From contig CATNEN010000007.1 in assembly GCA_950097015.1 (NCBI GenBank), positions 2,728,001 to 2,792,000 of the forward strand: a stretch of 64,000 nucleotides of DNA, given 5' to 3'. Source of the DNA: Macrostomum hystrix. Taxonomy: Eukaryota > Animalia > Platyhelminthes. Position numbers and translations under genes: made by a program. The notes under the pieces were generated by a model. That model ran no database searches and had not been told where the DNA came from. It saw nothing but the letters and a program-made list of their open reading frames with translations. Below are positions 1 through 64,000 of the stretch, in pieces (the stretch's first letter is position 1; every line of letters starts with the position of its first letter).

Positions 1-498
1 CTGGTGCCTGGCGCTGGCGAGGCCAATCCAGACGGGGCCTTCCATCCGTTGGCCGGCCGCCGGCAGCGTCGCGAAGCCGAAGTTCGCGGCCTGCTGGACA
101 AACTGCCGCCGGAGACTATCGCCCCGCCATTGGCTGGCGCTGGCGTCAACGCCATCGACTCCGAGGGCATCGATGAGGCGCTGGCCAGAAAGCGTGCCGC
201 CGTGATGGCACTGCCCTCTGACGAGGCGCGTCTCTTCCAGCCGCGCCGGCGCAGCGGCAAGGCGTCTGGCGAGCTGCAGCGAAAGATTGGCGAGCGGTGG
301 CAGCGCCGCCGCATGGAGCTGCGCCAGTTGTTGAAGTCCAAGAAGCGAGTACTAGCCGAGATCGGCGACGCTGACGCCGAGGTCGAAGGCAAGAAAAAGA
401 GAAGGCAGAAGAGGCACACTCGGCAGAAACAGGCGGGGGAGCTGACTAGACCTTCGACTGGCACTTTTCTGGACCGGCTCATTCCCAAGGCTGATTAA
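1..498 (+). CDS. WDR46: WDR46/Utp7 (SSU processome WD-repeat protein), C-terminal part; 5' end outside the window
   Basis: Frame open from base 1 to TAA at 496-498. LVPGAGEANPDG...RQRREAEVRGLLDKLPPETI matches the BING4CT motif of WDR46/Utp7 (LVPGAGEPNFD...EVKALLEK.P). It is followed by a basic tail and a LDR-type terminus. AATAAA lies at 576-581. Confidence 0.85.
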   Translation: MVPGAGEANPDGAFHPLAGRRQRREAEVRGLLDKLPPETIAPPLAGAGVNAIDSEGIDEALARKRAAVMALPSDEARLFQPRRRSGKASGELQRKIGERWQRRRMELRQLLKSKKRVLAEIGDADAEVEGKKKRRQKRHTRQKQAGELTRPSTGTFLDRLIPKAD

Positions 499-719
499 AC
501 TGGTTTTATCTTGTTTTTAGTGCTTCAGATCGGTTCTGATCCGATTTCGTCTGCTAACTGGCTTGATCAATGATCAATAAATTCACGAGATCGCATTTAG
601 CAACAAAAATTAGCTGTCTGTTTGTTTTGGAATTTGAACTGCAAGGAAAAAGACAAAAGTGTTTATTTAACTGTTGATTTAGTCGTCACTTTTCTACGTT
701 AGTTCGTTCATAAGGGTAT

Positions 720-1530
720 TTTATGAAACCCGTAAACGGTCGTTCTTTAAACAGCAGCGAGTAGCTCAACCACTCGAGTTGATCTCGCCCTTCTTAAAGT
801 CAGTCACAGGGTAAAAATGAATTGTTGAAATAGCCGATTTCCAATTGTCTGGGGACTCTTGGAAAAGTTGTGTATGCACTCTTCACATGAGTGGAGCGTG
901 TAGTCTTAAGGCGCGAGCAGCGAGCAACTCTTGGCTTAAGTTTTTTTTGAGAAGGTTAAGTTCTTCTCAGGCGAACTCGCCTCAAGAGAACTGCTTCATC
1001 AGTTCCACTCTTGTGGAGGTCAATTTGTGTTCAGGAGGCCTCGGGGACTCGTGAAGAGTGAAAATTTAAATAACTCGGAGCCAGACGGACAGGCATGAGA
1101 TGCTGCTGGTCCTATAGTGCTTGACCAAGTGCTCACAGTGCGGGCTGCTGCTGATCGATACGTGCTAAGTCCAACTGCCAGTCGGGTCTCCTGGATTTCT
1201 CGGATGATGTGACACGCGATACGTGTTGACTAGTTCAGCTGGGACTCAGTTGAATGTGGCTACGCAGAATTAGCAAAGTGTGCTCTCTCTCGCTGTATCG
1301 CCTGCTGCTGTATTTCTTTGCTCAGCGTGTCTCGTCTCGAATGTTTTCATCGCGCTCGCTAACTTCAATTCGTCATTTTCTCGGTCCCGGAGGTTTCCAC
1401 CGCCTCAATAAGTCCAGTGGATGTTTTGTGTCATCTCTCGCATTTCAGTATCACTGCGCACTTTTCTCCTATTTTCGCTCCGAATCCAGGGTTGTAACCA
1501 GCTATTCAGTCCATGGAATAGGCGTCGCCA
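720..1530 (-). mobile_element. Probable heavily decayed non-LTR retrotransposon (APE endonuclease remnant)
   Basis: Minus-strand frames are broken by stops and frameshifts but give APE-like motifs in the right order: IIREIQETRL (~1215-1185, cf. IxxQETR), LHAP (cf. YAP), VPRQLEIGYFN (cf. GDFN) and INSSG...KNDRL (cf. NxNG). This is recognition by eye only. Confidence 0.4.
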
Positions 1531-3602
1531 CACCCAAATTCCTACCCCAGCCAGCGCTGATACCTATTTTACAGATAGATGAACTGAAGTAATTATAAAC
1601 CAGTTTCTTCCGAAACCTCAACTCGGTCAGAAGTCAGATTATTTAGCCACTGGTCTACGCTCGTACAATCTGCCCAGCCCCTTAAAATCGGGGCTAGTTG
1701 TGTTTTGTACAGCTCATACACTCGAGCCCACGACTCTTCGTGATTACATCGTTCAAATCAATTAACTCTCTGTGTGCCTGTTTTTCCCCGGTCTGTTCTC
1801 ATTCTCTCAGACACAACATTGTCACCGCCAAGATTTTTTACTATTCAAATCGATGATGCTTCAGGGACACCGGGCTGCAGCTCACAAAAACAGTATTTCT
1901 TATCGCACCGCTCAATAGGTCGCGTGGGAGAATTTCCCAGCTGGCGAAAAACATGTCTTGCGTCTGTCCTTCCACCATTCTCAATCCTCGTTAATTTGTT
2001 TACACTGGATTCGAATACTAGAAGCATCCCCGTTGGCTTTGAGTACAACTGCGCCCTGCGCACCTGATTCAATTAGCCTAAGTGTTGTTTTCTATAGATT
2101 CAATTGATTATTATTCAACCTGGGCAATCAATAGATGGTGTCAGATCCTGATTTCGCCTTCAATTGTACTTTTTAATGTGATGCGATTTGAGGCAGCTTT
2201 GCCAAACGTTGTTCAAATTTTGTCTACCACAGTCAGTCTACTGACTGTCATCTAAAGCGCAGCTTCTGAACATTCAACGGGTATCTTTATCGTTGAAAAT
2301 TAGTTTTAATTTTAAGTTTATTAAATTTGAATATCAGCTACTTGCTTACTCGTCGCATTACCAAAAAGGACATCCCCATTAGTACTGAAAAGAGCTGAAA
2401 AATTGAGTGATGTTGCTACTTGATGACGCTAATGAAGAAAACGCAATGAATATTTAGATTGGTCTTCAAATGTCGCAACACTGTTATAAGCACTGGCTGC
2501 GTCTCCTGTGTGAAATCGGAAATTGTTTTCAAAACAGAAAGGCAATTAAATAAGCTGCGATAAATTTAGGTCGTTATCGGCCTGCCTGTGGTGATTACAC
2601 AGCGCTGTGACGCATTGCTTAATCAAACCACAGGGCTGGGATAAATGTAGGGGTCAGGTCGACTTTGATAAAATGGATGCACCTCTGCCACGGCTCAGCG
2701 ATAACTCTGACAAAAGCTCTCAGCCCTGATAAGCCGCTTTCGGCGGGCGGTCACAATGCGCTAAAAGCATCGCCACTCAAATAGACCCAGCTAATACTGC
2801 ACCCGGCGCTTGAAACCGGACCTCGCCGTCACTGCTGCTGCTGTCGGTACAAGCGGATGAAGCTGGGGGATAAATGGATTAGGGATAATTAGAAAACTGC
2901 TGCAGGCCTCAATACAGTCTCCTGGTCCACAGAGGGGCCCTCGCGTGCACAGCTGCCTCAGCTGATGGCCTGCAAGTTTTTGCAGCCTTGGGGTCGCCCT
3001 TCAGAGTCATGCCAACCTGGCAGTTGACCTTGACGGCATTTTTCAAAGAGACAAATCTGCCTGTATCGATGACCAGCTGGCATATACGCATGTCACCTAA
3101 TAGCAAAAGCCTGTTTCAGTTGTGACTTCGGGGAAGGTTTGAAAAAAATTATTCTACGAGTCGCTTCGGCTTCTGCTGACTTAAAAAAGCCGTTTATAGT
3201 GCATCAAGCAGGCTCTGCTGCACGGTGGCCCAGCGGCAAAGTCAGGAAGGTGAGGCGCTCGCAAATGAAGAAGGAAGGGGAAGCTGCAGCGCACAGCGGG
3301 ATGCGACGTCCCATGCTTCCTGGGGATCTGGGAGCTCGCTATTCCTCCGTTGGGATTGGCGGAAAAATGTTCGAAGTTCTGCAGACATGTATTTCGGCAG
3401 CCGAGTTATCACAATTATCTCCCTCCTTCGTGGTTTTTTTTAAAGTCGGTGAGAATCAGACAGTCGGCAAGTCTTCAGCCTAATGAATGACGTGCAGGAC
3501 TCGGCTATTTGGAAGGTCTGCTTGGGCTCAGCGCCGCATGATCTTTTTATCTTAAAAATAAAATTGAACTTCAAAATTCAGGTTCTGCTTAGGTGCAGCA
3601 GC

Positions 3603-3980
3603 GGGGGTCGGTGGCAGAGCGGTAAACGCGTTTGCCTCTCGCGATTAAGTTCTTAAGATCGATTCCGCAGTGAGGCCACATTCATTTGGGGCGCAGCCGC
3701 AGAGAGAAGTCGTGTGTGCTTTAAATGCAATTTACGCCGAAGTTGAGGGCCAAACTTCAAGGCACAGTGAAAGTGTACACTGCTTGACGACGAGAAAGTC
3801 AGGGCAGATGTACACACCTGCCTGTGTGAGCGTGTGCCTGCGTATAGTAATCTGTGGGCGCATGTGCTCAGGAGTCAGCGAAATGGGCAGAATTGCCTCC
3901 TCGATGGCTGCGGGTCTAGTGTCACCAAATGATGCGTCATTGCCTGCAGCCCTCCTGCAATTATTATTATTCTTATTTTG
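3603..3980 (+). mobile_element. tRNA-derived SINE, full-length copy 1
   Basis: Head GGGGGTCGGTGGCAGAGCGG (Pol III A-box) and GATCGATTCC (B-box-like). Core GTGCTCAGGAGTCAGCGAAATGGGCAGAATTGCCTCCTCG...GGTCTAGTGTCACCA, then a (TTA)n tail. Homologous copies occur elsewhere in the window. Confidence 0.85.
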
Positions 3981-4371
3981 TGCAGCAGCATATTGATGAA
4001 TCGATGCATGAATTTATTGAATTGAACTGCATTGACGACATTTCATGACGTCAAGCACTTTGAGCATTCGCCATTTCTCTCTCTCTGTAAGCCTCTCCAC
4101 AGTTGCACCTCAAATGCATGTGACCTCGACATGGATTGGATTCTCAGAACCCTTGATGCGAGAGACAGAGACCCTGGCGACATGGACAAATAACAATGAT
4201 CTTTATAAACCTCTTTAGCAAATCGATATTGGTTCAAAAGTTTATAAACTAACAATACAATCAATATATTAATATTTGTCGAGAATATAGTCGCCGACAT
4301 GATTACGCTCGTACATGATAAAATTTTGTGGGCAGAAAGAATCGTTAAATATCTCGACGACGCCGATGTTT

Positions 4372-5513
4372 TGTGTTTCTGGACTGTGTTTCTGGACTGT
4401 GTTTCTGGACTGTGTTTCTGGACTGTGTTTCTGGACTGTGTTTCTGGACTGTGTTTCTGGACTGTGTTTCTGGACTGTGTTTCTGGACTGTGTTTCTGGA
4501 CTGTGTTTCTGGACTGTGTTTCTGGACTGTGTTTCTGGACTGTGTTTCTGGACTGTGTTTCTGGACTGTGTTTCTGGACTGTGTTTCTGGACTGTGTTTC
4601 TGGACTGTGTTTCTGGACTGTGTTTCTGGACTGTGTTTCTGGACTGTGTTTCTGGACTGTGTTTCTGGACTGTGTTTCTGGACTGTGTTTCTGGACTGTG
4701 TTTCTGGACTGTGTTTCTGGACTGTGTTTCTGGACTGTGTTTCTGGACTGTGTTTCTGGACTGTGTTTCTGGACTGTGTTTCTGGACTGTGTTTCTGGAC
4801 TGTGTTTCATCGGTTTGTGTTTCTGGACTGTGTTTCATCGGTTTGTGTTTCTGGACTGTGTTTCATCGGTTTGTGTTTCTGGACTGTGTTTCATCGGTTT
4901 GTGTTTCTGGACTGTGTTTCATCGGTTTGTGTTTCTGGACTGTGTTTCATCGGTTTGTGTTTCTGGACTGTGTTTCATCGGTTTGTGTTTCTGGACTGTG
5001 TTTCATCGGTTTGTGTTTCTGGACTGTGTTTCATCGGTTTGTGTTTCTGGACTGTGTTTCATCGGTTTGTGTTTCTGGACTGTGTTTCATCGGTTTGTGT
5101 TTCTGGACTGTGTTTCATCGGTTTGTGTTTCTGGACTGTGTTTCATCGGTTTGTGTTTCTGGACTGTGTTTCATCGGTTTGTGTTTCTGGACTGTGTTTC
5201 ATCGGTTTGTGTTTCTGGACTGTGTTTCATCGGTTTGTGTTTCTGGACTGTGTTTCATCGGTTTGTGTTTCTGGACTGTGTTTCATCGGTTTGTGTTTCT
5301 GGACTGTGTTTCATCGGTTTGTGTTTCTGGACTGTGTTTCATCGGTTTGTGTTTCTGGACTGTGTTTCATCGGTTTGTGTTTCTGGACTGTGTTTCATCG
5401 GTTTGTGTTTCTGGACTGTGTTTCATCGGTTTGTGTTTCTGGACTGTGTTTCATCGGTTTGTGTTTCTGGACTGTGTTTCATTGGTTTGTGTTTCTGGAC
5501 TGTGTTTCATCGG
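4372..5513. repeat. Compound minisatellite: ~33 x 13-bp (CTGGACTGTGTTT), then ~25 x 28-bp (13-mer + CATCGGTTTGTGTTT)
   Basis: Units read directly; they explain the CFWTVFLD and HSPETQSR ORFs in the track. Confidence 0.97.
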
Positions 5514-6564
5514 ATAGAGCGGAAAACGTTAGCCGTGTTCTGCATTTTCATGTCAATTAATTGAATATTTTGGGAGATGCTGAAAAAATATGGGTATTTG
5601 AAACACCCCAACGTCTTTCTACTGTTAAAGAAGAACATTGGCCAGGTACTTATGTGATAAAATGGAGTCGCCTTCATCTGCATCCATCCATCAATAGTTA
5701 ATTATTCTAGCTTGTCAATCATGTATACACATTCCTATTTGCTTTATTTTCTGAATACATCACTAGCTGGATGGGTTCCGAAGCCATTTTATGGTTTTAT
5801 ACAACACCTTGTGCGTCTCAAACTAGGCCCCGTGATCCCATAATCTCCGAGAGCAGATTTGCCACGCGAAAGCCAAATGTGCATAAATCACAAGCTTATT
5901 TTTAGCCAGAGGAATCACGCATTTTTGCATGGCCAAAATTTCCAAGAAGGACGTTGGAATTTAAGCCACAACATTAAAAATAGAATGCGAAAATCACGCA
6001 TTGGATGCATGCCACGATATCCTTTTATGGAAGTTTGACCTTCAACTACGAGAAATCATCGTTGACTAAAACTCACGGACTTTTAATCTCAAATCTCATT
6101 CAGCCGCTATCTGTTGACTAGTTTAACAATGAGCTCGCCATTTTGCCATTTTATTTTGAACTATTGTCGAATTCTAAAAGCTTCTAATTCTAAATGCTTC
6201 GGTTCTGTTATTATTATTTCTGATAACGAAATAACTGCAATTACTTCTTAGAATTTCGAGTTTTCTAAAGTTTTGAAGGCTTAAGAATACATGCGCCCCG
6301 CAAAGTACACGGGTCAGCATTTTCCATTTCCATGCCAGCACTATATAATCACTGATGAGTGAGTGAAAGGAAGGACATGAATGACTATAATTTGTTCGGC
6401 CAAAGTGAGCAGACAGGGCGCCGCAGAGTTGAGACTGGCTCCGCGTCAGTGCCGAATTGACTCCCCGTCTGCTCACGGCACTCTGTCTGCCCTAGCTATT
6501 TGAGTCTTTATCTTCTTGCGCTCAGGATATTGAGTTGCAGACTAAAAGGAGCTGCATGAGCCTG

Positions 6565-6662
6565 CTTCTGAGCCGGTTATAGGGCGCACTTTTGGTCAGG
6601 CGCCGCGGTTCTAGCGGACTATAAGCTGCGCATGCTGTGTGCGCCTTAAAATATGTGCGGTC
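6565..6662. mobile_element. Possible Tc1/pogo-type terminal-repeat remnant
   Basis: TATAGGGCGCAC...GACTATAAG...TGCGCCTTAAAATATGTGCGG resembles the TAAGGCGCAC/GCGCCTTATAG subterminal motifs of pogo-like elements. No partner end or TSD was found. Confidence 0.25.
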
Positions 6663-6756
6663 ACACAGTCTGGTCTGCCAACTAGTATGCATCAGTAAAT
6701 TCACTCAGTAGAGAGCGAACTGATTCAGTTCAAGAGCTCTATAGTGCGTCAAATAG

Positions 6757-7578
6757 TGCCGATCCCATCCCCTGTCCTTGAGTGGGATCTGCTGACCCAT
6801 CCCCTATCCTTGAGTGGGATCTGCCGATCCCATCCCCTGTCCTTGAGTGGGATCTGCCGATCCCATCCCCTGTCCTTGAGTGGGATCTGCTGACCCATCC
6901 CCTATCCTTGAGTGGGATCTGCCGATCCCATCCCCTGTCCTTGAGTGGGATCTGCCGATCCCATCCCCTGTCCTTGAGTGGGATCTGCTGACCCATCCCC
7001 TATCCTTGAGTGGGATCTGCCGATCCCATCCCCTGTCCTTGAGTGGGATCTGCTGACCCATCCCCTATCCTTGAGTGGGATCTGCCGATCCCATCCCCTG
7101 TCCTTGAGTGGGATCTGCTGACCCATCCCCTGTCCTTGAGTGGGATCTGCTGACCCATCCCCTGTCCTTGAGTGGGATCTGCTGACCCATCCCCTATCCT
7201 TGAGTGGGATCTGCCGATCCCATCCCCTTTCCTTGAGTGGGATCTGCTGACCCATCCCCTATCCTTGAGTGGGATCTGCCGATCCCATCCCCTATCCTTG
7301 AGTGGGATCTGCTGACCCATCCCCTATCCTTGAGTGGGATCTGCCGATCCCATCCCCTGTCCTTGAGTGGGATCTGCCGATCCCATCCCCTGTCCTTGAG
7401 TGGGATCTGCCGATACCATCCCCTGTCCTTGAGTGGGATCTGCCGATACCATCCCCTATCCTTAAGTGGGATCTGCCGATCCCATCCCCTGTCCTTGAGT
7501 GGGATCTGCCGATACCGTCCTCTGTCCTTGAGTGGGATCTGCTTACCCATCCCCTGTCCTTGAGTGGGATCTACCTTT
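6757..7578. repeat. 32/33-bp minisatellite (GAGTGGGATCTGCCGATCCCATCCCCTGTCCTT and a 32-bp GCTGACCC variant)
   Basis: About 25 units of two interspersed variants. Confidence 0.96.
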
Positions 7579-8204
7579 CCACTGCCTTGCAACATTTCCT
7601 CTCTGCTATCATCGCTCGCCAATACTTCACTGTGTTATTTTACATGCGCCCTCAGCAGGGTCCGCCGATTTCAATGGCAAGGCCGCAGCGCTGCCCCATC
7701 TTTGTCTTTGCTCATCCCCCCAGAAAGCGCTTTTTTTCTCCCTGAACGGCCCGCAGTTTCATCGAAATTGCAGCATTCCGCCGGCACTGCCCACCTCCGC
7801 CTCTCTAATTTCTCTCCCGACAGTCATCCGTTCCGCTTTGCCGCTCCGTTCAAAAAGACAGCCGGCAAATCCTTCCTGCCTGCAGCGCCAAAAGAACCGC
7901 CCACACAAATTTCCTGCCCGACGACACGCCAGACCCCCTCCCCAATGGGCCAAGTCCTTATGCCCAGTGTTTTTCGCCAGTGTGTCTGCCCCGGCCAATG
8001 CGCTGGGCCTATCAACGGAGAACGGACTCAGGATGAGGCACATCATTTGAGACCCTGGCTCCGCTGCTGCTTCTGCCAGCCACGCCAAAACTCTTGTGTC
8101 TTTAAAAAAGCTTATCTTCAAAAACAACCAGCAGAACTGAAACACAAGCGCGTCGACAAGACACTCAAGTTGCCTGCTCGCTGTGAGTCAATCTTGCTAT
8201 AATC

Positions 8205-10331
8205 TACTTGATGTGACTGCTAATCTATTCCGTGTAATCTAACAGGTCGATTGGATTGCTAATCTATTCCATGTTATATTATGTGTAGAATGGATTGCTA
8301 ATCTGTTCCATGTTATCTTATGGGTAGAATGGATTGCTAATCTATTTTTTTAATCTTATGGTAGAATGGATTGCTAATCTATTCCATGTTATCTTTCCGG
8401 TAGAAAGGATTGATAATCTATATCGTGTTATCTAACGGGTAGAATGGATTGCTAATCTATTCCATGTTATCTAACGGGTAGAATGGATTGCTAATCTATA
8501 TCGTGTTATCTAACGGGTAGAATGGATTGCTAATCTATATCGTGTTATCTAAAGGGTAGAATGGATTGCTAATCTATTCCATGTTATCTAACGGGTAGAA
8601 TGGATTGCTAATCTATATCGTGTTATCTAACGGGTAGAATGGATTGCTAATCTATTTCGTGTTATCTAACGGGTAGAATGGATTGCTAATCTATTCCATG
8701 TTATCTTATGTGTAGAATGGATTTCTAATCTATTCCATGTTATCTTTCCGGTAGAAAGGATTGATAATCTATTCCATGTTATCCTATGTGTAGAATGGAT
8801 TGCTAATCTATTTCGTGTTATCTAACGGTTAGAATGGATTGCTAATCTATTTTGTGTTATCTAACGGGTAGAATGGATTGCTAATCTATTCCATGTTATC
8901 TTTCCGGTAGAAAGGATTGATAATCTATTCCATGTTATCCCATGTGTAGAATGGATTGCAAATCTATTTCGTGTTATCTAACGGGTAGAATGGATTGCTA
9001 ATCTATATCGTGTTATCTAACGGGTAGAATGGATTGCTAATCTATTTCGTGTTATCTAACGGGTAGAATGGATTGCTAATCTATTTCGTGTTATCTAACG
9101 GGTAGAATGGATTGCTAATCTATTCCATGTTATCTTATGTGTAGAATGGATTGCTAATCTATTTCGTGTTATCTAACGGGTAGAATGGATTGCTAATCTA
9201 TTTCGTGTTATCTAAAGGGTAGAATGGATTGCTAATCTATTCCATGTTATCTAACGGGTAGAATGGATTGCTAATCTATATCGTGTTATCTAACGGGTAG
9301 AATGGATTGCTAATCTATTTCGTGTTATCTAACGGGTAGAATGGATTGCTAATCTATTCCATGTTATCTAACGGGTAGAATGGATTTCTAATCTATTCCA
9401 TGTTATCTTTCCGGTAGAAAGGATTGATAATCTATTCCATGTTATCCTATGTGTAGAATGGATTGCTAATCTATTTCGTGTTATCTAACGGTTAGAATGG
9501 ATTGCTAATCTATTTTGTGTTATCTAACGGGTAGAATGGATTGCTAATCTATTCCATGTTATCTTTCCGGTAGAAAGGATTGATAATCTATTCCATGTTA
9601 TCCCATGTGTAGAATGGATTGCAAATCTATTTCGTGTTATCTAACGGGTAGAATGGATTGCTAATCTATATCGTGTTATCTAACGGGTAGAATGGATTGC
9701 TAATCTATTTCGTGTTATCTAACGGGTAGAATGGATTGCTAATCTATTTCGTGTTATCTAACGGGTAGAATGGATTGCTAATCTATTCCATGTTATCTTA
9801 TGTGTAGAATGGATTGCTAATCTATTTTGTGTTATCTAACGGGTAGAATGGATTTCTAATCTATTCCATGTTATCTTTCCGGTAGAAAGGATTGATAATC
9901 TATTCCATGTTATCCTATGTGTAGAATGGATTGCTAATCTATTTCGTGTTATCTAACGGTTAGAATGGATTGCTAATCTATTTTGTGTTATCTAACGGGT
10001 AGAATGGATTGCTAATCTATTCCATGTTATCTTTCCGGTAGAAAGGATTGATAATCTATTCCATGTTATCCCATGTGTAGAATGGATTGCAAATCTATTT
10101 CGTGTTATCTAACGGGTAGAATGGATTGCTAATCTATATCGTGTTATCTAACGGGTAGAATGGATTGCTAATCTATTTCGTGTTATCTAACGGGTAGAAT
10201 GGATTGCTAATCTATTTCGTGTTATCTAACGGGTAGAATGGATTGCTAATCTATTCCATGTTATCTTATGTGTAGAATGGATTGCTAATCTATTTCGTGT
10301 TATCTAACGGGTAGAATGGATTGCTTATCTA
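8205..10331. repeat. 39-bp satellite (GGGTAGAATGGATTGCTAATCTATTCCATGTTATCTAAC), ~54 units with higher-order structure
   Basis: The 39-bp period was measured at 8431/8470/8509. Diagnostic variants recur at 663-bp and 468-bp spacing. Confidence 0.97.
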
Positions 10332-10632
10332 TGCCATCCGTTTCTAGTAAAAGAAAAAAACACAGCATAAACATTTTCTGTTTGGTTGTCACTTTTTCCA
10401 TATTCATAACGGCAGTAGCAGGTGCTAATTCCCCAGCCAGCCTAAAACAGCATTCAGCGAATGGCGCCGTAGAACTAGTCAATTAGCAAATCAGTTTGGC
10501 GTAGGCCAAGTGTCCGGACTGGAAAACGGATTGCATTTTGTTAAAATCTATGTTTCTCACCTCTTGTTTTCAGGACACAAAAAATTGCAAATAAAAAGTG
10601 TACGCAGAATTTTAAGAGGTATAGAACGTTTT

Positions 10633-10711
<79 letters not shown>

Positions 10712-10781
10712 TGATAGATTGATTGATTGATAGATCTATACTCTGGTTCTGGTTATCTAGCTTTTTATCTATCTATCTATC

Positions 10782-10838
<57 letters not shown>

Positions 10839-10862
10839 TGATTGATTGATTGATTGATTGAT
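10633..10862. repeat. (GATA)n/(GATT)n microsatellite with an internal inverted (TATC)n block
   Basis: Read directly. Confidence 0.95.
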
Positions 10863-12116
10863 ACATCTATACTCTGGTTCTGGTTCTCCGAGCGAAAGCA
10901 GAAATCCGGGAAACTTTTATACAGAAAATGTTTTTTCTTTTCTTCCACTTCGCCAAGAATGAAGGAGGCTGGGTGTGTGAGTTTGTGGGGCTTCAGTCGC
11001 GGGTCGTTTCATTTATTTTTGTCAATCCGGTACTTTTCAGCTTTCTGTAAAGCTTTTGAAATTGTGAGTCGCTCACGCCTGCGATGCGCGAGTCAACATG
11101 TCCGCGCGAGGAAAAGTGCAGAGCAGCTGCAGTCAGGCTTCGCCCTGTCCAGTTCTCCGTCATTGCTTTCCCACACGCTGATTTTACCGCTTATTATAGA
11201 ATCTAGAATCCTTTATTAGCGTATGTGAACCACTTGTTGTTATAATTAAAGTAATTTTCACGTCTGTGATTTGGGGTTGATGAGCTCTTCATAAATTTTT
11301 ACTAATCTCCTAAATGTTAATTAGGCAAATTGATCCACATGCAGCTAACTAATGAGATACCTGTCCAGGGGACAATGTTAGCGAACATGTGTGTGTGCGG
11401 TAGGTTGTCCCTGGAGACAGACCTGTCTGCCATATTGATCCTCACTTCAGATCCCCTATAACAATATTAGTATTTCCGCTAACGCGCTCCCACAAATCAC
11501 AATAATGGGGCGCTGGGTTAGTCTGCCATCTCCCATTATTCATTTCCCGTTTGGCGAGTGCCGAAATTAAGGACTGGGCCAAGGCCGGCTTAAATTTGGC
11601 TCAGAGCTCTTGCTCACCTGAGCACTGAAATGACTGATTATTGCGCTTGTGTGCAAACCGATCTGTCTGCTCAGCAGCCTGTTATAGGTGAGACACTGGG
11701 AATCCTCGTGTTTACACGCCGGCTATGCTCAAATCCCATAAATCAAAATCGCTTCCTAATGATTCCCATTTGAGAATTTGACCTTGATGCAGCTTGAATC
11801 CCCAGAAATTGCTAATCATTTTACGTTATTTATTTGGCTCAGTCAACTGGCAAGCTGTGTGCGTCCAGTAAAATTATTGTTTTTATGCACTTTATATAGC
11901 TGTGTAAGTTCCCATTGTTATTTTAATTCCCTGCCTCTTATTTTTGATGGAGCAAAAAAAAGTGAACTTGTCATGCCTTTCAATGTTTGCCTCAATCTGA
12001 AAGTTGAGCACTTCAAGGCCAGTCAGAGTCATCTGAATTTAATTCTAAAATGAATCAACTCTACCAGGCCAATCATCTCCCATTGCTCAACAGGTAAATG
12101 CACAGTTGCACAAGTC

Positions 12117-15100
12117 ATGACTACGACACCTGCGTCGCAGCTCGCGGACCTAGCAGCATTCAACGGGCATTTGCTGATGAGGTGCGCCCACCTGAGAAAT
12201 CAAAAAGATCCTAAAGACGTCCTGTCGATGTATCGCTACTTCGAGTGCTTGAACGCCACCGAGGTGATGAAAATGTTTCACCAGCAACTGAGCCAGGTGC
12301 AGGACGAGTTAAACAAAGCCTTTCCCTTCCTGCTGGCCATGACCTGCATTCAGGTGCTGCTCATTGTCTTTGGCATCGCTGGCAATCTCTTTCTACTCAT
12401 CGCGGCCGCTCGCTGCCGCGCCTTGAAGAAGCAAAGAATCTGCTTTGTGATTAACCTGGCCGTGTCCGACCTGATCCTGTGCGTGTTCACCCAGCCCTTC
12501 AACATCATCAGGCTGATGCAGCGCTACGGCAGCTGGGATTGGGGCGTGCCGCTCTGCAAGCTGGTGTCCAGCCTCACCGGTGTCAACCTGTTCGCTTCCA
12601 CCTTCTCTGTTGTTGCCATCGCCCTGGACAGAATGCAGGTGAGAAAGCTTACGCGCCAGTTTATCTGGGGAAATTCCTGCATTGGCTGTTTGTCGCATAG
12701 TTTTTGGTGATAATCTCAATAGTCTTATAGCAATGGTGTGTACTTTTCGAGATTACGGCTGGTTCTTTGATAATGATTCGCTCTCGTATCTTCAGAAATG
12801 TTTGGCGTTTGTTTGAAATGTTTTATTTTTCTTCTAAACGGCTCTCGTTTCTTAAAGTTTTTCTCGTTTCTTAGAAATGGGTTCCGTTTCTTGGAGAGGG
12901 CTCCCGTTTCTTTGAAACAGTTCTCGTTTCTTGGAAACAGTTCTCGATTCTTTGAAACGGTTCTCGTTTCTTGTAAGTGGTTCTCGTTTCTTGTAAATGG
13001 TTCTCGTTTCTTGTAAGTGGTTCTCGCTTCTTGTAAGTGGTTCTCGTTTCTTGTAAGTGGTTCTCGTTTCTTGTAAGTGGTTCTCGTTTCTTGTAAGTGG
13101 TTCTCGTTTCTTGTAAGTGGTTCTCGTTTCTTGTAAGTGGTTCTCGTTTCTTGTAAGTGGTTCTCGTTTCTTGTAAGTGGTTCTCGTTTCTTGTAAGTGG
13201 TTCTCGTTTCTTGTAAGTGGTTCTCGTTTCTTGTAAGTGCATGGTTCTCGTTTCTTGTAAGTGGTTCTCGTTACTTGGAAACGGTTTCAGTTTTTTGTGT
13301 TGATGGGGTTTCCTTTGTAATGATTGGCGCTTCTTGGAAACTTGCCCAGTTTCATCGGTTATAATGGGCGTTGCTTTCGTAATTGTGGGTCTAAACTTTT
13401 GAAGGTATTTTTTCTTGAATCATCCACTGGTGCCTCAAACATTCGCACTATTTCTTCACAAACTTTTCAATCGGTCTTCCACATCCCAGTGTCTCCTCAC
13501 AGGACTAACCCAATCAATATTTGAATTCAATAACCGTACGCACAGATTTTCAGGCCTAAAATGTCTATGATTTTCAATTGGGTCACGCCCAGGATGTTTA
13601 CTAACTGGCTGGGGGGCCTGGACCAGATTCGGCCGAAATCCAATATCCCCTCTGCTGGGCGTCACAGAAGGAGGAAATGAAAGGTCTCATTTGGCTCGAG
13701 TTGTGTCTCGTCTGCCACTTTCTTCGCTGCTTGCAAAAAAGGCTGCGATTGGGTTGGATGAATTTCCCCAGGGGATGAACTGAGGGCATGGGATGAGGAT
13801 GCTAGTGAGATGGGATTTCAGTCTGCTCAGCCGCACGATGAGGCAATGATTTATTTTCTCTGGTGGCTTGAATTCCTCAAGATTTGAAGTGTTCGATGAG
13901 GGAACAGGCCGCAGGTGGTTGGATGGCGATTTCGAAGTGTCTGCGGCTTGAGAATGGTCTCAAAAATGGATGTTCATAATTTATTGGGGTCTGACAGAAT
14001 CTGGGTTGTGCTCGATAAATACTTGACTAGACAGCATATGCTCAGGACTACTGTATACTCAGGACTGTATGCTCAGGACTACTGTATACTCAGGACTGTA
14101 TGCTCAGGACTACTGTATACTCAGGACTGTATGCTCAGGACTACTGTATACTCAGGACTGTATGCTCAGGACTGTATACTCAGGACTACTGTATACTCAG
14201 GACTGTATGCTCAGGACTGTATACTCGGGTTTACTCTGTTTCGAATCAAAAAACATATTCAAGCACTAAATATATTAAAGGCATTACATATGAAACTTTG
14301 AACAAATGAATTACGAGCATCTGTATCACTCTAAACTAGCGTTGCAATTCTCCTAATTGCAATGTGCAGTCGTTTCTTCTGAGTGATTCAACACTTTGAC
14401 CACAAAGGATCGCGGACTTAAGCAGAGGTAGCAGATGAGGCCGAGGCTTACGAGACGTATGTGTCAGTTTTAGCGGGCCAGTGTGCCAAGGTTTGATTAC
14501 CAAGAAATGTGGCCCTCTTTCACTTTTTTTCTCTTAGTTTTACAACTGCTCGCTCGATTGGCTTTCTTGATGTGCTCAGCGATGTTCTCAATGCTCAAAT
14601 ATGTTTCTACTTACTAGCTTTGAATTTTATCCAATGGTCGCTATGTTCGTTTCGTAATATCAAAATTGATTGTTAAGCTGAGAGTTAAGATCTGCAGTAA
14701 GATCATATTGAATATTGCAATCGGTCAATTCCTTCGACATTCTCAAGGCATTTATAGGGCTTTGTACCCCAAGTGTTACTACAAGGACAGCTCGAAATTC
14801 AGATGAAATTAGATGACAAACAAGGAACAAATTTTCCTGAGGACACTGTTCAAAGTATACCCGCCCGTCTTCCAGCTGACTCTGCGTCCTTCCAAGCAGC
14901 CGCTTTCGCCACTGAAAATCGGCCTCAGTGTCACAGCCATCTGGCTGATCTCCTGCCTGCTCGCCAGTCCGCTGCTCTTCTTCGCTGGCGTCGTGGAGGA
15001 CACGGTCAGGTGGGACCGCAAGCACTACCTGTGCGGCGAGGACTACCTTCACCACGGTCAATGGCTGAAGGCTGCCAAGCTGCTGTATAGTGCCGCCACG

Positions 15101-16023
15101 ATCCTGGTCCAGTACCTGGTGCCTCTGGTCATCATCAGCTTCGCGTATGTCAGCATCTACTGCCGCCTGCGCCGACGACCAGTCAACCAGCAGCAGCAGC
15201 AGCCTTTGCCTGTCCCGGCTGTTCAACTACAGTGGACGGCAGAGCAGAGACATCTGGAGCGAGCGAAGCGAAGAAGACAATTCAGGACCAACTGCTTGCT
15301 GGGAGCTGTGGCTGTCGGCTTCGCTCTGGCTTGGCTGCCGCTGACAATGTCCAATCTGGTGCAGGACTATCAGGTAGGCAGTGGGTTTGATTATTCAATT
15401 ATAGAGATTGTGAGGTGTAGGCTAGGATTCGAAGTTAAAAATTCGACTGAGCTGCGCAAAATCCACAGGACTGGCGCCGTAGACAACCCTTAGCCGCCAG
15501 CTCGACATCAAAGTCTGCTCGATCGGCAGCCTCGAGTGGTCACGGTGGAGGAGACAGCGGCGAAAGCGGTGGCGTCGGGGGGATGAGCATTGGCGTCAGC
15601 GCCTTCTTTCACAGCCTCTGCCTGACGCTAATCCTCATGTCCACCTGCATGAACGCCGTCATCTACGGCTTCTTTAACAGCAAGCTGAAGGGACAGTACA
15701 GCGACTTGCTGTGCCGTTGCTTTTGTCGTTCAAGCGAGCATTCCGGGCGTCAGGCTGGTGGCGGAGCCCAAAACAACGATGCCAGAGTCAAGAGCGGCGC
15801 TTACAAGGCGGCAAAGAAAAAGTGCGCTTCAACAGCCGATGCCGAGCGCCAGCCTCTGGGACGGCGCAGGTCCTGGCAGCAGTCGGCGAACTCCATCGAT
15901 CTGCAATGGAGCGCTATTCTCAAAGCCGAAGAGCTGGCTCTGCGCAGCGAGTGTCTGCCCTTAATGACGACGACGACCCGCTGCCAGCTGGCGCAAAACG
16001 ACACGGAGAATAAAGACGTCTGA
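12117..16023 (+). CDS. Class A neuropeptide GPCR, NPY/NPF-receptor-like; join(12117..12638,14876..15373,15469..16023), 524 aa
   Basis: TM1 GIAGNLF, TM2 INLAVSDL, ECL1 WDWGVPLCKL, TM3 IALDRMQ, TM4 IWLISCLLASP, TM5 VQYLVPLVIISFAY, TM6 FALAWLP, TM7 STCMNAVIYGFFN. All junctions are GT-AG and phase 0. The exon 3 acceptor (15468) is the least certain. Confidence 0.88.
12835..13290. repeat. 20-bp minisatellite (GGTTCTCGTTTCTTGTAAGT) in GPCR intron 1
   Basis: Near-perfect at 12960-13270, degenerate on the left. Confidence 0.93.
14035..14228. repeat. 14/17-bp compound repeat (CTCAGGACTGTATG / CTCAGGACTACTGTATA) in GPCR intron 1
   Basis: Read directly. Confidence 0.9.
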
Positions 16024-19000
16024 CCGGCCTTCGACCAAGTTATCGGCCCTGGACTGAAAAAATTCATTCAACTTGTGTTAAGTCTTCAATTTTAAAGCCA
16101 TATAAGGATGAAGGATTATTGTGGAATCAATTCAACAGTAGAAAGACGACGGAGGTTTTTAAATACCCACATTTTTCTTTTTTCTGTATCCTAAAATTTT
16201 CAACCAATTTAGCCCAGAAAACGGGCTAAAATTTTTTGCTTTATCCGATTAAACAATTTTCTGAATCACAAAACATCGCGGCATTGTCGATATATTCAAC
16301 GATTCGCGTCGGCGTGTCAATTGGCAAAATTTCATCATGCAATCATATCGGCTATCGTATATTGTTGACTATTTTGCTAATTTTTTCACTTTTAAACCAA
16401 TATATGGATTCGCCAAAAAGGTTTTTGCAGAGAAATGTTAGTTGTCCTTCTCAGCAGGGACTGCGACAAGGATCCCTGAATATCTCACCGATGCTGACTT
16501 GGACTGCATTGGAAGTTACACCATCATAAAAAACGGAAAATTTAGATTCAGATGGTGGAATTTCACGAAACTCGGTCATTCGGTTTGGGAGCAGCAGTGA
16601 AGTGGGCAGTGGGTATTTGAATTCATTTGTCTTTCCTCAGGGAGAAAATAGCGCGATCTTTCTACTGTTAAGAGATTCGACATCATCCTATAAGCCCAGT
16701 TGTTTTTGAGTTATCTAAATCTCCAGTTTTGCAAGGGAATCCACGAAAAGCACAATTGGATGAATTCCGAATATCTCGTGTACCATTCTTGTGGAAGACG
16801 TAAAGTAAACTTGTTTTTTCGCCTATTCCCATTTCCCATCATACAAAAATGCTGTTGCGTATATAGTGTACATTATGTCAAGTGTCATGTAAAATATTTT
16901 ACTAACAAACCAATTTTTATCGATGCATTCCACGGAGATTAAAGTTTCTAATTTGATTCACACCATCATACTAACTCTACAGTTCTCGATAACGTTATTG
17001 CTATTAGTTTTTTGGGCTGTCGCGAGCTATAAAAAGCGACATTTTTCTAAAATTCACCTTAAAAATGCCTAAGCAATAACTTAGGTATTGCTTACCTAAT
17101 ACATAATGCCTAATTAGGTATTTTGGATATTATTCTATATAACTATATTCTATAATATATTTTAGATATATTATATTCATACTATTATTTAGGTATTATT
17201 AATGGGCTCATGAAGGCCCATGAAACTTGAGCTGACGTATGAACCACGGGGATGCTAAGTGGCGGCCGACCTTGTCGCCAGGTTGACTTTTTGGTAGGAA
17301 AAACGATGGGATTATATATATATATATATATATATGTTAGAAATCACGCATCACGCACATGAACCGTCATGGTAAGTCTCCTTAAGCCCAGCCGGGACCC
17401 TGTCGCTGTGACTGTTCAACCGAGCCCTACCGTCTTGTGATTGGCCCGACGTTGTACATACAGTAAGCTTGAGGAAGGTGAGAAGGGTGGCATTACATAA
17501 TTGTTTGCGTAATATGTTCATTAATTATGCATTCGCTCAACAATTACATACATTTCTGAACTACTTAAAATATTCATTTTGAAGATTTAGTTCAGTATAG
17601 ATTAAGTATTACTGCAATTCGATAATCTCATGAACGAAATCATATATTTTTAAGAAATCAAGTTGGCAGCAAAATTTCGAGAAAAGTACTAGACCTAGAC
17701 AAGACAAGCAAACTTTTTAAGAAGCTTATTTATTGATATGGTTCAAAACGAGACAGCTGTTTAATGTCAAGGACCACTAGGAGAATATTACTCCTATCCC
17801 AACTTCTTCCAATTGGTCCTTGATGTAAGCATCACAAAAACTTGTGTTAGTTTTGAGATTATGCAATTATGCATTATGCAATGTGCTTTTGTAGGTTGTC
17901 AGCTGCGACCCGACTAAGTCCAATATCACATGTGTTCAGACCGTCCACCGACTAAATGATAAAGCAAATCACAGCAATACAGGCAATTTATAGTCCGAAG
18001 TTGTATTGAAGATAATGAACAAGAACTTATATTGTTATAAAATCGATTACATGCAGTGAATTATTCCAAGACCTCTTTGAAATTATTAGACATTTGGCTT
18101 CAGTTCCCTTTCGGCTCCAACAAGTTGGTTCGCCGTATTTTAGCAAACTGTTTTTGCGAGTTTATTAATTAATCTAATTTACGCCCTCTTCCTTAAACCC
18201 GTATTTTTTTCAGTTAAAATCGAGAAATAGATTCATAAACTAGAGCTTCAACATTAAAATTTCTAAAAAGGTAGCTGAACGATTTGATTTACTTTGAAAG
18301 TCAACAAAACATATAGTTAAACCCGGAATAATTGCGTCGCGCTGATTCAAGATTCACAGACTCTACATTATAACTGTATAATACTAGTAAAGCCTTGAAA
18401 TACTGTAACTTTTTTAATGACCTATAACTTCGACTTATGTCGACTAGAATTGGCTCAACAGGCTACTTGCCTGCGCCAACTATTACAACTATGTCTATTT
18501 CTTACTATATTCAATTTATATTATTCTTTTCATAGAACACTCTTGTGTCTAATAGTAATACTGCATATTGTAGCTTTTATAAATGTTATATAAACTATTT
18601 AATGATTAAAAAACTACATTTTGTTCCTTTTTGTTGTAATTTGTTGTCCTTATGTTGTAATGAGAAGAGTTAGGTCACTCTTAGTTTGTTGAGTAGGCCC
18701 TAGTCCCTAGAGTGTAGACATTTTGGCTATCCAATAGCTATAGAACTGTTCGTTTAATTAATTTTCTGCCTAAATTCGATTCTTTTATATTTGCTGAGGT
18801 AAAAATATGAAACACATGAAAGAATTAACAGTTTAACACACATGGGGCATTTTTACTATTATCTCTTTTTTAATCTATTTTTAATCTCTTTTTACATTAT
18901 CTCTACGGACTAGACTATACAAAAATACAATAGGTGAATAGCTGTCTGGGTTATACTAACAAAATTACAAAATCTTTGTGAAACTTGCATCTCTTGTCTA

Positions 19001-20557
19001 GCCCATAAATAAATAAAAAATGTAGCTGTTAGTTAAATTAACAATAACATAAGCTTCATTACAAGAATATAGTTGTTGCTGTCATTTATCATCATTGTCA
19101 TGTTTATTATTCTGGTATAAAGGTATTTACAAAATCCTTTAAAGGTCAGTAATCTTCAGACAGTCCTTTGACTTTTTTGAAGTTTAATCCATATTATTGG
19201 TTATTATCTTACAAAAAATACTATACAAAAAATTGCTTCTAAAATCCTTAATTCCTTATCTCCCACTAAGTATGGTCATCCTGTGACATGGAAGCCATTC
19301 CATAGAAAGTAGTTGTAGATGTCAGAACAAATGGTTTTCTTTTTTAAAATCAGCATTCTAAAAACCCCTATGTCCTAGTCTAGACCATGTAGTGTTTCTG
19401 GCATGTATTTGCTTTGGACTGTCATACATGGCATCCATTGGAATATATTTCAATTTCAAGGGGTTGGTATGCACCATGGTGTGCATGGCCAGCATTCATG
19501 AATCAAAAAAAGAGATAAAAATATGTTTCGCATAGGGCCTATATATGTATTATTTATATCCAATTGTTGTGAATCGTAAAAAAATAGCAGTAAAAATATA
19601 AAACCCACAAAAACTATATTAGTAACATACAATAGTGCTCTATCAACTAATTAGAATGGACTTTGCATGACTACAACATAAGTTTTGTTAGCTGTCAATA
19701 ATTTTTCTATTTTTGTAAATTGGACTATTGATACTTGAAGTCAATTAATTTTTATATGCTCCATTGCTCTAAGCTAAATAATGGGTAAAATATATGACAT
19801 ATTTACAATTTACAATTATCAGGTTTATCAGTGTTACTGCTAAGTGTTCAATTTGATCATTGCGAACATACTAACCAAGCAGTTAAGTGCAAGCAACACA
19901 GCCATGAGCTGGAATTGAAAAAATGAAAAAAAAAACAATTATAATGTAAAATAGTTTTTGTATACTTAAAAAAGTATCATCAATGCTCTTGATGTATTGT
20001 TTTTATTTCACTCTTTTTCACGTCTTCAATTGAAAAAATTAGAGATGTTTAAAAAATGTTGCATAGGTAAAAGTTAAATAGTTATATTTTTATAAAGTTG
20101 ATGTGTATCAACTTATGTATGCTATAGCATATATTTTATGATATAGTGGTTGTTCTATAAGTTAGTTTATATATATTTATTTACAATATTATTTTTGTTT
20201 CACGTATTTAAATATTTATTGCCAATTTTTATGTCTTAAAAGACAATATTTTTTGAGAATTTGTTAGGTTAAAATATATTATTTATATATAAAAATTGTC
20301 TTTTTAATGTTAGAATAAAATAGGACTCTGAGCTTATTTAAAGAGGCAATAGAGGGCCTAGTGGCAAGGAGGTGAAACTTCTCTCTCTCTCTATGAAAGA
20401 TAAAGATTTATTTTTCATGCACTGCACTGTTATGCAGTTATGCACTGATGAAGTATTTCAATAGACAAGTAAGGATATAGTTATTTCTGGTTTTATATAT
20501 AATCTCACACTAGGCTATAGAAGGCTTTATACCATTAGGAGTTTAAATTGATTTCAG

Positions 20558-21563
20558 CAGCCAGTCCAAGCCACAGTGACTCATTGTGCCGCTACTGGCC
20601 AATTTCTTATTTGGGATGCCGGCTCCGCGCAGCGCCTGCGGCTCAGCCGCTTCATCGCCGCTCCGATTGGCACTCTTCCAAGATGCCCCCGTCAGAACCG
20701 AGCCCTGTACCTGCCCTGCATGCTGGCACCCGAGCAGGCGGTTGTGGCAGCGGATGTTCTCTCGGGTGTTGAGTTTGTCAGTCAGGCAGCTTGTCCGGCC
20801 TCCGTTGAGTCAGGCGTCATCGCCGAGTACAATCGCCAGCTAGAGACCAACTATTCCGAGGCAGTCGAGGTTCTGCTGGCTCGCCGCAGACTCCGCATGA
20901 CGCCGCACACGGCTGCCATTGCGGCTGGACGGGCAGCCAAGAGACGCCGACTGAGGCGCCTGAACGAGTCGGAATCAGAAGCTAGCTCAAAGGTTCAGCA
21001 ATGTTCCAGCCAGGAATCGAATCTAGTTGAACAACAACAAGGCGAAGAAAATGAAGGAGTCGACCTGGCTGCCGAAGCGCTAGCCGAAGGCCTGCCGCCG
21101 CCTGATCGAGTTGCCATTCATTTGCCGACTCGAACCCCGGACCACTGGCTAAGAGCCGGCGAACAGCTGGGCCTGTCGGAGTTCCCGTCTAGTCCAGCAT
21201 TGTTCGACACACCGCGCAGTCGGCTTCGATTATCAGTTTGGCGTCACCTGTGGCACCTGGGCTACTACCTGACTGGCGGTGCTGCCAACTTCGGTGCCGA
21301 CTATCTCCTTTATCAGGGCGAGCCTCTGCGCTATCACGCCACACACTTGGTGCTGTGCCGTCCGGAGGGAACTCTGCCGCCGCCTCGATGTTTAACCTGT
21401 CATCTTAGGCTGGCCAATGACGCCAAAAAACTGCTTCTAGTGGCAACGCCTTCCACAGGGTCGGATGCCGGGGTCGACTGTCGGGTATTTGCCTGGAGGC
21501 GCGGCGAGGCCGTGGAGATGCGACTGGGTAGCGAGGAGGAGCGCAACTGCCTTGACGCTATGG

Positions 21564-21601
<38 letters not shown>

Positions 21602-21658
21602 ACTACTGGAGCTGCTAGTTGCCGCGAAACAGAAGCAGACTTTGAAGAAGATATTTGA
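20558..21658 (+). CDS. TSEN34: tRNA-splicing endonuclease subunit Sen34; single coding exon with no genomic ATG for the N-terminus
   Basis: FLIWDAGSAQRLR...IGTLPRCPRQN..L.LPCML matches the TSEN34 N-terminus. RLSVWRHLWHLGYYLT...FGADYLLYQGEPLRYHATH...AKKLLLV matches the catalytic domain, with the Tyr/His/Lys triad intact. The frame is closed upstream by TGA at 20549-20551, and a TTTCAG acceptor ends at 20557. Confidence 0.92.
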
Positions 21659-21679
21659 CCAACGCTCAATGTTTAGTCT

Positions 21680-22235
21680 TTTCCACCTCTATCAACCCTC
21701 TCTTCCAACCTCTATCAACCCTCTCTTCCAACCTCTATCAACCCTCTCTTCCAACCTCTATCAACCCTCTCTTTTACCCTCTATTAACCCTCTCTTCCAC
21801 CCTCTATCAACCCTCTCTTCGACCCTCTATCAACCCTCACTTCCACACTATCAACCCTCTATTCCACCCTCTATCAACCCTCTCTTCGACCCTCTATCAA
21901 CCCTCTCTTCCAACCTCTATCAACCCTCTCTTCCAACCTCTATCAACCCTCTCTTCCAACCTCTATCAACCCTCTCTTCCAACCTCTATCAACCCTCTCT
22001 TCCAACCTCTATCAACCCTCTCTTCCACCCTCTATCAACCCTCTCTTCCAACCTCTATCAACCCTCTCTTCCAACCTCTATCAACCCTCTCTTTTACCCT
22101 CTATTAACCCTCTCTTCCACCCTCTATCAACCCTCTCTTCGACCCTCTATCAACCCTCTCTTCGACCCTCTATCAACCCTCTCTTCGACCCTCTATCAAC
22201 CCTCTCTTCCACCCTCTATCAACCCTCTCTTCCCT
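21680..22235. repeat. 23-bp pyrimidine-rich minisatellite (CTCTATCAACCCTCTCTTCCAAC) just 3' of the TSEN34 stop
   Basis: About 24 units, period 23. Confidence 0.95.
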
Positions 22236-22512
22236 AAGTAGTATTTTATTTGAAGTTGCATTTAATGCATTTGAATGTTTTGTGCATCTTGTGTATGTTC
22301 TAATAATGAATATTGTCGATTATTTTGTACTTTTTGGATTTTTTCTTTTTTGTTTTCCTTTTTATACCTTTGTGGGACGAGTCCGTTAGTTATCAATACG
22401 AATAATTTAAGTATTTCTACTGTTGACTTTCCAGCGATTTACTGAACTAAATCGCGGTCGGTCCATTGCCTATTTTGCTTCGAAAACTAAATTGAAAAGC
22501 ATCAGCAGCAGA

Positions 22513-24261
22513 ATGGCCACCAATTTGACATCGGCCACCGGCCTGCCGCCTGGCTGGAAGCGGGAGGAATCGCTGAAGCAGTCGGGATTATCCTCCGGAA
22601 AGACCGAAGTCTATTACGTTAGTCCTGGTGGGCGAAAGCTGAAAAATCGAAATGAACTTCAGCGGGCACTCGGCGATCGGTACGACCTGACTAACTTCGA
22701 CTGGCGCAGCGGCAGATTCATGCCGTACGCCAGGCCCCAGCAACAGCAGCAGCATCACCATCACCACCATCATCAGCATCTTCAGCACCAGTCTGTGGCT
22801 TCTAATAATGCTTCAGCTGCCGCTGCTGCCAGACTGAAAACGCCAGCCGATATGCTGTCATCAGCCGCCGCCGCCGCCGCGGCTGCCAGCGCCTCGTCTG
22901 CGCAGCGATCGTCTGGTGCTTCAACAGCTGGCGGAGCTGGCACAGCCGGCTCTGCGGCCAGGGCCACCACCGATCCTTCGCTGAGGCTGCCCGTCAGGCA
23001 GACTGCTTCCATGCTCAAACAGTCGGTAGGTTGATCCCTGTTGTTGACGTGGCTTTTACAGATCGTTCTCTTAGCTTGGGTCTCAGCCTGACTCCTGAAT
23101 CTCACAGCCTGACTCTTTCAGCCTGAATCTCTCAGCCTGAATCTCTCAGCCTGAATCTCTCAGCCTGAATCTCTCAGTCTGAATCTCTCAGCCTGAATCT
23201 CTCAGCCTGAATCTCTCAGCCTGAATCTCTCAGTCTGAATCTCTCAGCCTGAATCTCACAGCCTGAATCTCTCAGCCTGAATCTCTCAGCCTGAATCTCT
23301 CAGCCTGAATCTCTCAGCCTGAATCTCTCAGCCTGAATCTCACAGCATGACTCTCATTGCCTGACTCCGCCTGAATCTCACAGCAAGAATCTCACAGCAT
23401 GACTCTCATTGCCTGACTCCGCCTGAATCTCTCAGCCTGAATCTCTCAGCCTGAATCTCTCAGCCTGAATCTCTCAGCCTGAATCTCTCAGCCTGAATCT
23501 CACAGCATGACTCTCATTGCCTGACTCCGTCTGAATCTCTCAGCCTGACTCAGTCTGAATCTCACAGCACGAATCTCACAGCATGAATCTCACAGCATGA
23601 CTCCGCCTGAATCTCTCAGCCTGACTCAGCCTGAATCTCTCAGCCTGTATCTCACAGCATGACTCTCGTTGTCTGACTCTCATTGCCTGAATCTCTCATC
23701 CTGAATCTCACAGGCTGAAAGTCACAGCGCAACTCCTATTCTTAACTAACTTGACTTCAACAAAAATTTACCCATCTACTTCACCTGCCGTCGCAGGTTG
23801 AGCTGGTCCGCAGCCACCCGGACAGCCGGCGCAACGACCTGCAGCACGGCCCTAAGGAGCGGCCCCGTCAGCTGTTTTATCACAAGCGCTTCGAGGGCTT
23901 GCGCGCCTGCAATCCGGATACCGGCGAGCCACGGCCTGAGGTCGGCCTGCCGAAGCACCTCCTGCCTGCAGCCGGCGGCCCCGTGACAGGCTCCGATCAG
24001 CTGGTGCTCAGCATCGCCGACTGCCTGAGCAGCGTCAGCGGCGGCACCTCGGGCGCCATGGCTGTTGTAGGCCAGCAGAATAGCAAAGCCTTCGAAAAGA
24101 ATCCCCACGTTGCTGTGAACCCGGACCAGCCGTTGGTTCGCTACCATCTGGTCACTGACGATGAAGTTCGTCAGCAGGAGGCTGTTGTCCGCGAGGCCAG
24201 GCGGAGGCTGGCTCTGGCGCTGCGCCTCTTCAAGGCGGGCAGGGAGGCGTCCGCGGCTTGA
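22513..24261 (+). CDS. MBD2/3: Methyl-CpG-binding domain protein 2/3 (NuRD subunit); join(22513..23025,23797..24261), 325 aa
   Basis: MBD: LPPGWKREE...SGLSSGKTEVYYVSPGGRK...FDWRSG. Also LPVRQTAS.LKQ, PRQLFYHKR..GL, and the C-terminal EKNP...NPDQPL...VTDDEVRQQE coiled coil. The intron is GT-AG, phase 0. Confidence 0.95.
23085..23725. repeat. 14-bp minisatellite (CCTGAATCTCTCAG) filling the MBD2/3 intron
   Basis: Period 14 measured. Confidence 0.93.
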
Positions 24262-24435
24262 GCTGCGCTTATGCCATCACTGAAATGGGAAGCATTGTAA
24301 ATCAGCTTGTGTGTGCGATCTGCCCTTAACTGTTACTCTTTGTAGTATGCCCTTGTACATTTGTTGCTAATATTAATACCCATGCATTGGCAAAATCTAA
24401 AGATACTCTCGTGTAAGGAATAGAGAAATAGAGAT

Positions 24436-24678
24436 GTGAAGCTATGGAACAGAGCTGTGAAGCTATGGAACAGAGCTGTGAAGCTATGGAACAGAGCTGT
24501 GAAGCTATGGAACAGAGCTGTGAAGCTATGGAACAGAGCTGTGAAGCTATGGGACAGAGCTGTGAAGCTATGGGACAGAGCTGTGAAGCTATGGGACAGA
24601 GCTGTGAAGCTATGGGACAGAGCTGTGAAGCTATGGGACAGAGCTGTGAAGCTATGGGACAGAGCTGTGAAGCTATCG
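24436..24678. repeat. 21-bp minisatellite (GTGAAGCTATGG[A/G]ACAGAGCT), ~11.5 units
   Basis: Five A-variant units followed by G-variant units. Confidence 0.95.
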
Positions 24679-25413
24679 AATAGGTCAGTACCTTCAGTTA
24701 CAACAAAACCCAGCGCTTATAAATGTTGTGTGTTTTTTAATTGTTTAACCATTTATGCTGCTTGTATTCTATGCAATATTCTTTTTTTACTTTTCAAAGT
24801 GAATTTGTAATGACTAATTGCCCAGTGTTAGTGTTCGTCCCTGTGAACACTATACGTAACTTTTATATTTAGTAATGCATTAAAACGATTCTGTAATGAC
24901 TTGTTACTGAACAACTTTTTCAAAAGCCGTTCATTATTTATTGTCTGAATGTTATATTAATACACACTTGTTATCCTATTCTACTATGATTAGTATCTCA
25001 TCATATCGTATCAACAAAAGGTTTAAAAACATGAAGCGTATTATGCCTACATCATACATCCATTATAATAATTAATCTAATAAAAATTACTGATAAAAAT
25101 GGAACAGTCTGTCTGTCAGCTGAAGCACAAGTATAAATTATGTATCGTGCGTGGACTTGACTAATTTCTATTTATATTGACTGTATGCATAAAATCCTGT
25201 CTTACTTCTGATAGACTGTACAATTCATAATGAATCGATTGCTACCAAAAAATTAACTTTTTTTTTTCGAGTTAATAATGATACTTATTGATGGCATTTT
25301 GCTAAACCGACTTAAATACTACATGTCGAATTTTTAACTTATGGTTAGAAAAGCCGAAATGAAGTGCAAGATATCGGTATTATGAAGCATAGAGCTTTAG
25401 ACTAAATCACGGG

Positions 25414-26512
25414 ATATGAGTAGGGTGTTATAAGTCCTAGGATGTGAGTAGGGTGTTATAAGTCCTAGGATGTGAGTAGGGTGTTATAAGTCCTAGGATG
25501 TGAGTAGGGTGTGACAAATCCTAGGATGTGAGTAGGGTGTTATAAGTCCTAGGATGTGAGTAGGGTGTGACAAATCCTAGGATGTGAGTAGGGTGTTATA
25601 AGTCCTAGGATGTGAGTAGGGTGTGACAAATCCTAGGATGTGAGTAGGGTGTGACAAATCCTAGGATATGAGTAGGGTGTGACAAATCCTAGGATATGAG
25701 TACGGTGTGACAAATCCTAGGATGTGAGTAGGGTGTGACAAATCCTAGGATGTGAGTAGGGTGTGACAAATCCTAGGATGTGAGTAGGGTGGGACAAATC
25801 CTAGGATGTGAGTAGGGTGTGACAAATCCTAGGATGTGAGTAGGGTGTGACAAATCCTAGGATATGAGTACGGTGTGACAAATCCTAGGATGTGAGTAGG
25901 GTGTGACAAATCCTAGGATGTGAGTAGGGTGTGACAAATCCTAGGATATGAGTAGTGTGTGACAAATCCTAGGATGTGAGTAGGGTGTGACAAATCCTAG
26001 GATGTGAGTAGGATGTGATAAGTCCCAGGATGTCAGGAGCTTAGGATAAGACCTAGGATGTGAGTAGGATGTGATAAGTCCCAGGTTGTCAGCAGCTTAG
26101 GATAAGACCTAGGGTGTCAGGAGGGTGGGATAAGTCCTAGGATGTCAGGAGGGTGGGATAAGTCCTAGGATCTGAGGAGGGTGGGATAAGTCCTAGGATG
26201 TCAGCAGCTTAGGATAAGACCTAGGGTGTCAGGAGGGTGGGATAAGTCCTAGGATGTGAGGAGGGTGGGATAAGTCCCAGGATGTCAGCAGCTTAGGATA
26301 AAACCTAGGATGTCAGGAGGGTGGGATAAGTCCTAGGATGTCATGAGGGTGGGATAAGTCCTAGGATCTGAGGAGGGTGGGATAAGTCCCAGGATGTCAG
26401 CAGCTTAGGATAAGACCTAGGATGTCAGGAGGGTGGGATAAGTCCTAGGATATCAGGAGGGTGGGATAAGTCCTAGGATATCAGGAGGGTGGGATAAGTC
26501 CTAGGATCCCAT
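25414..26512. repeat. 28-bp minisatellite (GGATGTGAGTAGGGTGTGACAAATCCTA grading to GGATGTCAGGAGGGTGGGATAAGTCCTA)
   Basis: Period 28 measured; sequence changes gradually along the array. Confidence 0.94.
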
Positions 26513-26675
26513 GATCCCATCCCATGACTCTGGGTCAGTACTGAAAGCAAGGCGTCAGCGTGTTGTCTATTGTTGTCGCAAGCAAGCACAAGCAGTGCAC
26601 TTTCGCTAAATATTTTGAGAAGCCAATCGATCCCTTTTAAAATATCGCCGGTGGCAGTCGGACTACCGGTTCTCC

Positions 26676-27610
26676 ATGGACCAGGTGGTCCCAGGCCTGT
26701 GGCTGGGGGGCCGCAACGCTGCCAAGAATGCTCAGGTGCTGCACTCCAGACGTGTGAGTCGCATCCTGACTGTGGACGAGCTCAACCTGCCGGACAAACT
26801 GCTAGCCCAGTTCGACGAGCGGCGTCAGCGATTCGTCCGGCTGGAGGATAATGGCGGACGGGAGAATTTGCTGAGCAAACTGCCCGAGTGTCTCCAGTTC
26901 ATCAGCGAGGCAATGGACAGCGGACAGAATATTTTGGTGCACTGGTGAGTGCTAGTGCTCACCTGCTAGTAAAAGCAATCACGAACCAAATAACTATATG
27001 CCCAGGAGATCCTTGGTTCGGAGCCGATTCATCAGCTCACAATTCACTTTTTCAGTCGTGTTGGGGTCTCACGCAGTGCCTCGGTTGTGATTGCCTACCT
27101 GATGCGCAGTCGGAGACTGTCCTTGCAGGCGGCCTTCGATCTCGTTAAGTCTGCGCGGCCAGTGATTGGGTGAGTGTGTTGTCAGTACACAATTGATAAA
27201 GTACATCAGACGATTTAGATTATTTCCCGGTCTAAACCTTCAATTTCGGTGCACAACAACGACGCATCTGTGTCCCAAGGCCCAACGATGGCTTCATGCA
27301 GCAGCTGCGTCTGTTCGAGCGGATGGGCTGCCAACTCGATGCTGACAACGCCGAGTACAAGGAGCTGCTCCTGCGGCTGTCCGCGTCGGCTCAGACATCT
27401 TGCAGTCATGCTCGCAGAGCCGCTGCTGCGGCTGATGCTGCTGCTGCTGAGGCCGATGCTGTCGCTGATACTTCTTCTGATACTTCTGCTAATGTTGCAG
27501 CTGATACTGCTGTTGATGCTGCTATTGATGCTACTGTTCAAGTTCCATCTGATGCTGCTAATGTTGCAGCTGATACTGCTGTTGATGCTGCTATTGATGC
27601 TACTGTTTAA
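26676..27610 (+). CDS. Dual-specificity phosphatase, DUSP12/YVH1-like, with no C-terminal zinc-binding domain; join(26676..26944,27056..27169,27280..27610), 237 aa
   Basis: MDQVVPGLWLG...ILTVD...ENLLSKLPECLQFI. The active site VHCRVGVSRSA is rebuilt across the phase-2 intron 1. PNDGFMQQLRLFERMGCQLDADNAEYK resembles DUSP12. The exon sum is 714 nt, a multiple of 3. Confidence 0.88.
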
Positions 27611-28462
27611 GTTCCAACTGATGCTGCTAATGTTGCTGTTGATGCTGCTAATGTTGCAGCTGATGCTGCTACATTAGATAATGACATTGGTAGACCAGAG
27701 ACTTAATGACATTCAGATGTTGACACGTTTTTTGTTATTTTTGTAAAATCTTTGAAATTTATGATTCAATGCAATTTTTTGATTTATTATATATATTCTA
27801 ATAAGATAAACAAATAGCTCGACGAGATTGGTATGTCGTTGATCGATAATCTAGCACAATTTTATAAAGCGAATTGCAGCCATTGCAGCATTTCATTTAC
27901 GACTTATCGACCATACTCGTATTGAGTATTCTTTAGTTATACAGTGCGTGCGCCAGTTGTTAGAGCCTCGAAATTATCATCGAGAGGTCGAAAAATTAGA
28001 TCTCAGTCCAGTGGAGACCATTCTCGTAGTGGTCTTGGGCGTTGCCACTGAATAATTTATTGCTGCAGTTTATTTTAGCATTAAAATATTTGCCAACTTT
28101 GCTGAAGTTCGGGTGCAGGTGTGTGGCGGCACAGTCCATGGACTGAACAGCTAGCTGTTCGATGTGTCACTTATGGCTGACTGATGTCAAATGTATTGCT
28201 CTTTGGAGTAAACTGACCGCAGATTTATTTTGAATCCATAGTTACCTAATATACATTATTAATTTATACAATATTAACATATTGTAATTTTTGTCTGCTG
28301 TATTGCTATAAGAACTAAATTCATTCTCATGGCTGTCTATGGCACAAAGTGGGGATAAAAGTCAACATATTTCGGCATGCAATTCTTTCCGTTCGAGTGT
28401 GGTGAAGCTAATGGAGATTTACTATGAAATATTAAGGCCAGTGGTGCACCAGAATCAGCGAC

Positions 28463-30715
28463 ATGGAAGACGTTGCCAGCACCACCAAGGAGGTGGCACA
28501 GAATCACAAGTTAATATTCTTTCACAATGACACGCGAATTTTCGGCGACTGGATGGCACCACCAGTACCGGCGGGCAAGTCGACGGACAATTCAAGCAGT
28601 AAGTCTGGGTGTGTGTGTTGATGAGCGGAGTTTGGCAGTGAGGTGGGTGTTGATAAGCGGGGTTTGGCAGTGAGGTTGGTGTTATGAGCGGGGTTTGGGA
28701 GTGAGGTGTGTGTTGATGAGCGTGGTTTGGGAGTAAGGTGGGTGTTGATGAGCGGGGTTTGGGAGTGAGATGGGTGTTGATAAGCGGGGTTTGGGAGTGA
28801 GATGGGTGTTGATAAGCGGGGGTTGGTTTGAAGGTTGACTTCACTGACACAAATTGTGTCCTTTAGCAAGACACTTGACTCTGCATTGTTTCAGTTCACA
28901 CAGCTGTTAAACGGGTACCAGCATCAGCTGGGGCTATTGAGGGTCGGTGCAGTGGCGTCCCCCCAGTCCATAAACTGAACAGCCGTACCACAGGCCTTCA
29001 GATGCGCCGACTATAGCTGCCCAATAAGCAGGGATTGGGAGTGAGGTGGGTGATAATGATGATAAGCAGGGGTTTTTGCTGAGTACGGATTGCGATTCGG
29101 AAGGTTTTAAAATGAGCATTCTAGCTATGCGCTTTCTAAATATTCATCAAAATGTAAAAAATGTTACAGAAGGCGTTCACATCACCGATCCCATGCATCG
29201 CTTCTTCAAGGAAGTGATTTTCGTCGACGACGCGGTTGCCGTCAGTCGCCTTCGTTTGGCGCAGGGCCCGGAGGCCCGCATCGATCTTGACTTCCAGCTG
29301 GCTGGCTCCTGGTACCAGCAAATACAGCTGGAGCTTGACGGCACCTCCATTTGGCCTGGCCAGGACGGCAGCTACGTTGTTGTGAGTGGCCACTCTCGCA
29401 GGATAAACCCGTTTGAATCCTTTTTATTCCGAGCCCCCAACTTCTTTCGTTTACTTAACAGTAGAACTACCAAGGGGGGGGGGAAATTCCCCCTGACAGT
29501 TTTTTTTGCTGCACCCGAACGGAACAATGCAAGCACACGAAACTCAAGAACACGGGCCAACTTTTTGTTGCGCACCTTCTGAAACAAGAAACAAGTCGCC
29601 AGCTCTTCAGACCGTCGAGATATTTAATGTTTCTGGCCGAAGGTCCGATTTTTTCCCGTAAGCGCTAGTGTATTTCATACACCCCTATGCACGAATTTGC
29701 ACTGCGCCTCAGTGCGGCCTTGCCAGGCCTTCAAAATTGATCAGCATGTCACCCGAGTGTGCCTGCATCATCTCCGTCTTCGGTGGTCACCTACCTTTAT
29801 CTAGACAGACTGCTGGACCTTCAAGGGCTACAACAGGTGGAACTAGGCCACTATGGACACCCTGACGCGAATTTCTCAAATTTCTCAAACCACAGGACAC
29901 CATCGCCTAGTCTGTCAACCAATTAGTCACCACCCAACGCTGTTAGCATTCGGGCGCTGCCAAAAAAAATTGTCAGGGGGGTGGAAATTCCACCCCCTTG
30001 GTATAAAAACGGGCGGCAAAATGGCTTGGTAGTCCTACTGTTAATAGGCTTATTCAAGCCCACCTCACTTTCTTTCCTATTTACAACCCACATCCAATCC
30101 CCGTACACCAAAGTCCTCACTCCTTTCCCCTATTGGCCAATCCCATCCAAGTTCTGTACACCTACCCCACTCCCATTTCTAATGACCAATCCCATCCAAG
30201 CTCTGTACGCCCACCTCACTCCTTTCCCCTATTGGCCAATCCCATCCAAGTTCTGTGCACCCTCCTCACCCCTTTTACGCATGGGCCAATCCCATCCAAG
30301 CTCTGTACGCCAACCGACTCCAATTTCTTTGGGCCAATCCCATCCAAACAACTAATTTACCGTACCGCCGCATCATTTTCAGTGTAAGACCTACTGGAAG
30401 ATGCGCAAACTGGTGGTGCTAATCAGCGGCGATAAGAACCAGCTGACCTGGGACGACCGACTGGAAAGTTGCATGCTCGTCATTTCTGTCTCCGAGACCG
30501 ACGCAAGCAAACTCGAATTGGTGAGGAGTTTTAGAAAAAATCGGATTGCTTCAGATGTTGTAGATCTCATTCAACTGAGTGGCTGCTTACCAACTTTTCA
30601 GTGGCTGAAGTGGCGTACACCGGTGGACACTGGAGAGCACTTTTATCGCAAGGTTTTCAAGCGAGTGACGGCCAAGGAGATTCTGATTTCCGACCAGCAA
30701 CTCAAGAAGGCCTAA
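28463..30715 (+). CDS. Uncharacterised 199-aa protein, possibly calycin/FABP-like; join(28463..28598,29170..29381,30383..30520,30602..30715)
   Basis: Four GC-richer segments have strong donors (GTAAGT, GTGAGT, GTGAGG) and phase-compatible acceptors (phases 1,0,0). They total 600 nt, with no internal stop and a TAA end. IFGDW near the N-terminus and RKVFKRV near the C-terminus recall calycin motifs; the fold call is weak. Confidence 0.65.
28612..28825. repeat. 32-bp G-rich minisatellite (GTGAGGTGGGTGTTGATAAGCGGGGTTTGGGA)
   Basis: About 6.5 units in intron 1 of the uncharacterised gene. Confidence 0.88.
29459..30040. mobile_element. piggyBac-type non-autonomous element (582 bp), TTAA TSD
   Basis: TTAA at 29455-29458 and 30041-30044. 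16-bp TIR: CAGTAGAACTACCAAG / CTTGGTAGTCCTACTG (1 mismatch). An inner inverted repeat (TACCAAGGGGG...CCCCCTGACA...CCCGAA) abuts the TIR at the left end and is offset by a spacer at the right end. Confidence 0.9.
30085..30348. repeat. ~50-bp degenerate minisatellite (core GGCCAATCCCATCCAAG)
   Basis: The core recurs at about 30136, 30184, 30234, 30285 and 30332. Confidence 0.8.
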
Positions 30716-31155
30716 GCCTGATGCTTGACAGTATTGGCAGGACTACTTTGAGTAGAATTAGAGTTTTAATTGTTTTTCTATATAAAATATTAACGCAGTC
30801 CAAATAGAAGATTACAGCCTATTTTGTACTCGCAAACTCAATATCTCTCTTTGCTTTTTTCCATCTTAAGAAACGCAGAAGAAAACTAAAAACAGTTAGA
30901 AAAAAACTCGCCGTCTGTTTACGTAGGTGGCCGTTTGTCTTCTTAAGCTCGTTTGGGCTGTTTAATTTAAAGAAAGAAAGACAGACAGAAATTAACAGCT
31001 GAAAAGACGAGTTGAGACTGGGGCGCAGGGGGGTCTGTCAGAGTTCTCTCGCTGTGCATCCACAGCTCATTCCAATGGGGGTAGAAGATTTGGAATATAT
31101 GGTAAGTTTGGACTGGCAGTCAGCAGAATCTGAGTAGTTGGTTTTAGTTCCAACC

Positions 31156-34100
31156 ATGGATGCGCACTTTCTGAGCGAGTTCAGTCACGTCGCCAAGTCG
31201 CACGGCGTCTACGCCGAGGACTTCGCCGACCGGCTCTGCTCGCGCTACACCTCGATAGGACTGCTAACGCTGGCCGCGGTCAGTGTGATGCGGCAGTACG
31301 TGTTCAAGCCAATCCAGTGCTGGGTGCCGGCCAACTGGCCTCGGCCGTGGGAGGAATTCGCTGAGAACTTCTGCTGGACTCAGAACACCTACCGGGTGGC
31401 CATGAGCGACTCGGCGCATCCAGAGGCCAGGGAGAGAGGCGCAATGGCCATCAGTGAGATCCCTCTATCTCACCAGGCTCGCTGAAACTCATCACAGACT
31501 ATCTGAAACTCACCACAGACTCTCTAAAACTCACCACAGACTCTCTAAAACTCACCACAGACTCTCTAAAACTCACCACAGACTCTCTAAAACTCACCAC
31601 AGACTCTCTAAAACTCACCACAGACTCTCTAAAACTCACCACAGACTCTCTAAAACCCACCACAGACTCTCTCAAACTCATCACAGACTCTCAAAATCAT
31701 TACAGACTCTCTCAAACTCATCACAGACTCTCAAACTCACCACAGACTCTCAAACTCATCACAGACTCTCAAACTCATTACTGACTCTCAAACTCATCAC
31801 TGACTCTCAAACTCATCACAGACTCTCAAACTCACCACAGACTCTCAAACTCATCACAGACTCTCAAACTCATCACAGACTCTCAAACTCATTACTGACT
31901 CTCAAACTCATCACTGACTCTCAAACTCATCACAGACTCTCAAACTCACCACAGACTCTCAAACTCACCACAGACTCTCAAACTCATCACTGACTCTCAA
32001 ACTCATCACTGACTCTAAAACTCACCACAGACTCTCAAACTCATCACTGACTCTCAAACTCACCACAGACTCTCAAACTCATCACTGACTCTCAAACTCA
32101 TCACTGACTCTCAAACTCACCACAGACTCTCAAACTCATCACTGACTCTCAAACTCATCACAGACTCTATAAAACTCACCACAGACTCTTAAACTCATCA
32201 CTGACTCTCAAACTCATCACAGACTCTATAAAAATCACCACAGACTCTATAAGACTCAATACAGACTCTCACAAGGCAATCGTAGACTCTCATTTCCTTT
32301 AGCAATTTTCAGTTATTTTAAACAAAACAGGCCCTCTCGCACCTGAATCGCAGGCTACTACCAGTGGGTGCCCATCATGCTGATGGTGCAGGCCCTACTG
32401 TGCATGGCGCCTCACCAACTGTGGCTGATGACGTCCCGCCGCATCTCCGGCTTCGATCCGCACTCGGTGCTGAGATTCGCCGCCGAGGTGGAACAGTCTG
32501 GCAATCCTGAGACCAGCAAGCGGCTGCTCACCTATGCTGCCTGGCACCTGGCCTGGTCCGCCAGGTTCAGAGGCCAACCTATTGATCAAAACCGAAGCCA
32601 GACGAAGCAGCGGCAAGATCAGAAGCAGTCTAGAAGCAGAGGCTGTTCTGAAAAGTTGCGACAAAGCGGGTGCGCCCTGTTTTGGCTGTACATTGTCTGC
32701 AAACTGGTGCACGCTGGACTTGCTGTCGGACAGGTGAGCCTGGCATTCAAAATACCTTGCCTTATACTCGTAATAGTAGTAATAGTATTAATTACTGTAT
32801 CGATGAGAGCTGTGGGTACTCAAGCGCCATTTGATGACAATCGACCTACAGACAGCGAGGAGGCCATAGTGTTCATTCCGCTGTCTCCTGAGCACATAGG
32901 CTCACAGATACCGTACGCTGGCACACACAGGTGTGTACATCTGACCTGACTTTCTAATCGTCAGGTCAAAAGGACACCTCAGACAAAAATACGACTGCAA
33001 AGTGAAAACATCTTTAGGGAATCAAAACTTGAAATATTTAAATCTTTCATCTTTAAATAAGACACCCCAGTTTAACAAAGGATACCCAGTTAAACAAAGG
33101 ATACCCAGTTAAACAAAGGATACCCAGTTAAACAAAGGATACCCAGTTAAACAAAGGATACCCAGTTAAACAAAGGATACCCAGTTAAACAAAGGATACC
33201 CAGTTAAACAAAGGATACCCAGTTAAACAAAGGATACCCAGTTAAACAAAGGATACCCAGTTAAACAAAGGATACCCAGTTAAACAAAGGATACCCAGTT
33301 AAACAAAGGATACCCAGTTAAACAAAGGATATCCAGTTAAACAAAGGATACCCAGTTAAACAAAGGATACCCAGTTAAACAAAGGATACCCAGTTAAACA
33401 AAGGATACCCAGTTAAACAAAGGATACCCAGTTAAACAAAAGATAAGCCAAACTAAGCAGACAGCACCCTGTTGGACAGAAAATGTCTCGCCTTTGCCTC
33501 ACAGAGAATGCATAGCTCACGACTGGCAGCCATTCATTCTTCCTTATACTAGATCTTCCTGCTCCAAAGCTTCCTCGGCTTCAACAGCCCGCTGTTCGGT
33601 TGGAAATGCGCCAAAAACCTGCTTCTCGGCGGCCAGTGGCAACAGACCGGAGTGTTTCCGCGCCTGACTTTCTGCGACCTGCCGATGCGGCACGTGGGCC
33701 AGTGGAACGTCCACTCGGTCCAATGCGTCCTGGCCTCCAACATGGTGAATGAGAAGATCTTCATCTTTCTGTGGTTCTGGTTCGGGTTCTGCTGCCTGGC
33801 CAGCCTCGTGTACACTGCTAGCTGGCTGGCGCAGCTGCTGCCGCCAACGGACCGGCGTCGGCTAGTTCGCCGACACCTGCGACTGCACGCCGGCCACGCC
33901 AGGGGCAACTCGCGCGAACCAATCGACGCATCGGCTGACCGGTTGTTCCGGCTGCTTCGCCTGGACGGCGCCCTCCTGCTACAGATGGTGGCCGACAATC
34001 TGGACTGTCTGTGTGCTGCGCAACTGCTCGACCGCTTGCTGACTGCGGCTGACAGAGCCAGGGACGTCGGGGTGTTCTGGCTGCCCGATTCCAACAGCGG

Positions 34101-34197
34101 CGACAGCGGCCTTGACAGCGAGTCCGAGCAGGAGAGCTTGAATCACGCCAAGTCTCAAAAGGGCGAAATGTCCTTTCTGAATGCTTCGTCGGTTTGA
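31156..34197 (+). CDS. Innexin (gap-junction protein); join(31156..31453,32354..32733,33553..34197), 440 aa
   Basis: EDFADRL, QYVFKPIQCW...AENFCW, SYYQWVP (rebuilt across a phase-1 intron), FPRLTFCD...VQCVLASNMVNEKIFIFLWFWF, and LRLDGALLL. Four extracellular cysteines are present. Confidence 0.96.
31485..32275. repeat. 21-bp then 19-bp minisatellite (AAACTCACCACAGACTCTC[TA]) in innexin intron 1
   Basis: Read directly. Confidence 0.94.
32772..32966 (-). mobile_element. SINE fragment (3' half), innexin intron 2
   Basis: CAGCGAGGAGGC...CCGCTGTCTCCTGAGCAC...CAGGTGTGTACATCTG is the reverse complement of the SINE core. Confidence 0.75.
33062..33443. repeat. 19-bp minisatellite (GGATACCCAGTTAAACAAA), ~20 near-identical units
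   Basis: Period 19 measured. Confidence 0.96.
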
Positions 34198-34299
34198 ACC
34201 ATAGACTAAGAGTACAGGACTGCGAAAATAGGATAATATATATGCAGATTATGCAGAGCACCTAGCATTGAAGGTTAATAAGCGTCAAAATACCGAAAG

Positions 34300-34590
34300 C
34301 ACCCTGAAGCACTGAAGGATATGTGATGGGGCTGAAGCACTGAAGGTAAAGATGTGATGGGGCTGAAGTACTGAAGGTAATGATGTGATGGGACTGAGAC
34401 ACTGAGGGATATATGACGGGACTGAGGCACTGAAGGTAATGGTGTGATGAAGCTGAAGCACTGAAGGATATGATGTGATGAAGCTGAAGCACTGAAGGTT
34501 ATGATGTGATGGGACTGAGGCACTGAAGGATATGATGTGATGGGACTGAGGCACTGAAGGATATGATGTGATGGGACTGAGGCACTGCTG
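34300..34590. repeat. ~31-bp minisatellite (GCACTGAAGGATATGATGTGATGGGACTGAG) 3' of the innexin stop
   Basis: Read directly. Confidence 0.88.
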
Positions 34591-34943
34591 CAAGATGCCT
34601 TAGCAGTATACATTATGTAGCTAAGCTAGACTGGACAAAGCTGGAGTTATATCTAAATAAAACGGCAGGCTTGTTCATGCACTAATATACGTATGGAGCT
34701 GCAGTACACTGATGCGACAGCAAATGTATAAAATCAGGTGAATGACATTCACGCTTTTGATATTTCCTCAGTTTAGAAAAAAATAAAAACGATTTTTTCT
34801 TTAAAATATGTTCTTGCGTAATTTACTCGATCGAAATCTATCTTGCATATTTTTACTTCTTGTGGATGCACTTTCCTTAAGCAAGAAATTAATCAAAACA
34901 CGTTATTAAAATCCCGAATCCTACCATAATCCTCTATCATATC

Positions 34944-35112
34944 AATTGGTGACACTAGACCCGCAACCAGTGGGGAGGCAATTCTGCCCATTTCGCTGAC
35001 TCCTGAGCACACACGCGCACAGATAATGTACTCAGTCTAACGCTCCCACAGGTGTGTACATCTGCCCTAACTTTCTCATCGTCAGGCAGTGTACACTTCA
35101 CTGTGCCTTGGC
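34944..35112 (-). mobile_element. SINE fragment (5'-truncated)
   Basis: TGGTGACACTAGACCCGCAACCAG...GGAGGCAATTCTGCCCATTTCGCTGACTCCTGAGCAC...GTGTACACTTCACTGTGCCTTG matches the SINE body in reverse. Confidence 0.85.
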
Positions 35113-35679
35113 GTAAATCAATCCTAGCCCTGATGTACAGAATCGCAGGCGCCTTCTTCAATGTGCAACACTTTCAAAAGAAGGATGAAATTTAGATAAC
35201 ACAACAAAGAAAACACAGATTATATAGCAATAAAGTATGATACAAACACATGATCATATATAGGCCATGAATGCACACTGGACAGTTGTTACGAGTGGAC
35301 AATAAAGAACATGTTTATATTTAGGCTTACTTTAAGTTTAACTGACACGAATTGTGTAATTTCGCAGTCTTATTTCTTATTTAGCGGTTTTCATTAGCAA
35401 ACTGATAGAGAATAGTGCCCCAACGAATAGGCTGAACTTGATCAAAGGATAATGAGGAAAAATCACTGCTATAAACCCATGACAGAGATGCAACAGAGAT
35501 ATGCAACACCAGCTCAAAGCTAAGTACAGGAAACAGTCTGAGCACTTCGCTAATAAAGCAGGGCTTCGGAAAATGAACAGAATTATTGTTGTGTTTTTTT
35601 AATTTAACTGAGAAACCTGCATTTGGCTTATATTTTATCACTGGGGAAGGTTAAAGTACGAAAGGAGGTATTGTATAAG

Positions 35680-35992
35680 GGTAATGACCAAAGCTTTAGT
35701 GGACTGGGGAAGGGTAATGACCAAAGCTCTAGTGGACTGGGGAAGGGTAATGACCAAAGCTCTAGTGGACTGGGGAAGTATAATGACCAAAGCTCTAGTG
35801 GACTGGGGTTTGGGGAAGTATAATGACCAAAGCTCTAGTGGACTGGGGTTTGGGGAAGTGTAATGACCAAAGCTCTAGTGGACTGGGGTTTGGGGAAGTG
35901 TAATGACCAAAGCTCTAGTGGACTGGGGTTTGGGGAAGTGTAATGACCAAAGCTCTAGTGGACTGGGGAAGGGTAATTACCAAAGCTCTAGT
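35680..35992. repeat. 33/39-40-bp minisatellite (TAATGACCAAAGCTCTAGTGGACTGGGGAAGGG)
   Basis: Read directly. Confidence 0.9.
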
Positions 35993-36277
35993 GTAGAAGT
36001 AGAGATAGAGCTTAGTAAGTAGAAAGTAGAAAGTAGAAATCTTATTATAAGAGAATAAAAACTTTTAAAAAGTAGGCAGCGATATAGATTAGAGCAGAAT
36101 CATATATTTTATTAACATAGTACTGCAGGCTATACTACTAGCAGTAGGGCAAGCTTGCCGATTAACTTGCACTTGACAATATTATTTCAGGTCTCTTATT
36201 TTTGTGAGGCTAGCGCCGACAGTAACTAGCCAAAATATATACTGGAATCATTAACGGCTTGTGTCTGTATGTCCAGC

Positions 36278-40069
<3,792 letters not shown>

Positions 40070-40611
40070 CTAAGTGGCTGGCGCTGGCAATGGAATCGGA
40101 AAAAAGGCGATATCTAAGCAAAATTTCAGCTATTCATCTTAGAAGCTCAGCAGTGATTAAAAAATAATAATCTTATAATAGTAATAATAATACAAGAGAC
40201 ATTTTCCTACTTGCTTTTGCATACACTAACTCACTCACGAATAGATCGATAAAGTTGAATGGCGCCACTTTCTGGCGAGTGTTGCCGGCTCCCCCGCTGA
40301 CAAATAGGTGGGCAGCAACTGCAACTAGGGTGCAAAATTCGAGACGAGAGTCCATGGGATGAAGTTACGGGAATAACAGCTTGGTCAGCCTTGACATGCT
40401 AAGAAAGCCAGAAAGAAATGCATACTATTTCTGTGTGATTGCAACTCACATGCATTGACTTGAACCATAATTTTTTCATAGATCTCTAATACAATTAAAT
40501 GCTTATGATGACTAGGATCCACTTTGCAGTATACAATTCTGTGCTATGTGGCATACAAAGTTACAAGACAAAGGCTATATTAGTACATAATTTATTGATT
40601 TGAGTTGGAAA

Positions 40612-41508
40612 CATAGTTGCCACTGGCAAGCAATGAAATATTAGCGCTAGGTGAAAAACTTAGCGCAGCATTAGATAAATTTGTTTAAAACTTGAATAAA
40701 CATTAAAATTCATAAGCAGTAACCACAAGTCCACAAAGCCCATAGTTATCTTTCTCTTTTAGCCAGTCTTCATCCCATTTTGTGGCTTAGCCTTGTTGGT
40801 TTGGCTTCCGCTTAGGCTTTGCTTTGGAACTCATGCCTGGTGCAAGTGTCTATTCAATTAAATAGTCTCTGCTGTTGCTTATGTTACTTTGTTGAAAAAC
40901 AAGTTCTCTGTTTAAAATGGATTAAATAAAGAGCTTTAGCTAGACCATTTGGGTGGGACTGCGATTGGGCCAGGGGTGAACCAAACCCCACCTCTCAGAC
41001 CCTATATATACTAATGTACAATATGTACAAATGTACAAACGATGTACAATGTACAAAACGTAATGTACAAAACGAGGGTTTTGGCCTAGTCTCACCTTAG
41101 CCCAGGGAGGGGTGGCATGACTAGGGTGAGATATATAGTGAGAGGGGTGGAGGCATAGAGCACAAGAGATGGGAGGCGCCTAGAAAGGGGAAAGGGTTGG
41201 AGGCAAGCTGATGAGGAGCAGCCATCTTGGGTAGAGGTAGAGGGACAGATAGACAAAGCAGTTAGTAATAAATAACATGTAATGATGTTTTCAGTGTATG
41301 GGTACTGTCCTTTTCGGTCATTAATTTCCTTCCTTTCCCTGGCTATTTATTCTACGTGAGATGAGTCTGAGGAAGGCAACTAATGTGAAATATACAATTT
41401 TGTGTCATTTAGTGCAGGGTTTACTGTATTTCACAAAAAGTAGCGCAATAGCGTAGCTAAAGCAAAATAGTGCAATAGCGCTAAAATAGCGCAGGTGTGG
41501 CAACTATG
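40612..41508. mobile_element. hAT-type non-autonomous element (897 bp), 8-bp TSD
   Basis: Perfect 12-bp TIR CATAGTTGCCAC / GTGGCAACTATG. Perfect TSD GTTGGAAA at 40604-40611 and 41509-41516. TAGCGC subterminal repeats at both ends. Confidence 0.92.
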
Positions 41509-42010
41509 GTTGGAAACCTTTAAAAGTATTTTAAGAGTAGTTAGAAGTGACAATATGAAGAGGCTTCTAGACAGAGAGAGGTCTCTCTGTCTTATCAGTC
41601 TGCTCATTTGTATGCCATCTATTTGCTGAATGCTGGCTCAACCTTGACTAGCCTGACTGACTATACTGAAAGACATACAGATAAATATACAATATCCTAG
41701 TTCAAAACTTCAGCACTCAAAATTATTACTCCTTATTACAGATAGATTAAAATATAAATTAATATAAACATTACATTTTTCAAACTGATTAAAAAAAGCC
41801 AAATCAAAACATATACTAAAAATATAGTAAACAAACTGCAAAATTTTAGATAGGCATAGGAAACTTTAAAGTCAATAAAATATAATATTATCCCTATCAT
41901 TGATATAATTTTGTTTAATGAATCGACATTGGGCCAAGGTTACCAGGCCCTATAATTATATGACAAATGTTAGCTAGCTAGTTACAATAATACTATTAAT
42001 AGGCTTTAGC

Positions 42011-42681
42011 CCATGGTGCAGAAGGATTTCTGTGTACGACGGAAGGCAAATTTCAGTTTTAGCCTGCTGTACGACAGTACGACACAAGTGAACTAAGTAA
42101 TTTTTTTTGTACGACAAACTACAATGCAGAAACCCACATACTCCCGACCCAGACAAAGAGTAATAATAAGTTGTAAGTGGTAATAACAAGTTTACAAGTA
42201 ATTGTAAATTCTGACCGGAGGACGAGAATTACAAGATCAGATGATTATGAATTAATTCACAATTCAATTCCCAGTAACACGATACAACGATACGCATTTC
42301 AAAAAATAAATAAACAAGGTTAAGATTAAAACAACGGATGCACATTTGTGTGGCCTTGAATATAAAAATGTGAAATTTGGTGCCACATAATAAAAAATTA
42401 TTATTAAGTATGCCAAGATTATATTTTATTTGTGCCTCATAAAAAGAACTTCGAATAAATTTAATTTAATTATGAAAACGAAATTGTATTTTTAAATGCC
42501 TATGCATACATTGCATATAGCTTTCTAGTCAGAGATATACGACAGTGACAGTGTGGCCAACGACGGTACGACATGTACGACAAAGAGCCCTTGCAAAAAT
42601 GAACGATGTACGACATGTACGACAACCAACCTCAATGTACGACGGAAATTTCTGTCATACACCCGTCCTTCTGCACTATGG
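42011..42681. mobile_element. Non-autonomous TIR element (671 bp), 8-bp TSD, superfamily uncertain (hAT/P/MULE-like)
   Basis: TIR CCATGGTGCAGAAGGA / TCCTTCTGCACTATGG (1 mismatch). TSD GCTTTAGC at 42003-42010 and 42682-42689. Multiple GTACGAC subterminal motifs. Confidence 0.88.
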
Positions 42682-42841
42682 GCTTTAGCTAGATGATAAA
42701 AAAGTCACAAATGAGCAAATGGCCTAGTGGCCTAGTCACCAGAAGCTACTTTACTGGCACATTGTCATTTCCTTGTAGCTAGGCCTAGTGCCAATTGATT
42801 TTCAACTGTTAAAAACAGGGCATATATATATATATAGTTAA

Positions 42842-43246
42842 GGCAATGTCCTAGTTTTCCGCATTAAAAAATTTTGACCTGAATTTTTTTGCATTTCAGT
42901 GCATCTGACATGGCTAGACAACCTAGAGCACCAACAACAATCATTCCTGTCATGGATTTACTGCCTGCTGCTGACCTATGTGACCTGAATGTGACCCAGC
43001 ATCAAGGCAAAGTTCTGGCGCATGCATGGAACCAGTGATGGACTGTTTGAGTCGCACCTTAGCAAGTACCTCTGGCAGCATCTCTATCTAGAGAAGACCT
43101 TTGGCAACTTTCTCTACTGGGTTGCCCATTATTATGGCATTTAATACAGTAACGTGACTGCTGACTACCATGGAATGACTTGTTTTACTTAGATTTTTCT
43201 GTTTTTCAACTCAAAATAATCTAATGTGGGAAACTAGGACATTGCC
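42842..43246 (+). mobile_element. Merlin (IS1016/ISXO2-related) DNA transposon, internally deleted
   Basis: ~25-bp TIR GGCAATGTCCTAGTTTTCCGCATTA / TAATGTGGGAAACTAGGACATTGCC. Degenerate 9-bp TSD TATAGTTAA / TATAGGTGA. The interior encodes a short N-terminal piece (ATG 42910) and, with frameshifts, KFWRMHGTSDG/LFESHLSKYLWQH...TFGNFLYWVAHYYGI* (stop 43142-43144), like the Merlin transposase C-terminus. Confidence 0.85.
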
Positions 43247-45633
43247 TATAGGTGATACAGTGGTTTCCAGTTGTGTAGCAAGGAACAAAAAGGAACAAGG
43301 AACAAGTAACAAACGAATATGCTACTAAACTAGCCTTTGTAATGCAGGCTGCTACATAGCTAGCTGGGCTATAAAATGACTAAGTAGGCCCTTTAAGATA
43401 AAGACTAGGCCTAGCCTAGTTAAGAAGAAATTTTCAAATCTTCGAAACTTACCACATGCATATGCATTAAATGTCAGTACTAATATTATAGTTAGTTTAA
43501 CTAAATATCAAAATTTTAGGCCTAGAAGAACCTAAATTTAAAATTTTTTCGCAATCTAAAATTAATCGTTAAGTCCATCACTAATGCATCGACCGAACAA
43601 GATATGGTGAATCCGGTGGATCGGGTGATAATTTACTTTAATTGAAAGGTTGACTTTCGACATTAGTAGTAATGTTTGTAACACTGAGTTTGACCACTTG
43701 ATTTTTTTCAGTTACAATTGATATTCCAGAAACGGTTAAAACCGTTCTTAAACTTATGAAAAACTTGGTTTTGTTTTTTTGGACTTAAGAAACAAATTTT
43801 TAATTATATGATTTGGGATCGTTTTTTAATTTATATTTTATAAGAATTCTACTTATGTTCTGCATTCATTGCGCTGTTCGATCATCTGCCGCAAACATTC
43901 TTCCTACTTTACAATGGTGCTGCAAATATTAGTTTACTAGTTTAGAATAAATTAACCTAATAGTTTTTTATATTAATTTAAGACAAGACTACAAGAGAAG
44001 TATATTATTTTCGCTTGCATTGCAGTTGCATATTTAATAGCCATAATTTGTCTATTTAGGCTTCGCCAAAGGCAAAAAATATTTTCGTCTGCTGTCAGTG
44101 CGTCGGCCGGGTTTTATCAGCTAAAATTCGATTGAGTTGTTTCGTCTGCCAATAATATTCGATATTCTAACTTATCAAATATATATTTACTTATTTGAAT
44201 TAATTAAAATAATAAAATATAATAATATAATTTTAAAACTTACTTCATAAATTGATTGCAATATTGGACATATTTCTTAATTGATTTTTATCAAGTTTTT
44301 GTTACAATTGTTGTATTTTATCTATGCCCTTATAATTTAGGATAGTGCCATTAATATTATACTTTAGAATATATCTATTTGCTATAAGCTAGATATTTTT
44401 GTTGGCAGTAATTTTTTTAGATAGCAAATGAATAATATGTTATAAAGTTAAATCACAATGGTATACAAAACTATATCCAGCAAGAAAAATGTTGATAAAA
44501 TTTGGAACTACGTGTTTTGTACTTAACATGTGTTTCTATGAATGACATTAATGACTAAGTAACAGAATAAGAAATAAATAAAGAAATGTCATAATTATTA
44601 TTACTATTATTTTACTTTTATATCTATTGCCATTTTATGTTACTATCTGTAAAAAAAGTCGTTTCATCTGTTGGCAGACTAGAGTAGGCCTAGACAAAAT
44701 GGCTATGTTGCCTAGCCTAAGGCTTAGGCTTTGCCTTTAACTGTTTGTGTTTTATGGATATTAGTCAATTAGTCAACTGGGGGTTTAGTGACTTCTTCCT
44801 ATAGTTGGTCATAAAATTTCATTTTGACAGCTTAATGTTTTGCTACTATAAAATAGAACATGTTAAGAAAGATTTTAAAGTACACATTTTTATTGTAGGC
44901 CCATAACTATCAAGCTAGGCCTTTAAACTAGCCACTAAACTAGTGGCTTCAACCATTTGGTTGAGTGGCCTCAACCACTAAACTAGTGGCTAGTCTACTA
45001 AACTAGACTTGAAGCAATAGCTATTAAATAGCTACATGTAATCATCTATTCTAGTGTTTATCATTTAATAATGTACATTTCTCTGTGCATTTTGATCTTG
45101 TCAATATATATACCTTAGTTACTATTCTCATATCTATTAGATGAAAGGACCATCACTTTGCAGCTCTATGCTAATAGGGACATACCTGCAATGGTAGCAA
45201 CTAGAAATAGCTAGGTAAATCCCAAGGTAATAATTTCATAAAGTATGATTTTCCTTGTTTGATATAAATGTATAGTTCCTTGTCAGGATTTCAAGTATTA
45301 ATATTTTTCTGTCATTTTTGCAGTAACATATTAACCATATTAACCTATGCATGGTTATAATATATATGTATCTCTAATATATCCAAATACAAGTGTTTAA
45401 TGAAGTTATAGCTAAAAAACAAAATGAGAGCAAAAACAAGCACTAGTGTGTAAATTATATTATTTGAAAGAGAACGTTAGAATAATAAATCCCTCCTAAA
45501 AGAAAATATTAACTTCAACTACAACAAAATGATACTATTATAAACCTACAGTTATCCAATATCCACTTTTCAGTTTAGCTTAAAAAGAACTAAGTGAACC
45601 AACCTGGTGCAGCCTGCTTTTATTTGTGGCAGC

Positions 45634-64000
<18,367 letters not shown>

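What the first reader, a model, noticed from the sequence alone, without database searches (positions are those of the whole stretch)
20549..20640. TSEN34 appears to get its start codon from the spliced leader
Seen: the frame is closed by TGA at 20549-20551 and has no ATG until well inside the conserved region (LPCMLAP). A TTGATTTCAG acceptor ends at 20557 exactly in phase 0, so AUG+CAG CCA GTC... gives MQPVQATVTHCAATGQFLIW. This puts the conserved Trp at a distance similar to vertebrate TSEN34 (MLVVEVANGRSLVW). About 4 kb of AT-rich sequence upstream shows no obvious coding exon. Established: flatworm spliced leaders end in AUG, and that AUG can initiate translation. Inference: an essential tRNA-splicing enzyme that depends on trans-splicing for translation, and that standard gene finders would truncate.
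Basis: partly seen in the sequence, partly recalled or inferred. Interest (0 to 1): 0.78.

Follow-up and report, generated by a model that had tools for sequence, protein, structure and literature searches.

The report
Flatworm TSEN34 borrows leader start codon
The only tRNA-splicing endonuclease (TSEN34) gene of the flatworm Macrostomum hystrix has no usable start codon of its own and most likely takes it from the AUG that ends the trans-spliced leader, a mechanism already known in flatworms, so this is a good but ordinary example.

Summary
A single-exon TSEN34 orthologue lies at 20558-21655 (+). Its frame is closed by TGA at 20549-51. It begins in phase 0 right after the acceptor TTGATTTCAG, which ends at 20557. 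The first in-frame ATG is at 20720 (codon 55), after two out-of-frame ATGs.

The genome is the published M. hystrix assembly. Its spliced-leader RNA genes end in ...TTGCATG|GTAAG.

Contigs from three public runs that behave like RNA cover the exon and nothing in the roughly 450 bases upstream.
- Two contigs stop matching the genome exactly at the acceptor. They still match the G at 20557 and carry 22 further non-genomic letters.
- The third contig starts at 20560.
- This is what a partner ending in G, such as the leader's AUG, would give.
- The 22 letters were not printed, so the leader itself was not seen.

All three M. lignano copies of the gene are annotated "partial". One begins exactly at the homologous in-phase acceptor.

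It ends in A, which does not fit the contigs.

Leader-donated AUGs have been established in flatworms since 2006, and this scan has noted them elsewhere in this genome. Verdict: new member of a known kind. Confidence about 0.75, interest low.

The parts
20548..20557 (+). trans-splice acceptor TTGATTTCAG; TTTCAG fits the M. lignano SL-acceptor motif [T/C]TNCAG
   Evidence: Sequence. Motif from PMC8629364. The X3 and X5 contigs stop matching the genome here.
20549..20551 (+). in-frame TGA that closes the TSEN34 frame 2 codons before the acceptor
20558..21655 (+). TSEN34 coding exon (366 codons, no ATG of its own before codon 55); stop TGA at 21656-21658
   Evidence: It is a single copy in the genome.
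20558..20560 (+). second CAG: possible alternative acceptor (NAGNAG), also in phase, which would give M-P-V instead of M-Q-P-V
   Evidence: Sequence. The X4 contig starts at 20560. That the acceptor is used is an inference.
20616..20618 (+). first genomic ATG of the mRNA, out of frame (+1), opens a 75-codon ORF
20683..20685 (+). second genomic ATG, out of frame (+2)
20720..20722 (+). first in-frame genomic ATG (codon 55, LPCMLAP); this Met is Ala in M. lignano
21224..21460 (+). catalytic C-terminal domain of the tRNA intron endonuclease (residues 223-301); Tyr, His and Lys align with those of human TSEN34
20448..20468 (+). rival: candidate cis mini-exon ATGAAGTATTTCAATAGACAA followed by donor GTAAGG (20469-20474), with an 89-nt intron to the same acceptor
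   Evidence: It is disfavoured because it ends in A while the contigs match G at 20557, and there is no RNA depth here.
20453..20472 (+). short block conserved with M. lignano at the same distance from the acceptor; the reading frame is not conserved, so it is probably regulatory (promoter or outron element)

Best explanation
The gene is transcribed from a promoter in the AT-rich flank, possibly near the conserved block about 90-105 nt upstream. The short 5' stretch (outron) is removed when the 43-nt spliced leader is trans-spliced onto the acceptor ending at 20557, and perhaps also the one ending at 20560. The leader ends in AUG. Joined in phase 0 to CAG CCA GTC..., that AUG becomes the initiator codon of a 367-residue TSEN34 (M-QPVQATVTHCAATGQFLIW...) behind a 40-nt leader with no other AUG. 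Without the leader the mRNA has no in-frame AUG before codon 55, and a scanning ribosome would first meet two out-of-frame AUGs. Shown: the sequence anatomy, the TSEN34 identity, the leader genes ending in AUG|GTAAG, and RNA-like contigs that end their genomic match at the acceptor. Inferred: that the 22 extra letters are the leader, and that translation starts at its AUG.
For: Anatomy.
TSEN34 identity, with the N-terminal 54 residues aligned to human residues 6-50 including LPRxPRQN.
Single copy in the genome, so this gene must supply the enzyme.
Leader: the 35-nt M. lignano SL (PMC8629364) occurs exactly in tandem arrays of the own genome and is followed by GTAAGA. It is identical to the published M. 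hystrix SL (PMC10468722 Suppl. Table S3). There is no SL copy in the window.
RNA:
- The X3 and X5 contigs of 1057 nt lie on 20557-21557 with 22 unaligned letters before 20557. No mismatch is listed at 20557.
- The X4 contig starts at 20560.
- Depth is 0 across 20112-20503.
- No joint is reported into 15800-20556.
- A partner ending in G (...AUG) explains both the match at 20557 and, with NAGNAG use, the break at 20560.
- An overhang of 23 leader letters is near what a k=31 assembler should keep if another SL-mRNA shares the first 7 exon letters (my estimate; inference).
M. lignano: the three homeologues are all 'partial'. P0003 starts at the first base after an AG (L012:3001). It has the same 19 codons to the Trp, with synonymous differences in those codons. 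The annotation pipeline cuts transcripts at SL-read peaks (PMC5730564).
Precedent: more than 40 S. mansoni cDNAs need the SL AUG (Cheng 2006, as cited in PMC9851317).
Against: The 22 loose letters were not displayed (table 7 was truncated), so the leader was not read on this transcript. The runs are of unrecorded kind; that they are RNA is inferred from the coverage pattern. Contigs cannot show minor isoforms. An in-phase ATG plus a good donor lies within 200 nt upstream of the acceptor in both species. By shuffles this is about a 6-10% event in one species and 4-12% in the other, so a cis-spliced alternative may exist. The AUG context in the leader (U at -3) is not strong. Only one of the three M. 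lignano annotations starts exactly at the in-phase acceptor.
Confidence: 0.75

Rival explanations
1. A cis-spliced 21-nt mini-exon (20448-20468, ATG AAG TAT TTC AAT AGA CAA | GTAAGG) supplies the start codon through an 89-nt intron to the same acceptor. The protein would begin MKYFNRQ-QPVQ...
For: The exon has an in-phase ATG, no stop and a consensus donor. Only 6-10% of shuffles of the 200-nt flank contain such a candidate. M. lignano has its own ATG|GTAA(G/A)T 77 nt upstream of its acceptor. Sharing of acceptors between cis- and trans-splicing is reported for parasitic flatworms (PMC12582326).
Against: The mini-exon ends in A, but both contigs match the genomic G at 20557 and no mismatch is listed there. 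The X4 contig breaks at 20560, not 20561. Depth is 0 over 20308-20503 and no joint 20468>20558 is reported. The contigs hold only 22 letters, which would leave a leader of about 1 nt before that ATG. Neither the donor nor the frame is conserved in M. lignano, which has CAA-TAA and a one-base indel giving TAG. None of the three M. lignano annotations includes an upstream exon.
Confidence: 0.1
2. Another upstream cis exon ending in G supplies the ATG. Examples are ATG|GTAAGT at 17369-17376, or an exon beyond the 5.9 kb that was laid.
For: ATG|GTAAGT at 17369 is in phase and ends in G. A 22-letter piece may be too short for the read tool to place as a joint.
Against: There is no RNA depth anywhere in 16780-19900. 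About one such candidate is expected by chance in 4.3 kb. No similarity to the M. lignano flank was found there. A first exon represented by exactly 22 letters in two runs would be odd.
Confidence: 0.07
3. Translation starts inside the exon, either at the near-cognate GTG at 20576 or at the first in-frame ATG at 20720, and the leader or 5' end is only untranslated.
For: GTG at 20576 has A at -3 and would keep the conserved Trp at a human-like distance. ATG 20720 is what a gene finder would pick.
Against: GTG is GTC and the Met at 20720 is Ala in M. lignano. Two out-of-frame ATGs precede 20720. A start at 20720 removes 54 residues that align with human TSEN34 residues 6-50. Codons 1-6 show synonymous conservation between the species.
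Confidence: 0.05

Closest known systems
Leader-donated initiator AUG in flatworms (Cheng, Cohen, Ndegwa & Davis 2006, J Biol Chem 281:733; 'slORFs', PMC9851317)
   Same: The leader ends in AUG. The acceptor is in phase 0 with an ORF that lacks its own start. The conserved N-terminus begins right after the junction.
   Different: Here it is a free-living macrostomid and a particular housekeeping gene. Translation from the leader AUG was not tested here. In S. mansoni it was tested experimentally (per the citing papers).
M. lignano TSEN34 homeologues PAA71616.1, PAA78630.1, PAA82273.1 (Mlig008060.g1, Mlig033256.g1, Mlig028031.g1)
   Same: They are single-exon orthologues, 58-72% identical over the two aligned blocks. 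None has a start codon ('partial'). The frame is closed by TGA upstream, and a phase-0 AG sits at the same codon, 19 codons before the Trp.
   Different: The acceptor is AAG rather than CAG. The Met at codon 55 is absent. They carry an inserted repeat (EAKPEVEGNQ...) in the acidic linker. There are three copies because of polyploidy.
Human TSEN34 (PDB 8iss_C, 8hmz_B, 7uxa_A)
   Same: Same two-domain layout. The LPRxPRQN motif and the catalytic Tyr/His/Lys columns are conserved. E = 1.7e-31 over residues 11-300.
   Different: Human TSEN34 has its own AUG in an ordinary cis-spliced gene. The worm N-terminus is 5-6 residues longer.

Membership tests
TSEN34 (catalytic subunit of the eukaryotic tRNA-splicing endonuclease) | C-terminal tRNA intron endonuclease catalytic domain (PF01974) | tested here: met
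   43.6 bits against a cut-off of 27, residues 223-301.
TSEN34 (catalytic subunit of the eukaryotic tRNA-splicing endonuclease) | Catalytic Tyr-His-Lys triad | tested here: met
   alignment: LLYqGePLRyHA and daKKLLL align with human LVYpGdPLRfHA and vrKTLLL. That these residues are the triad rests on my knowledge of the family.
TSEN34 (catalytic subunit of the eukaryotic tRNA-splicing endonuclease) | TSEN34-type N-terminal domain rather than Sen2 or archaeal EndA | tested here: met
   In one search the best hits are all TSEN34 chains, aligned from residue 11. PF26577 (TSEN34_N) is precomputed on the M. lignano orthologue.
mRNA with leader-donated initiator AUG | The organism's spliced leader ends in AUG directly before the donor | tested here: met
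   ...TTGCATG|GTAAGA in tandem SL RNA genes; published M. hystrix SL.
mRNA with leader-donated initiator AUG | The leader is joined to this mRNA at an acceptor in phase 0 with the ORF | tested here: inconclusive
   contigs leave the genome at 20557 with 22 extra letters, with a G matched at 20557, no upstream depth and no cis joint. The letters themselves were not shown. Phase 0 is read from the sequence.
mRNA with leader-donated initiator AUG | No genomic in-frame AUG that could give the conserved N-terminus | tested here: met
   TGA at 20549; first in-frame ATG at codon 55, behind two out-of-frame ATGs. The cis mini-exon candidate is disfavoured.
mRNA with leader-donated initiator AUG | Translation starts at the leader AUG | not testable with these tools
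   This needs ribosome profiling, N-terminal proteomics or reporter assays.

The most novel reading that the evidence does not exclude
TSEN34's reliance on the leader AUG is conserved between M. hystrix and M. lignano. At the same time, each species keeps a different in-phase 'ATG + donor' mini-exon within about 100 nt of the shared acceptor. The gene may therefore be supplied with its start codon either in cis or in trans, or it may have been caught while the leader replaces a decaying first exon.
Probability: 0.15. Interest if true: 0.5.

Novelty: new member of a known kind. Interest (0 to 1): 0.25.

Why it matters
This gives a correct gene model for the only TSEN34 gene of M. hystrix. Start-codon-based finders truncate such genes by 54 conserved residues or mark them 'partial', as happened for all three M. 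lignano copies. It is also a clean, conserved example for estimating how many flatworm genes depend on trans-splicing for translation. It does not change what is known about the mechanism.

Tried and rejected
- Two word-based protein searches found only the M. lignano cluster. They returned no transcript-derived protein with an N-terminal Met.
- Exact look-ups of the window's own products, from 20558 and from 20720, found nothing on record.
- Supplement searches for the three Mlig gene ids found nothing.
- No leader copy lies in the window that could act in cis.
- Low-stringency BLAST of the 4.5-kb flank against the three M. lignano flanks gave only AT-rich low-complexity hits upstream of the acceptor.
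- The bacterial promoter/terminator scan is irrelevant to a eukaryote and was ignored.
- The cis mini-exon at 20448-20468, ATG|GTAAGT at 17369, the GTG at 20576 and the ATG at 20720 were considered and ranked as rivals.
- Small depth (3-4) in the bin 19916-20111 of all three runs was not resolved. The stretch holds an A-rich run, and short low-complexity matches at 88% likeness are the likely cause.
- The big representative search, structure prediction and complex prediction were not used, because the protein's identity was already clear.

Full report
**What is there.**
- TGA lies at 20549-20551, followed by TTT CAG.
- The acceptor-like string TTGATTTCAG ends at 20557.
- An open frame starts with CAG at 20558 and runs 366 codons to the TGA at 21656-21658.
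- The only ATGs between 20558 and 20722 are 20616 (frame +1, 75-codon ORF), 20683 (frame +2) and 20720 (in frame, codon 55).
- A second CAG at 20558-20560 makes a NAGNAG pair whose two acceptors are both in phase.

**What the ORF encodes.** It is a TSEN34 orthologue.
- Pfam PF01974 matches at 3.2e-11.
- Human TSEN34 chains match at 1e-31, aligned from query residue 11 to human residue 6. The LPRxPRQN motif and the Tyr/His/Lys columns of the active site are conserved.
- A start at codon 55 would therefore remove a conserved part of the N-terminal domain.
- The gene is single-copy in its genome.

**Whose genome.** The assembly has 220,453,370 bases in 42 contigs. This is exactly the Macrostomum hystrix assembly of Wiberg et al. 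2023 (PMC10468722, Table 1).

**The leader.**
- The 35-nt M. lignano spliced leader (PMC8629364) occurs without mismatch in tandem arrays on three contigs of the genome.
- In two copies I read, it is preceded by GCCGTAAAGA and followed by the donor GTAAGA and a U-rich Sm-like site.
- This equals the 43-nt M. hystrix leader assembled from transcriptomes (Suppl. Table S3 of PMC10468722).
- It ends in AUG and has no other AUG.
- No leader copy lies in the window.

**RNA evidence.** One read-laying run was allowed. I laid three runs of one 2020 study and one other run on 15800-21676.
- The kind of the runs is not on record. Their contigs cover the exon and nothing in 20112-20503 or 16780-19900, which is how RNA behaves.
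- In X3 and X5 a 1057-nt contig lies on 20557-21557 with 22 further letters before 20557 that fit nothing in the stretch.
- No mismatch is listed at 20557, so the letter before the exon is G.
- In X4 the contig begins at 20560.
- No joint into the upstream 4.7 kb is reported.
- A partner ending in G, as the leader's AUG does, explains the match at 20557. If both CAG acceptors are used, the two forms share the G at 20560 and diverge at 20559 (A versus U), which is where the X4 contig breaks.
- The length of the overhang (23 leader letters counting the G) is near what a k=31 assembler should retain when another leader-bearing mRNA shares the first seven exon letters. With about 7,000 trans-spliced genes that is likely. 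This point is my inference.
- The weakness is that the table of loose ends was truncated, so the 22 letters themselves were not shown. I could not reach them by another route.

**Comparison with M. lignano.**
- The only relatives found are three M. lignano homeologues. All are annotated 'partial', that is, without a start codon.
- In all three loci the frame is closed by TGA upstream. A phase-0 AG stands at the same codon as in the window, 19 codons before the conserved Trp.
- P0003 begins at the very first base after that AG (L012:3001).
- The M. lignano annotation cut transcripts at peaks of leader-containing reads and then ran TransDecoder (PMC5730564), so such a start is what a trimmed trans-spliced mRNA would give. 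The other two copies start a few codons further in, so this is supportive rather than decisive.
- Codon by codon, the first 20 codons show identical residues with third-position differences (GTG/GTC, TGT/TGC, GCT/GCC, TTT/TTC). This indicates coding constraint right up to the acceptor.
- Similarity between the species begins at the acceptor.
- The Met at codon 55 is Ala in M. lignano, and the GTG at 20576 is GTC. Neither internal start is conserved.

Eighty-nine nt upstream lies ATGAAGTATTTCAATAGACAA|GTAAGG (20448-20468), an in-phase mini-exon with a consensus donor.
- M. lignano has its own ATG|GTAA(G/A)T 77 nt upstream of its acceptor.
- Such candidates occur in only 6-10% and 4-12% of shuffled flanks, so I took this seriously.
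- Against it:
  - The window's mini-exon ends in A, which contradicts the G seen in two runs and the break at 20560 in the third.
  - There is no depth over it and no joint, and only 22 letters are present.
  - The two candidates are not homologous. The 16-nt block GTATTT(A)CAATAGACAA is conserved at the same distance from the acceptor (2 of 500 shuffles reach its score), but with a one-base indel that destroys the frame and without the donor G in M. lignano.
- The block therefore looks like a regulatory element (promoter or outron) rather than coding sequence.
- A minor cis-spliced isoform cannot be excluded with contigs.

**Mechanism and verdict.** Most likely (about 0.75) the pre-mRNA's short outron is replaced by the leader at 20558, and perhaps also at 20561. 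The leader's terminal AUG then starts translation of M-QPVQATV... behind a 40-nt leader. The anatomy, the leader genes and the contig boundaries are shown. The identity of the overhang and the use of the AUG are inferred.

**How new it is.** That all flatworm leaders end in AUG, and that this AUG serves as initiator for a set of mRNAs, has been established since Cheng et al. 2006 (as cited in PMC9851317, and PMC12582326). The M. hystrix genome paper itself notes it. This scan has also flagged the same pattern at several other places of this genome. This is therefore a new, well-behaved member of a known kind. Its value is in gene-model correction, not in new biology.

Noticed in passing
window 20453-20472; L012:2892-2911: A 16-20-nt block, GTATTT(A)CAATAGACAA(G)TAA, is conserved between M. 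hystrix and M. lignano at the same distance (85-108 nt) upstream of the TSEN34 acceptor. Only 2 of 500 shuffles reach its score. It is TATA-like, so possibly a core promoter or outron element.
   Followed up: partly
window 20448-20474; L012:2921-2929; L001:5885-5893: Both species carry an in-phase ATG followed by a GTAAG-type donor within about 100 nt of the shared acceptor, but at non-homologous positions. They could be relics or alternatives of a first exon, or U1-binding sites in the outron.
   Followed up: partly
window 21677-22233: A 23-nt unit (TCTCTTCCAACCTCTATCAACCC) is repeated about 24 times, 93% alike, starting 19 nt after the TSEN34 stop. It lies in the 3' UTR or in the spacer before the MBD gene.
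   Followed up: no
window 21566-21616: A (GCT)17 run encodes a poly-Ala tract near the TSEN34 C-terminus. The RNA contigs of all runs break here.
   Followed up: no
window 16150-16650: Many high-depth contigs of all four runs, including the run of another labelled organism, match short pieces here at 88-95% and then run on unlike. This looks like a fragment of an expressed repeat or transposon family.
   Followed up: no
window 19916-20111: All three M. hystrix runs show a small depth (3-4) in this bin, which holds an A-rich run. The pieces were not listed. They are probably low-complexity matches, but this is unresolved.
   Followed up: no
window 14813-16023 and 22513-23031: The neighbours on the same strand are a rhodopsin-type GPCR (PF00001, 2.4e-18), ending about 4.5 kb upstream, and an MBD-domain gene (PF01429, 5.3e-14), starting about 850 nt downstream of TSEN34.
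   Followed up: partly
G000 contigs C15, C17, C42 (loci L006-L009): SL RNA genes stand in tandem arrays with a period of about 11.6 kb. Many degenerate leader copies ending in ATA or with internal changes are scattered elsewhere, including a roughly 927-nt tandem array on C39.
   Followed up: no
run X1 (organism A) on window 20873-21055: A 183-nt contig from a run labelled as another organism matches TSEN34 with one difference. This could be the same or a very close species, or carry-over between samples.
   Followed up: no
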